A stretch of 64,000 bases of DNA from an uncultured Nitrospiraceae bacterium (GTDB lineage: Bacteria > Nitrospirota > Nitrospiria > Nitrospirales > Nitrospiraceae), in NCBI GenBank assembly GCA_963730935.1, contig CAVSTP010000004.1, positions 480,001 through 544,000 of the forward strand, in the 5' to 3' direction. A program made the position numbers and the translations under genes. Below the pieces are notes generated by a model. It was not told where the DNA came from and ran no database searches. It saw only the letters and a list, made by a program, of their open reading frames with translations. Shown here piece after piece: positions 1-64,000 of this stretch (position 1 is its first letter; every line of letters begins with the position of its first letter).

Positions 1-954
1 GAGGACCTCTGTCACACGGGCGCCCACAAGATCAACAACGCCATTGGACAGGGTCTCCTGGCCAGACGCATGCGCAAGCCCCGCATCATCGCCGAAACCG
101 GCGCCGGCCAACACGGCGTCGCGACAGCCACCGTCGCCGCCATGTTCGGATTGCAATGTGAAATCTATATGGGCACCGAGGACATGCAACGCCAGGCATT
201 GAACGTGTTTCGCATGCGGCTTCTCGGGGCCACGGTCACCGGCGTGGACGCCGGCAGCCGGACGCTCAAGGACGCGATCAGCGAGGCGATGCGCGACTGG
301 ACTACGAACATCGGGACGACTCATTACATTCTCGGATCCGTGCTTGGTGCGCATCCATATCCCATGATGATTCGGGATTTTCAATCGATCATCGGGAAGG
401 AATCCCGCAAACAAATCCTCGCGGCTGAGGGGCGGTTGCCGGATTGCCTCATCGCCTGTGTCGGCGGCGGCAGCAACGCCATGGGACTGTTTCATGCCTT
501 CTTGAGCGACAAGAAGGTCAAGATGGTCGGCGTCGAGGCCGGAGGACGTGGCGTGGGCAGCGGCAAGCATGCAGCCAGGTTTTCAGGCGGGTCGCCGGGC
601 GTATTGCAAGGGACCATGACGTATCTGCTGCAGAACGAGGACGGCCAGATCAACCTGACGCACTCGGTATCCGCCGGTCTGGACTATGCCGCCGTCGGCC
701 CCGAACACAGCTACCTCCGCGAGATCGGGAGGACCACCTACACGTCGGCGACCGACGAAGAGGCACTGGCGGCATTCGATCTCCTCGCGAGGGAAGAAGG
801 CATCGTGCCGGCGCTCGAAAGCGCCCACGCCATTGCCCATGTGGTCAAAATGGCGCCGACGATGAAGCGGCAGCAAGTCCTCTTGGTCAATCTCTCGGGT
901 CGGGGAGACAAAGACGTCCAGCAGGTGGCTCGCATGAGGGGAATCAGCTTGTAA
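1..954 (+). CDS. trpB: Tryptophan synthase beta chain (5' truncated by window)
   Basis: [16 protein letters not shown]-lysine motif at window start; [14 protein letters not shown] and NLSGRGDKD motifs. Confidence 0.98.
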
Positions 955-968
955 GCGACGGGTGCCGG

Positions 969-1865
969 GTGAAGCATCGCAGGGGACAGACACAAAGCCG
1001 TGCACAGCTCTCCGTCGGCAACTCCTCACGGATCGCCGAGGATCCGTCCACAAGCCGCAGCCGGCTCGACAGGACGTTCCGCCGGCTCGGGTCCCGCAAG
1101 GAGAAAGCGCTCATTACGTATCTCATGGCGGGCGATCCAAGCTTGGCGGAAACCGAGCAACTTGTCTTGGAGTTGGAAAAGGCCGGGGCCGATATCATTG
1201 AGTTGGGCGTGCCGTTTTCCGATCCGATCGCCGACGGCCCGATCATTCAGCAGGCGGCCGAACGCGCGCTTCGAAGCGGCACGACGCTGCGCGGCATCCT
1301 TTCGATGGTTGGTCGCGTACGAACCCAGTCCGACATTCCCCTTGTCCTGATGGCCTATTACAACAGCATTCATGCCTTCGGGCCTGACCGGTTCTGCCGG
1401 GAGGCCGTGGCGGCCGGCGTGGACGGTCTGATCGTTCCCGATATGCCGCCTGACGAAGCCGGGCCGCTGAAGGGGCCCGCGGCGTCCTCCGGACTTCAGT
1501 TGATCTTCCTGCTTGCTCCCACCAGCACGGCCGAGCGTCGGGCATTCGTGGCCCGACAGTCACACGGGTTCGTCTACTACGTCTCGTTGACCGGCATCAC
1601 AGGAGCGAAGCTAGGAAGGGTCTCTGAAATCGGTCGGAACGTTGAGCAGATCCGGAAAATCTCGGAGACCCCGATCGCGGTGGGATTCGGGGTCACCACG
1701 CCAGAAGATGCGGCTGAAGTCTCGGCCCTCGCCGATGGCGTCATCGTCGGAAGCGCGATTGTCAAACAAATTGCCGCCGGTCAGCAGCAGCAAGGCATGG
1801 TCGCACGCGTGTCGGGATTCGTGCAGACCTTGAAGGGCGCCATGGCGGCGCGTCCGGGTCCATAA
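969..1865 (+). CDS. trpA: Tryptophan synthase alpha chain (start uncertain; GTG 969 chosen)
   Basis: IELGVPFSDPIADGP, YVSLTGITG, VGFG and DGVIVGSA motifs; follows trpB. Confidence 0.95.
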   Translation: MKHRRGQTQSRAQLSVGNSSRIAEDPSTSRSRLDRTFRRLGSRKEKALITYLMAGDPSLAETEQLVLELEKAGADIIELGVPFSDPIADGPIIQQAAERALRSGTTLRGILSMVGRVRTQSDIPLVLMAYYNSIHAFGPDRFCREAVAAGVDGLIVPDMPPDEAGPLKGPAASSGLQLIFLLAPTSTAERRAFVARQSHGFVYYVSLTGITGAKLGRVSEIGRNVEQIRKISETPIAVGFGVTTPEDAAEVSALADGVIVGSAIVKQIAAGQQQQGMVARVSGFVQTLKGAMAARPGP

Positions 1866-1877
1866 GAGTTGGAGTCC

Positions 1878-2519
1878 CTATTTCTTCGCGAGTCCTTGTG
1901 ACACCGATGCGCGGTCCTGATATTGGGGAGGCATGTAGGCGATCATCTCTTTGGCGAGGTCGTTGGCCACATCCTTCAGATTCGGACGGTAGAACATATA
2001 GCTGCTCGACTTTTCGTGGCGCGCTTTCCAAACCGTCGTGCCAGTCGTGGCATCGACGAGCCGCAAACTGAGTCCGACCCGCCCCACGTTGTCGCCTTCC
2101 TTGCGGACATACTCCCACGAGTTGACCCGAACGACCAGGAAGGAATCCACGTTCAACGCTTTTCCCAGCTTGATGGCGGACTCCTTGTCCGATTGTCCCG
2201 TCATTTCCAGGCGGGAGAAATAGAAGACCAAGGAATCGAACGCCTCCTTGGAGGCCTGGAACATATCGGTGACGCTTTCAGGCGTTACCACGCGCTCGAT
2301 CTTCGCCGTCTTCGCGAGGGCTCCTGAGAGGACGTCTTGAATGTCTTCGCGCGCGCTGTCGTATTGGCTGGCCATCGGAGGCAACACGGCGATGGCCTGC
2401 GGCCGAAACTGCTTGGCCCCTGGTCCTTCCCAGACTTCCTGCAAGCCGCCGCAGCCTGCGACCAGAAGGGGAATGCAGAAGAGAAAGGTACGAAGCCTAT
2501 GCGCGGAATGAATGAACAT
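1878..2519 (-). CDS. Lipoprotein, possibly DUF799/GNA1162-like
   Basis: Lipobox LVAGC; IAVLPP and LVDATTGTTVW motifs. Confidence 0.6.
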   Translation of the reverse strand: MFIHSAHRLRTFLFCIPLLVAGCGGLQEVWEGPGAKQFRPQAIAVLPPMASQYDSAREDIQDVLSGALAKTAKIERVVTPESVTDMFQASKEAFDSLVFYFSRLEMTGQSDKESAIKLGKALNVDSFLVVRVNSWEYVRKEGDNVGRVGLSLRLVDATTGTTVWKARHEKSSSYMFYRPNLKDVANDLAKEMIAYMPPQYQDRASVSQGLAKK

Positions 2520-2553
2520 GAAATCAGTATACCATTAGTGGTTGACGATAGGG

Positions 2554-3690
2554 CTAGAAGGTCAACGATACTGAACCGGACGCAAGCGCCCCCTTCTCGC
2601 GGAAATCATACCCGCCGCCCAAGTCGAGACGAAAAGCGAAAATTCTGATACCGAGTCCCGCTGTGGGAGTGAACGGCGTGCCGGGATCCTGCATGTTCTT
2701 GAAGGCGCCGACACGGAACGACAGAAATTCAGTCAGAATCGTCTGTTCGGCCCCCAAGCTCAGGAGCTGGCTCTTCACCCCCGGCACCACCGTCTTGTTC
2801 GATGTCACGTCGACGTCGGCCGACAGCGTCAGTGAGGAATAGGGATTAAGCGCCATGCCTCCACGTACCTGAGGCCCGAACTTAATCTTGCTGCCATCCG
2901 GCGAGTCGAATTCCGGTTGATTGAGGTCCTTGGCGACCACGCCGAACCGCAACCATGACGAGGGCCGATAGATGGCGCCGACGTCGATGCCGTACGTGGT
3001 CGAGATCGTCGCTTTTCCCAAGCTATCGGACAACTTGATGTCCTGTCCGCCCTGGAGATTCTGGGTACCGTTGTATGCCGCGCCTTGAAGAATCTTGGCA
3101 GTGAATCCGATCGAGAATGTCTTGTCGGCAAAGGCGTAGGCGTAAGAGAACGCGGCCTGCCGCACGTCCAGCGCCGGAACCGTCATCGCGCCGGTGAGGT
3201 TAACCGTAGTGCCGTTCACCGTCACTGTTACCGGAGTGCTGACGAATCCACCGCCGGTCGGTATGTCGGAAATATTGAAGCCAAACGCATGCTCGCCGAA
3301 ATGACCCTTGATATAGAGTCCGGCCGCGCCGTTGAACGAGGTATTGGCTCCAGGCTGATTGATGCGATTCGCGATGTCCTGTGCTTTGGCAATATTGGCA
3401 GACGACGTGTCGTTGGGATTAAAATTTTCAAGGTCATTGATAGCATCGGCGATGCCCAGGCGGTCGATCGCCTGGCCTCCACCGACGAGCCGGATATCGA
3501 CGGTTTGCGTCATGGCCAGGCCGGCCGGATTCCAATAAGTCGCGAGTGCATCAGTGGTCACGGCGACGCCGGCGCCGCCCATGCCCATCGCGCGGGGACC
3601 CACGATGACGAATTCCGCCGCGAACGCGTGCTTGCCCAGTGCCAGGAACACCAGCGTGATGGCGGCTCGGGAGATCGAATTCATCCGCAT
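2554..3690 (-). CDS. Outer-membrane beta-barrel, TraF_2/FadL-like
   Basis: Signal peptide; GPRAMGMGGAGVA...YWNPAGLA N-terminus; C-terminal Phe. Confidence 0.7.
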   Translation of the reverse strand: MRMNSISRAAITLVFLALGKHAFAAEFVIVGPRAMGMGGAGVAVTTDALATYWNPAGLAMTQTVDIRLVGGGQAIDRLGIADAINDLENFNPNDTSSANIAKAQDIANRINQPGANTSFNGAAGLYIKGHFGEHAFGFNISDIPTGGGFVSTPVTVTVNGTTVNLTGAMTVPALDVRQAAFSYAYAFADKTFSIGFTAKILQGAAYNGTQNLQGGQDIKLSDSLGKATISTTYGIDVGAIYRPSSWLRFGVVAKDLNQPEFDSPDGSKIKFGPQVRGGMALNPYSSLTLSADVDVTSNKTVVPGVKSQLLSLGAEQTILTEFLSFRVGAFKNMQDPGTPFTPTAGLGIRIFAFRLDLGGGYDFREKGALASGSVSLTF

Positions 3691-3846
3691 GACTCGGCGC
3701 CCTCCGGACGAACGCCTTGCTGAGTCTATTGGATGACCCCGCGCCCGTCAAGGATTTGAGGACTGTCGGCTTTCTGAACGGCGACTGCCCCCGTCCATGT
3801 AAGGAAAAGGGATGGCCATTGAGCAAGTCGGAGCCAGTCCCGCGGA

Positions 3847-4509
3847 TTAGATGATCTGACCGTCCTGCATGTGCACGATACGGTCAGCTTGTGAGGAGAG
3901 CTTGTCATTGTGAGTCACGATCACGAACGTGGTGCCGCGACCCTTGTTCAATTCACGCAGGAGGGAGAACAGGGCCTCGCCAGTATGAGTATCCAAGTTC
4001 CCGGTCGGCTCATCCGCAAGGACCAGATCGGGTTTTTGCAGAAGCGCCCGCGCCACCGCGACCCGCTGTTGCTCGCCTCCGGACAATTCGCCCGGCTTGT
4101 GATGCAGCCGTGCGCCGAGTCCGACATCGTTCAACAGGGCAGTGGCCTCGGCCTTCACCTCATCCGGCTGCCGCCGCTGGATCAAGGCTGGCATGCAGGC
4201 ATTCTCGAGCGCCGTAAACTCCGGAAGCAGGTGATGAAACTGAAAGACGAAACCGATGCGTTTATTCCGAAATTCGGCCTGGGAGGCCTCGGAGAGTTGA
4301 AAGAGATCCTGTCCCTCAAAGTACACGGTGCCGCTGGTCGGCCGGTCGAGCAATCCCAGGATATGCAGCATGGTGCTTTTCCCGGCTCCGGACGCGCCGA
4401 CGACGGCGATCAGCTCGCCTCGGGCAATGGTGAGATCGATGCCCTTCAGCACCGGCAGGGTGTGCTCGCCCATGGGGAATGACTTATGAAGCTTGGTGAC
4501 GGTAATCAT
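3847..4509 (-). CDS. lolD: Lipoprotein-releasing ABC transporter ATPase
   Basis: [34 protein letters not shown]. Confidence 0.92.
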
Positions 4510-4545
4510 GCGTCGGTGCGATGGGGTGGACGGCTGAGATTCCGG

Positions 4546-5823
4546 CTATTCATAGCGCAGCGCGGCCACCGGCTCGAGCCTTGCCGCCTGAAGCGAGGGG
4601 TAGACGGTCGCCGCAAAGCTGATGAGGATGGCCGACCCGGCCACCAACAGCACGTCTTCGGCCAGCACATGCACCGGAATCTTGGAAATGTAATACACCG
4701 TTGGATCGAAGGTCCAAAATGTTTCAATCAGCCACAGAAAGGCATAGCCCAGCGGGATCCCGATGGCCGTGCCCGACAAGCCAATGATCAGCCCGTTGAG
4801 CATGAAGATCCGGCGGATACTTCGTCTGGTCGCACCCATGGCCTTCAGGATGGCGATCTCCTTTTGCTTTTCGGTCACGATCATCGTAAGGGTGCTCACG
4901 ATATTGAAGGACGCGACGATCGTAATCAGCACCAGCAGCAAGAACATCATCGTTTTCTCGAGCTTCAGCGCGGAGAAGAGATTGCGGTTCATCTGCATCC
5001 AGTCCCTGGCGCCGTACGAAAACCCTAACGCCTGCTCAACGTGACGGGCAATCTCGCCGGCGCGGAACACGTCCGTGACCTTGATCTCGATGCCGGTGAC
5101 GCTGTTGCCCATGCCGAAAAACTTCTGGGCTTCGGCAAGGTCGATATAGGCAAGGGACGAATCGTATTCGTACATCCCGGACTGAAAAATGCCCGCGACC
5201 GCAAACGTCCTGATTTTCGGGACCATGCCCATGGCACTGATCGTGCCGGTCGGGGAAACGACGCTGATCGTATCGCCGGGAAACGCGCCGAGACGCAGCG
5301 CCAGCTCCTTGCCGAGAATGATGCCGGGTTTTTCGGATAACTGCAGCGGACCGGAGGGATCGTCGACCGGTGGCAGTTTGACCGGAATCGGCTTTCCCAA
5401 ATCCTCAAGATTTCCAGATGCCAAGTTCTTCGCGAGCGCCGTCACCTTGCCTTCCCGCAGAGGATCGACGCCGCGGAGCACGACCCCTTGGGCGCTGTTT
5501 GGTGTGGTCAACATCACCTGCTTCAGGATGAACGGCGTCGCCGCAACCACACTGGGGACCGTCTCGACCTGTCGGGCGGTCGCATCATAGTCGGTCATGC
5601 CGTCTTTCATGCGGTCCTGCACGATGATGTGTGCAGTGGTTCCTAAAATCTTGGCCTGTATGTCCTCCTTGAAGCCGGTCATGATGCCGACCGTGCCGAT
5701 CAAGGCCGCGACGCCCAAGGTGATACCGGTGACGGAGACGACGGTGTTCAGAGAGATCGTCCGGTTGCGACGCTTGGCGCGCAGGTACCGAAGGCCGACC
5801 ACAATTTCATACGGGAGTGCCAA
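4546..5823 (-). CDS. lolE: Lipoprotein-releasing ABC transporter permease LolC/E
   Basis: FtsX/MacB-type permease, EIAILKAMGA; adjacent to lolD; TTG start inferred. Confidence 0.88.
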   Translation of the reverse strand: MALPYEIVVGLRYLRAKRRNRTISLNTVVSVTGITLGVAALIGTVGIMTGFKEDIQAKILGTTAHIIVQDRMKDGMTDYDATARQVETVPSVVAATPFILKQVMLTTPNSAQGVVLRGVDPLREGKVTALAKNLASGNLEDLGKPIPVKLPPVDDPSGPLQLSEKPGIILGKELALRLGAFPGDTISVVSPTGTISAMGMVPKIRTFAVAGIFQSGMYEYDSSLAYIDLAEAQKFFGMGNSVTGIEIKVTDVFRAGEIARHVEQALGFSYGARDWMQMNRNLFSALKLEKTMMFLLLVLITIVASFNIVSTLTMIVTEKQKEIAILKAMGATRRSIRRIFMLNGLIIGLSGTAIGIPLGYAFLWLIETFWTFDPTVYYISKIPVHVLAEDVLLVAGSAILISFAATVYPSLQAARLEPVAALRYE

Positions 5824-5827
5824 GCTG

Positions 5828-7309
5828 CTATTTCTCCGGACGCAATTGCGGGAAGAGGACGACATCGCGGATGGACGCCTGGTTCGTAAAGAGCATGATC
5901 AACCGGTCGATGCCGATGCCTTCTCCAGCTGTCGGCGGCATGCCGTATTCGAGGGCCCGGAGGAAGTCTTCATCGACCACGTGGGCTTCTTCGTTTCCGG
6001 CCTCGCGCTGCGCCGCCTGGCCCTCGAACCGCTCGCGCTGATCGAGCGGGTCATTCAACTCTGAAAAGGCATTAGCGATTTCCCGCCCAGCGATATAGAG
6101 CTCGAACCGATCGGTCAGCGCGGGATCGGCGTCTTTGCGCCTGGCCAGCGGCGAAATCTCAATCGGATAGTCCGTGATGAATGTCGGCTGCTCGAGTCGG
6201 GGCTCGACGGTTTCTTCGAAAATTTCATTCACGATGTTGAAGAGCGGCCACTTGGGATCGACAGGGACGTTCAGCTGTTTTGCCGCAGCGAGGGCCTGCT
6301 CCCGGTCCGTCAGGACCGTAGGCACCAGGCTGTTCACCTCCAGGATGGCCTGATGGTACGACCAGCGCCGCCACGACGGAGCAAGATTGATCGTTTTGCC
6401 CTGGTACTCAATGACGGTCGTGCCCAGCAGCTGCTGGGCCAATGAAGAAATCAGCTCTTCGGTCAGCCGGATCAGGTCCTGGTAGTCCGCGTAGGAGACA
6501 TAGAACTCGAGCATCGTGAATTCCGGATTGTGGATCGTGGAGATGCCTTCGTTCCTGAAGTTCCGGTTGATTTCGAAGACGCGGGGAAATCCGCCCACGA
6601 TCAGCCGCTTCAAATACAATTCGGGCGCGATACGGAGATACAGATCCACTCCGAGTGCGTTGTGATGCGTGACGAACGGCTTTGCGGCGGCGCCGCCCGG
6701 AATCGGGTGCATCATCGGCGTTTCAACTTCGAGGAAACCCCGCTCAATCAAGAACGCCCGGATACCGGTGATAATGCGGCTTCGCATCGCGAAAATGCCG
6801 TGCACGTCCGGATTGGCAATCAGATCCACGTACCGCTGGCGGTAGCGAGTCTCGACGTCGGTGAGCCCGTGCCATTTCTCGGGAAGGGGACGCAGGGCCT
6901 TGCTCAGGAAGGTCAACTCGTGCACCTCGATCGTGAACTCGTTGGTCTTGGTTCGAAACAAGGTGCCCGTCACACCGATCCAGTCTCCGAGATCGAGCTG
7001 TTCGGTCACGGTGTATGCCTGCGGGGAGAGCAAGTCCTTCTTCAAGTAGGTCTGCAGGCGTTCTGAGCCGTCCTGCAGCACGGCAAACGCCGCCTTGCCG
7101 AAGCGGCGGAGGGCCACAATACGGCCTGCGACCGTGCAGGAAATGCGCTCCTGCTCGAGTGTCTCCTTCGTCTTCTGGCCGTAGAGCCTGACGAGATCGC
7201 CGGCTCGATCCTTTGCATCGAACCGCGTGCCGTAGGGCGCAACGCCGGCCTCCCGGAGGAGGTCGAGTTTCTTGATCCGCTGCTGCCGCTGTTCGTTCGC
7301 TTCATCCAT
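5828..7309 (-). CDS. lysS: Lysine--tRNA ligase (class II)
   Basis: RYRQRYVDL, LRIAPELYLKRL, FRNEG, HNPEF, GMPPTAGEGIGIDRL. Confidence 0.98.
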   Translation of the reverse strand: MDEANEQRQQRIKKLDLLREAGVAPYGTRFDAKDRAGDLVRLYGQKTKETLEQERISCTVAGRIVALRRFGKAAFAVLQDGSERLQTYLKKDLLSPQAYTVTEQLDLGDWIGVTGTLFRTKTNEFTIEVHELTFLSKALRPLPEKWHGLTDVETRYRQRYVDLIANPDVHGIFAMRSRIITGIRAFLIERGFLEVETPMMHPIPGGAAAKPFVTHHNALGVDLYLRIAPELYLKRLIVGGFPRVFEINRNFRNEGISTIHNPEFTMLEFYVSYADYQDLIRLTEELISSLAQQLLGTTVIEYQGKTINLAPSWRRWSYHQAILEVNSLVPTVLTDREQALAAAKQLNVPVDPKWPLFNIVNEIFEETVEPRLEQPTFITDYPIEISPLARRKDADPALTDRFELYIAGREIANAFSELNDPLDQRERFEGQAAQREAGNEEAHVVDEDFLRALEYGMPPTAGEGIGIDRLIMLFTNQASIRDVVLFPQLRPEK

Positions 7310-7337
7310 ACTGACGCGCCCTCGTCACACCAGGCAC

Positions 7338-8481
<1,144 letters not shown>

Positions 8482-8500
8482 GAACAGGGTCCTTTCGGTG

Positions 8501-10120
8501 TTAGACGGGAGTGGCCGCGACAGCGTCGGGTTCAGCCCCTTTGGTGCCAAAAATGCCGTACAGGCAGAACAGCAGGGAGATTAACATACAGCCGTAGGCA
8601 AAGACATCTCCGTGCCGGCTGTAAAAGGTCTTCGTCTGGCGAACCGGAATCTCAGCCTGCAAGGCTGTCTCTGTAAAGATGGGAGACGCCGCGATGATGC
8701 GTCCAAACGGATCGATGAAGCCTGAAATACCGGTGTTTGCGGCACGGGCGAACGCAAGGTGATTTTCCACCGAGCGGAAAACCACCATGGAAAAATGCTG
8801 GGCTGGTGCGGACGAATCTCCGAACCACGCGTCGTTGGTGATGGTGACGAGAAACTCGGCACCGCTGTGGGCAATACGCCGCACCAGATCGGGAAAGATG
8901 ACCTCATAACAGATGACGATGCCGAATTTTACCCGCCGGGCCGGAGCGGCGCCGTCGGACTGCTTCAGTTGAAACGAGAGGATGGTAGGGCCTGGGCCGG
9001 CCTGGAAATCGCCGATGCCTTCGACCATCTTGTCCAGGAAGAACAGCAGCGAAGATTTGAGCGGAATGTATTCGCCGAACGGCACGAGATGCTGCTTATC
9101 GTATCGGCCGAGCAGTTGGCCGTCCGGAGACAGGAGATACGCGCTATTGAGCAGAAACGGCTTGCGGTCGGCGTCGAACCGCACGGCCGGACTGCCGAAC
9201 AGGAGCGGGGCTGAAGCGCGATTCGCCAGTGCGACCAGCTGTAATTGATAGACCGGTTCGCGTTCATAGATGAACGGCGTGGCGGCTTCCGGCCACACGA
9301 TAAGATCGACACCGTATCCGAATGATTCCGTCAGGCGGTCGTAACGGCGGAACGTTTCTTCTCGAAAGGCCTGATCCCACTTGATCGCTTGGTCGATGTT
9401 CGGTTGCACGACGCCGACCTGCAGGGTGGCTTTGGGGCCTTCCATTCCCTCGCTGGCGATCAGCGATGTGCTGTACGCCCAGGACAGGCCCATCAGCATG
9501 GCGGCTGTCGTCACTAGTTCCCAGGGCAGGCGGGCGGGCCTGAATCCACGAAAGAGCGGCATGAGCCAGAGATACAACTCGGCCAAGGCCACGTTCGTCA
9601 GCACGATGAGAAAAGACACGCCGTACACGCCCAAGTGATCCGCGACTTGGATTACATCGAGCTGGCGGTATTGCGAATAACCGAGAAGCGACCAGGGGAG
9701 TCCGCTCAAGACGTACGTCCGGAGCAACTCCAGAGTGACCCAGAGACAAGGGGCCGCGAACAGCCCATATCGCGGCATGAGCATCCGGAACCAGACGACA
9801 CCTGCGCTATATATGCCGACATACAGCCCGAGGTACGCGGTGAGCAGCAGCATGATGCCGTAGCTGAAGACCAACGGTACTTTGCCGTAGGTATGCATGG
9901 CCGTAACGACCCACGACATGATGCCGGTCGAGCAGATGATTCCCGCCAGCCAGCCGAGCCAGAACGCTTGCCTGCGTCGGCTGAGCCCGTCGAGGGCGAT
10001 GTGAAGAGGAATCAGCGCGACCCAGGCAAGGAGACCCAGGTCATATTTGGGAAAGCAGTAGGGAAGAAGAATGCCCGTCGTTGCGGCGAGAAGGATCAGG
10101 CGGACGGGCCACTGACTCAT
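8501..10120 (-). CDS. lnt: Apolipoprotein N-acyltransferase
   Basis: [34 protein letters not shown]. Confidence 0.96.
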
Positions 10121-10170
10121 CGCGCTAACTTAGCGGAAGGTGAAGGTTGTTGCAACTCAACCCGACCGCG

Positions 10171-10512
10171 TCAAGGCGTTATGAGCGAGCTCAGCTCCTG
10201 TTGTCGATGGATCTTCACATCATCCAGTTCACCGACGGTACCGCAATCGGCTTCGTTTAGTTCCACCCCGAAATGCGCTTCGTCGGCCCAGCGAACCGTC
10301 GCCTTCTTGATGATGAGCGCATGCTTGGCGGTCGGAATCAGCAGCATCATGAGCTCCATCCCAACAGTGACCAGGTGCGTGCCCCGCAAGCAGCCACCTC
10401 GATTCGTCAGATTTTCGATCATGCCGCTGGCATGAAAATCCCCGTTGGAATAATAGACGGGGCAAGAAATGGAGCTTCGGATGTCGCGTCGCTTGTTTGA
10501 ACGAGAGGCCAT
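10171..10512 (-). CDS. PilZ-domain protein
   Basis: RxxxR (RRDIR) and NLTNRG motifs; VRWA...FGVE. Confidence 0.75.
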   Translation of the reverse strand: MASRSNKRRDIRSSISCPVYYSNGDFHASGMIENLTNRGGCLRGTHLVTVGMELMMLLIPTAKHALIIKKATVRWADEAHFGVELNEADCGTVGELDDVKIHRQQELSSLITP

Positions 10513-10525
10513 AATGTAATCGGTT

Positions 10526-10927
10526 CTACTTTCGTGAACGCAGGAATTTCGTCGCGAATGTCAATGCCCGTGGCTCAGGCGCCGCTCCGATCACCAGGGC
10601 CGCAAGCCCTATGCCTATTGCATTGAACGCGACATCATGGATATCGACGGTGCGTCCGGGAACGAATGCCTGAAGAAATTCCATCCAGACGCCGAATACC
10701 ATCGCGGCCATGACACCGAGCCACAATGCCATCTCCTTGGACCAACCTCGGTCCTGCAAGCCGCTCGCGAGCAACCACGTCAACAGTGCATAGGCCGGCG
10801 CATGTGAGTACTCCGTGACGGGCTGAGGCAAGACAGCGAGCATAGAACCACCAATCCCCACGCCGGGCGTCGCCATCGCGCCGAAGGCTAACAGCACCAT
10901 ATAAATCGATGGACCAAACAATCCCAC
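10526..10927 (-). CDS. VanZ-family membrane protein
   Basis: H..AY, EFLQAFVPGR..D..D...N..G. Confidence 0.8.
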   Translation of the reverse strand: MGLFGPSIYMVLLAFGAMATPGVGIGGSMLAVLPQPVTEYSHAPAYALLTWLLASGLQDRGWSKEMALWLGVMAAMVFGVWMEFLQAFVPGRTVDIHDVAFNAIGIGLAALVIGAAPEPRALTFATKFLRSRK

Positions 10928-11352
10928 AACCGCCTCCGCCCCTGATGAGGTGATTCGAAAGGTACAGGAGCACTTGGCGAGAAACTACTGGGCAATGGTA
11001 GGGGAGGGATCAACCCCGTCTCATGGACCGCCAATGATTTTGACCTGCACAGACCGCAAATATTTTTCCATCGTTGGGCGGCGCTGATCGAGAGGGGATG
11101 TTCTGAATATCATAGACTTAGCTCGATCCTGATTTTTCCGTCTCCTCGCTTTCCGGAGCCAGCCGAGTGCGGAATTGGGGCCGCGCTCTCATGCCGCCTC
11201 GATTGCCACCTTTTCGAGGGGCATGCAGAAAAGACATCATGTTGGTGATTTCTCACACCTGAAGGGGTATTCTGCGGTGGAACCGGTTCTCGGGAGTGCA
11301 AGCCTTAATCGGGAGTGCAAACCTTAAGATGAAGATGATTAGGCGAGATCGG

Positions 11353-12012
11353 ATGCGAAACACGATTCAGCTCGTCGTGACGTCGCTCTTCGCAATCTTC
11401 ACCGGCGGCGGCTGTGTCATGCAAAGCACCTATGACGCCACGCTGCAGGAAGGAATGAGGATTAGAGCGGAGCTCGCACAAGCACAAGACGAAAAGAAAG
11501 TGCTCGCCCGTCAAGTGAGCGACATGGAACTGTTGAATGCGGATGTCGTGCGTGAAGCCGAGGCCGCCGCTTCAGCCCTGCTGCAGGCAAAAGACGAAGC
11601 CGAGCAAGAACGACAACAGGCCGAGCAGCGTTTCGCACGATTACAACAGAAATCGGTTCAGGCGTCCAAACAACAACGCGCACTACAGTACGAGTTGACG
11701 GTCGCCAAGGAGAATACTGCGGCGCTGCAAGAACTCGTTGATGTCTTTCAGAGAAAAATGCGTGACGGCGCTGTGGTCGCTGCATCGTCCCCCGTTCCCG
11801 AACCGGCGGTCCGCAAGCCATTCGATCCGTCAACGATTCCCGTCCCAGAGGATCTACCGGCGGCCCCAGCAGTCTCGCCACCAAAACCGCCGCCGCCGGT
11901 ACCAGCGCCAGCCACGAGTCCCGTCAAGACTCCTCAGCCTCCGGCAGACGAAGGCTGGATCTCGAGCATCAAGAACTGGCTCGTGTCTTTATGGCATTCA
12001 GTCTTTTCCTAA
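11353..12012 (+). CDS. Hypothetical lipoprotein with coiled coil and Pro-rich tail
   Basis: Lipobox-like GGGC, Q/E/A-rich heptads, Pro-rich C-terminus; start uncertain. Confidence 0.6.
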   Translation: MRNTIQLVVTSLFAIFTGGGCVMQSTYDATLQEGMRIRAELAQAQDEKKVLARQVSDMELLNADVVREAEAAASALLQAKDEAEQERQQAEQRFARLQQKSVQASKQQRALQYELTVAKENTAALQELVDVFQRKMRDGAVVAASSPVPEPAVRKPFDPSTIPVPEDLPAAPAVSPPKPPPPVPAPATSPVKTPQPPADEGWISSIKNWLVSLWHSVFS

Positions 12013-12306
12013 GACTCTGAAATTTTGAGCATCCGCACGGATCCACACATCACACTCTTGTGCTTTTCCTAGGTCCTTTTCGACAGACCATTGAGTGACC
12101 TGATTCCAATCGCGCAATATCGGCTGAGCAGGCTTATCGAATCGATGGTGCAGACGTTAGAACGCTTGTGGCTGTGGATATTCATGCATATGTAACATTT
12201 GAACACCGCGTCTACAGCGGTGATACGCGATCCGGTTCCCAAATGTGCAGCAATTGACCTTCTAAATCTTGTCTCTACTATTACTTGGGGTCCTATCGGC
12301 TAAACC

Positions 12307-12410
12307 CCTATGCCCAAAAATTAGGCAGTTCGCTCCAGAGATGCCTCAAATCCTGCATCCTCAGCAGCAGGATGATCTTTGTGCACAGACTTATCCACAG
12401 AAAATGGGGA
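12307..12410. promoter_or_regulatory. Composite element: TGCC-N9-GGCA palindrome plus perfect DnaA box TTATCCACA (12391-12399); copy 1
   Basis: Same motifs with identical spacing recur at 43327-43430. Confidence 0.55.
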
Positions 12411-12513
12411 TCGACAATTCGCATGCCTCGGTCAGCGATCAACGAGGCGTCTCAGCGATTTTTTTGTGGAATCAGTTGTCGAGGTTACCGCAGAAGACAA
12501 CAGGCAGCGTGAC

Positions 12514-12675
12514 AAGAAAAGAGTGGGAGGAGGACGCACCTACCGAGAGTGATAGGTACGGTGGAGACCTTGGGAGGACTTTAGGCTTCCCAGTACAAGC
12601 TGGGCATGCACACCATCCTCGGCGCTCGGTCCCCTGTTGGACCACATTCCCTCTGGGCGTTAACTCCTCCCACAG
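12514..12675 (-). ncRNA. ssrS: 6S-like structured RNA
   Basis: Closing stem GTGGGAGGAG/CTCCTCCCAC (12673/12523); rod-like internal pairings; apical GGUGUGCAUGCCCAG...CUGGGAAGCCUAAA resembles the E. coli 6S apical region as recalled; own promoter; U-rich tail. Confidence 0.65.
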
Positions 12676-12681
12676 GAAAAC

Positions 12682-12710
12682 ACCATAGGCCTCTCCCGCC
12701 ATAGCGTCAA
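12682..12710 (-). promoter_or_regulatory. Sigma70-type promoter of the ncRNA
   Basis: TTGACG-N17-TATGGT ending 8 nt before the closing stem. Confidence 0.75.
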
Positions 12711-12849
12711 GAAAACTAATGTATGTTGCGCAGACCGGCATGATGCGACTCGCCTGATCGCACGATACCCCTCGGCAAGCACTGTTCACCATTGCCTCGT
12801 ACCTGCTTTTGTGGTACCAAGACCCACGCTCACATCATTACGAGGTTGA

Positions 12850-14916
12850 ATGTCGAAGAAGCAGACGTCCGCTCTTGTGTCCGCCTCCCGTCCGACAGCT
12901 CCGGAACCAGCCGTCCAAAAGAAACCGCCGCAACAGCAGATCACCGCGGTGGAAATGGGTGCGCGGCAGCGGGAAATTTCCGTTTCGGAATTCTTCACCA
13001 AAAACCGGCATCTGCTCGGCTTCGACAATCCTCGCAAGGCGCTGCTCACCTGCGTCAAAGAAGCAGTTGATAATGCCCTGGATGCCTGTGAAGAGGCCGG
13101 CATCCTGCCGGATGTCAGCGTAAAGTTGGAAGTGGTCTCGAACGGGGAACCGATCGCGCCCAGCCAGGCCAGCAAATTCCGCATCACGGTCACCGATAAT
13201 GGGCCGGGCATCATCCGCCAGCACATTCCCCGCATTTTTGCCAAACTGCTCTACGGCTCAAAGTTCCACCGGATGCGGATGAGCCGCGGTCAACAGGGAA
13301 TCGGAATTTCCGCGGCGGGCATGTATGGCCAGCTGACAACGGGCAAACCGGTCAAGATCATTTCCCGGACGAGCCCGAGAGCTGCCGCGCATTTTTTCGA
13401 AGTCCAGATCGATACCAAGAAAAACGAACCACTGGTGCATGAAAACAAGCAGATCGAGTGGGAGCAGGCGCAAGGGACACAAGTCACGTTGGAGGTCGAA
13501 GGAAAATATCAGAAGGGGCGCGCGTCGGTCGACGAGTGGCTCGAACAAACGACCATTGCGAACGCCCATGTACGGCTCGTGTACCACACGCCGGAAGGCG
13601 AGACAAAGGAATACGCCCGGACGTATCACGAACTGCCACCTTCGCCGCGGGAGATCAAACCGCACCCCTACGGCATCGAATTCGGGATGCTGCTCAAGAT
13701 GCTGCAGGATACGAAAAGTCAAACAGTGTCAGGTTTCCTCGCCGGTGATTTCTGCCGGGTCTCTCCTCTACTGGCGACCGACATCTGCAAGGAAGCCAAG
13801 GTGTCCCCTCACCTCAAGCCTCGCGACCTCAAGGGAACTGCTGCGGAAACGCTGTATAGGACGATTCAGAACACCAAGATTATGGCGCCTCCGACGAATT
13901 GCCTTTCCCCCATCGGCGAAAAGGCGATTCTGTCCGGTCTCTACAAACAGATCAAAGGTGAATTCTACACAGCGGTCAGCCGGCCGCCGGCCGTCTACCG
14001 CGGCAACCCGTTCGTCATCGAAGCAGGATTGGCTTTCGGCAATCGGCCGGGTCAACAGACGAAGCCGGAGCAGCCCGCCGGGCCACGAGCGGAAGGGGAG
14101 GAAAAAGACGTCGACGCGGAACTCGCGAGGGTCATCCGGTATGCGAACCGCGTACCCCTCCTGTATCAGCAATCGGCCTGCGCAACGTTCAAAGCCGCGT
14201 TGAACACGACCTGGAAAAATTACGGCGTGCCGCAATCGCGCGGGGCCTTGCCCGCAGGACCGATGGTGATTTTTGTCCATATGGCGTCCGTCTGGGTGCC
14301 CTTCACCAGCGAATCGAAGGAAGCCATTGCCGATTACGACGAGATTCAAAAGGAAATCACCCTCGCCCTCCGCGAATGCGGCAGGCGCCTCGGATTGTTC
14401 CTCCGACGCCGGGAACGGGCGGCCAGCGAGTACCGGCGGCGCAACATTTTCGAATTGTACATCGAGGAAGTCGTCGAAGCCTGCAACCGGCTCAAGGGGG
14501 GGAAGCTCGTTAAAGAGAAGGTCAAAATGCAGCTCCAGAAGATCGCGAACTCACGCACCGGCGGCAGTAAAACCGATGACGCGCTGGGCAAGACGGGCGG
14601 TGGTCCGGAAGGGTTGCCCCATTCCATTATCGTCACCGACGAAGGCATCGAAGGCGAAGTGACAGCGCCCTCTCAGGTCGAAGCGGCAGACGAGACGGCC
14701 GGTCCAGGAGAAAGCGATCTCCTTGGCGCACCCGCAGCTCCCGCGCCCAAGTCACGGAAATCTGCCCACAAGAGGACGAGATCTCACCAGAGTCATACGA
14801 CTGGGCCACGCCGCAAGAGCGATCAGATGGCCTTGTTCGACAAGCGTGCCGACGCCACATCCAAAAGGAAGGGGGTGGACCGCTCAAAACCGAAGACGGC
14901 CCATCGCAAGAAATAG
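12850..14916 (+). CDS. top6B: DNA topoisomerase VI subunit B
   Basis: SVSEFF, E.VDNALDA, DNGPGI, SRGQQGIGIS GHKL motifs; RYANRVPL; VPFTSESKEA. Confidence 0.96.
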   Translation: MSKKQTSALVSASRPTAPEPAVQKKPPQQQITAVEMGARQREISVSEFFTKNRHLLGFDNPRKALLTCVKEAVDNALDACEEAGILPDVSVKLEVVSNGEPIAPSQASKFRITVTDNGPGIIRQHIPRIFAKLLYGSKFHRMRMSRGQQGIGISAAGMYGQLTTGKPVKIISRTSPRAAAHFFEVQIDTKKNEPLVHENKQIEWEQAQGTQVTLEVEGKYQKGRASVDEWLEQTTIANAHVRLVYHTPEGETKEYARTYHELPPSPREIKPHPYGIEFGMLLKMLQDTKSQTVSGFLAGDFCRVSPLLATDICKEAKVSPHLKPRDLKGTAAETLYRTIQNTKIMAPPTNCLSPIGEKAILSGLYKQIKGEFYTAVSRPPAVYRGNPFVIEAGLAFGNRPGQQTKPEQPAGPRAEGEEKDVDAELARVIRYANRVPLLYQQSACATFKAALNTTWKNYGVPQSRGALPAGPMVIFVHMASVWVPFTSESKEAIADYDEIQKEITLALRECGRRLGLFLRRRERAASEYRRRNIFELYIEEVVEACNRLKGGKLVKEKVKMQLQKIANSRTGGSKTDDALGKTGGGPEGLPHSIIVTDEGIEGEVTAPSQVEAADETAGPGESDLLGAPAAPAPKSRKSAHKRTRSHQSHTTGPRRKSDQMALFDKRADATSKRKGVDRSKPKTAHRKK

Positions 14917-14921
14917 CCACG

Positions 14922-16025
14922 ATGCCGACTAAACAGAAAAAAACGAGCGCAGTGGAGAAGAAACTCATCGGGATTGCCGACATTGTCGTGACGGCCGCAG
15001 AACGCTCGAAGGATCCCACTATTGCCATTCCAATTCGCGCCTTGTCGAACGTCTCGTTCAATTCACGCAAGGGCATGATTGAGATGGGTCACAAGAAACA
15101 AGCCCGTTCCTTCTTCAACGTTGGAATGGCAAAGAAATTCATGCAGACCGTGCTGGTGGCGGACGCCCTGTCCGAACTGCAGCGCGCCGATCTCACGACG
15201 TCGCTTCGGGAAATCTACTACCGAACGAAACACACGATTCAGGATTCACACGAAAATACCTTCGACACCCAGGACGAATCGGACCCCGTGATCGAAGACC
15301 TCGAGGTCTCGCTCGCGGCGTTGCGCGAAGAACTGCACGTGCGCGCGGAAAACAGCGGCAGCATCGTCGGGCCGGTCGTCTTCGGCGACGACGGGGACAG
15401 GGTGGACTGTGCGCGCCTGGGCAAAGGGGGTTATTCAGTGCCCTCGATCGTGGAACCGGAGTATCTGGAGATCCGTCGTTGCACCGCCGATTTCTTGCTT
15501 TTGGTCGAAAAAGGCACGCAATGGAATCGCTTGTCGGAAGACAAGTTCTGGCGGCGGTACAACTGCGTGCTGCTGACAGGAAACGGTCAGCCGCCGAGAG
15601 GCGTGAGGCGTCTGGCCCGGCGGCTCCATGAAGAGCATAAACTGCCCGTCTACGTCCTGGTCGATAACGATCCCTGGGGCTACTATATCTATTCGGTGGT
15701 GAAGCAAGGCTCGATCAACCTCGCGTTCGAAAGCCAGCGGATGGCCATTCCGAAAGCCAAGTTCATCGGACTGTCGAGCGCCGATCCCGAGCGATACGAG
15801 CTGCCTAGAAACGTGGGCATCAAACTCAATGAGAAAGACATCGCGCGGGCAAAGGAACTCACGAACTACCAATGGTTTCAGAAGCCGGCATGGCAGGCCG
15901 AGATCAAGCGCATGCTGGCCAGTGGTCTCAAGTATGAACTTGACGCGCTCGCCAATAAGGATTTTCAATACCTCACCAAGAAGTATCTTCCCCGAAAGCT
16001 CAAGGAAAAAGACTGGTTGGATTAA
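14922..16025 (+). CDS. top6A: DNA topoisomerase VI subunit A
   Basis: SLREIYY catalytic Tyr; TOPRIM VEK and DNDPWG; K.EL.AL. Confidence 0.95.
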   Translation: MPTKQKKTSAVEKKLIGIADIVVTAAERSKDPTIAIPIRALSNVSFNSRKGMIEMGHKKQARSFFNVGMAKKFMQTVLVADALSELQRADLTTSLREIYYRTKHTIQDSHENTFDTQDESDPVIEDLEVSLAALREELHVRAENSGSIVGPVVFGDDGDRVDCARLGKGGYSVPSIVEPEYLEIRRCTADFLLLVEKGTQWNRLSEDKFWRRYNCVLLTGNGQPPRGVRRLARRLHEEHKLPVYVLVDNDPWGYYIYSVVKQGSINLAFESQRMAIPKAKFIGLSSADPERYELPRNVGIKLNEKDIARAKELTNYQWFQKPAWQAEIKRMLASGLKYELDALANKDFQYLTKKYLPRKLKEKDWLD

Positions 16026-16078
16026 CGCAGGGGATTCTCCCAGTAGGCAGATCGATCCATGTGGAGCTAGCGTGAGAC

Positions 16079-16399
16079 ATGGATCGAATCACACTACTTG
16101 TGGTGATGTTGGCCTGTCTCTTAACGTCGCCGGCGCTAGCAGCGGACATCGTTCCAGCTCCGGAATCTCCACCGCCGTCGCCGAGCCAGCCGCCCGCCGA
16201 GCAGTCTAAACCGGAGGTGACTCCTAGCCCGCGTGATCCCGGCATGGTGAAACAGCCGGAAACGGTTCCTCACCCTGATTCGGTCGTGACTCCTCCGGTG
16301 ATCGATCCTAAGATGGCCATCAATCCAGAGGCGGCACCCTCTCAACCAGTCGAACCTTCTAAACGCCCGAATCAGGAACAGGCACCCAAGAAACAATGA
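16079..16399 (+). CDS. Secreted Pro-rich hypothetical protein
   Basis: Signal peptide ending ALA; low-complexity P/E/Q body. Confidence 0.6.
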   Translation: MDRITLLVVMLACLLTSPALAADIVPAPESPPPSPSQPPAEQSKPEVTPSPRDPGMVKQPETVPHPDSVVTPPVIDPKMAINPEAAPSQPVEPSKRPNQEQAPKKQ

Positions 16400-16683
16400 T
16401 CGATGAGGGAGCACCCCGTCCATCACGCGACGTCAAGGAGATGATGATCGCGGGGATGCCATGTGCGGTTGTCCTATAGACGATCTGCCGAAGCGCGCTG
16501 GACTGTGAGCGCCACCGTCAAGTGCGGGATCAAAGACAAGGCAGAGGAATAATCGGTCGTCACGCAACCCCTGGACCGCCGAGAGTCGGCAGAGGGGCAC
16601 GCCCTTCAGCGATCGCAGCCACTCGCGAGTCCGCAACTGGAGTTGATCCGCATTCCCCGCAGCATCAGTCAATTGGAGGCCGC

Positions 16684-17250
16684 ATGGCGACAATCGGACA
16701 AGTCATTCCCGAGGGAACATTTCAGGCATTCCACGAACAGGAGATCCGCCCCATCACCTTGGAGAGCTACCGTGGCCGATGGGTGGTTCTCGTGTTTTAT
16801 CCCGGGGACTTTACGTTCATTTGTCCCACAGAGCTGGAAGAGCTTGGCGCCTTGTACGCCGACTTCCGGAAGGTGGGAGCGGAAGTGATCGGCGCCAGCA
16901 CCGATTCGGTCTACGTACACAAAGCCTGGTACGACACGTCCCCGGCGATCAAGAAGCTGGCGTTTCCACTGTTGGCCGACCCAGGAGGACACTTGTCCCA
17001 GAAACTCGGCGTGTATCTCTACCGAGAAGGCGTCGCCTTGCGCGGCAGCTTCATATTCGATCCAGACGGAAAGCTCTGCGCCTACGAAGTCCACGCCAAC
17101 AACATCGGGCGCAATATGGAAGAGCTTCTGCGCAAGCTTCAAGCGGCGGCCTTCGTGCACGAAAATGGAGGAGTCGAAGTGTGCCCCGCCGGATGGAAGC
17201 CGGGCGACCGCACGCTAAGACCGAGCCTCGATTTGGTGGGCAAGCTATGA
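16684..17250 (+). CDS. ahpC: 2-Cys peroxiredoxin
   Basis: FYP.DFTFICPTE and EVCPAGW; GGAGG RBS. Confidence 0.93.
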   Translation: MATIGQVIPEGTFQAFHEQEIRPITLESYRGRWVVLVFYPGDFTFICPTELEELGALYADFRKVGAEVIGASTDSVYVHKAWYDTSPAIKKLAFPLLADPGGHLSQKLGVYLYREGVALRGSFIFDPDGKLCAYEVHANNIGRNMEELLRKLQAAAFVHENGGVEVCPAGWKPGDRTLRPSLDLVGKL

Positions 17251-17258
17251 GGTGAGAG

Positions 17259-17540
17259 GTGATCTCACGGCGACACATAGCATGGTCGGTGTTGCCTGCG
17301 TTGTGTCTCATGATTGCCTTAGGCAGCGCCTGTTCGTCTCAATCGGACACTCAGAATTCGCTTAAACAGAACACCGGCGACGCGGGAAGCACCATGCCCC
17401 AGTCGCACCCGCCGTATTATCCCAATACGTCCGGCAACATCGTTGCGCCGCCCGGCAATCCTGCCGGCAATCCGTCCGGTGCACCGCCCATCGTCGGCGG
17501 CACGGCGAACCAACAGGCGGCCTGGCCTGACGGCCGCTAG
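17259..17540 (+). CDS. Small lipoprotein
   Basis: Lipobox GSAC; GAGG RBS. Confidence 0.55.
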   Translation: MISRRHIAWSVLPALCLMIALGSACSSQSDTQNSLKQNTGDAGSTMPQSHPPYYPNTSGNIVAPPGNPAGNPSGAPPIVGGTANQQAAWPDGR

Positions 17541-17716
17541 GCCGCTAGGTGGATCGCCCATTGTTCGTCGTCGCGCTGGCAACATCCACGCGACGTCCTA
17601 CGCGTTGTCGTGACGTCTGTCGTGATCGCCGCTCCTTGCACCGGCTTTTCCGGCGGTGTTAAGATCCACCTCGCACCGAAGCTTACGTTCTCGTCCGCCG
17701 TCCAACCGGAGATGCG

Positions 17717-17983
17717 ATGCCGAACATCACGTTGCTAATCTCCCCGAGCTGCGGCGCTTGTCCCTCGGCGAAAAGCCTCTGGAAGCAGCTGCGCGTGAAG
17801 TACAGTTTTTCGTATCGTGAAGTCGATATTACGACCCCGGACGGCCAGGAGCTTGCCAATCGCCATGCCGTTCGAGCAGTGCCGGCCACCATCATCGACG
17901 GGCGGCTGACGTTTGTCGGCGTGCCAAGCCGCGAGAGCGCAGAAAAAGCCTTGCAACTGAAAATGCGCCCGCGGGAAGGCTAG
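17717..17983 (+). CDS. Thioredoxin/glutaredoxin-like protein
   Basis: CGAC motif; AVP...IDG. Confidence 0.85.
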   Translation: MPNITLLISPSCGACPSAKSLWKQLRVKYSFSYREVDITTPDGQELANRHAVRAVPATIIDGRLTFVGVPSRESAEKALQLKMRPREG

Positions 17984-18005
17984 CGGCCCTTCATTGACGT
18001 GATGT

Positions 18006-18161
18006 ATGGATGAAGACGATAACGAGCTTCCGATTCTCCCGCGAATCGACAAAGGACCGCCTCCCGACTGTCCGATCTGCGGCGATCCCATGTCCTTTAT
18101 CGACGGCGACTGGGCCTGTGTCGATTGCAACGGCGAACTGCTGGGACCGGAAACGGGCTGA
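18006..18161 (+). CDS. 51-aa acidic zinc-ribbon microprotein (below ORF-track cutoff)
   Basis: MDEDDNELPILPRIDKGPPPDCPICGDPMSFIDGDWACVDCNGELLGPETG; CPxCG and CxxC. Confidence 0.65.
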   Translation: MDEDDNELPILPRIDKGPPPDCPICGDPMSFIDGDWACVDCNGELLGPETG

Positions 18162-18217
18162 AGCGAGGCCCGCGAACGATAAGAGATGTGTTCGCCCTGC
18201 ATGAACAGGTTCCACGA

Positions 18218-18252
18218 ATTCCACACTCCGCACTCCACATTCCTCATTTCTA
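18218..18252 (+). repeat. Five degenerate 7-mer tandem repeats
   Basis: ATTCCAC ACTCCGC ACTCCAC ATTCCTC ATTTCTA just before the addB-like start. Confidence 0.5.
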
Positions 18253-18253
18253 G

Positions 18254-21200
18254 ATGCTGAAGGTTGTCACCGGCCGGTTCCATCCTTCCCTCGAATCCGC
18301 GCTCGTCGAACAGATCCGGCGCCTGAAAGCAGCCGACCCCTGGGCAAAGGTTGCGATTCTGGCTCCTTCCAAGCCGATCCTCGACCGACTCCGGCGGGTG
18401 CTGGCCATCGACCACGGGTTGTCGCTGCTGAATCTTCACCTCTTTACCTTTCACCAACTCGCCCTGCGGGTGGCCGATGAATTACGCAGCCGCTCCGGAC
18501 ATCCTCCGCTCCGTGTCGTCGATGGATTGTTCTTCGAGCACCTGGTGCGCCACCTCGTCGAACAACGGCTCGCCGAATCGCCGGCTCTCGGGCAATTGGG
18601 ACATTCGTTCGGAACCTGGGCCGCGCTCTGGGCGACGATCCGGGATCTCAAGGACGGAGGAGTCGATGCCGCTACAGCGCTGCAGGCACTTGGGGAAGGA
18701 TGCTTTGGTGGAGAGGATCAGGAATGGCTCCGCACGCTGTTTTCCCTTCAGGCGGCCGTCGAACAAGTCAGTGCTGACCTCGCCGTGGGCACGGCCGACG
18801 ATCTAGCCGACGCGCTCGTGGCCTCTGTAGCGGCGTCACAGTTTCTCGCCTCCATGCACCAGGTCTGCTACTACGGCTTCTATGATCTGACGCAGGTGCA
18901 GCTCTCGCTGTTTCAGGCCGTGAGCGCGAGCGTTTCCACGACGCTGTTCTTTCCCTTAGACAACCATCCATCGTTCGCGTTCGCCAGGCGCTTCTTCGAC
19001 CGCCACGTTCAGCCATTTCTGGGAGCAGATCCTCCCATACACCTCAATACGGTCGGGACAGGAACCCCGCCGCCGGAACTGTCGGTGCAGAGCGTCATCG
19101 GTCCCGAGGAGGAGTTGTCTGCCACCTGTCGGACCATTCTCGATCTGGTTGAGACACACGGATACCGCTTTGACGAGATCGGCGTGGTCGCACGCACACT
19201 GGCCCCTTACTGCACCCTCGTGCAATCGGTGTTCAACCGTCATCGCATCCCGGTGACCACGACGGCACGACGGCCGCTCATCCACCACCCGCTGTGCAAG
19301 ACCGTCCTGCTGTTGGCGGCGCTGCCCGTGAATGATTTCTATCGCACCGCCGTGCTCGACCTCGTGACCTCACCCTTCTTTGCCAAACCCGTGCTTGGTC
19401 GCAGCGGCTATTCAACAGCCTATCGGCCCGAGCAGTGGAAAGCGATCGTCGAGGCCTTGAACATCACGCATGGGCTCGATGAATGGAAGCGGTTAGAGCG
19501 TGCCTCTCAGTCCGCCCTTGAACTGGACGGTGACGGCGATGAGATAGGAGCGCTCGGCCCATTGGAGGTGACGCCGGAAGTAATCGCCGTACTGTGGAGC
19601 ACCGTGTCTCGACTTCTGACCTCTTGCTCAGCGCTACCTGCCCAAGGCCCGTACGGTACGTTGCTCGAAGCCTTTCAGTTCCTGTTGCAGGAACAGCTTC
19701 GGCGGGCGGATGACGGGCGAGATGGACTCGACAACGAGCCCGGTGGTTTGTCCGCAGTGTGGGAGGCTATCGATCAGACAGTGCGCAGGCTCGGCGAACT
19801 CACCGCCATCCGCCGTGAGCTCACGTGGGCTGATTTTTCCGACTTGCTGACCCATGCATTCGAGCGCGCAAGCGTTCCGCTGGAACAGGCGTCTACCCAG
19901 AGCGTCATATTCAGCGACGCGATGGCGGCACGAGGGCTCTCGTTTAGAGCGTTGTTCGTGCTCGGTCTCAACGAGAAAGTGTTTCCCCGGTACATTCGTG
20001 AAGATCCGTTTCTTCGTGATCGGCACCGTCTCGTGCTGGAAACGACGCTCGGATACAAGGTCGACGAAAAGCTCTCGGGTTACGACGAAGAGGCCTTGCT
20101 ATTCAGATTGCTCACCCAGGCGGCTGGACGGCGGTTGTATCTCTCGTTCCAGCGTGCCGACGATGCCGGACGGATGTTGGCGCCCTCACCCTATGTCGGC
20201 GAGGCGCGGCAGTCGGATGGAATGCCTCCGCCGCCCATGGACATGGTCCCGCGCCGTCTCACGGAGCGGCTCGCCCAGCGGCCAGTGATGAGCCGGTTTC
20301 TCCCGCCGGCAGAGCTCGCGCAGTGGATGGCAGTCAACGGCAAAGATGCTGCCGGTCTTCTCGAAGCCACAGGAGGTGACGCCGTCACGTTTCGCGAAGG
20401 CACCGAGGCGCTGGCCCGCACCGAGACCGACCAACAGGCCCTGACGGCCTTCGACGGCCTGACGGGCTCTCTGGAGACCCACTGGGTATCGCTCGAGGAG
20501 CGTGGCATCGCCCCAACCCCGCTGGAGCGGTATGCCCGCTGTCCGTTCCGCTATTTCTCCGCCGACGTACTGCGACTCGAACCGGTCCGTGCCCACGGCT
20601 CGGATGAACCGGACGTGCGTGTGCTCGGCACCTTTTGTCATAGCGCCTTGCGACGGTGCTATGAATTGCTGCTGCCCACCGGATGGCCGGAAAAACCCGT
20701 GACCGACGATACGATCGATTGGTGCATTGAGAGCGCCATCGAGGAGGCGGCCGCCGATGTCGAACGGGACCATCGAACGGGCCATTATCTCCTCTGGGAA
20801 CTCGCAAAGACCTCGATTCTTGATGTGATGACAGCCGCTGTCGATGACGATACACGCGCCTATCGCGACGCCCCCTTCGCGCCGGTCGCGTTCGAGGTCC
20901 TGGCGGAGGGTGCCATCACCGATGTCCCAGGCTGCGGATCGACGCCCCTGAAAATCCGGGGACGCGTGGATCGTGTCGACCGCCATCGCGACAGCCGAGC
21001 GCTCCGCATCATCGATTACAAACTGAAGATAGGAAAATCCATCACGTCTGAAGATCGGCACCTTGTTCAATCCGCCGCACGCGGCTATCGGCTGCAACCG
21101 CCTCTGTATGCCCGGCTCCATATTCCCGATCATGGCAACGCGCAACAGGTACAACTCTTCTTTCTTGCCCCCAACTGGGCGACTCCTGTCGTGCGTTCAA

Positions 21201-21436
21201 CCTTTGAAACCGATGTCTGGTCAACGGACAACGGTACCTTGCTCCGCAATACCCTCGGCCAACTGATGAACGGCATTAAGAACGGCAGGTTTTTCATCAT
21301 GCCGGGCACCTATTGCCAGACATGCGAATATCGCGTCGCCTGCCGCCGCGAGCACATGCCGACGTCGTGGCGCGCCTCTCGAACGATGGAAGCGAGAGCG
21401 TTGGCGGCCTTACGAACCCTGCGGGTCGACCGATGA
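18254..21436 (+). CDS. addB: AddB/RexB-like helicase-nuclease subunit
   Basis: Degenerate helicase N-terminus; PD-(D/E)xK nuclease GRVDRVD..IIDYK; Fe-S staple cysteines RCP...CQTCEYRVAC. Confidence 0.85.
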   Translation: MLKVVTGRFHPSLESALVEQIRRLKAADPWAKVAILAPSKPILDRLRRVLAIDHGLSLLNLHLFTFHQLALRVADELRSRSGHPPLRVVDGLFFEHLVRHLVEQRLAESPALGQLGHSFGTWAALWATIRDLKDGGVDAATALQALGEGCFGGEDQEWLRTLFSLQAAVEQVSADLAVGTADDLADALVASVAASQFLASMHQVCYYGFYDLTQVQLSLFQAVSASVSTTLFFPLDNHPSFAFARRFFDRHVQPFLGADPPIHLNTVGTGTPPPELSVQSVIGPEEELSATCRTILDLVETHGYRFDEIGVVARTLAPYCTLVQSVFNRHRIPVTTTARRPLIHHPLCKTVLLLAALPVNDFYRTAVLDLVTSPFFAKPVLGRSGYSTAYRPEQWKAIVEALNITHGLDEWKRLERASQSALELDGDGDEIGALGPLEVTPEVIAVLWSTVSRLLTSCSALPAQGPYGTLLEAFQFLLQEQLRRADDGRDGLDNEPGGLSAVWEAIDQTVRRLGELTAIRRELTWADFSDLLTHAFERASVPLEQASTQSVIFSDAMAARGLSFRALFVLGLNEKVFPRYIREDPFLRDRHRLVLETTLGYKVDEKLSGYDEEALLFRLLTQAAGRRLYLSFQRADDAGRMLAPSPYVGEARQSDGMPPPPMDMVPRRLTERLAQRPVMSRFLPPAELAQWMAVNGKDAAGLLEATGGDAVTFREGTEALARTETDQQALTAFDGLTGSLETHWVSLEERGIAPTPLERYARCPFRYFSADVLRLEPVRAHGSDEPDVRVLGTFCHSALRRCYELLLPTGWPEKPVTDDTIDWCIESAIEEAAADVERDHRTGHYLLWELAKTSILDVMTAAVDDDTRAYRDAPFAPVAFEVLAEGAITDVPGCGSTPLKIRGRVDRVDRHRDSRALRIIDYKLKIGKSITSEDRHLVQSAARGYRLQPPLYARLHIPDHGNAQQVQLFFLAPNWATPVVRSTFETDVWSTDNGTLLRNTLGQLMNGIKNGRFFIMPGTYCQTCEYRVACRREHMPTSWRASRTMEARALAALRTLRVDR

Positions 21437-24400
21437 GCAGCCGTGCACCGATCTCGGATCAGGACGCCCGTCGCGCGGCGGAAACCACGTTCGATCGAAA
21501 CGTCGTCGTCGTGGCCGGTGCCGGCACAGGAAAAACCACCCTGCTCGTGAACCGCCTGATCCACCTTCTCATGAGAGAACCCCAGCCGGTGGCGATTACC
21601 CATACCGTCGCATTGACGTATACCAATAAGGCAGCCACGGAGATGAAGGTCCGGCTTCGTGAACGGCTGACCGCCCTCAAGCGCGCGTCGACGGGGGACT
21701 TTCAAGCGTCCGATGGCGGAGCCATTGCCATGGACGAGGTGCGCACGCACTACAACCTCACAGCAGAGGACATCGCGACACGCGCCGAGGCGGCGCTGCG
21801 CGATCTGGAAAAGGCGCAAATCGGGACGGTCCACAGCTTCGCCGCCCATCTGCTGCGCCTCTTTCCGCTGGAGGCCGGTGTGGACCCCGCCTTCCGAGAG
21901 GATGACGGCCTCCGGTTCGACGAATCCTTCCAGCTCGCATGGGACGTCTGGATCGATCGTGAGCTCGGTCGCGAAGGCGTCCAGCACTCCCGCTGGCGAA
22001 CACTCTTGCAATCGACGACTCTGGAGCAGCTGCGTGGACTCGCCTATGCGCTGTGCAATGATCTCATCGATCTCGACGTGCTGTTCCGTCAGGTCGGTTC
22101 AGCACCCGACCAGGCCCTCACGGACTGGATCGGCAGCCTGCGTGACCGGGCGCAGACGTTGTTGGACTCCAACGACCGACCGACGCGGCGCAAGATCGAG
22201 CACATGCTGGCAGGAGCCGTTGCTCTCCTCACGCTCCTGAAAGACAAAGGGCCTCAATCCATCGATGAACTCGATCATTCCGCACGGGAATGGCTCGAAA
22301 AGGACCCGGGCCTGGCAATCAGCGATTGGAGCGCTCACGAGTTCACCCAAGCAGTTACAGTCGTGAAAATAGCGCAGCAAATGCTGATGCTTAACGATGC
22401 ATACTTCATCAATCTGTTGACCCTGATCAGCCCCCTTGTTACCTCTATCAGGTCTACCCTCGCGCGAACCGGGTGGATTTCATTCGACGGATTATTGGCC
22501 CGTGCCAGGAGGCTTCTTTGGGACCATCCGGACGTCAGGGAACGGATCAAGCGCGAGTATCGCGCCATCCTGATCGATGAGTTTCAGGACACGGATCCTG
22601 TCCAATACGAAATCCTCCTGGCTCTCGCCGAAGCGTCGGGGCGTGCATCCATGACCTGGCAAGCCATGGTGCTCGAACCAGGAAAGCTGTTCATCGTCGG
22701 TGATCCCAAGCAGTCGATCTATGCCTTTCGCCGGGCCGACATGGAAGCCTTCGATCGCGTGGTCGACAAGGTGCTTGCGGATGGGGGAACGCTGTACAGT
22801 CTGACCACCAACTTTCGAAGCGATGCAAGCATTCTTGGACCGGTTAATGACGTGTTCGACCGGCTCCTTCTCCGGCAACCGCTGGTCCAACCGGGCAATG
22901 TGCGTCTTCAAGGCGACGCTCGGCGAACGGGAAACCTTACCGAAACCGGCGTGATGATCCAAGTCACAGCACCGGCGGCAGGTGACGATCCCTTCGATGC
23001 AGCAGGGGCGGCCAGAGCGGAAGGAGAAGTGCTGGCCCGCTGGTTGCGCGAGGAGCTGCTCACTCGGCCCGGTGTCTCCGCCGGTCAGGTGGCATTCCTG
23101 TTTCGAAAATTGACGCAGGCCGACGGGTATCTGGACGCCCTTCGACGCTACAACATTCCCTACCTTATAGAAGGGGAGAAACATTACTATCGCCGCCAGG
23201 AAGTCATCGATCTCGTCAACATCCTTCGGGTGCTCGACCATCCGCATGATCACATCGCGCTTCTGGGAGTCCTGCGTTCGCCGCTCGGCAGCCTGACGGA
23301 TCGGGACATTTACGATCTTCGTGAGGCCGGCGGCTTCGGCGATCTGAACGAGAACACTGTCCACGCATGGTCCCATGCTCGAGCAGAGACGGTTCGACGT
23401 CTGTATCGTCGCCTGGGCTCGCTGCATCGTATGGTGACGGCACTTCCGCTGGATGAAGCCATTCAAGTGGTGTTCGATCAGTTCCCGCTGCTGGAGCTGG
23501 CGGCGGCCTCTCTGCACGGGGAGCAGGCCGTCGCCAATCTGCTCAAGGTCAAACAGACGGCCGCGTCGCTCGCCGATCGACCGCAGCTCACATTGAGCCG
23601 CTTTATCGAAGTGATGATGACCAGATTGGATGAGCAGCCGGATGAAGCGGAAAGTCCGCTGGCAGAGGATTCGTCCGACGCAGTGCAGATTTTGACGATT
23701 CACAAGGCCAAGGGTCTTGAGTTTCCCATCGTCGTGCTTCCGGGTCTTCACCAAGGCAGCGGACGGGACAAAGCAACGCCGACGGTGGTCTATGACTGGT
23801 CCACCGGCACCTATGGTCTTTCCGCAGGTTCGCATCAGACCCTCGGCTACCTGAGGGTGCAGGAGAAGCAGGTCGAACGGGAGAAAGCCGAGCGGCGCCG
23901 GGTCTTCTATGTGGGCATGACACGGGCGAAGGATCTCCTACTGCTCTCCGGCGGCCTGACCTCACGATCGGTCGGCGAAACGGTGCTTGAGTGGCTGAAC
24001 GAGATCGGCGAGGGAGAGATCGGGAATCCAGAGACGAAAACGGTAAAAATCGGATCAAGCGAAGTCGTGCATCGGGTCGTCCACGCACCGGAACGAAAAT
24101 GGCCCAGACGTGTGCCGGCAACGAGCGAGGACGGCCCCGCCGTCAATCCGGCGTCGCTTGCCCGATTGTGGGACGAACGGACGGCTCGATGGCAGACAGT
24201 GCGGGCCGGCACGTGGCATGTCACGCCGAGTTCCGTCAATGAGCGTCTCACGCTCAGCGACTTCGATTCCGCTCCTGGAGCCGGGGGACGCGACGTGAGC
24301 CGGCTCGTGGGAGTCATTGCACATCACATTCTCGAAGGATGGGACTTTGCCCGGCCACCCGACGAACTGCTGATGCGGATCGATCCCTCGCTTGAGCGGT

Positions 24401-24780
24401 TTCTCCCGCAAGAACTCAACGAGGTCCGATCGAAGGTCGCCGATTCGCTCACCGAGATTTTCACGACATTCAGCGCTTCCGAATCCTACGCCAGACTCAG
24501 TTCTGGCGCGATCTTGGGACGTGAGGTGCCCTTTGTCATGCCCTGGGGCGAACGGCAGGTCATGGAAGGAGTTATCGACGTGATCTACAGCCTTGACGGG
24601 AAGATCTGGATTGCGGACTATAAGACCGACCGGACTACGACATCCGAAGCGCCGGCGAGAGCCGAGTTGTATGCCCACCAGGCGGCAATCTATCGGGAAG
24701 CGGTGACCCGATGTCTAGGCCTGTCGCAGGCGTCCTTCCAATTTTTGTTTCTCCGAGCGGGCGTCAGCGTGGACCTGTGA
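21433..24780 (+). CDS. addA: AddA/UvrD-like helicase-nuclease subunit
   Basis: AGAGTGKT, DEFQD, VGDPKQSIY, TIHKAKGLEF, YVGMTRA; GVID..IADYKT; ATGA overlap with addB. Confidence 0.9.
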   Translation: MSSRAPISDQDARRAAETTFDRNVVVVAGAGTGKTTLLVNRLIHLLMREPQPVAITHTVALTYTNKAATEMKVRLRERLTALKRASTGDFQASDGGAIAMDEVRTHYNLTAEDIATRAEAALRDLEKAQIGTVHSFAAHLLRLFPLEAGVDPAFREDDGLRFDESFQLAWDVWIDRELGREGVQHSRWRTLLQSTTLEQLRGLAYALCNDLIDLDVLFRQVGSAPDQALTDWIGSLRDRAQTLLDSNDRPTRRKIEHMLAGAVALLTLLKDKGPQSIDELDHSAREWLEKDPGLAISDWSAHEFTQAVTVVKIAQQMLMLNDAYFINLLTLISPLVTSIRSTLARTGWISFDGLLARARRLLWDHPDVRERIKREYRAILIDEFQDTDPVQYEILLALAEASGRASMTWQAMVLEPGKLFIVGDPKQSIYAFRRADMEAFDRVVDKVLADGGTLYSLTTNFRSDASILGPVNDVFDRLLLRQPLVQPGNVRLQGDARRTGNLTETGVMIQVTAPAAGDDPFDAAGAARAEGEVLARWLREELLTRPGVSAGQVAFLFRKLTQADGYLDALRRYNIPYLIEGEKHYYRRQEVIDLVNILRVLDHPHDHIALLGVLRSPLGSLTDRDIYDLREAGGFGDLNENTVHAWSHARAETVRRLYRRLGSLHRMVTALPLDEAIQVVFDQFPLLELAAASLHGEQAVANLLKVKQTAASLADRPQLTLSRFIEVMMTRLDEQPDEAESPLAEDSSDAVQILTIHKAKGLEFPIVVLPGLHQGSGRDKATPTVVYDWSTGTYGLSAGSHQTLGYLRVQEKQVEREKAERRRVFYVGMTRAKDLLLLSGGLTSRSVGETVLEWLNEIGEGEIGNPETKTVKIGSSEVVHRVVHAPERKWPRRVPATSEDGPAVNPASLARLWDERTARWQTVRAGTWHVTPSSVNERLTLSDFDSAPGAGGRDVSRLVGVIAHHILEGWDFARPPDELLMRIDPSLERFLPQELNEVRSKVADSLTEIFTTFSASESYARLSSGAILGREVPFVMPWGERQVMEGVIDVIYSLDGKIWIADYKTDRTTTSEAPARAELYAHQAAIYREAVTRCLGLSQASFQFLFLRAGVSVDL

Positions 24781-24871
24781 GCGGACGTTTAACCGAATCG
24801 ATCATCCGGCGAAGGACGATCAATTACACCAACCAGCCAGTGGTGATCCGCCATCCTCAAAGGAGGTCGCG

Positions 24872-25282
24872 ATGCGCATCCTGTTGACGGTCATCTTCTG
24901 TGCCATCGCTCTGGGATGTTCCGGCAAGTCCGGCGCGCAGAGAAACGTCCTGTCGGCGCCCTTCGGCACGAAACCGGAGGCCGCCGCACAGGTGGAGAAG
25001 GGCAATACGCTGTTCGCCTCGAGTGATTTCGCAGGTGCTGAACAAGCATTCCGCCAGGCGATCGTTGCGGATGCCGGCTTGGCAGAAGCCCATTACAACC
25101 TGGCCCTGACGCTCGATCGGGCCGGCCGTAAAGACGAAGCCAAGAAACATTACATCGAGGCCGCGAATTTGGCGCCCGGCAACAAGGTCATTTGGGATTC
25201 TCCGCCCCTCCACCAAAGCGGTGGTCTGGACCACGAGATCGAAAAGAAATCGTATTTGGACCCAAGCCCCCGAGGATTCTAG
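24872..25282 (+). CDS. TPR lipoprotein
   Basis: Lipobox ALGC; AEAHYNLALTL TPR. Confidence 0.75.
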   Translation: MRILLTVIFCAIALGCSGKSGAQRNVLSAPFGTKPEAAAQVEKGNTLFASSDFAGAEQAFRQAIVADAGLAEAHYNLALTLDRAGRKDEAKKHYIEAANLAPGNKVIWDSPPLHQSGGLDHEIEKKSYLDPSPRGF

Positions 25283-25284
25283 CA

Positions 25285-25665
25285 ATGGGTCGAAGGCGGC
25301 GGGATTTCTCTCCGGAGGAGTTCGGCACGCTGGTCGAGCAAGCGCTTGCCGATCTACCCCCGGCGTACGCTCGACTCGCCCGAGACGTCTCGGTGGTCGT
25401 CGAAGAGGAACCTCCGCCTGAGGTGCTCGAAGACCTGGAACTGGAGTCGGCCGATGACCTGCTGGGTCTGTATCAGGGTCTCTCGCTGGCGCAAGAATCC
25501 TTTTTCCAAACCGGAGGGCAACAACCGCCGCGCATCGCGATCTATAGAGGCCCCATTCTACGGCTCTGCGAAACCGCGGATGACGTCAGACGGGAAGTCC
25601 TGGAAACGGTGGTGCATGAACTCGGACATCACGTCGGGCTCGGCGATGACGACATGCCCTATTGA
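25285..25665 (+). CDS. Minimal zincin-like metallopeptidase
   Basis: LLGLYQG, I.IYRGP, HELGHHVG. Confidence 0.85.
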   Translation: MGRRRRDFSPEEFGTLVEQALADLPPAYARLARDVSVVVEEEPPPEVLEDLELESADDLLGLYQGLSLAQESFFQTGGQQPPRIAIYRGPILRLCETADDVRREVLETVVHELGHHVGLGDDDMPY

Positions 25666-26489
25666 GGCTTGAGCGAGGGGTTCCGTCGCTGGGCGAGGGC
25701 CTGGCGTTGATACCCCAGGGTGAGCATGAAGACACCGATCACGATCATGGGCAACGACAGCAATTGTCCCATGGACAAGGACCCGAAAATAAATCCGATG
25801 TGCGCATCCGGCTCTCGAAACAATTCAACCACAATCCGACAGATGCCATAACCGGTCAAAAAACTCCAAAAAATCGTCCCCGGCGGGGTTGAGCGCCTCC
25901 CGATGAGCCAAAGCACTGTAAACAGCAAGATCCCTTCCAACCCAGCCTCATAGAGCTGCGATGGATGCCGGCAGGCGGGACCGCCGCCCGGAAACACCAT
26001 GCACCACGGCGCGTCGGTGGGCCGTCCATATAACTCGCCATTAATGAAATTGCCCAGGCGTCCGAAGCCCAATCCGATCGGGGTCACTGAAGCGGCAAGA
26101 TCAGCGATCGTATATATGGGAATCCCCTGGCGCTTGCCGAACCACACGAGCGACACGATGGTACCGAGCAATCCGCCGTGGAATGACATCCCGCCCTCCC
26201 ACACGGCGAAAAACTTCAATGGATGCTGTAGGTAATAGGAAAGATTGTAAAACAGGGTGTAACCCAGGCGCCCGCCGATGAACACACCCAACGCGGCCCA
26301 GACGACCATGTCGTAGATTTGGTCCTTCGAGATCGGCAATCCCTTCTCGCGGACCTTGCGTGTAATAAGGAAATAGGCCGTGGTCAGACCGATCAGATAC
26401 ATCAGTCCGTACCAGCGGAACTGCAAGGGGCCGAGTTCGAAAAAAACCGGATTGACGTGCGGGTAGGGGATGGCCTGAAGCCAACTCAT
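25659..26489 (-). CDS. lgt: Prolipoprotein diacylglyceryl transferase
   Basis: RWYGLMY, GGMSFHGG, GRLGNFINGELYGR, HPSQLYE. Confidence 0.97.
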   Translation of the reverse strand: MSWLQAIPYPHVNPVFFELGPLQFRWYGLMYLIGLTTAYFLITRKVREKGLPISKDQIYDMVVWAALGVFIGGRLGYTLFYNLSYYLQHPLKFFAVWEGGMSFHGGLLGTIVSLVWFGKRQGIPIYTIADLAASVTPIGLGFGRLGNFINGELYGRPTDAPWCMVFPGGGPACRHPSQLYEAGLEGILLFTVLWLIGRRSTPPGTIFWSFLTGYGICRIVVELFREPDAHIGFIFGSLSMGQLLSLPMIVIGVFMLTLGYQRQALAQRRNPSLKPQ

Positions 26490-26728
26490 TCTTGCCTCAT
26501 GTGGCACGCTGGCTGGATCATAAGTGACGTCTGCAGGCATTGCAAGCCTGCCCACATCCGACGATGTATTTCCAAAGCCGCTCTGAACGCTGCTTTCACC
26601 GGCTCTTCTGTTGGTTTTCTCGCACGACTGTGTTCCGGGCTGTGAGAAAAAGGTGACCGAATATTAATAGGTCTTAATCGGCGCAAGCCGCAACCGCCTG
26701 TTTTGCAGCGATGCCGGCCCTTTGGCAT

Positions 26729-26745
26729 CTGGCACACTTGATGCT
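26729..26745 (+). promoter_or_regulatory. Sigma54 -24/-12 promoter
   Basis: CTGGCACACTTGATGCT (GG-N10-GC) about 70 nt upstream of the YtxH-like gene. Confidence 0.65.
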
Positions 26746-26813
26746 GAAGCGATGACCAGGAACTTGAGGGGTTGGAATCAATCATCCACATCCGTTGCTC
26801 GAAGGAGGTTGTC

Positions 26814-27050
26814 ATGTCGAACGAAGGAAAACAGGTGGCTCGTTGGGCTGCACTCGTTGCGGGAAGCGCGGTGGTTGGAGCAGGAATCGGTCTGCTCTTC
26901 GCGCCTCAGACCGGAACGGAAACGCGCCGTGAAATCGCCCGGTACGCCAAGAAGGCGCAGGTCCAGGCCACTCGTTGGAGCCGTGCCGTACAGTCGGGGG
27001 TCAAGGAAGCAATGGATCGTACGAAGCGGCCCATGGTCGAAGCGGTCTAA
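26814..27050 (+). CDS. YtxH-like protein
   Basis: GAGIGLLFAPQTGTETR; AAGGAGG RBS. Confidence 0.85.
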   Translation: MSNEGKQVARWAALVAGSAVVGAGIGLLFAPQTGTETRREIARYAKKAQVQATRWSRAVQSGVKEAMDRTKRPMVEAV

Positions 27051-27298
27051 CGCTCTATTCCTCCGGCGTTCCGGCTGGGCCCACTCGGTGCCTGTACCCG
27101 GACGCATTCACCTTCGGCTGCCGCATTCAGTCTGTCGCCGAAACGGCTGCAGGCTGATTGCGCGCGTCGTGCGCCTTGACCGCCCCATACCCCGATGCTA
27201 GAGTCCCACTGCTTTCAGGCCATGCGTGGCGTGGCCGATATCTGCATGCTCCCTCCGCAACGACGACCGAACGCAGGATGATCCCGTCAGCCGGTCAT

Positions 27299-27387
27299 GC
27301 AGGAGTGGCGAAACTGGCATACGCACAGGACTTAAAATCCTGTGGCTCGAAAGAGCCGTACGGGTTCGACCCCCGTCTCCTGCACCA
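27299..27387 (+). tRNA. tRNA-Leu(TAA)
   Basis: Acceptor GCAGGAG/CTCCTGC; anticodon arm CAGGA-CTTAAAA-TCCTG; long variable arm; GTTCGA; encoded CCA. Confidence 0.97.
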
Positions 27388-27488
27388 CGATCCCGAACAG
27401 ACATGCGCTGCCGATAGGCCGCCGATGCGTCTTCCGCCTCGCTGTGTTGGGAACAGGCCAGCCCTCCGGCATCCTACTGGAGTAATGC

Positions 27489-27863
27489 TTAGGCTCTGAT
27501 GAGCAGATGATCGAGGTAGACCGGTTTGTCGGCAGGATTTGGATGGAGAGACTCAACATACCGCTGCAACCGTGCTCGTTCGTGCCGGTTCACGTGAATA
27601 ACTTCAACGGTGATCCAATGATTCTGAATCTGCCTGACCTCAGCCAAGCCAATGTGGATGCTGGCACCACCATCATCCAACCACAAACGAACCTTGACAA
27701 AATCGCCGGGTGCCAACTGGTCCGGGGCAGCGACCTCTGAGCTGGATTCATTGATTCTCAGCACGCAACCGTCTGCCTCGAGGTGCCGATGCACCCGAGC
27801 GAGCATGCAGTCGATCGACAGATTTGGAATGGCCCAACAGGCCTGTTGCTTACCTATCGCCAT
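27489..27863 (-). CDS. Hypothetical protein, PilZ-like barrel
   Basis: PGDFVKVRLWL...AEVR pattern; no RxxxR seen. Confidence 0.5.
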   Translation of the reverse strand: MAIGKQQACWAIPNLSIDCMLARVHRHLEADGCVLRINESSSEVAAPDQLAPGDFVKVRLWLDDGGASIHIGLAEVRQIQNHWITVEVIHVNRHERARLQRYVESLHPNPADKPVYLDHLLIRA

Positions 27864-27975
27864 AGGGTGAACCTAGAGTAGTGCGAAGAAGCCCTTGTTG
27901 GCTATCCCTCAAGAGGAGGGGAAAGCGGGTCTCCATGAAGCGGACATACGGTAGAAAAGGAGGGGACTGGTCACT

Positions 27976-28353
27976 ATGCACAGCAGTCGATTCTTGTTTC
28001 TAGGCGCGACGTTTGCGGGTCTAGCGGTCGCCGCCGGAGCCTTCGGCGCCCATATGCTCAGGCCGATTCTGGACGCCGCCATGCTGGGAGCCTTTGAAAC
28101 CGGGGCGCGCTACCAGATGTACCATGCCTTGGCATTGTGTCTGCTCGCCGGTATGGCCGAACGGAATCCGACACTTCGCGTGACAGCGGTGGGATGGCTC
28201 TTTGTGGCCGGCATGGTGCTGTTTTCGGGAAGTCTGTACCTGCTCGCGTTGAGCGGGGTCCGATGGGTGGGTGCCTTCACGCCGCTCGGCGGAGCGACCT
28301 TGATCACGGGTTGGGCGCTGTTGGCATGGACCGTGGCGAGACGCCGGTCTTAG
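27976..28353 (+). CDS. DUF423 membrane protein
   Basis: GAFGAH, YQMYH, LFSGSLY, TPLGG. Confidence 0.9.
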   Translation: MHSSRFLFLGATFAGLAVAAGAFGAHMLRPILDAAMLGAFETGARYQMYHALALCLLAGMAERNPTLRVTAVGWLFVAGMVLFSGSLYLLALSGVRWVGAFTPLGGATLITGWALLAWTVARRRS

Positions 28354-28354
28354 C

Positions 28355-29272
28355 TCACGGCGTGCAGGACGCCGTTCGTTTCCCGCTGACCGACCCCCAG
28401 CCGCCCTGGGAATTGACGAACGTCCCTTCGAGCCGTTGCCCTTCCTTGGAAAACAAGAGACTGTCCTCTTGGACCTTCCCGTCGCGTTCCCAACGGAGAT
28501 AGACCACATCGCCGAGGACGACGATTTCTGACAGACCGGGAAGCGGTGCGCCGTCCTTGCCTGGCGGAGGAAAGATGAGCGAGAGCTTTTGTTCCTCATG
28601 ATGCCGCTGATGGTTGTGAATCACCCATTGCCAGGTCCCACATAGACGCGCTTGGCCACGCGTGCCCCGCACGCGGTCTTTCCAGGTCTTGAGACGCCAC
28701 CATTCCTCCATCGCCTGCCGACCGGCCTCCTGCGCCAAATGGCCAACAGCCACGCCGACGACCGCGCTCGTGTCTCCGACATTCCACAGCTTGATGGCGT
28801 CGTTCAAGGAAGGGAACGGGCCGTTGGCCGTCAGCCACGCGACCTGGGAGGGCGCCACTACGACCTCCGCCCGGACCGACTTGCCTTCCAGAGACTGCAT
28901 CATCCGATCGGCAAGTCGCCATGCCACCAGGGAGGACACCAGCCGATGGGCGGAGGCGCTGATTTGCGGCACCATCAGCTCTTTGGCCAGCTTAGTCGAC
29001 ATGCCTTGAACCGCCAATGTGCCTGCAACGTCAGGCAGAGCTGCCGCGCGACCAATTGCGCGCACGAACACTTCGCGCGCCTCCTGATCGGAATCCACAC
29101 GAGACAGCCACTCCTGGTGTGCATCAGCGATCTTCGCCCACTCAGGCAAAGATTCCGCTGCCGGTTCATCTCCAACCGCAAAAGACTCGAGGGGACCGTC
29201 GGAGAGGATGAGGACAAAGGCCAGCGCAACAAGGATCACGCTGTGACCGGTCGATGTCAGGTGCATGAACAT
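28355..29272 (-). CDS. Exported hypothetical protein
   Basis: N-terminal hydrophobic segment; 305-aa ORF in an operon. Confidence 0.6.
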   Translation of the reverse strand: MFMHLTSTGHSVILVALAFVLILSDGPLESFAVGDEPAAESLPEWAKIADAHQEWLSRVDSDQEAREVFVRAIGRAAALPDVAGTLAVQGMSTKLAKELMVPQISASAHRLVSSLVAWRLADRMMQSLEGKSVRAEVVVAPSQVAWLTANGPFPSLNDAIKLWNVGDTSAVVGVAVGHLAQEAGRQAMEEWWRLKTWKDRVRGTRGQARLCGTWQWVIHNHQRHHEEQKLSLIFPPPGKDGAPLPGLSEIVVLGDVVYLRWERDGKVQEDSLLFSKEGQRLEGTFVNSQGGWGSVSGKRTASCTP

Positions 29273-29318
29273 GGATGGCGGGAGGTGAGAAGTCGCGTGC
29301 GCGACGAGGTGGTGTTCG

Positions 29319-30116
29319 TCAGGCGCCCTGCACGTGCTGTTTCAAAAAAAGCGCAGTGGCGGCCCATGCCTCGACTGCCGCTGCTTCACGGTAACTGTCC
29401 GGTCTCGACTCATTGCTGAATGCGTGCGGCGCACCCGCATAGGTCCGGATGTCGAGAACCTTCTTATCTTCCTCAGCCAGATGACGCAACCGCTCGATGT
29501 CCTGGGCCGAGACCCAGGAATCGTTGTCGGCATAATGATAGAGCACGGGACAGAGGATGTCTTTGAACGCAGTGTCCGGCCGTATCATCCGCCCATAATA
29601 GGAAACCGCTCCCTTTAGGCGCTTACGCTGACAGGCAAACTTCATCGCCAGCGTACCGCCCATGCCGAATCCCACCACGCCGTGAATGTTGCGCTTGATG
29701 AATTCCCTCGTATTCAGGAATTCGCAACATGAATTAATGTCTTGGAGCGCGAGTGACTCATCGAGTTTCCCCATCAGGGCCTCGGCCACCTCCGCGTTTC
29801 CCGTCACCATGCCCCCGATGCGGCCGTAGAGATTCGGGATGATGACCCCGTAGCCTTCACAAGCCAGGCGTGCGCCCAAGTCCTTGATCTGCGAATTCAG
29901 CCCCCACCATTCGTGCAAGAGCACGATGCCAGGATAGGGCCCCTTTTCTTGGGGCCAAAATTCGATGCACTCGACCTGAACGGTCTTAATGGGCCGGGTT
30001 CTGATGTAAGGATCCACCGATGCATCGGTGAGCGTCGGCAATGCGACGCCGCTCGGAAAGCGGCTCGTCCCTGTGCCGATCTGCTGCAAGGTAAAGGGAG
30101 CAGTCGTTGAGACCAT
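29319..30116 (-). CDS. Dienelactone hydrolase family protein
   Basis: HEWWGLN, GFGMGG (usual Cys nucleophile replaced by Gly), HAF.N. Confidence 0.85.
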   Translation of the reverse strand: MVSTTAPFTLQQIGTGTSRFPSGVALPTLTDASVDPYIRTRPIKTVQVECIEFWPQEKGPYPGIVLLHEWWGLNSQIKDLGARLACEGYGVIIPNLYGRIGGMVTGNAEVAEALMGKLDESLALQDINSCCEFLNTREFIKRNIHGVVGFGMGGTLAMKFACQRKRLKGAVSYYGRMIRPDTAFKDILCPVLYHYADNDSWVSAQDIERLRHLAEEDKKVLDIRTYAGAPHAFSNESRPDSYREAAAVEAWAATALFLKQHVQGA

Positions 30117-30250
30117 AAGACGTGATGTCCTTTGGATGCGACAATCTAGGCCAATTTGGCGGACTGCTCCGTACTATAGGGACCACTCTGTCGGCTTGTC
30201 AATGTAACCTGAACGGCGGTACTCTGCTTCAGAGCTTCAGACACATCTCC

Positions 30251-31258
30251 ATGCCTGCTCAACCGATGGACAACAGGTCATCCACACCACTCGGGATCGG
30301 CCTCGTCGGCGTTGGCCGGCACGGCAGCCGGTACGTCCAGCACCTGCTTCACGACCTGCCCGGAGCAACACTGACTGCGATCTGCCGCAGAAGGGGCAGC
30401 GGATCGTATCCAGGAACACAGGTTCCAGTGTTCGATGACTACCGCGCGATGATTGCGGATCCGCGCGTCCATGCGGTTGTCGTCGTGACGCCGCCCTCCC
30501 TCTGTCATCCCATTTGTCTGACCGCCGTCGAGGCGGGAAAAGCCATCCTCATTGAAAAGCCGTTGGCGCTCAATGGCCGCGACGCGCGGGCCATGGTGGC
30601 TGCGGCGGAGCAACGCCATGTACCGCTGATGACGGCTCAGACGATGCGATTTGATCCGACCATTATGCTGCTGCGTGAGCAGCTCCGCACGATCGGACCG
30701 CTCACATCCGCGTTGCTGGTCAGTCACATCGAGACCAAGGCGAATCTCATCGCGGGCACCAACGGACCCGTCGCGGTCGGCGCCCTCCTTGAAGTCGGCA
30801 TCCATTTGCTGGATCTGATCCGCTTCCTCACCGGAGAGGAAATTCTCGATGTGCAATGCACGGTGACGCCCGCGCCTCACACAGGGCCCGAGATCCAGGT
30901 CCACGCGAAGGTAAGAACGTCCGGCGACATTCGTTGCACGCTCGACGTCGCACGTGTGGAAACCGAGCGGCAAGGAAGAGCCGAATGGAGGGGGACGATG
31001 GGAGCCATCACGGCAGACTGGGTGGGACGGACGCTGACGAGGATAGCCAACGACGGCACGTCGCGAACATGGACGATCGAGGCACGTCCCACGATCCTCG
31101 CCACGCTGGAAGCCTTTGTCCAGGCGATCCGCACGGACACAGCGCCACCGATTAGCGGTCTCGACGGTTGCCTCGCCGTAGAGGCGGCCGATGCCTGCTA
31201 TCGTTCGGCGGCTCGAGGCGGCGCGGTCGTGAAATGCGAGCCGGACGCTGGCCGCTAG
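30251..31258 (+). CDS. Gfo/Idh/MocA oxidoreductase
   Basis: GLVGVG, IEKPLA, GALLEVGIHLLD. Confidence 0.9.
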   Translation: MPAQPMDNRSSTPLGIGLVGVGRHGSRYVQHLLHDLPGATLTAICRRRGSGSYPGTQVPVFDDYRAMIADPRVHAVVVVTPPSLCHPICLTAVEAGKAILIEKPLALNGRDARAMVAAAEQRHVPLMTAQTMRFDPTIMLLREQLRTIGPLTSALLVSHIETKANLIAGTNGPVAVGALLEVGIHLLDLIRFLTGEEILDVQCTVTPAPHTGPEIQVHAKVRTSGDIRCTLDVARVETERQGRAEWRGTMGAITADWVGRTLTRIANDGTSRTWTIEARPTILATLEAFVQAIRTDTAPPISGLDGCLAVEAADACYRSAARGGAVVKCEPDAGR

Positions 31259-31491
31259 GTGTCGGCGACGATGTGCGTATCCGTTTCTTCCACCCCTTCA
31301 ATCTGGTGAATCTTGGTGATCACCACGTCGGAGAGCGATCGTTCATCCTGCGTCGTGATGAATAAAAAGATGTCCGGCTGGCCGAAGCAGGAATGGACCT
31401 GTTCGACTCCGGCGAGTTTCTTCAACGACTGCAGGACGTCCTTCGTGCGGCCGGTCTTCACCTTGATAAGTATGTAGGCCTTCGTTGCCAT
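31255..31491 (-). CDS. Lrp/AsnC ligand-binding domain protein
   Basis: AYILIKV...I..IEGVEETDTHIV; AAAGGAG RBS. Confidence 0.85.
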   Translation of the reverse strand: MATKAYILIKVKTGRTKDVLQSLKKLAGVEQVHSCFGQPDIFLFITTQDERSLSDVVITKIHQIEGVEETDTHIVADT

Positions 31492-32056
31492 CGGGTCTCT
31501 CCTTTCGGTCGAAACGTTTTCCGCCAGGCATGTTGCGTCTGTGGTCGGCAAAAATTCGATGAATGTTGCGGCCCTGGCGGCTGAATGCGGATCGTGCCCT
31601 GGCGTAGAGGTCGCTCAACGACTCGAAATCCTCCCGCCGCATATTGACGCGTGTAAATGATCCGGCCAGTTGCGCTCGCGCTTGGAGGGAGAGTCCCGCG
31701 TAGTGGTCGCACACCGCCTCGAGCACCTCACTGGTCCACCCTGCCTTGCGGAACTCTGCGCCGATGTCCTCCGCTCGAGCGGCATACTTGGCATGGAGCG
31801 CCTCGTCCAGAAACTGACGCACCGTCGGATCCGTGCTTTTCATGAACAGCCCTTGGAACTGAATCACGATCTGAATGACCTTGTTCGCTTCGGGAGTTCC
31901 CTCGGGAGGAAGAATGCCGGCCTCTTGGAGTGTCGCCAACAAGGCCATGGAAGCCCCGACCGGTCCGGACGACGTGCGCCACTGCGATTGCACCGGTGCC
32001 GGCAAGACAACTCCGCAGAGCAAGAGGAGAGACAACCACAGACCCGCCCGCTGCAT
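31343..32056 (-). CDS. Secreted hypothetical protein (3' end overlaps the Lrp gene)
   Basis: Signal peptide MQRAGLWLSLLLL. Confidence 0.55.
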   Translation of the reverse strand: MQRAGLWLSLLLLCGVVLPAPVQSQWRTSSGPVGASMALLATLQEAGILPPEGTPEANKVIQIVIQFQGLFMKSTDPTVRQFLDEALHAKYAARAEDIGAEFRKAGWTSEVLEAVCDHYAGLSLQARAQLAGSFTRVNMRREDFESLSDLYARARSAFSRQGRNIHRIFADHRRNMPGGKRFDRKERPDGNEGLHTYQGEDRPHEGRPAVVEETRRSRTGPFLLRPAGHLFIHHDAG

Positions 32057-32220
32057 GGCGCGATTATACAGAAGGCAAGAGGAGGGCACCAGCTTACGAC
32101 CGGCGACCTCTCTGCTGCTCGAAATGAACGCATTTTCGCTATGTCTGGAGCCGTTTTTCTTGAATCACACCGCGCCGTCTTTCTATAATTCCTCGCCTCG
32201 ACGATCAAGAAGGAATTCTC

Positions 32221-33750
32221 ATGCTGGCCAAAGTGCGAAGCGTGGCGCTGGTCGGACTCGACGCACATCTGATCGACGTAGAAGTCGACATCGCCGGCGG
32301 TCTACCGCAATTCTCCGTAGTCGGCCTCCCGGATGCGACGGTTCGAGAGAGCCGCGATCGTGTTCGCTCCGCTCTTAAGAACACCGGCTTCCATTTTCCC
32401 GCGAAGAAGATCACCGTGAATCTCGCGCCGGCGGATGTGAAGAAAGAAGGCGCGGGGCTCGATCTGGCCATCGCGATCGGAATCCTTCTCGCCGAAGAGG
32501 TCATCGGTTCCGACAGTCTTGCACATCGCGTGCTCGTGGGCGAATTGTCGTTGGACGGTCAGATCAAGCCGATCTCCGGAGCGCTTTCGATCGGTCTCGC
32601 CTGCCGCAGGAACTATGAATTGCTGCTGCCTGCGCACAATGCCGCCGAAGCGGCCATTATCGATGGAGTGCCGGTCTACGGGCTTCACACCTTGCCGGAA
32701 GCGGTCGGTTTCCTCAGAGGCGAACTGCGCCTTGAGCCGCAGCAGACCGATCGCGAGAGCGTCTTTGCCGCGAGACCCCTGCACGACGAGGACTACGGCG
32801 ACGTGAGGGGACAAGAGCAGGCCAAGCGAGCCTTGGAGATCGCTGCGGCTGGCGGACACAATGTGTTGATGGTGGGACCACCGGGCTCGGGCAAGACGAT
32901 GCTCGCCAAGCGTCTTCCGACCATTCTCCCGCTGATGAATCCGGACGAGGCCATCGAGACGACGCGCGTGCACAGTGTGGCAATTCAACTGCCGACGGAT
33001 CAACCCATTCTCACGGTTCGACCCTTCCGCGCGCCCCATCACAGCATCTCCGATGCCGGGCTCATCGGGGGAGGAACCGTCCCGCGTCCTGGCGAAGTGT
33101 CGCTGGCGCACAACGGCGTCCTGTTCCTCGACGAATCGCCGGAATTTCGTCGTCCGGTCCTTGATAGCCTCCGGCAGCCGCTAGAAGAAGGTACTGTGAC
33201 GTTGACGAGAGTGAGCGGATCGCTGCGATACCCGGCCCGGTTCATGTTGATTGCCGCAATGAATCCCTGTCCCTGCGGGTACTACGGCGATCGGTCCAGG
33301 GAATGTGTCTGCACGCCCCACCAGATCCGCAAATATCGCGCCAAGCTGTCCGGCCCGCTCCAGGACCGCATCGACATTCACATCGAGGTTCCGCCCGTTC
33401 CTGTGCATGAACTGCACGACGATGGGCCCGTCCCGGAAGCCTCGAACAGTATTCGCGCGAGGGTGGTCGAAGCCAGGCAACGGCAAGCCGGGCGCTATCG
33501 CCAGGACCGGATTTACACGAATGCGCAGTTGAAGCCGCGACTCTTGAAGCGGTATTGTGGGCTCGACACGCGGGGGCAAGATCTCCTGGAACAGTCCATG
33601 GTCAGGCTCGGCCTTTCGGCCCGAGCGTATGGCCGCATTCTCAGGGTCGCAAGAACCATCGCCGATTTGGCCGCCTCGGAGAAGATCGAAGCCCTCCACG
33701 TGGCCGAAGCGATCCAGTATCGCAGTCTGGACCGCCGTGTCGATTTTTGA
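32221..33750 (+). CDS. comM: YifB/ComM Mg-chelatase-like AAA+ ATPase
   Basis: VGLPD, NLAPAD, GPPGSGKTM, RAPHH, NPCPCGY, SAR...RILRVARTIADL. Confidence 0.93.
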   Translation: MLAKVRSVALVGLDAHLIDVEVDIAGGLPQFSVVGLPDATVRESRDRVRSALKNTGFHFPAKKITVNLAPADVKKEGAGLDLAIAIGILLAEEVIGSDSLAHRVLVGELSLDGQIKPISGALSIGLACRRNYELLLPAHNAAEAAIIDGVPVYGLHTLPEAVGFLRGELRLEPQQTDRESVFAARPLHDEDYGDVRGQEQAKRALEIAAAGGHNVLMVGPPGSGKTMLAKRLPTILPLMNPDEAIETTRVHSVAIQLPTDQPILTVRPFRAPHHSISDAGLIGGGTVPRPGEVSLAHNGVLFLDESPEFRRPVLDSLRQPLEEGTVTLTRVSGSLRYPARFMLIAAMNPCPCGYYGDRSRECVCTPHQIRKYRAKLSGPLQDRIDIHIEVPPVPVHELHDDGPVPEASNSIRARVVEARQRQAGRYRQDRIYTNAQLKPRLLKRYCGLDTRGQDLLEQSMVRLGLSARAYGRILRVARTIADLAASEKIEALHVAEAIQYRSLDRRVDF

Positions 33751-33758
33751 GGAGCGCT

Positions 33759-33974
33759 GTGGCCGCGACCGTGAAAGTGTTTGTCTGGTGGTTTCTCGTC
33801 GGAGCGACGATGGCGCTGGCGGTCATCATGCTGCAGGGCGGCATGCGCGAGGTGATGCAGGCGCAGGGATCGGTCTGGGAATTGAAATTAATGGAACTGG
33901 TCACGACGATCGTCGGCGGAGGGTTGCTCGGCGGCTGCGTCGCACTCATCCTCGACCGGATCAAAAAATCTTAA
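33759..33974 (+). CDS. Small two-TM membrane protein
   Basis: GAGGAG RBS; two hydrophobic segments. Confidence 0.6.
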   Translation: MAATVKVFVWWFLVGATMALAVIMLQGGMREVMQAQGSVWELKLMELVTTIVGGGLLGGCVALILDRIKKS

Positions 33975-34005
33975 TCAGCCCTGAAGGTTGCGAACAAGAG
34001 GAGCC

Positions 34006-34428
34006 ATGATGGACTTGGAAGTCGGTTCAAATCTGTACCAGAACACCGACGGCACGATTGAAATCGAGGGCGTGCCTCAAATTCAAGTGGCATTGAAACC
34101 CAATGCCTTGTTGATCAACTTTGCGGTGTTCGATGCCAACGGAAAAATGACGGCGAAACTTGTTGACAGTACACTGATGTTCAACGAGCGCCGCGCCTAC
34201 GAAGTCACGAAGGCCCCGTCTCGTCTCACGCTGACCCACGTGGAATCCAAGAACGTCGTCTTGCAGATGGAAGTCAAGAAGCCGGATCTGGTCGCATTCA
34301 CCAAAGGCGGGTTTCATACCATCAAGGGCCATCTCCTTGAAGTCTCTTCGACGGAATGGAAAGTGGATAAGCAGCGGTCCAGCGGGATCACGCAAGATGC
34401 GCAGGGGGGCTCGGTGAAGATCGGCTGA
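34006..34428 (+). CDS. Hypothetical protein
   Basis: GAGGAG RBS; 140-aa ORF. Confidence 0.6.
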   Translation: MMDLEVGSNLYQNTDGTIEIEGVPQIQVALKPNALLINFAVFDANGKMTAKLVDSTLMFNERRAYEVTKAPSRLTLTHVESKNVVLQMEVKKPDLVAFTKGGFHTIKGHLLEVSSTEWKVDKQRSSGITQDAQGGSVKIG

Positions 34429-34436
34429 TCGCGTCT

Positions 34437-37036
<2,600 letters not shown>

Positions 37037-37156
37037 GCTGGACCTCGTCGTTTCTGCGCGTTTCTAGCGCTACCGACATAATCATCGAATATCGGAAAGT
37101 CAACCAGGGAGGTCTCTTGCCTTGACCGTGCCCGAGAGACCGGATTATTGTCGCCC

Positions 37157-37987
37157 ATGGTCAATCACCTCGCGGCCGCGTTCGAGCTGTATCGGCAGGC
37201 ACTGCGGAAGACGTGGCACTCGCTGCTCAAGGGGTGGATGATCATCGTCGCGGTGATCGGTTTCCTCTTCCTGCTGCTCCTCGCCCAACAGATCGCCACG
37301 CCCCTGGGGATGGCCGGCGGATTCATTCTGGGTGCCGTCAACGCTCTGCTCGTCGGGGCGACTCTCAGTTTGATCGAGCAAGCGGTGTCCAATGCGAGGA
37401 CGATCACGATCAAAGATGTGCTCGACAGTTTCGGTCACTACTTCTGGGATGTGATCGGAGTGGGATTTGTGCTCTGGCTTCCGCTCATGGCGCTGGATAT
37501 GGGCACCCAACAGAATCCCAACGGCCCACTGATTTCCTACGCGGTGATGCTGTTGATATTTATCCTGCTCAATCCGGCCCCGGAAGTCATCTACCAGGTG
37601 CCGCATGACTCGACCTTGGATGTGTTTAAGCGTGCCTACGACTTTGTGCTGGAGAACTGGATCGAATGGTTCCTGCCCATGGTCGTCCTCCTGCTGCCTC
37701 TCGTCGCGGCGCCGGGGGGCCTGACGTCATTTTTTCTCCTGTCGCACCGGGTGGGGAGAGGCGCCGGGTTGGATTTTTCACAAATTCTGATTTTTCCGTT
37801 TACGATTCTTGGTAGTTGGTTGTCGTCGCTCGATGTCGGCCCTGAGTTGGCTCAGTACGTTATCCTACTGTTCACACCGCCCCTAGCCGTGTCGATCCTC
37901 CTGTTTCGTGGCCACCTCTTTGCATCACTATCCCGGTCCTCCCATCGTCAGCGACAATTCGCCTCGCAGTACAAGGGAAACGAATAG
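37157..37987 (+). CDS. Hypothetical integral membrane protein
   Basis: Multiple TM segments. Confidence 0.7.
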   Translation: MVNHLAAAFELYRQALRKTWHSLLKGWMIIVAVIGFLFLLLLAQQIATPLGMAGGFILGAVNALLVGATLSLIEQAVSNARTITIKDVLDSFGHYFWDVIGVGFVLWLPLMALDMGTQQNPNGPLISYAVMLLIFILLNPAPEVIYQVPHDSTLDVFKRAYDFVLENWIEWFLPMVVLLLPLVAAPGGLTSFFLLSHRVGRGAGLDFSQILIFPFTILGSWLSSLDVGPELAQYVILLFTPPLAVSILLFRGHLFASLSRSSHRQRQFASQYKGNE

Positions 37988-38178
37988 AGTCATTGTTTCG
38001 TTCGAGGTCCAAAAGTACAACCGGAAATAGACCGTCTGCTCTGCTGGCCTCAAAGATTACCGGGTTCGGGCCGGTGGGGGATGCGGTTTAACTCTTGAGT
38101 GAGAGATGAAATTAGTGTATGGATTTACCTACACCTAGAGTCCATTCATTATTAGAAGTCGCACAAGGAGCTTCGCTC

Positions 38179-39651
38179 GTGCGTCTGTCGATTTTCTGGC
38201 GCATCGTCCTGACATCCCTGCTCATTATCGTGGTGATGGCAGGGGTGAACTTTTACGCCTTGTTTCAGCTGCGGCAATTGTCTGCATTGAGTACGACGCT
38301 CGCCTCCCAACATTATCCGGCCATTGAGCAGGCCAAGCACGTCCAAGCGGTCGCCTTCAACCAGCTCAACAGTGAGAAAAAGTATCTGGCCGTCCGCGAT
38401 CCGACGTTCCTTCAGCACTTCGACGAAGAAGTGGAGGAATTCCATCGCGGGATCGAAAATCTTCTGCGCCAGGACACGTCCCCCGAAGGGCGTCAACTCC
38501 TGGAACAGACCCTGCGCTATCAGCAGGACCGGCTCGCGCTCTTTCACGCTGAGTTAGAGAACGCCGCCAGCACGCCCGGCTCGGTGTCTCCCGAGTATGA
38601 AGCGCGCCGCAATGAGGTGATGGACCACATGACCTCCTCGCTCGACCATTACGTGGATTATCACGAAGGTGTCATCAGCGCGGGCGTCAGCCGTTCACGG
38701 GAAAGCTCGGCTCAGGCGGAAGCCATCACCGAGCAACTGGTGCTGCTGGCCCTTGTCGTCGGCGTTGGACTGGCGGGTATTGCGAGCTACACCATCCTTC
38801 GACCGCTGCGTCAGCTCCAAAGTCACATCAAGCAAATCGGGCAGGGGAATTTTCGGGCGTCGTTGAACATCCGGGCGCCCAGCGAACTGCGGGATTTGGT
38901 CGACACCGTGAACTGGATGGGCGGCAAACTTCAAGAGCTGGATGACATGAAAGGCGAATTTCTGGCCCACGTGTCACACGAATTACGCACGCCCATGGCG
39001 TCGATTCAGGAAGGCACCCATCTCCTACTGGATGAGATTCCTGGTCCGTTGTCTCAGGAGCAGCGGACGACGCTGCGCATCATGGCGGACAGCAGCCGGC
39101 GCCTCATCACGCTGATCTCCACTATTCTGGATCTGTCCAAAATGGACGCCGGTATGATGGAATACCGGATCGTTCCGACGGATTTGAAACGGATCACCGA
39201 CATGTCGGTCAACAAGATCCGTCTGTTGGCCGACGCCAAGCATGTTCAACTTGTCGTCGAATCTCCCGCGCAGCGCGTGTGGGTCAAAGCGGATGCGATT
39301 CGTATTGAGCAAGTCATGGACAATTTGCTATCAAATGCTCTGAAGTTCAGTCCCGAGGGAGGCATCGTCAAAACACAAATGAAATCGGACCACAAAGCGG
39401 GCGTCCTCGAGGTTGCGGTGTCCGACGTAGGGCCCGGCATCCCCACCGATGAGTTGCCGCATATCTTTGAGCGCTTTTATCAGGGCAGCACAAAATCCCG
39501 ACACTCGGTGCCAGGCAGCGGGTTGGGGTTGGCTCTGGCCAAAAAAGTCGTCGAAGCGCACGGAGGCAGGATTTGGATCGAAAGCGAAATCACGAAGGGC
39601 ACGACTGTACGGTTTATCCTGCGCCTGACCAAACCGGGAGCGGCAGCATGA
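38179..39651 (+). CDS. HAMP sensor histidine kinase (QseE/GlrK-like)
   Basis: Two TMs, HAMP, SHELRTP, NLLSNA, D.GPGI, GSGLGL. Confidence 0.9.
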   Translation: MRLSIFWRIVLTSLLIIVVMAGVNFYALFQLRQLSALSTTLASQHYPAIEQAKHVQAVAFNQLNSEKKYLAVRDPTFLQHFDEEVEEFHRGIENLLRQDTSPEGRQLLEQTLRYQQDRLALFHAELENAASTPGSVSPEYEARRNEVMDHMTSSLDHYVDYHEGVISAGVSRSRESSAQAEAITEQLVLLALVVGVGLAGIASYTILRPLRQLQSHIKQIGQGNFRASLNIRAPSELRDLVDTVNWMGGKLQELDDMKGEFLAHVSHELRTPMASIQEGTHLLLDEIPGPLSQEQRTTLRIMADSSRRLITLISTILDLSKMDAGMMEYRIVPTDLKRITDMSVNKIRLLADAKHVQLVVESPAQRVWVKADAIRIEQVMDNLLSNALKFSPEGGIVKTQMKSDHKAGVLEVAVSDVGPGIPTDELPHIFERFYQGSTKSRHSVPGSGLGLALAKKVVEAHGGRIWIESEITKGTTVRFILRLTKPGAAA

Positions 39652-40418
39652 AGACGCTCGCGGCTGGGGGGCTGTTTCTGGTGCTTGTGACGGCGGGGTG
39701 CGCCTCCTGGTCCTCGCCGCCGCCAATGTCACAGCCATATTTCCTCGTGGAACCATCCGATGCTCGAGCCTTTTATCAGCTCGGGAAAAAACAAGATGCC
39801 GTCGCTGCCAGGTGTCAGGAACATAATTCATGTGACCATGCATATTTTACCCGTGCGCTCATAGGGTTATATGAGAACCGGGACATCGCATCCAAGAACT
39901 TCGAAAAGGTGATTGCGATGGCTCCAAAGAGCCAACTCGCGACTTCGAGCCGACTCTGGCTCCAACAAATACAACAGGATTCGCCTCCTCCTGAGCGGTC
40001 ATGGTTTACCTCCGTCATCTCGGCTCCTGCCGTATCGGAGAGTCAGGTGACAATGGGCCAAACATCCGATCGCCTGGTGCGAGACTTGCTTGACCGGGAA
40101 ATGATGATTCAGCAGCTTCGAACCAGCAAGGATGCGGATGCCCAGGCGCTCGATCAGCTCCAGCGGGAGCTAGCCGCCGAACGTGACCGCAGAGACGGCG
40201 TGACTGGGAAAAAGGATGTGCCGAAAGGCACCGGGGAGGGAACCAACGTTCAGCTGCTTCAGAAACAGCTCTCCGAGCGGGACAAAAAAATCGACGAGCT
40301 GTCGAGCCAACTCGAGGCGTTGAAGCGCATCGACCAGGAAATGCGTGACAAAGTCCGTCCGATCCGTCCGCCGTCCACCGTCGTGCCACCGACGACTTCT
40401 GAGCCGACTAATCCATAA
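39648..40418 (+). CDS. Coiled-coil lipoprotein (QseG/YfhG-like)
   Basis: Lipobox TAGC; QLEALKRIDQEM; lies between the kinase and the regulator. Confidence 0.65.
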   Translation: MKTLAAGGLFLVLVTAGCASWSSPPPMSQPYFLVEPSDARAFYQLGKKQDAVAARCQEHNSCDHAYFTRALIGLYENRDIASKNFEKVIAMAPKSQLATSSRLWLQQIQQDSPPPERSWFTSVISAPAVSESQVTMGQTSDRLVRDLLDREMMIQQLRTSKDADAQALDQLQRELAAERDRRDGVTGKKDVPKGTGEGTNVQLLQKQLSERDKKIDELSSQLEALKRIDQEMRDKVRPIRPPSTVVPPTTSEPTNP

Positions 40419-40441
40419 TCGCATAAAGGATCACTACTCTC

Positions 40442-41860
40442 ATGGAACAAGAGCACATTCTGGTAATCGACGACGAAGAAGGATTGTTGCAGTTGGTCAA
40501 AATGCGGCTGACGGCGATGGGATTTGCCGTCACCGCCTGCACGTCCGGCCGGGACGCGGTCAGCGCCGCCAAGACGAACCGGTTTGATCTGGCCATCACC
40601 GATCTGCGTCTGCGAGGCGAGGACGGCTTGGACGTCACCGAGGAACTGCTGCGGATTCATCCTGGCCTGCCCGTCATCATCTTGACCGCGCATGGCAGCA
40701 TTCCCAATGCGGTGGAGGCAGTACAGCGGGGAGCGTTCGGCTATCTGACCAAGCCCTTTGACGACAAGGAGCTCAAGGCCAAGATCGAGGAAGGACTCTC
40801 ACCTCAACGGATGAGCCGGGAGATCCAACGGCTCAAGTCGCTCGTCAATGAACTCTACGGGATGGAAAACGTCGTGGCGCGCAGCCCGGCCATGCAGCGG
40901 CTCCTGCAGCAAGTGATCCAGGTGGCGGACTCCGATGCGACCATGCTGCTGTTCGGAGAAACGGGCACCGGCAAGGAAGTGTTTGCCAAGGTCACCCATG
41001 CCAACAGCCGGCGAAGCAAGGGTCCATTTGTCGCGTTGAATTGCGCAGCCATCCCGGAAACGCTGTTCGAATCGGAGCTCTTTGGACACGTGCGCGGCGC
41101 CTTCACGAGCGCCCATGGTCCGAAGAAAGGGTTATTTCAGAGCGCCAATGGCGGAACGTTGTTTTTGGATGAGATCGGGGAGATGCCTCTCTCCATGCAG
41201 GTGAAGCTCCTTCGCGCCGTGCAGGAACGCGAAGTGCGCGAAGTCGGCGCCGAATATCCGACCAAAGTGGACGTCCGCATTATCGCGGCAACGAATAAAG
41301 ATCTCGGCGAGGCCGTCAAGAACGGCAGCTTCCGTAACGACCTGTATTACCGGATCTCTGTCGTGCCGCTCTTCATTCCACCGCTCCGAGACCGTCGCGA
41401 CGACATTCCCATTCTCGCGCAGTACTTCTTGGCCAGCAGCTCAAAACGCGCGAACAAAGACGTCCGTGGCTTTACGCCGGCCGCCTTACATCGGCTCGTC
41501 ACGAACCTGTGGCCCGGCAACGTCCGGGAGCTCGAAAACGCGATCGAGAAGGCCGTCGTGATGTCTCGACAGGATATGATTACGCCCGATCTGCTGCCGT
41601 CGATCGGCACCGCTCCCGATGCACAGATGAAACCGCTCACGGAAGCGAAGGAGGAGTTCGAAAAGACCTACCTCAAGAATGTCCTGCAGCTCACAGGCGG
41701 AAACATCTCACGCGCTGCTCAGTTCGCCGGCCGTTACCGAGCTGATTTCTATAAGATGCTCAAGAAATACGGCCTCCATCCTTCCACGACCAAAGGCAAA
41801 CCAGGACCGGACGTCGAAGAGATCGAGGAAGAAAACCATCTCACCGAGGCGGAGCGATAG
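40442..41860 (+). CDS. Sigma54-dependent response regulator (GlrR/QseF-like)
   Basis: Receiver, GETGTGKE, ESELFGH.RGAFTSA, WPGNVRELEN, HTH. Confidence 0.93.
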   Translation: MEQEHILVIDDEEGLLQLVKMRLTAMGFAVTACTSGRDAVSAAKTNRFDLAITDLRLRGEDGLDVTEELLRIHPGLPVIILTAHGSIPNAVEAVQRGAFGYLTKPFDDKELKAKIEEGLSPQRMSREIQRLKSLVNELYGMENVVARSPAMQRLLQQVIQVADSDATMLLFGETGTGKEVFAKVTHANSRRSKGPFVALNCAAIPETLFESELFGHVRGAFTSAHGPKKGLFQSANGGTLFLDEIGEMPLSMQVKLLRAVQEREVREVGAEYPTKVDVRIIAATNKDLGEAVKNGSFRNDLYYRISVVPLFIPPLRDRRDDIPILAQYFLASSSKRANKDVRGFTPAALHRLVTNLWPGNVRELENAIEKAVVMSRQDMITPDLLPSIGTAPDAQMKPLTEAKEEFEKTYLKNVLQLTGGNISRAAQFAGRYRADFYKMLKKYGLHPSTTKGKPGPDVEEIEEENHLTEAER

Positions 41861-41875
41861 CGTCTCCGCCTCGGT
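41843..41875 (+). terminator. 12-bp perfect hairpin around the stop codon
   Basis: ACCGAGGCGGAG-N9-CTCCGCCTCGGT; no U tract. Confidence 0.45.
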
Positions 41876-42173
41876 CCTACACCAGGAAACATCCTCAGTT
41901 TGCGTTGGCCTTAGAGCCGGGTGTACAGTCTGTAATATGACCGGCCATGCGGTAAGTCTTTACAGCGGCCTTCAGAAGCCAAACGGCGATTGAAAGGTTG
42001 CATGCTTACCAGACTTCTCCAGGCCACGGGCCTTGCGACCATCGCGTTTTTCCTGAAGCGTTTGCTGATTCGACAGAAATCGGCACTTCCATACCGCCGT
42101 CCCAACACAGGTTGGCATCGGCGTTCCTATCGCGAACCCTCCTGAAGACTATCATCGGATCCGCCGCGAGTGA

Positions 42174-42908
42174 TCAGGTGCGACCAACCCGCATGTTCGC
42201 AGGAATGGCAATGCTCATTTTTGCAGGCGGTGGAACCCTCCTGGCGTTCATTGTTTCGAGAAACGTGGCTTTGGAAATCGAAAGGTTTAATCTTTCGTTC
42301 CATCGCTTTTCCTCCCCGATCGTCGATGCCACCCGACCATTGTAGTCGTGACCAGGATATACGATGGTGTCGTCTGGAAGAGCAAAAAGCTTGCGGTGTA
42401 TGGAATCGAACAGCTTCTCTGCTGAGCCGCCTTGCAAGTCGGTCCGGCCATTACTACCAATGAACAGCGCATCGCCTGTGAATACGGCGCCAGGTACAAG
42501 GTAGCTACTGCAGCAATCGGTATGCCCCGGCGTGGCGAGCCCGTGGATGCATGTGTCGCCGACGGGCAACGCTTCTCCGTCGAAGAGAAACCGATCGGCA
42601 CCATCGACCACACCTTTTGCACCGCCACCATAGACGATCTGTGCGCCGGTGCGAGCTCTAATGAGAGCAGCGCCCGTAATGTGGTCCGCATGAATGTGCG
42701 TTTCGACAGCGAAAAGGAGCGTAAGGCCAAGATCTCGAATGACCTTACAGTCTCGTTCGACGTTTTCCAGGACGGCATCAATGATTATGGCCCTGCCAGA
42801 TCTACGGTCGGATACGATGTAGGTACGTGCTTCGGCTCGATCATCGATATCTTGTGCATCGTTCACGTCCAATAAGACCGTGACGCTATAGGACTCACTC
42901 GTCCCCAT
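42174..42908 (-). CDS. MBL-fold persulfide dioxygenase-like (ETHE1/Sdo)
   Basis: ETHIHADHITG, TPGHT, FTGDAL, GRTD.Q, YPGHDY. Confidence 0.85.
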   Translation of the reverse strand: MGTSESYSVTVLLDVNDAQDIDDRAEARTYIVSDRRSGRAIIIDAVLENVERDCKVIRDLGLTLLFAVETHIHADHITGAALIRARTGAQIVYGGGAKGVVDGADRFLFDGEALPVGDTCIHGLATPGHTDCCSSYLVPGAVFTGDALFIGSNGRTDLQGGSAEKLFDSIHRKLFALPDDTIVYPGHDYNGRVASTIGEEKRWNERLNLSISKATFLETMNARRVPPPAKMSIAIPANMRVGRT

Positions 42909-43326
42909 CGGGGCTTCCTCACTGAAGGAAGCTGCTTTCTAACAGAAGTTTGCCGAGTAGGAGTAAGCGTTTACCCGGCATGAAGTCAACTCAACTGTTT
43001 TCAATAACTCTCACCGTCGGCCGGCATTCCCTGGTAAGCGTACCGGAAGACTGACCTGTTTGCCGGTGCGACCCGCTCGGAAAAATTTTGAGGTCAGTGC
43101 GGCATTTCGGATGTCAATTCGCGAAAAATTCTTGACACCTGGCTAAGGATTCACCGCTCAACTCTCAGAGGGATGTGGATAAGTGGCGTCCGGCTTAGCA
43201 ATTGGACCAGGACTACGTAGATTTTCCCAAGCAGAACCTGGACGCTTTATCCTGATCGACTAATTGTGGCTCTGAAGATGCACAGGAAAGTCAATCACAA
43301 GATATAGGGGTATGGTGCAAATCATT

Positions 43327-43430
43327 CCTATGCCTAAAAAATAGGCAACGTGGTTCCTTATGCCTACAGTCTTGGATTAAAGCCTTCTTACAATGAGCTT
43401 GTGCACAATGTTATCCACAGAAAGTGTGGA
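43327..43430. promoter_or_regulatory. Composite element: TGCCTA-N5-TAGGCA plus DnaA box TTATCCACA (43411-43419); copy 2
   Basis: Identical spacing to copy 1; an extra reverse DnaA box TGTGGATAA at 43174. Confidence 0.55.
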
Positions 43431-43627
43431 CGTGGACAGGTGAAGGATGATCTTAGGTTATTGTGCGCCGTGATGGTCGTCATTTCCACCTCTGAGGCTT
43501 CGATTCGGACCAGTGGTAGGTTAGGGACGCATGCTCGAGAGGGACGATAAAGCAAGGTTATCAGGGCCACACCCACTCCCTGACAAGAGAATCTATGAAC
43601 TGGCGAATCGCGATGGTGCGAGGTGAA

Positions 43628-44044
43628 TTATGAACCCGTCGTTAGGCTTACTAGGGGGGACGCTAAAGCAGTATTGTTAACAGTTGGTACGGCTTGCAAA
43701 ATGATTGGATGAAGGACCCTCACCATTTCTCCTTTGTTAAGCACGGCCGCTGCTCCGGCATCGACCATAGCGTACTCCGTATCACCAGGTGCGCTAGCAG
43801 TGAGACCGATGATTGCCGTAGATGGGCTTTTTAGCTTGATCAAGGTCGTAGCTTCAATTCCGCTCATGGTTGGCAAGTTGAAGTCCATTATGACGACTGT
43901 GGGTGTCAATGTCATAGTCAGTGCTACAGCATCTTCACCGTTTTCTGCTTCACCAACAATGCTTATGTCGGGATACCGATCCAAAATGTCGCGGAGGAGT
44001 TGCCGCATGACGGGGTCATCATCTACGAGTAGAACAGTGATCAT
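43628..44044 (-). CDS. Stand-alone receiver domain (NarL-type, no output domain)
   Basis: VLLVDD, VVIMDFNLP, LNK. Confidence 0.85.
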   Translation of the reverse strand: MITVLLVDDDPVMRQLLRDILDRYPDISIVGEAENGEDAVALTMTLTPTVVIMDFNLPTMSGIEATTLIKLKSPSTAIIGLTASAPGDTEYAMVDAGAAAVLNKGEMVRVLHPIILQAVPTVNNTALASPLVSLTTGS

Positions 44045-44363
44045 AAAACCTTGCAGGCAGCATAGGCGTTTAGACTGACGCCGCTCAACCCCCTCTGAAG
44101 GGGGGGAATGTCAAGCAAGTGCGACCGTTCAAAAACCTTAGCTTGGAGCTATGCGTCTGCGGAAATTCATTTAGCTCCTCTCCGGAACCTACTAACCTAC
44201 TCGTGGCATCTAACCCATGTCCACGCATGTATAACCGCGCGCTCCCGGTAGGTTTCAAACTACGTGGAATCTTACAATCCCAAAGCAGGATAGCCAAAAT
44301 CTCGAAACGAGGTTAGCCTCCATCTGTAGCTGTATTTGTTGGCCAACAGAAAGGAGGCCTACC

Positions 44364-44558
44364 GTGAAGTACCTTTCACTACTCTTGTTGCTCTTGACCG
44401 CAGGCTGTACGGCACATCCATATACTGTTTGTCGAGGCGAGGATTATTGCACGCCGGGATTAACCCACGAAGAAGCAATCCGAGCGTCGGAGATCAAGAA
44501 AACCTGGCAAGATGAGAAGCTTTACGTACGGCCAGTGAAGACCAGGGAGGGGGCATGA
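44364..44558 (+). CDS. Small lipoprotein
   Basis: AAGGAGG RBS; lipobox TAGC. Confidence 0.65.
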   Translation: MKYLSLLLLLLTAGCTAHPYTVCRGEDYCTPGLTHEEAIRASEIKKTWQDEKLYVRPVKTREGA

Positions 44559-44961
44559 TCGGCACGCGATCCGGCAAAGTACAGCGCCTCCTCTCAACAA
44601 GTGTTGAGCCGGACTATGGAGACGAAGAAGTGCATCTTAGCCCCGAATCGATTATCCGCCCTGACATTCCATTTCCCTATATTGATAAACGTCGCTTAAG
44701 CACGCCTGACGTGCAGACATAGTTAGGAGTCTTCAAGAAAGTCTCAACTGGCTCTCAACCAAGCTCGTAGCTTGTCCTGACAAAGTGGACAGGTAGCCTC
44801 TAAAATCGTTTCACTTCCTCGCTCCGGCACACAAGTCAAATCCCTCAAGATCACAAAGAAATAGCGGCGATGGGAGACTGCCTTGTACGAGCACCGGCAG
44901 GGTGAGCCAGTGCACCGTTAAATAGGATTCGCTATTGGCGGCGTTGCAGGTTCAAACGACG

Positions 44962-45010
44962 GTTGTGGAGCTGGCGAGAGGAATTGAACCTCCAACCTGT
45001 GGTTTACAAA
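44962..45010 (-). repeat. att site: copy of the tRNA-Thr 3' half
   Basis: 49 bp identical to 61250-61298. Confidence 0.92.
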
Positions 45011-45228
45011 CTCGCCTCAGATCAATCTGACACAACCCACGACGAGCTAACCAAAGGGAAAACTGAGGATTCGGAAAAACCATCCTCATGATGGATCGGG
45101 ATAGATTGGCCTGTGCTGGTAGCCGCGTGGTAGCAGAACTGTTTTCCGCAATGATACAGTCCCTCGCATGGTGAGGAAATGGAAGGCGTTGACGCATCTC
45201 GTCATCTCGAAACGTCCAGCGCGAAGCG

Positions 45229-46329
45229 TCAAAACTTCTCGATCAGTACTTCGGCGAACGTGAAGCTGCCTTGATCGACGGAGAAGAACAACGACTCCAC
45301 TGGACCCTGCGTGAAATATTCCACCGTGACGTAGTGGCTCCCTAAACCTCCCGCGCTTGTATTAGGTCCACTCCAGGCCTGCCACACGAAATAAGAATGG
45401 CCGTAAAAGTTATAGCCATGAAGGGTTGCCTTCCCGCCACCAGCTCCATAGAAATCGATCAAATACCAGCCAGGAGGGCCAGACGCAGTTTGGATCACCT
45501 TGACATTGTGCATGGGGGGACCACTGGATTGGGTGGGTGCTCGAAAGCATGATTCGTTCTTCAGCAGGTACGTGGTGGCTCCTGAGGAAGTCGTCGTCAG
45601 CGAGGCTCCGTACAAACTCATGTAGGCGTTGTTAGGGAGAGGCGAGAAGGGAGTTTGAGGAGTGAGCCTGACGGAATAGGCTAATTGAGCATGCGCTTCG
45701 GTGGCGACAAAGGGATTAACGAAATTCCAAAGGAAGGAGAGCAGATCAAGCGGCTCATGTACATTGAAGCCACTCCGAAACGGCTGTACCCGTTGAGCCT
45801 CTTGGGCTTTCTTCCTGACTACTGGATCGGGGTGGTTGAGGAGTATATGACGTAATTGCTGTGTCGTCAGTCTGCCTTGATTGATTCTCTTCAGGTCCTG
45901 CTCAGCTTCTTGACGCTCAACCTGGCTGTCTGACGGCTCGCCGCCGGACTGCCGAGGCGTTCCCGGTGCTCCCGAGACAGTGCGCTGGGCTTTTGTCCTA
46001 ATGCTTGGATCAGGATGGTTAAGGAGCATTTGACGGAGCTGCGGCGCCGTGAGCCTCCCTTGCTTGATACTCCTCAAAGCATTCTCAGCTTGTTGCACTT
46101 CCGCAAGCATTTCTGGCTGCACCTGTCCCTTCTGCACTGGCACCGCACGCTCTTGAACTTCGCCAGCCGATGGCTCGGGTGAGGCTTCTGGGGCGGACTC
46201 GATCACCGCGGGAGCGGGGTCACCGGCAGGGGAGACCTCGACTGGTGCTGGTGGATCCGCAATCGTCAGTCCCACATAAAGCAGAAGCACGTTCCCGATC
46301 ACAATCACTGCACAATTGACGGGTCTCAT
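45229..46329 (-). CDS. Secreted hypothetical protein with GEVQER motif and an internal repeat
   Basis: Signal peptide; two copies of I.QGRLT..QLR..LLNHPDP..R.KAQ. Confidence 0.7.
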   Translation of the reverse strand: MRPVNCAVIVIGNVLLLYVGLTIADPPAPVEVSPAGDPAPAVIESAPEASPEPSAGEVQERAVPVQKGQVQPEMLAEVQQAENALRSIKQGRLTAPQLRQMLLNHPDPSIRTKAQRTVSGAPGTPRQSGGEPSDSQVERQEAEQDLKRINQGRLTTQQLRHILLNHPDPVVRKKAQEAQRVQPFRSGFNVHEPLDLLSFLWNFVNPFVATEAHAQLAYSVRLTPQTPFSPLPNNAYMSLYGASLTTTSSGATTYLLKNESCFRAPTQSSGPPMHNVKVIQTASGPPGWYLIDFYGAGGGKATLHGYNFYGHSYFVWQAWSGPNTSAGGLGSHYVTVEYFTQGPVESLFFSVDQGSFTFAEVLIEKF

Positions 46330-46892
46330 GGCTGTCTCTCCCTTCGCTCGACTGAGGAGTCAGCGTGTCTTGTCTGCAACTTCTTTTTCAGTGCACGTTG
46401 GATCTGAATCGGCGTGAGGTAGAACCTGCGCAACCCACGAACGCGGCTGCCATCGTAGGAGCCGATCGCTCCAAGACCTTGCCCGCCGGGGAGCAGCAAC
46501 ACGACGTGTGGAAACTTCTCGTCATCTGTGACGTAGAGGGCAATCGGGGTCGCGATGTCCTCTGTGTGACTGGTGACGATCGCCTCGACTGTCAGCGCGG
46601 GCTGGCCCTTCTGAGGCACAAGCTTCAAGCGATGTGCCTCGGCTGTAAAGACGTGATACGTGTCTGGGCCCGCGACGGTGTCCGTCACATCCGGTGCAAT
46701 GAAGTGGACCGGTTGATCGAGCGAGACAGCATCGAGCGTTTCGGCTTGCAGCAGTTCGAGGGTGATCCCGGCTGATTCGTTTCCCTTGTCGAGAGGTTCT
46801 CCCGCGCAATGTTGGCTGAACGACAGATTGAGCACTCCAACGGCAGTGATGAAGAGGAGGGCCGGTAGGAAGACGCGCACTCGGTCGCGCAT
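46326..46892 (-). CDS. Secreted hypothetical protein
   Basis: Signal peptide; ATGA coupling to the downstream gene. Confidence 0.7.
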   Translation of the reverse strand: MRDRVRVFLPALLFITAVGVLNLSFSQHCAGEPLDKGNESAGITLELLQAETLDAVSLDQPVHFIAPDVTDTVAGPDTYHVFTAEAHRLKLVPQKGQPALTVEAIVTSHTEDIATPIALYVTDDEKFPHVVLLLPGGQGLGAIGSYDGSRVRGLRRFYLTPIQIQRALKKKLQTRHADSSVERRERQP

Positions 46893-46932
46893 GGCGACAC
46901 CTGCCTCAATGTGGGAGGAGCAGGGTCTCAGC

Positions 46933-47012
46933 TTCTATGCGGTGAGTCGCGGGAATTGTCTGGCGGGTTCAAGAAAAGTGCAAGAGGAAAAACGCGATTG
47001 GGAGAATATACG
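46933..47012 (-). promoter_or_regulatory. Conserved upstream region, copy 1 (TTGCAC-N17-GACAAT)
   Basis: About 80 bp homologous to 53229-53308. Confidence 0.6.
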
Positions 47013-47724
47013 TGTATTCATGTGCCGATAGCTTCTTCTACCTTTCATAGTTCTCAGCGCACCAAATCATAGCCTAGAATCAATGCCTTATGGCCCCTGC
47101 TACCAGAGTGCTACCGGTCTCAATGAGACGCAAGTGGACGTTATGGTGTGAATGGTAGCGCAGCGGTCACTCCCCGAATTTAGATCAGATCGTGCCTAAT
47201 GTCGACTTCAGCCATCGGCACAGCCCCCCATCGGGTTCACGCTTGGTTCCATCTTGGGTTTGCACGCAACAGAACAAACGTGCGAGTGCGGTCACGCTTA
47301 GTCTAGGATCACTGGTGCGATTTTTAAATCCTGGACTTTAGCGTATATCACTCTTAGGCGCTCGTTCTGCTCCCTAATAGCGGTTATTTCAGAAGGATCG
47401 CAGGGGTTTGTATTCAAAACTGTACCTAGTATATATACTTAGTATTCACAGCGGGCTATCATTTTTTGGGGGAGAGAGACATACTTTTTCGCGCTCGGCT
47501 TTGTGATGTACTGGATCTGAGAGTTCAATCCTGTGCAAACCAGGAATCCACGGCCACTGCTGGACAGGTAGTCGGAGCTTTTATGGGATCGCAATGGATG
47601 CGAACTGCTCCACCCCTCAGACATTGCTCCCCATTACCCTAAAGGTTTCCTTACTGGGCTAATTGCGTTAGTCCGTGTGCGAACCGTGAAAATGAGAACA
47701 ATGGCCATATCATCGAGGTGATCT

Positions 47725-49515
47725 ATGTACTCCGGTTTTTACGGTTTTACCACGGAGCCATTTCAAAACACCCCGGACCTCGATTTTCTCTTCCTTAGTC
47801 CAAATCATAAAGAAGCGTTAGCGTGCATTGAATACGGCATTAGACAACGTAAAGGGTTCATCGCGATCACTGGCGAGGCGGGAGTTGGAAAAACCATAAT
47901 ACTTCGCTCCTATCTCACCAAAGTCGATGCAAATAAACAGAAAACGATTTATATCCTCAATCCCAGGGTCAGTTTCGACAGTCTTCTCACCACCATTCTC
48001 AAAGAATTAAGCGCGGAACCTGTCGCTGGCCCTGTAACACAGAAGCTCAACCAACTGCACGAGGTGTTGATAGCCGAATACCGCAATGACCACACGGTGC
48101 TCCTCATTATCGACGAAGCCCAGAACATACCTATCGAAACGTTGGAAAGTATTCGCATGCTGTCCAACTTAGAAACCGCAAGGGAGAAGTTAATTCAGGT
48201 AATCCTTATGGGCCAGCCAGAGTTGCACGCATTGCTCAACCGCTATGAGTTGCGCCAAGTTCGTGAGCGAATTGTCCTTCGGGCAAAAATTGCACCGCTC
48301 ACCAAAACTGAGAGTGAAGACTACATTGATCACCGGCTCAGCGTTGTGAGAAGAGAGCCACGGGCTGTCTTTTCAAAGCAAGCGCTCGATCGAATTGTGA
48401 AATCCGCAAATGGTATTCCACGAAGACTGAACATTCTCTGTGATGCCGTGCTCATTGCAGGATTTGAATATCGGCAAGCGATCATTTCAGGCAGGATTGC
48501 GAAGGAGGCAATTGCAGTTTTCAATGGTTTATCTCAGCCTGCTCGAAGGCTTCAGCCGCGGTACGCCGTGGGCATGCTGAGTGTGGTTTTAGTGGTCGTC
48601 TTCTATCTTATCTATCTCACGGCCATACCAGGTATTACGGTCAGCGGCCCCTCAGAGGATACGGACCAAAACAACGAACCCCCAAAGCCCGTTCTGGGAA
48701 GTATCGGAACAGATCAACTATTTGCACGCGACACCCGCGATACCGACTCCGTGCCGCCAGCACGCTTGGTCAGTGAGCTCGACGCAAAAGAGGGCAACGA
48801 TCTATCCCGAGCGGAGAGGATTGAGTTAAGTGAAACGGCCAGGCTTTTGGCCGTTCTTTTGGATTCTGGAAGGGTTGTCCTGGGACGAGCACAGTCCACG
48901 ATCAACAATCCCAGAATTGGGGAGAAAGGGTTTTCCTCGAGTGTTTTTGAAGGTCAACTGAGGAAAGAGTTTCAGACAAGAACTGGGCATGATCTGCACA
49001 ATCTTGCCGTTGCGCCGATGCCGGAATCCGCCAAACCCTTACTCCTCCGGCTGGCCTTCTTCATGCAAAAAGCCGTACATGATGTGCAACCCGACATCAA
49101 CAAGAAGGGGATCGGGTTTAAAGGCTTCATCCCCGCCACATTTGGAACGCAGGTGGCCGATAGCTTCTCGAAGGACACCGGTTTAGAGTTGCGGCAGATT
49201 GGCCCGCCCGGCACCGAGCCGCGAAACCCGAATAACAAACCGAATGAACAGGAGGAGCAACTCCTTTACGACGTGCAGAAAAATCATCCCCGGGTTGGAG
49301 ATCACATTGTAGAGCAAGAGCTGGCTGATAGTCGTGGTGTTCGCGTCATGCTCCCCCTCTTTTACAGCAAACAATGCCTTGCCTGTCATGGCAACCCCAA
49401 GGGACAGGTCGACATCTCCGGGTATCAAAAAGAAGGCTTCAAGGAGGGAGACTTAGGAGGGGCCATTTCTATTGTGCTTTCTGCTCAGAACAAGCTCACA
49501 AAGAGCAGCGAATGA
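47725..49515 (+). CDS. ExeA/GspA-like AAA ATPase fused to a DUF3365 (Tll0287-like) heme-c domain
   Basis: MY..FYGF..EPF..TPD, GEAGVGKT, IIDEAQ, GQPEL, GIPR.LN; TM; RNP.NKP, CLACHG, G.LGGAIS. Confidence 0.8.
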   Translation: MYSGFYGFTTEPFQNTPDLDFLFLSPNHKEALACIEYGIRQRKGFIAITGEAGVGKTIILRSYLTKVDANKQKTIYILNPRVSFDSLLTTILKELSAEPVAGPVTQKLNQLHEVLIAEYRNDHTVLLIIDEAQNIPIETLESIRMLSNLETAREKLIQVILMGQPELHALLNRYELRQVRERIVLRAKIAPLTKTESEDYIDHRLSVVRREPRAVFSKQALDRIVKSANGIPRRLNILCDAVLIAGFEYRQAIISGRIAKEAIAVFNGLSQPARRLQPRYAVGMLSVVLVVVFYLIYLTAIPGITVSGPSEDTDQNNEPPKPVLGSIGTDQLFARDTRDTDSVPPARLVSELDAKEGNDLSRAERIELSETARLLAVLLDSGRVVLGRAQSTINNPRIGEKGFSSSVFEGQLRKEFQTRTGHDLHNLAVAPMPESAKPLLLRLAFFMQKAVHDVQPDINKKGIGFKGFIPATFGTQVADSFSKDTGLELRQIGPPGTEPRNPNNKPNEQEEQLLYDVQKNHPRVGDHIVEQELADSRGVRVMLPLFYSKQCLACHGNPKGQVDISGYQKEGFKEGDLGGAISIVLSAQNKLTKSSE

Positions 49516-49724
49516 GTCGAATTTTTGAAGCCTTTCAACACGCCGAGGAAGAACGGCTTCAACGGTCTGCGGAAGAGCAGAGGGGCTTTCAGGGACGGAT
49601 TTCTGAGCGGACTGGCACCGACCGTCGCAGCGCAAGCACGTGCTCGCGGATATCCTCGCGGCAACCATTGGTGGCAACTGGCAAGACACTTCCCGTTGAC
49701 ACGGGAATGAAGACCAAGCGCTGA
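49512..49724 (+). pseudogene. Truncated ExeB/GspB- or Wzc-like N-terminus
   Basis: MSRIFEAFQHAEEER, coupled to the exeA-like stop; only 70 aa. Confidence 0.5.
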
Positions 49725-49767
49725 AAGCGGCATATATTGGAGCAAGACCCTCGACCGGGTCTCTCGT

Positions 49768-51927
49768 ATGATAGACCAGCAATCAACACAATGGTATCAG
49801 AGTGCAATCGATCAACTGACGCGAATCGCGGCGGCGATTCATCGGCACCATGACCTCGATTTGAAGACAGTGTCGTCGCTTGCGTCGGATATTGTGGAGT
49901 CGCTTAGCCGGAGTGACCAGCTGGTAGTCGAAGCCCTCGCGGGATCTAGCGGGTCACAATTGATCACGAATCTGATCAATGTCGGAATCTTGGCGACGAA
50001 GGTGGGGATAGGGCTCGGGTATTACCCGATGGAGTTAGAACGGCTGGCCCTGGCTGGGCTGGTGCATGATATCGGCCTCCTTGCCTTCCCGCAATCACTG
50101 GTTACCAAAGCCGGTCGCCTGACACCTGAAGAGCGCATGCTCATCGAGCAACATCCCGAACTGGGCTATCAAGCGGTGCGGAAGCTCGGAACGACGCATG
50201 ACTGGCTGGCGGAGGTAGTCCGCCAGGCTCACGAACGGTGGAATGGGCAAGGCTACCCCAATAAACTCAAGGGTCGCCAGATCAACGAATTCGCTCAAAT
50301 CATCGCTGTCGTGGATGTCTTTGATGCACTGGTCAGTCCCCGTACCTATCGTCGCCGATTCCTTCCTCACGAGGCCGTGCGCGAGCTCGTGGCGGTCGAG
50401 AGAACGGCGTTTCCGCGGAAAGTCATCAAGGCGTTGGTCGAACAGCTCTCGGCCTATCCGATTGGAACCTCGGTCCGGCTGTCGACCGGTGAGCTGGGCA
50501 CAGTGATCCGTGTCAATACTCGCTTTCCACTCCGTCCGATGGTCTTGATCGGTGAATGCCCGACGGATGGCTCCGCAGCACGGCAAGTCGATCTGAGTAC
50601 GTCACCATGGGTGACGATCATTGAGACCGTCGAGCCTCCCGATGTCGCGCGTATATCATTTCCAATACGACCGCTGGCGCTCCCTGTCACGGAACATCCC
50701 TGCCGCTTTCCTGCCGTTCTGTCGCCAAGGAATCGGGCCGCTCTTGATGCAATCGCGAATGTGATTCAAGAGGTGGTGGAGTCAGTCGCGTCTGTCCGTC
50801 AAGGTGTCGACAGCCTTTCCGAAGGGGAGACGAGGTGGCCGCATCGACGCATGGCTGTTCAAGAGTTGATGAATGCCTCGTTTGAAAAAGAAGTCGTGGG
50901 GTTGTTTGCCCTGGAAGCACACGAATGGTTGGCGCAGATTCAGAGGGCGCTGAAGCTGCTGACTGAGGGGGACGATCAAGCCGTTCGACCAAAGCTCTAC
51001 GGTATCATTCTGCAGGGGATCACCAATCTCGCGAAGTCAGCGGCGACCGTTCAGCTATCGGCCATTGAACAGATGGCCATGAACCTCTTGCCGATTCTGC
51101 ATGAGGTCAGACGGCAGGAGCCGCGCCCAGCCGCGGCGGCGCTAAACTGGTTCCATGAAGGCTTAGTAGGCATCAGCACAGCCATTCACCGTCTGACCAA
51201 TGATCACGCGGAACAACCTATCGCGCAATTTCCTGACGGTGGGAACTCACCCATTGAGGCTCCATCCTCCCATTGCTTGTCGAACCGCCAACAGGTGGCC
51301 ACACCGCAGCCAGTCATTCAGTCATCAGAGGCGAGCGAGCCACCGCTTCTGAAAGCCTTACGTGAACTTCAGCAAGCTCGAGCAAGGTCTGTGCAGCCCA
51401 CCAGAGATGTCTTGGAAGCAGTCATCCTTAGGGCTGGACACGAGGCGGGAGATATAGGCGTATCTGTAATGAAACGCATTCTCAATGAGTTACATATACT
51501 TGATGAACAATTTCTTGAAGACGTCAACCGGCGGGTTCCGGTGATCATGCAAGCACTTCACAACTTACGAAGTCAGGAGAAAACCGATTCAGTGACCGCT
51601 TCTCAACTCGATCCAATCGTGTGCGAAATTGATGCACTTTACGATCTGGCGAATCGTGTCCAAGCCTCAATGATGGCCATGTTCCTCCACGGTCTTCGGT
51701 CGTTCCTACTCGATCTAGCGAATCGTGTCCGAGCCTCAATGATGACCATGTTCCTCGACGGTCTTCGGTCGTTCCTACTCGTGAGCGCCTACAGAAAGGA
51801 CTCGACGCTGCCTCAATGGCTTGAGATGGTCGAAGCACGAGTGCAGACCCTCATTCCAATGGCCGAACAGTGGGTCAATATTGGCCGGACCGAACGGGCA
51901 GACATCAGTGAAATTCTACGAGCCTAG
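49768..51927 (+). CDS. HD-GYP phosphodiesterase-like protein with C-terminal helical (Hpt-like) domains
   Basis: VHDIG, HERWNGQGYP, DVFDAL..R.YR; LFALEAHEWL..I. Confidence 0.85.
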   Translation: MIDQQSTQWYQSAIDQLTRIAAAIHRHHDLDLKTVSSLASDIVESLSRSDQLVVEALAGSSGSQLITNLINVGILATKVGIGLGYYPMELERLALAGLVHDIGLLAFPQSLVTKAGRLTPEERMLIEQHPELGYQAVRKLGTTHDWLAEVVRQAHERWNGQGYPNKLKGRQINEFAQIIAVVDVFDALVSPRTYRRRFLPHEAVRELVAVERTAFPRKVIKALVEQLSAYPIGTSVRLSTGELGTVIRVNTRFPLRPMVLIGECPTDGSAARQVDLSTSPWVTIIETVEPPDVARISFPIRPLALPVTEHPCRFPAVLSPRNRAALDAIANVIQEVVESVASVRQGVDSLSEGETRWPHRRMAVQELMNASFEKEVVGLFALEAHEWLAQIQRALKLLTEGDDQAVRPKLYGIILQGITNLAKSAATVQLSAIEQMAMNLLPILHEVRRQEPRPAAAALNWFHEGLVGISTAIHRLTNDHAEQPIAQFPDGGNSPIEAPSSHCLSNRQQVATPQPVIQSSEASEPPLLKALRELQQARARSVQPTRDVLEAVILRAGHEAGDIGVSVMKRILNELHILDEQFLEDVNRRVPVIMQALHNLRSQEKTDSVTASQLDPIVCEIDALYDLANRVQASMMAMFLHGLRSFLLDLANRVRASMMTMFLDGLRSFLLVSAYRKDSTLPQWLEMVEARVQTLIPMAEQWVNIGRTERADISEILRA
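51643..51780 (+). repeat. In-frame 69-bp tandem duplication
   Basis: DLANRVQASMMAMFLHGLRSFLL / DLANRVRASMMTMFLDGLRSFLL. Confidence 0.92.
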
Positions 51928-52128
51928 CCCGACGGACGATCCTTTCCTCCTTCCAACCCATCACCTCGGTTGCCATGGTACTAAGCAACCTGGTTCATTA
52001 GTTCGATGCCCCTCAGAACTTGTGGGGTGGCTGCCGATTGGGAACCAAGGCGCTGCAGATCGTCTGGACGGCTCAAGCACTGGATGTGGTAACAGAACGG
52101 TAGCAAACCCTGGAGCGGAATCGTCTAG

Positions 52129-52178
52129 GTTGTGGAGCTGGCGAGAGGAATTGAACCTCCAACCTGTGGTTTACAAAA
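52129..52178 (-). repeat. att site: second copy of the tRNA-Thr 3' half
   Basis: 50 bp identical to 61250-61299. Confidence 0.92.
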
Positions 52179-52407
52179 ACCAATCGATTCAAATCTCCCT
52201 GAGTGGAAGGGGATTGATGAACAAGGCAAACGCCATGATCAAAACGATGAATAGTGCATTGGCTTGTGACATTGAATTGCGCCCAGTGTGAACCTGTAAG
52301 TAGGCGACGGTTACATTTACGGTTACACTTTACTCAACTTGCGAGGCGCCCGGGCCCCAAGGCCAGAGCGCCGAGCACGCAGATGTGCATGGTACCTTGC
52401 CGAGAGA

Positions 52408-52468
52408 CCCACCCTTGGGAGGGGTGTCTGCGGTCACGCCGTAGGCCAGTCAGGTAAAGCGGCATACA
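52408..52468 (+). repeat. 62-bp element R1 (1-nt deletion)
   Basis: CCCACCCTTGGGA-GGGGTGTC N15 GGCCAGTCAGGTAAAG N4 ATACA. Confidence 0.88.
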
Positions 52469-52659
52469 TGGTCAGCTCGAAAGCCGCGTCGGCTCACCCC
52501 GGCGCCGGTGGATGGGTGCTCTGGCCTGGCCGCTCGTTCGCTAGTGTTAGGAAGGCCGCGCATCAAAAATACCGCCGGTCAACAAAACTGTCGCTATTGA
52601 CATGGCAATCATTGCATGGCGCCCTCCTCAGGCTGAGGTAGCTTTTCAGGGAGCTTTCT

Positions 52660-53115
52660 TTAGCGCTCCCTCGGAGGTCCAACTTTCATCGGCGCCACTG
52701 TCCATCCACATTGGCCACTGCACGGACCGTTCGCGCTTTTGGCACAGACGGCAACATCCGTGGGACCAGATGGGGTCATAAATCCAGTATTAGAGATACT
52801 TGGAACACAATTACCCGTCCCCTGGACGCACCCGCAACTGAGAAGCAATGAATCCCCGCCTCCCGCTTTCTGCCTTGCCATCATTTGATTGTTCGCTCCC
52901 TTTTCTAACACAAAACCCGGTGCGGCCCTGAGTTGATTGTCCTGCACGATGACCCCTTGGAGAGGGTCGCCTCGTTCCTGCACGTCACCGGTTGCTGGAG
53001 GTTGTTCTGTTGGAGAAGGCTTGTCTGCGGCATGAGTGAACGAGAGCCCGCCGGTGGCAAGCACCAGAGTGAAGAAACTCGATCGAAGCAATCGCGCTAG
53101 GGACAACAGATTCAT
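52660..53115 (-). CDS. Secreted protein with GDVQER motif and Cys-rich C-terminus
   Basis: AAAGGAG RBS; signal peptide; six Cys in the last 60 aa. Confidence 0.75.
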   Translation of the reverse strand: MNLLSLARLLRSSFFTLVLATGGLSFTHAADKPSPTEQPPATGDVQERGDPLQGVIVQDNQLRAAPGFVLEKGANNQMMARQKAGGGDSLLLSCGCVQGTGNCVPSISNTGFMTPSGPTDVAVCAKSANGPCSGQCGWTVAPMKVGPPRER

Positions 53116-53228
53116 TGGTAACTCCTTTCGGTTTCCTTGAGCACGGTTGTTCTGCATGGCGACAACAACCTATTAGGATAGCCAGTGCGTTGCTCACCGA
53201 CCTGGGACAAATCACATTTGTCCAAAGG

Positions 53229-53308
53229 TTCTATGGGGTGAGTCGCAGGATTGTCTGGCACGTTCAATAAAAGTGCAAGGGCGAAAACGTGGTGAGAGAA
53301 AATATTCG
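53229..53308 (-). promoter_or_regulatory. Conserved upstream region, copy 2
   Basis: Homologous to 46933-47012. Confidence 0.6.
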
Positions 53309-53390
53309 ATGGCCCGACAAGGGGCGAATTGCAGATTCACAAACTCTGGGCATGTCTATTCGAGATGGCAGCTGATGACAGCTACCCGAG

Positions 53391-53452
53391 GCCACCCTTG
53401 GGAAGGGGTGTCAGTCTGCATGACGGCTGCCAATCAGGTGAAGGCTGATACA
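53391..53452 (+). repeat. 62-bp element R2
   Basis: GCCACCCTTGGGAAGGGGTGTC N15 TGCCAATCAGGTGAAG N4 ATACA. Confidence 0.92.
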
Positions 53453-53478
53453 GGGCGAGGTGAAATGGGGAGCGAATT

Positions 53479-53907
53479 TTAGTTGCGAGGTTCTTCCATG
53501 CGAGTGCGGGGAACAGCAGCAGGAATTGCCTTGCGAATGACCTTATCCAGTTCATCGCCTGAGGTACGAGATTTCACCAAATACGCGAACGCGCCATTCT
53601 TGAGTGCGTGTTGGGGAAAGGTTTCAATATCTACACGGGTCAATATGATTACGGCTACTTCCGGGTGGTGAACACGGCGGACTAAATCTACGAGTACCTG
53701 GAAACCGGACGTGTCAGGCAAGTCCAGCTCTGAGACAACGCAATTGATCTGCATAGATTCGCAAAGGGACAATCCTGCCGCTCCAGTGTCAGCTTCGACG
53801 ATGAGATAATCCGGTGCTGAAGTGGTAAGGCGCTGGACATAGTATTGTCGGGCGTCCTTATAGGCATCGATGAAGAGAACGGTCGCAGAGGGGTAACGGA
53901 TTAGCAT
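53479..53907 (-). CDS. Stand-alone receiver domain, phosphoacceptor Asp replaced by Glu
   Basis: VLFID, CVVSELDLPDTSG, GAFAYLVK. Confidence 0.8.
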   Translation of the reverse strand: MLIRYPSATVLFIDAYKDARQYYVQRLTTSAPDYLIVEADTGAAGLSLCESMQINCVVSELDLPDTSGFQVLVDLVRRVHHPEVAVIILTRVDIETFPQHALKNGAFAYLVKSRTSGDELDKVIRKAIPAAVPRTRMEEPRN

Positions 53908-54150
53908 GAAGCGCCTTAGGGGTAAGACTCAACCGATCCTCGAATTCCCTGATAGAACAGCGGAGAGGTCGATTTTAGGAGTGCGTTGTCAGTGAAGCAA
54001 TAGGGCAGAGGGGTAATGAATTACGTGTATTTAATTATTTTGAGCCGATCAGACTGTCTTCCCGAGGCAGCGAACAACGGTCCTCTCACGGCTTCCTGAC
54101 AACCCGCGACGAAAACAGTGTCAATAGGAGCAACGTGCGTCGGATGGTGT

Positions 54151-54212
54151 GCCACCCTTGGGAAGGGGTGTCTACCATGTGGGCGACTGGCAGTCAGATA
54201 AAGACAGATACA
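54151..54212 (+). repeat. 62-bp element R3
   Basis: GCCACCCTTGGGAAGGGGTGTC N15 TGGCAGTCAGATAAAG N4 ATACA. Confidence 0.92.
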
Positions 54213-54296
54213 GGGCCGGAGAAAAACGCCGAAGATGAGTCAGCGGCAGGCAAAGAACCGATTGAAACCGATCGGACACTGTAGTTCTGCCATAGT

Positions 54297-54593
54297 TTAG
54301 CCACAGTCCCAGCGAGGTGAATTGGCAAAACTCTGGGTCAGGAAACCCGGCGGGGCAACCCGCCGCAAGGATAGAATAGGTGTCTTCTCTGCTGGCTCAC
54401 TCAGACTCGTGCGCGTATTTGTTTCGGTCGCTTTGCTGCCCTCCAATCCAGCAGTCGCTAATGCCAATGGGCTTGAGATCCAGCCACCTGGCTCTGCGGG
54501 CAAGCTATCTCGTCCTGCGACGGTAAAGCTGCTGTAAATGCCGTCGGCCGATGCCGCGCACCGCTGGCTCATCATCGACGCCTCAATGAGCAT
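54297..54593 (-). CDS. Hypothetical protein; possibly the C-terminus of the upstream lipoprotein
   Basis: TAATG overlap right after a G5 run; no separate signal peptide. Confidence 0.45.
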   Translation of the reverse strand: MLIEASMMSQRCAASADGIYSSFTVAGRDSLPAEPGGWISSPLALATAGLEGSKATETNTRTSLSEPAEKTPILSLRRVAPPGFLTQSFANSPRWDCG

Positions 54594-55438
54594 TATTCCC
54601 CCACTGGAGGTTCCGTTGAAATATCGCTAGCAGTTTGTGTCCTCACATTAAAGTCGACACGCTCACCGGCCTTGAGCGTTCGCGTGATGCTGAGGACGCC
54701 CTGTTGTGTGCCCGGTTGTTGGGTAAACGAATGCTTTGCCTCCTCGCCAAAAATGAGCTGTGCTGAGGCAAAGGCGTGAAAGTTGGCGACTTGCAAAAAC
54801 TCACTTTGCGCAAGGCCGTAGGGAATGCTGATGGTCAACGTGCCTCCTTCGTCGCCTGCTTGAACCCAGCCGCTACGCTCCACCCAAGCGTCGGCGCTAG
54901 TCTTATTTTCTGGCCCTGGCGCTAGCTCAACCGCGACCTGAAAGAGTGAGGGAGAGGACGAGGCGACAGTTGCGCCTGCTCGCACAGTCCGCTCCTCCCA
55001 AAAGCCATCGAAGAACGCATCTTCGACACGTTGACCGTTCGTGATTGTTATGGCCGCTTGTTGCTGTGTTTGAGGCACAAGGGTTACCTGAATGCCTTCG
55101 AGCTTGAGGTTGGCGATATCCAGAAAGGCGCTGCCGTTATACTTGCCCGGTACGGCTGGCGCTGGCGCAGGCCCCGATGTTATTGGCTTCGCAGGCGTAT
55201 TAGATGGACCCGACGGCTTTGGCGCAGGCGTAGGCGTTTGCCCTGAATCAGGCGCTTGTGTAGGGGGAGACGTCGAAGGTGTAGGTGTCGTCGTTGTCTC
55301 ACTCGGCGCTTGTGTCGGCGCTGGAGTGGACTGTGTAGGGGCTGGCGCATTCGTTGTCACGGCTTGCGGCGCGTCACCCCCACCCGAGCAGCCAGCAAAA
55401 AGCAAGACCATTAATGCTATGGGTAAATATGTTTTCAT
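54593..55438 (-). CDS. Lipoprotein with Pro/Thr-rich stalk
   Basis: GAGGGGAG RBS; lipobox FAGC; PT-rich linker. Confidence 0.75.
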   Translation of the reverse strand: MKTYLPIALMVLLFAGCSGGGDAPQAVTTNAPAPTQSTPAPTQAPSETTTTPTPSTSPPTQAPDSGQTPTPAPKPSGPSNTPAKPITSGPAPAPAVPGKYNGSAFLDIANLKLEGIQVTLVPQTQQQAAITITNGQRVEDAFFDGFWEERTVRAGATVASSSPSLFQVAVELAPGPENKTSADAWVERSGWVQAGDEGGTLTISIPYGLAQSEFLQVANFHAFASAQLIFGEEAKHSFTQQPGTQQGVLSITRTLKAGERVDFNVRTQTASDISTEPPVGE

Positions 55439-55660
55439 GGCTCCCCTCGTGTAAACGCGGGGGCTGTTTTGAGTTCATTGGTAAGGGTGCCGCATCGAGT
55501 GAGGATGCTAGTCCTATCCATAAGAAGCGACAATGAACGGAAGTCACTAGAGAAACTATATGAGGAGGTGTTCCTACATACGGCAACAACAGCTCAGGAA
55601 GTATTTCACCTGGGATGGCGATGGCGACAACTATGAGCAATTGCGTGGCTCACCGTAGGG

Positions 55661-55722
55661 GCCACCCTTGGGAAGGGGTGTCGGCTGCGAGGACGTTGGC
55701 CAGTCAGGTAAAGCTTAATACA
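55661..55722 (+). repeat. 62-bp element R4
   Basis: GCCACCCTTGGGAAGGGGTGTC N15 GGCCAGTCAGGTAAAG N4 ATACA. Confidence 0.92.
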
Positions 55723-55746
55723 TTAGCTGAGGGAAGAAGGTTCAAA

Positions 55747-55780
55747 ACGAGCCGACCCGCCACGCGCTGCGAAATGGTTC
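55747..55780 (+). repeat. 34-bp direct repeat, left copy
   Basis: ACGAG-N4-CCCGCCACGCGCTGCGAAATGGTTC. Confidence 0.85.
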
Positions 55781-55804
55781 AAGACGCTTCTGACCCGGGA
55801 AATG

Positions 55805-56188
55805 TTAACGAGTCTTGCACCAGTACAGACACTGAGCAGTGGTGGTGCCGGGCGCATTCATGCAATTCTGAATACACATTTGATCAGGCCCTTTCCCAGA
55901 TACTCTGGGCGGACCCTGAGAGGATCGGGTTTGCACGTCAAGATCGTCAGGCTTTGGAAGCAGCGCTCCTATCTTCAATGACTGAAGTTCATCAGTACTC
56001 TCGATCTTGATCTGATCGCTTTGGCCTGTCTGATTGTTGCGGATCGTCACCAACCCTTTGTCTTTATCCACGTTTATGATGGTGGCAGTGTCGGCAGCCC
56101 ATGTGTGGTGGGTGATGAAGAGAGAGAAGAGAACTATAGCCGTCACTCGATAAGACATTGAGGACGACAAGCGTAAATACCTTGGCAT
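55805..56188 (-). CDS. Secreted protein with DVQTR motif and C-terminal CxxxC...CxxxC
   Basis: AAGGAG RBS; signal peptide; CIQNC...CLYWC. Confidence 0.72.
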   Translation of the reverse strand: MPRYLRLSSSMSYRVTAIVLFSLFITHHTWAADTATIINVDKDKGLVTIRNNQTGQSDQIKIESTDELQSLKIGALLPKPDDLDVQTRSSQGPPRVSGKGPDQMCIQNCMNAPGTTTAQCLYWCKTR

Positions 56189-56369
56189 GGATCTCTCTCC
56201 TTTTTGACCTAAGGCGAATCGGCAGGAGACTAGAAGCTTCACCTAAGAAAGTAAAGCCCTGCAGTGCCGGGAACGATCGAAAAATCAAGACGGTCACGTT
56301 TTCACATGGGCGGGGTCTATCGCGGTGTGAGGTGCGATGAGCGGTGATGGAGAGGCGGCGAGGCGAACC

Positions 56370-56403
56370 ACGAGTCATCCCGCCACGCGCTGCGAAATGG
56401 TTC
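56370..56403 (+). repeat. 34-bp direct repeat, right copy
   Basis: 25 bp identical to 55756-55780. Confidence 0.85.
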
Positions 56404-56437
56404 CTGAAAGATAATGCCGAGACTCACGGAAGGAGGG

Positions 56438-56499
56438 GCCACCCTTGGGAAGGGGTGTCGTACGCGTGACGGCCTGCCAGCCAGGTGAGGCCGAATCCA
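56438..56499 (+). repeat. 62-bp element R5
   Basis: GCCACCCTTGGGAAGGGGTGTC N15 TGCCAGCCAGGTGAGG N4 ATCCA. Confidence 0.9.
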
Positions 56500-56694
56500 G
56501 GCTGGAGCAAAGGATTTCCGGGGGTCGGAAGCGACTGAGGCAGGATTCTGATGATGTCGAAGGTGGTAGGGAAATCTATGGCCGGTTTGTGGGACCTTAC
56601 CCGAATTGATCTAGTGACTTCCCGGAGCCATACTTCACCCGTCTTTTTCTTATCATTCCGCCATTCTTAATAACTTTTGAAAGGGTGGCGGACT

Positions 56695-56871
56695 GTGTTT
56701 ACTCTCCGACCAGAATTAATCACCTTCACTCGTGCGTGTGAAAACCTACTATCGGATGGAGTGCCGCTGACTGAGGATGAGCGCAACCTGCTCGAATACT
56801 ACGTCAACGATGTGGTGCGCGAATTCCTCGCAGACAAGTCCGTTGTCAGCAACCCTCCGACTGGAGCCTAG
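56695..56871 (+). CDS. Small helical hypothetical protein
   Basis: F.RACE.LL...LTEDE..LLEYY; natural-looking composition. Confidence 0.5.
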   Translation: MFTLRPELITFTRACENLLSDGVPLTEDERNLLEYYVNDVVREFLADKSVVSNPPTGA

Positions 56872-57103
56872 GAGAAGTTATTTGCGTGGAGTTTTGTCCT
56901 TCGCCAGCCATGGAATCCATGACGTGTCGGGCGAGAATTCCTTATTTTGGCGAGTGATTTGAGGCCGGTATGGGTTAGTTTTCCATCCTCTCCCTCTTGA
57001 TGCCACCGCTCTTTGTATCGCGTTCTTCTTATCCACGGAAGCCCCCGCTTTTTCGCGGTCAGTTAGAAGAGCCGAAGTTAGAGAATTCGCTGTTCTCAGT
57101 TCC

Positions 57104-57271
57104 CTATGCGGCCTTGTACTTTGCTGGTCGCCACTCCTGCTGAGAGGAGAGGTAGACACCGCACACCGTACAAACTACCTCTGCGGTGAACAAGCCGCCT
57201 TTACGTTCTAACTCAAAAATGCAGACGTGTTCACTATACTGAGGTTGATTACTCCGAGGATTGTTCAACAT
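57104..57271 (-). CDS. Small putative zinc-binding protein
   Basis: H.C...CTVCG; shares its leader with the adjacent receiver gene. Confidence 0.5.
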   Translation of the reverse strand: MLNNPRSNQPQYSEHVCIFELERKGGLFTAEVVCTVCGVYLSSQQEWRPAKYKAA

Positions 57272-57378
57272 AGGGCGACCGCCTTTCTTGTTCACAAAGA
57301 CGGCGGTCGGGACTTCCAAGAGGCCGTCGGCAGTTGTGTAGGTAGGTTGTCAGAGCCTAGGCTCTTTAGAATGCTGAG

Positions 57379-57828
57379 TCATGTTGCTTCAGTCATGGAA
57401 CCAAGACCAGCGCTGATTTCTGGCCGGTCTATGGCCTTCCCATCGATGCCTGCCACCGCTCTTTGTATCGCGCCGTACAATTCCACCCCCACATTCTCTT
57501 TCGATACGACGTCTGAAGCTCCTGCTTTTTGCATCAACCTGTAATCCTTCAGCTCGACCGAGAATCCAACCACGGCTATTTGCGGATACTGTGCCTTGAT
57601 GAAGCGGGTCGCTGCGATTCCGTCCATTCTGGACATGTTGATACCCATCACGACGACTGTCGGCTGAACCTTTGCTATACACACAAGAACCTCCGAACCA
57701 TCACTCGCTTCACCAACCACTTCGATACTGGGATACACTTCCAAGGTACAGCGCAGCCCTTGCCGTACCATGGCGTGGTCATCTACCACTAGGACACGAA
57801 TCGATCTGGTTTGGGATGGGTAAGACAA
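57379..57828 (-). CDS. Stand-alone NarL-type receiver, degenerate (Asp to Gly)
   Basis: VLVVDDHAMVRQGL, VVGEA, VVVMGINM. Confidence 0.75.
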   Translation of the reverse strand: MSYPSQTRSIRVLVVDDHAMVRQGLRCTLEVYPSIEVVGEASDGSEVLVCIAKVQPTVVVMGINMSRMDGIAATRFIKAQYPQIAVVGFSVELKDYRLMQKAGASDVVSKENVGVELYGAIQRAVAGIDGKAIDRPEISAGLGSMTEAT

Positions 57829-58164
57829 TGACGACCGCCTTTCACAGTATGTCGGCGGTCGGACCTTCCAAGAGGCCGTCGGCAGTTGCGTGTGTGGGGA
57901 GAATGTATTAAGAGCGTGCGCCCTTCTTGCTAGGATGTCAAGGGGTCATCTTCACCACTCGTGGTGATCTTGGAACTTTGAGACAGGCGCCTCGCTTGCT
58001 CGTGACACTCTTCGCACATATGGTCAACGTCGAAGACGACTGAACGCAGACCGTGGTTGTCCTCTCGTTGACACTTTGAGCAACCGGTGCAGTGGCAGGA
58101 ATCGACGGTTCTCATTACGTGGGGATAGTCATCGACGACGATAGCCTCGTAGTCGCTCCACCAG

Positions 58165-58575
58165 TCAACTAGCAAGTCTATAGCGTCTTTGCACTGTCGA
58201 AATGGCCTTGAGGATGGATGGTGCGAGAAGGTCTCCGCTGCCCACAGTCTTTTGCAATGCGGCTTGTGCGCCGTTCTTGATTGCCAGGTCCAGCAGGAAT
58301 GGATTGGGAAGCCTTGTCAGGATGATCACGGCGATCTCGGGATGATAGAAACGGGGAACGAGCTTTGCCAATACCTCAAACCCGGACATGTCCGGCAGGT
58401 CCAGCTCAAGTACCACACAATCAATCGGTTGTCTTGCGCAGATGTCTAGCCCAGATCGGCCAGTTGCCGCTGTGATCACATCATAGTTTGTTGACGATAC
58501 ACGGAGGCGGTATGCGTAGTATTCACGATATTGGATATCTGGGTCGACGAGGAGAATGGTAGTGGCGTCAGACAT
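58165..58575 (-). CDS. Stand-alone receiver domain, phosphoacceptor Asp replaced by Glu
   Basis: ILLVD, CVVLELDLPDMSG; paralog of 53479-53907. Confidence 0.8.
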   Translation of the reverse strand: MSDATTILLVDPDIQYREYYAYRLRVSSTNYDVITAATGRSGLDICARQPIDCVVLELDLPDMSGFEVLAKLVPRFYHPEIAVIILTRLPNPFLLDLAIKNGAQAALQKTVGSGDLLAPSILKAISTVQRRYRLAS

Positions 58576-58737
58576 GACAACCACACTGTTCCGGCAAGTG
58601 GCGTGGATCGTGGCTTTGCCGGGACCCTTAGGTGAAGCGTATTTAGATTATGCCCCTAAGAAGCAGGTGTCAATTAGCAGAGAAGTGGCGCCAGGAGCCA
58701 TTTTGCGGCGTATCAAAGTGGTTGATACAATATTTTC

Positions 58738-59330
58738 ATGGTCATTCCACAGCCGATGTCATTGGTTCAACAGCCTGAGCCCTTCGATGACTGGGACTGG
58801 ATCTATGAAATTAAGGACGATGGCTTTCGCGCATTAGCAGTCATTGAGCAGGGACAGTGCCGATTCTTTTCCAGGAAAAAACATAAGCAAACCGGCCATC
58901 AAGACCTTCGAGCGGCATTGGTGAAAGAGGTGAATGCGGAGACGGCCATCCTGGATGGCGAGCTCTTGGTCACCGACCACATGGGAAGGACAATCTTCGC
59001 TGACATGATGCAACGGCGCCATCCCGCCCGATACTTCGCGTTCGATCTACTCTCGCTCAATGGGGAGGACTTGACGAAACTGCCATTGCTGGCACGAAAG
59101 GAAAATTGAAACGGATCCTGCCGTCGCGGTCAGCCCACGTCCTCTATGTCGACCATTCGCGCGGAAATGGGACCGCGCTTTACCGTTTAGCCTGTCAGTT
59201 GGACCTCGAAGGTATGAGGACAATATAAACGTGCGGCATTGAATCAAAATTAAGAATACGGCTTACAGTCAAAAGGAAGGACGGGGAGACTTGTTCAAAC
59301 GAGCACGTCAGATTGCGGGTAGACGATACA
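58738..59330 (+). pseudogene. ATP-dependent DNA ligase (LigD-type adenylation domain) pseudogene
   Basis: WIYEIKDDGFRA motif I, ILDGE, FAFDLL; frameshift near 59100; then LDLEG and a stop-containing IKIKN segment. Confidence 0.8.
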
Positions 59331-59362
59331 GTCAGGGTTGGACAGGATTGGGGTCGTAGCCC

Positions 59363-59818
59363 TCAATTAGCTTCTCTAGCCTCTCGTTCGGCTTGCTGGA
59401 GGGCAAGATCTGTCTTCCTCGATGTCGTTGGAGGAGACGAACTGGTCGTCGTTGACGGTGCCACCGTCAATATCACAGGAATGGCTACGCTCCCTTCTTT
59501 ATCGACCGTGACTGTGACCGTGGCCCAATATGTCCCTGGTGCTAACCCTGCTACGCTCACCGCGACACGTGCAGAGTCCTTAATGATCTCTGTCTGAGGA
59601 GTTACCGAGACCCACGTCGCATTATCTGATGCGGTCCAGGTGGTTGGTTTATTATTCGTTTTGGAAACGCTGAGGAACTGGCTAGGTGGATTTATTCCGC
59701 CTTGAACGGCTTGAAAGCTCAGGGATGTGGGCCTCGCCGTTAAGGCACATGCGTTGAGACAAGTTAAGAGACCGATGCCCAGGGTCAACATAATGCCCAC
59801 CACCGAGTGAACGGACAT
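59363..59818 (-). CDS. Secreted BACON/Ig-like protein, probably truncated
   Basis: PTSLSF..WTASDNATWVSVTP..LAPGTY. Confidence 0.65.
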   Translation of the reverse strand: MSVHSVVGIMLTLGIGLLTCLNACALTARPTSLSFQAVQGGINPPSQFLSVSKTNNKPTTWTASDNATWVSVTPQTEIIKDSARVAVSVAGLAPGTYWATVTVTVDKEGSVAIPVILTVAPSTTTSSSPPTTSRKTDLALQQAEREAREAN

Positions 59819-59992
59819 AGGTCGAGACCTCACCTCTTGATGGCTTGAATCCATACACACATCGCTTCTTACGGTCGACCACGTTGCTGACTTATCGGCA
59901 TCCTAAATATGACTATATGTGCAAAGCCCATTCAAATGCCCCTGGCAGAATTCCTAGAAAGAGGACGCGCCGAAAGAAGGGGATGAGCAGTT

Positions 59993-60030
59993 AAAAAGGC
60001 CCGACTCCGGTGGGCGCGAAGTCGAGCCTT
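59993..60030 (-). terminator. Rho-independent terminator
   Basis: AGGCTCGACT-loop-AGTCGGGCCT followed by a T run, downstream of 60066-60743. Confidence 0.65.
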
Positions 60031-60065
60031 TGCTATCGGACTCGGAGAATCCCGAGATACATGGA

Positions 60066-60743
60066 TTAGTGGAGAGTGTCGAGGCTTTTTATGTTGTGCG
60101 ACTGGACCTGCGTCGTAAGCTCATCAACGCAGCCGGCAAATTTTTCGATGGCGTCATCCGTCCGATGACGTTTGATGGAGCCGTTCGAAGTCGCGGCGGA
60201 TGTTGTGACGTGTAAATCTAACGCGCTTAGAACATCCATACCGTCCTTAGACCTCTTGAACCCTATGGTGACGGGCTGGCCTTCTGTTAGGTCTTTTAAA
60301 ACAGCCATTGAACCTTCATCGAGCTCGTATACGAAACTTTTTGCCCCGGCCAGGTCCGAGGCGGTACTGTGAAACTTGCTTTTAGCTGTCGTGCCATGAG
60401 GTGTCTCTATATACGCATAGAAGGGCGCCTCTGGCTTTGCTGTCTTATTCTGGGTGTCGATTGTTCCGATCTTTAAGGACAATCCCATTACGTTTTGGTT
60501 CGCGTTTGTGAAGTAGGCGATGTTCCCTACGATTGTGATTAAGGCGCCGTTTCTGTACACAAAATCCTGCTCAGTCAGCGTATACACCAGCGTACATCCA
60601 CCTAGGACCTCTGCCGCTTGCATCGGATAAAATTCAACGGAAATCGTGCCTGTGAATATAGATACATCTCGCGCTGTAGCCTGCTCCGAAAAGGCAGGTA
60701 TGCTATTCAGCATCAAAAGAACTATTAGCAAGGTCTGTTTCAT
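60066..60743 (-). CDS. Secreted hypothetical protein
   Basis: Signal peptide; AT-rich codons. Confidence 0.65.
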   Translation of the reverse strand: MKQTLLIVLLMLNSIPAFSEQATARDVSIFTGTISVEFYPMQAAEVLGGCTLVYTLTEQDFVYRNGALITIVGNIAYFTNANQNVMGLSLKIGTIDTQNKTAKPEAPFYAYIETPHGTTAKSKFHSTASDLAGAKSFVYELDEGSMAVLKDLTEGQPVTIGFKRSKDGMDVLSALDLHVTTSAATSNGSIKRHRTDDAIEKFAGCVDELTTQVQSHNIKSLDTLH

Positions 60744-61054
60744 CAGGTTTTCTCTGCTGTGCGCTCCTTCGCCGCCTGTTTACAGATCCGCTCGATGTCC
60801 CGAACCCTCCCCGGATCCGGTGGCGGCCCGCAGTCCACCATACCCTTGAACGGTTCTATCGTCGCATCGGACATGCCGAGCCGACGGTCATAATGGCTGA
60901 TCATGGCGTGGATGCACCAATTGCGCGCATCCTCTAGCGTTTCGAAGATTGGCCCATCGAGCGGCTGGCGCATGCCGAACATGCGCCCTTCGCGGGCGCG
61001 GACGACGGGACGGTAACCAGTGATGAACTTCTGATGTCGGCCTTTGGGCAGCAT
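60743..61054 (-). CDS. Hypothetical protein
   Basis: AGGGGG RBS; TGATG coupling to the next gene. Confidence 0.5.
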   Translation of the reverse strand: MLPKGRHQKFITGYRPVVRAREGRMFGMRQPLDGPIFETLEDARNWCIHAMISHYDRRLGMSDATIEPFKGMVDCGPPPDPGRVRDIERICKQAAKERTAEKT

Positions 61055-61253
61055 GACTACCCCCTGGTTTTCCCCTATACAATCACCTAATGGGTCTCTA
61101 GGAGCCCGATCCGCTCTCATCGCAGCCCCCACTGGCCACGCGACTGCTCACGAACAGGTCTTGGAGAATCTTCCGAGGATGGGGCCGAGGCGTCAATGCT
61201 ACCTTTTACGCTACCTTTTAGCTTTTATGGGCCCTCTGAAAGCACATAAGTTG

Positions 61254-61328
61254 TGGAGCTGGCGAGAGGAATTGAACCTCCAACCTGTGGTTTACAAAAC
61301 CACTGCTCTGCCATTGAGCTACGCCAGC
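61254..61328 (-). tRNA. tRNA-Thr(TGT)
   Basis: GCTGGCG/CGCCAGC acceptor; GTGGT-TTTGTAA-ACCAC anticodon arm; GGTTCAA; CCA. Confidence 0.97.
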
Positions 61329-61380
61329 CCGCGCAAAGTGTCGCAGAGTAGGGAATGGCAGTCAACGACCAAGGAATATC

Positions 61381-61620
61381 CTAGTTTGTCGAAGGGTCTG
61401 AAAGCGGATCGATCAGCGCGGTCTGGCGGTGGGCTTCCAGCATGTCCTCTAATAGGCGGAGGGCGTCGTTCAACACATCGCTCGCGCAGCTCAGAGTGGC
61501 GTGAAACTGCTTCACTGCCTCGTCCACGCGTCCCTCATCGTGCAATGCCTGAAACTTGCGGTGATGTTCGTCAAGAATGGCGTGCTTTGCGTCCAACAGC
61601 AGGCAATCCACCGAGGTCAT
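61381..61620 (-). CDS. Hypothetical protein
   Basis: AAGGAGG RBS. Confidence 0.6.
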   Translation of the reverse strand: MTSVDCLLLDAKHAILDEHHRKFQALHDEGRVDEAVKQFHATLSCASDVLNDALRLLEDMLEAHRQTALIDPLSDPSTN

Positions 61621-61860
61621 ACCGCCTCCTTGCCCCTAAGTGAGAGGACACTGTAACAGACGTGCGCTGCACAGACAATCATACCGATGGGTGGTTCATG
61701 AAATAGTTGATATCTATGCTGCATCTCTTTGGAAAGGCGCACACTTTTTCTCATGCTCGCATTGACGCGTTCGCTGTGGATTTGTCTGACAGGGCTTGCT
61801 TGACGATCATGCCCGAACAGGCTATTGTGCCGACGACCCACAGCCTAACAGGAGGAATTC

Positions 61861-62088
61861 ATGCGTTCGCTCCCATTGCTCGTGATTGCCGTACTGACCC
61901 TGTCGGCTTGCTCGTCCGAATGGGTCCATCCCAACAAACCATCCTCCGAATACATCACTGACTACAACAAGTGTCAAAGTATCGTGGCTCGCGACCCCAA
62001 ACTGCAGCAGGGCAGCCAGCTGATGGTTCTCAATGCCACCGAACGTTGTGTGCAGAAGGAAGGCTGGCGGCTTGTGGAGCAGCAATAG
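61861..62088 (+). CDS. Small lipoprotein
   Basis: AGGAGG RBS; lipobox LSAC; DY.KC...CV..EGW. Confidence 0.75.
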   Translation: MRSLPLLVIAVLTLSACSSEWVHPNKPSSEYITDYNKCQSIVARDPKLQQGSQLMVLNATERCVQKEGWRLVEQQ

Positions 62089-62250
62089 TTCTCATGCCTG
62101 TTTCGATCCATCTCACCTGAATTTCCTCGCGATTGGCATCGCGCTCGTCGCTCGAAATTTAACACCCTGTTTACTCCCAAGTGATCAGGCCGGAACACCC
62201 CGTCGTTAACCTTCCCGCATACAAGTAGCCGTCTGGTCGGAGTTCCTTCG

Positions 62251-62469
62251 ATGACCTTCTCCGAGTCCTACATCTTCGTCTTTGCGATCAGCGCGGTTCT
62301 ATTCATTCCGGTGGTCCTGGTCATTCGAACATTACTCGCGACAAAGCAGCACGTCATCCTGCCGATCTTGCGCCTCCGCCTCACCAAGGTCCACTCGATG
62401 ACCTATGAAGATTCAGATCTCGAAGACGAACCCATTCCATCCATTCAAGCAAGGAGGACATCATGGTGA
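62251..62469 (+). CDS. Small membrane protein
   Basis: One N-terminal TM segment. Confidence 0.45.
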   Translation: MTFSESYIFVFAISAVLFIPVVLVIRTLLATKQHVILPILRLRLTKVHSMTYEDSDLEDEPIPSIQARRTSW

Positions 62470-62846
62470 CCGTCGAGCATTTGATGGCGAAGAGCTTGGT
62501 GAACATGGAAGCCGGCATGTCGGCGATGGAAGCAGCCAAGCTGATGAAGAATCATAAGGTGGGCAGTGTGTTGGTGAAAAGAGACAATCGCATCGTGGGA
62601 ATTGTCACGGAGCCGGACATCATTCGGAAGGTCATCGGTGTGGAACGAATTCCCTATTATGTGCCTGTAGAAGAGATCATGAGCAGCCCTGTCATCGGCA
62701 TCGATTGGCGGCGTCCTATTACTGAAGCAGCCGATATGATGAATCAGCACCGAACGCGCCACTTGGCGGTGTTCAATGGCGGTTCAGTTGTCGGGGTCTT
62801 GTCGGTCCGTGACCTTTTGCATCCCGTATCGGTCGACGAACTCTAA
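62463..62846 (+). CDS. CBS-domain pair protein
   Basis: AGGAGG RBS; GIVTE.DI, GVLSVRDL. Confidence 0.9.
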   Translation: MVTVEHLMAKSLVNMEAGMSAMEAAKLMKNHKVGSVLVKRDNRIVGIVTEPDIIRKVIGVERIPYYVPVEEIMSSPVIGIDWRRPITEAADMMNQHRTRHLAVFNGGSVVGVLSVRDLLHPVSVDEL

Positions 62847-63010
62847 CCGTAAGCCGAAATCAGCAATGACCTATGATACATCCTCTTACGTTTCCGCACT
62901 ACGATGGTTTCAGCGAGCCGGACTGTTCGAAGCTCCTCCGGTGACCGGACCACCCGTTCACCAACCTTCAAATGAGCATGTCATTTCCTTAAACTATTGG
63001 AGACGCCATC

Positions 63011-63244
63011 ATGCCCTCCTTGCTACATCCAGTCCCTTGCTCCCTCACTCCATCCAGCCCGCTCGAGCAGGACATCATTGTGCATCTCGACGGCCAGGAT
63101 GTCGTGACGCTGGATGCACTGATCAAGCAGATGCCCCAGTACAGCTGGAGTCATATTTTTCAGGCCGTCGATACGCTGGCCCGTTGCGGCAGGATCAGCC
63201 TCCACCGGCGCGGCTTCGTGTTATACGCTCGTCTCGAAGGATGA
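63011..63244 (+). CDS. Small winged-helix-like hypothetical protein
   Basis: SWSHIFQAVDTLARCGRI. Confidence 0.5.
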   Translation: MPSLLHPVPCSLTPSSPLEQDIIVHLDGQDVVTLDALIKQMPQYSWSHIFQAVDTLARCGRISLHRRGFVLYARLEG

Positions 63245-63247
63245 CGA

Positions 63248-63350
63248 GCAATCACACCCTGGATGAGCGGGGGGACTTGGGGTCATTCCCGAATGCGAGC
63301 GGAGTACTGGCTGGGCCTCCAACGGACTTATGACGTGGAGGCGGGGAAGA
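63248..63350 (+). pseudogene. HigA/VapI-like antitoxin C-terminal remnant
   Basis: AEYWLGLQRTYDVE preceded by an out-of-frame AITP.. Confidence 0.4.
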
Positions 63351-64000
63351 AACCGGTCCCGCGCGAACAGGGCGGCAAGAACACTCGGCACCGTCATTCT
63401 GGTAGAGGCGTAATAACGTGCTCCTTGCTTCTTGCCCACGCCCGCAGCCAAGATATAACAGCATCGAGTCCGATCTCTCTCAATGTAGTCGTGGAACTCT
63501 CAACGTGCATGCCGGAGGAGGTGAGCGTCTATGGTCAGCGAACTGCGCGGAGCTGCCCTCTTGTTCGTGGCATTCGTCTTTTTCCTGATGATCATTTGCG
63601 TGCTGGTGCTTGGATCAGTCATGAGGCCTGGCCGTTGGAGTGAACGGCCACGAGTTGCCGCATGACACGGCCACGCCCAGGGCACGCAGGCTACGCCACG
63701 TCACGTCGAACCAATCGGCGGCGGCATCCATCATGCTCTGGTGCACCCATTCCGCGGATTAAGTCCTAGCTGTAACGGTCACGTGTTGTTCGTAAGCATT
63801 TGAATTACTTAGGCCATCGAATTTCGCTGGATCTCCGACCCCTTCCAAACTATACTTCCCCCCGCGCGTCATCCGAACCTGCTCACCCTGGGATTCCTAT
63901 GAACTTCAACGATGAAAAGCTGATGAGAGCGAAGAAAGCGGTGGATCTCGTCAATTCCTGTACCATCTCGATCGATCAAGCCATCGCGGTCGCCTTGGCC

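What the first reader, a model, noticed from the sequence alone, without database searches (positions are those of the whole stretch)
52408..56499. Cassette-like gene array punctuated by a 62-bp fixed-geometry element (not attC, not CRISPR)
Seen: five same-orientation copies (52408, 53391, 54151, 55661, 56438) of GCCACCCTTGGGAAGGGGTGTC, identical in four. Each is followed by exactly 15 variable nt, then (T/G)GCCAGTCAGGTAAAG-like, 4 variable nt and ATACA. The 0.76-1.5 kb intervals each hold one unrelated minus-strand gene unit: a Cys-rich secreted protein, a receiver, a PT-rich lipoprotein and a Cys-rich secreted protein. The starts lie about 220-280 bp from the next element. I saw no copy outside this island. 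Inference: these are recombination or capture sites of an integron-like cassette-stockpiling system whose recombinase acts in trans or was lost. They lack the attC GTTRRRY/RYYYAAC ends and the dif consensus.
Basis: partly seen in the sequence, partly recalled or inferred. Interest (0 to 1): 0.9.

Follow-up and report, generated by a model that had tools for sequence, protein, structure and literature searches.

The report
Island-end DNA site heading stacked modules
The repeat is a conserved site that normally sits just inside one end of small mobile DNA islands inserted at tRNA genes in Nitrospira-family bacteria; here five copies from different islands are stacked with cargo genes between them, which may show how these islands travel and swap genes.

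Summary
The five copies are real, but they are not unique: this genome has 18, all within 5 kb of a tRNA or tRNA half (background 14%). Of 39 distinct copies from relatives and metagenomes, 18 lie behind a tRNA half (ten tRNAs), 17 of them at 191-241 bp. So the element is the conserved core of a ~130-bp polar site at the distal end of tRNA-integrated mini-islands; copy 1 is such an end copy of a tRNA-Thr island (empty site in one relative). Copies 2-5 lack attachment arms and are as close or closer to copies elsewhere than to each other, so they were stacked from different islands. In one relative, three element-plus-gene modules are shared between islands with other arms or tRNA targets, identity starting at the element. 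No integron integrase, attC boxes or supported module-skipping joints were found. Best reading: a helper-recognised transfer signal (phage packaging site more likely than oriT; terS-bearing satellites use the same tRNA sites) that also serves as crossover point. Its function is inferred; homology to satellite post-terS DNA was tested and not found. The scan had not noted this before. A second repeat nearby forms a larger shuffled array.

The parts
52126..52178 (-). Duplicated 3' half of tRNA-Thr(TGT): distal attachment site of the island
52179..52400 (+). Attachment arm with a GGTTACA direct-repeat pair (52309-52327); aligns with the arms of 4 islands in relatives
   Evidence: alignment with L065, L075, L153, L156; arm function inferred
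52408..52468 (+). Element copy 1: canonical island-end copy, 228 bp inside the tRNA half
52660..53157 (-). Cargo ORF, 165 aa, Cys-containing, no family; paralogue 50% identical at G000:C4:411 kb
53226..53304 (-). Upstream segment 81% identical to window 46930-47010 in the neighbouring island (likely the gene's own promoter region; inferred)
53391..53452 (+). Element copy 2 (internal, no arm or tRNA half within 450 bp)
53479..53907 (-). Stand-alone receiver domain (PF00072), paralogues elsewhere in the genome
54151..54212 (+). Element copy 3 (internal); right part 34/40 like G000:C3:25.5 kb, 24/40 like the best array copy
54246..54306 (.). Relic segment also found ~190 bp behind an element copy in G383 (L127, L153) and in L024; looks like an integrase arm (inferred)
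54325..54591 (-). Remnant 81% identical to the 3' part of a TPS-domain gene in G015
54593..55438 (-). Pro/Thr-rich lipoprotein-like ORF, 281 aa, no family
55661..55722 (+). Element copy 4 (internal)
   Evidence: spanned by contig 27 of run X4 with 1 difference
55747..55780 (+). Tail of a second repeat family (REP2), which follows several element copies
55805..56242 (-). Cargo ORF, up to 145 aa, Cys-containing C-terminus, no family
56296..56410 (+). Full copy of REP2, the repeat that forms a large one-strand array at G000:C4:798-894 kb
56438..56499 (+). Element copy 5 (internal)
   Evidence: spanned by contig 29 of run X4 with 1 difference
61254..61328 (-). tRNA-Thr(TGT), proximal end of the 9.1-kb island; no integrase inside this island
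44959..45011 (-). Second tRNA-Thr 3' half, end of the next (older) island, which has no element copy

Best explanation
The element is the core of a ~130-bp polar cis-site carried about 200-240 bp inside the distal end of small tRNA-integrating islands of the Nitrospira family (shown). These islands have a tyrosine integrase, or borrow one, but no replication or transfer genes (shown for the islands read), so the site is most likely the DNA signal by which a helper moves them, a phage or satellite packaging (pac/cos-type) site being my first choice (inferred). Because it is the stretch that otherwise unrelated islands share, crossovers there swap or stack element-plus-cargo modules (swap shown by sequence; homologous recombination as the enzyme is inferred). 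The window's array is one tRNA-Thr island with its own end copy plus four modules stacked from other island lineages whose att arms are gone.
For: 18 of 18 copies within 5 kb of a tRNA or tRNA half, background 14%; the 12 strong copies all point towards the tRNA (for the three on C3 the intact tRNA is inferred to lie off the contig end). 18 of 39 copies have a tRNA half within 450 bp upstream, 17 at 191-241 bp, ten tRNAs; 21 of 39 have a half or an arm (the arm models were built from some of these loci). Bounded islands of 2-12 kb with one terminal copy, two with an integrase next to the restored tRNA (L092, L084), others without (L086, L156). Empty tRNA-Thr site in G005; inserts of 3.8, 4.9, 11.6 kb in G031, G025, G383 against 19.4 kb here, none with the four array genes. 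In G388, 3 pairs share element plus cargo behind other arms or tRNAs: 97.4% over 1293 bp from -14; near-identical from the 22-mer to +975 with diverged arms; 89% from -3 to +641. G383 has element-gene-tRNA-Leu half-arm-element inside a Thr island. Window copies: best match of the right part outside the array 36, 29, 34, 30, 32 of 40, inside 30, 25, 24, 30, 25. For packaging: primase-terS-integrase satellites sit at the same tRNA-Thr with the same half-tRNA layout; terS homologues in 15 of 371 genomes; by eye 12 of 17 have a G-run, GGTACC-like motif and A/T tract after terS, as the long element does; other islands hold related or similar-looking sites in the same slot; no relaxase of 3 families in 5 of 5 element-bearing genomes.
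Against: A profile of the 12 post-terS blocks did not detect the element (2 of 24 copies scored at all). Pairwise test: slot sequences mean z +1.0 (reverse strand +0.4, control -0.5), but G000 copies -0.1. No element in viral contigs (6 patterns; the 1 match lies in a coding region of an unrelated contig), phages or plasmids, so no helper carrying it was found. No homologue of the satellite terS in G000. Non-replicating 2-12 kb circles are awkward substrates for headful packaging (own knowledge). 10 of 12 strong G000 copies are internal, and internal copies are not more decayed in the 22-mer (0.7 against 1.6 edits, consensus biased to G000), which a pure relic model does not predict. The three module swaps come from one draft genome with 7% contamination. 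None of the window's own modules was found behind the element elsewhere.
Confidence: 0.5

Rival explanations
1. One reading: the 22-mer is the crossover core of a dedicated site-specific recombinase acting in trans, and the intervals are cassettes that it excises and stockpiles.
For: The 22-mer reads as two 7-bp imperfect inverted repeats around a 7-8 bp spacer, as tyrosine-recombinase cores do (sequence; core geometry recalled). It is exact in 14 of 40 copies while flanks diverge. Shared modules begin at its left edge. Internal copies stay intact. A true shuffled array with a related tail exists in this genus.
Against: Mostly single and terminal in relatives; right borders of the 3 shared modules are not element copies; no integron integrase; the full-length tyrosine recombinases are XerC/D-like or lie beside tRNAs; no supported skip joint in 4 runs, and two junctions are kept in another population.
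Confidence: 0.2
2. The site is an origin-of-transfer mimic: the islands are relaxase-less integrative elements (iOriT/MGI type), and relaxase-mediated integration into a resident copy made the tandem array.
For: Dyad plus second block plus A/T tracts, fixed polarity, near one end, in non-replicating islands of variable size fits rolling-circle transfer of an excised circle. iOriTs are common (10.64898/2026.01.13.699239, abstract and section 7). A likeness of the 22-mer's end to F-type nic regions is recalled, untested.
Against: No TrwC, MobA/MobL or MOB-P relaxase in 5 of 5 genomes (other relaxase families not searched); no plasmid match; that paper's integrative elements are nearly all over 4 kb, some here are 2 kb.
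Confidence: 0.15
3. A regulator-binding site upstream of co-regulated genes, or a REP/TIR-type repeat spread by a Y1 (RAYT/TIRYT) transposase.
For: Three gene starts lie 223-244 bp from the next copy. G000 has one Y1 transposase with GGGGACAG-type inverted repeats amid the REP2 array, and some copies carry the REP2 tail (TIR motif in PMC3733652 passages).
Against: Terminal copies have an att arm, not a gene, upstream; the spacing fails at other copies. 18 of 18 copies are in tRNA-linked accessory DNA with one polarity. Y1 genes occur in 1 of 5 REP2-array genomes (76-92% complete) and 5 of 5 comparison genomes. No Rfam match.
Confidence: 0.07
4. Functionless debris: ends of dead islands piled up by nested integration and deletion.
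For: The islands are patchworks of gene remnants, foreign tRNA halves and integrase pieces, as described for tycheposon islands (10.1101/2020.12.28.424599 passages).
Against: Two blocks and their spacing are kept while the 15-16 nt between them are scrambled in G000-type copies, which points to selection, at least in the donors.
Confidence: 0.08

Closest known systems
Tycheposons and their tRNA-anchored islands (Hackl et al., 10.1101/2020.12.28.424599; passages seen)
   Same: tRNA-specific tyrosine integrases, partial tRNA copies between stacked elements, cargo-carrying and terS-bearing PICI-like forms at the same sites, islands grown from remnants.
   Different: Other phylum; hallmark-gene kinship not tested; no conserved terminal cis-site or site-headed modules appear in the passages read.
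Hitcher elements that need only a DNA motif: PICMI, cos/pac mimics (PMC11389934 passages); Pseudomonas I55-type islands (10.1101/2024.08.29.610337 abstract, discussion)
   Same: Integrase plus att plus cargo, no transfer genes, conserved end sequence, movement by a helper.
   Different: Helper unknown here; islands as small as 2 kb, some without integrase; the motif is multiplied inside one island.
iOriTs / mobilizable genomic islands (10.64898/2026.01.13.699239 abstract, section 7)
   Same: att-bounded islands with one conserved non-coding site and no relaxase.
   Different: No matching relaxase-bearing helper found; oriT nature untested.
Integrons (IntI, attI, attC)
   Same: Same-strand repeats about one gene apart, variable gene content.
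   Different: No IntI, no attC boxes, no covarying hairpin; genes keep 200+ bp upstream regions; site is normally single and terminal.
REP/TIR repeats of RAYT/TIRYT transposases (PMC3733652 passages)
   Same: Short intergenic repeat with a dyad; a TIR-flanked Y1 gene is in the genome.
   Different: Low copy, confined to tRNA islands, one polarity, no co-occurrence with Y1 shown.

Membership tests
Integron | Integron integrase IntI | tested here: not met
   TIGR02249 best 86 bits, cut-off 265
Integron | attC with RYYYAAC/GTTRRRY ends and folded bottom strand | tested here: not met
   0 of 5 copies have either box; stem pairing not above permutation, p 0.5 and 0.09; no both-sides changes in the predicted hairpin
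Integron-like cassette system (function) | Gene content varies and modules are bounded by the site | tested here: inconclusive
   Content varies; left borders at the site in 3 pairs, right borders not; no skip joints
tRNA-integrated genomic island | tRNA plus duplicated tRNA half bounding accessory DNA; empty site in a relative | tested here: met
   empty site in G005
tRNA-integrated genomic island | Tyrosine integrase beside the tRNA | tested here: not met
   None in the window's island; present in sister islands L092, L084
PICI-type phage satellite | Integrase, primase/replicase, terS or capsid gene | tested here: not met
   Not in element-bearing islands read; met by neighbouring elements such as L157
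Packaging-site hitcher (PICMI, cos/pac mimic) | Motif shared with a helper phage or satellite | tested here: inconclusive
   No profile match to post-terS DNA, weak pairwise signal for slot sequences only, no viral match
Packaging-site hitcher (PICMI, cos/pac mimic) | DNA packaged in virions from the site | not testable with these tools
   needs virion sequencing
iOriT / MGI | oriT like that of a relaxase-bearing helper | tested here: inconclusive
   0 of 5 genomes with PF08751, PF03389, PF03432; no plasmid match; other MOB families not searched
REP/TIR repeat | Flanks or co-occurs with a RAYT/TIRYT gene; dispersed copies | tested here: not met
   The Y1 gene is flanked by other repeats; copies confined to tRNA islands
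dif/pdif module | XerC/XerD 11-6-11 site | not tested
   No Nitrospira dif was determined; XerC/D-like genes exist
CRISPR / known ncRNA | Short regular spacers, or an Rfam family | tested here: not met
   Spacing 0.76-1.5 kb; only a tRNA in Rfam at E<=1 for 43000-64000

The most novel reading that the evidence does not exclude
In this soil Nitrospira lineage an island-end transfer signal has been released from its att arm and now works as the joint of an integrase-free, attC-free cassette system: site-headed one-gene modules are cut or delivered at the site's left edge and stacked in polar arrays, the same process that builds the much larger shuffled REP2 arrays (shared tail) in many species of the genus.
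Probability: 0.2. Interest if true: 0.85.

Novelty: new variant of a known kind. Interest (0 to 1): 0.52.

Why it matters
How integrase-only tRNA islands move between cells is an open question, and the motifs that helpers recognise are mostly unknown (PMC11389934 passages). Here a defined, polar, position-fixed candidate motif is shared by islands of ten tRNA targets in a nitrifier family, occurs in variants, and coincides with cargo-swap breakpoints. That makes both the transfer route and the way islands exchange cargo testable. If the multiplied internal copies are active, it is a new route to cassette-like arrays.

Tried and rejected
One search used a mis-spaced pattern and is void; one search is the corrected search (1 of 60 relatives). 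RNA structure: only the short hairpin of the 22-mer, no covariation; Rfam blank. Coding remnant: the reverse strand can be read as a peptide but has a stop in copy 1 and no codon-like variation (by eye). Promoter/terminator scan of 52100-56800: 1 and 5 sites, at shuffle level, none on the element. Viral contigs: 6 element patterns and 1 slot-variant pattern gave 1 coding match; terS alignment found no viral locus and no phage record; blastn of phages and plasmids gave only chance-level hits or none. Metagenome scan: 8 matches, 6 true copies, 2 (L021, L027) inside unrelated coding DNA. G007 has the 22-mer without the second block and was left out of the copy counts; from the 41 records one truncated duplicate and one misaligned weak copy were dropped to give 39; the 40 still hold the misaligned one. 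Laid contigs: the joints 52468->56382 and 55714->56379 have sides under 30 and extra letters like other loci, so they show element-plus-tail units elsewhere, not deletions; low cover over 52.2-54.2 kb in X1 and X4 has no bridging contig and proves nothing; X1 may be the source sample. ESM Atlas look-up of the recurrent 115-aa island protein gave unnamed clusters under 0.9. G001 is rearranged at this tRNA and G009's insert was not spanned, so neither is counted as a size. Y1 transposase as driver of REP2 arrays: not supported. Literature searches that listed no description of this element: (listings only; held library only). Earlier-finding look-ups were blank.
Full report
Observation. The 22-mer is exact in four, with no match in 100 shuffles. 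Four minus-strand ORFs lie between them; one is a receiver domain, the other three have no Pfam, PHROG or NCBIfam family. There are no attC boxes at any of the 5 copies and no Rfam family. But the element is not confined to this island: a sequence model finds 18 copies in the genome, 12 strong and 6 weak. The organism is a Nitrospira by the title of a same-genus record that carries the element.

Setting. The array lies in a 9.1-kb island between tRNA-Thr(TGT) at 61254-61328 and a copy of its 3' half at 52126-52178; a second half at 44959-45011 ends an older island. G005 has the empty site, the tRNA 30 bp from the core regulator gene; G031, G025 and G383 have 3.8, 4.9 and 11.6 kb there, against 19.4 kb in the window, and none of the 8 relatives' loci compared holds the four array genes apart from a receiver paralogue. 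All 18 genomic copies lie within 5 kb of a tRNA or tRNA half, against 14% of random positions, and so do 8 of 8 clusters; the 12 strong copies all point towards the tRNA gene (for contig C3 the intact tRNA is inferred).

Relatives show what the element is. It is rare: 4 of 150 other family genomes by model, 8 of 370 by the 22-mer with two mismatches, four more in genus g26 by BLAST of the long form, and 6 true copies among 8 metagenome matches. In g26 it is mostly single and is part of a conserved island end: tRNA half, an arm of about 200 bp with a short direct-repeat pair, a GGTACC-type motif, the element, then A/T tracts. Of 39 distinct copies, 18 have a tRNA half within 450 bp upstream, 17 of them at 191-241 bp, for ten different tRNAs; 21 have a half or an arm, 15 are internal, 3 are too short to tell. 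Whole islands could be read: 9.2 kb at tRNA-Gly and 2.5 kb at tRNA-Arg with an integrase next to the restored tRNA, 11.6 and 2 kb at tRNA-Thr without one. Window copy 1 has this layout, and its arm aligns with those of four islands in relatives. The arm alone is far commoner (some part matches in 53 of 85 g26 genomes), and the slot behind it often holds other sequences, some distantly related to the element.

The array. Copies 2-5 have no arm or tRNA half. They are not duplicates of each other: the 40 bases after the 22-mer match copies outside the array as well as or better than any inside (36, 29, 34, 30, 32 against 30, 25, 24, 30, 25). The intervals are patchwork, with an arm-like relic, a piece of a TPS-domain gene and copies of a second repeat. 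In G388 three pairs of islands share the element plus the following cargo behind different arms or tRNA targets: 97.4% over 1293 bp starting 14 bp before the 22-mer with unrelated arms; near identity from the 22-mer to +975 with diverged arms at tRNA-Arg and tRNA-Thr; 89% from -3 to +641. Their right borders are not element copies. In G383 a Thr island holds element, one gene, a tRNA-Leu half, arm, element, which is what a small circle gives when it crosses over at a resident element. So modules do change places at the element. That needs no special enzyme, since the element is the homology that unrelated islands share; in the first pair the element itself is less alike than the cargo behind it, as a crossover inside the site would leave it. 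The genome has no integron integrase. Contigs of four soil or sediment runs cover parts of the island at about 99% identity; two contigs of X4 span copies 4 and 5 with one difference each, and no supported joint skips a module, so the array is real and these two junctions are stable.

Likely function. A position-fixed, polar, conserved site in islands without transfer genes is what a helper-recognised signal looks like; hitchers that depend on such a motif alone are known (PMC11389934, passages; 10.1101/2024.08.29.610337, abstract and discussion). For packaging: satellites with primase, terS and integrase use the same tRNA-Thr with the same half-tRNA layout; terS homologues occur in 15 of 371 genomes; by eye 12 of 17 are followed by a G-run, a GGTACC-like motif and an A/T tract, the make-up of the long element; that such blocks are packaging sites is recalled, not shown. 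Against: a profile of these blocks misses the element, pairwise similarity is weak for slot sequences (mean z +1.0, control -0.5) and nil for G000 copies, and no virus, phage or plasmid record carries it. For an oriT: it suits small non-replicating circles and iOriTs are common (10.64898/2026.01.13.699239, abstract and section 7), but three relaxase families are missing from 5 of 5 element-bearing genomes. I put the island-end identity and stacking at about 0.8, a transfer signal at about 0.65, packaging above oriT, and the whole best explanation at 0.5. Unexplained: 10 of 12 strong G000 copies are internal and keep an intact 22-mer, and several carry the tail of REP2.

Second repeat. REP2 (56296-56410) forms a one-strand array of 24 heads and 29 tails, most at C4:798-894 kb, and matches in 21 of 32 same-genus genomes, in clusters. 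Behind fixed anchor genes, one-gene modules at about 80-97% identity recur in other order; 28 of 56 shared segments begin within 120 bp of a repeat against 16% background. A Y1 transposase with TIRs of the kind in PMC3733652 (passages) lies in the G000 array but does not co-occur with arrays elsewhere.

Verdict. It works like the end site of a hitcher island of the tycheposon/PICMI/iOriT kind (10.1101/2020.12.28.424599, passages), is not an integron, and is not shown to be a member of any of those families. Eight literature searches listed no description of it, within the held library; bioRxiv supplements were not seen and could list such motifs. New variant of a known kind; interest 0.52.

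Noticed in passing
window 56296-56410; G000:C4:798-894 kb; L208-L218: REP2: a ~115-bp repeat in large one-strand arrays about one gene apart in many same-genus genomes, with shuffled one-gene modules behind fixed B12-radical-SAM anchor genes; full copies lie near the anchor, tails only further away; no enzyme identified. Strong candidate for a new cassette-like system.
   Followed up: partly
L157:6525-19650 (G155), L093/L086 (G388), L120, L166-L182: PICI-like satellites (primase, terS, integrase) at tRNA-Thr(TGT) that displace the 5' half of the tRNA; most have a G-rich plus A/T-tract block after terS.
   Followed up: partly
L092, L084, L087, L088, L052; G000:C4:424.6k, 429.1k, 742.5k, 321.4k: Many islands leave the 5' half of the tRNA at the distal end and restore the gene at the integrase end; 5'- and 3'-type islands stack on both sides of one tRNA.
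   Followed up: partly
G000:C2:627.7k, 656.7k; C3:877.1k; C4:265.7k, 972.0k, 988.4k: Halves of foreign tRNAs inside islands of other specificity; 36 partial tRNA matches in the genome.
   Followed up: no
window 56677-61132: The rest of the island is a patchwork of segments repeated in other islands: receivers, a 64-aa family, a 115-aa family near tRNA ends with weak viral look-alikes, an ATP-dependent ligase fragment. A Ku gene lies near the C1 copy (L006:12411-13265).
   Followed up: partly
L129, L132, L134, L138, L146; L131, L136, L145; L135, L079; G000:C2:645.2k: At least three other site families occupy the same slot behind the att arm; one weakly matches the element.
   Followed up: partly
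window 51642-51779: 69-bp tandem duplication (94%) in the 3' part of the HD-domain gene of the neighbouring island.
   Followed up: no
G000:C4:791255-795499; L207:14517-19858; L211:10290-14359: The B12-binding radical SAM anchor genes appear frameshifted or split in all three assemblies read; assembly error or real is open.
   Followed up: no
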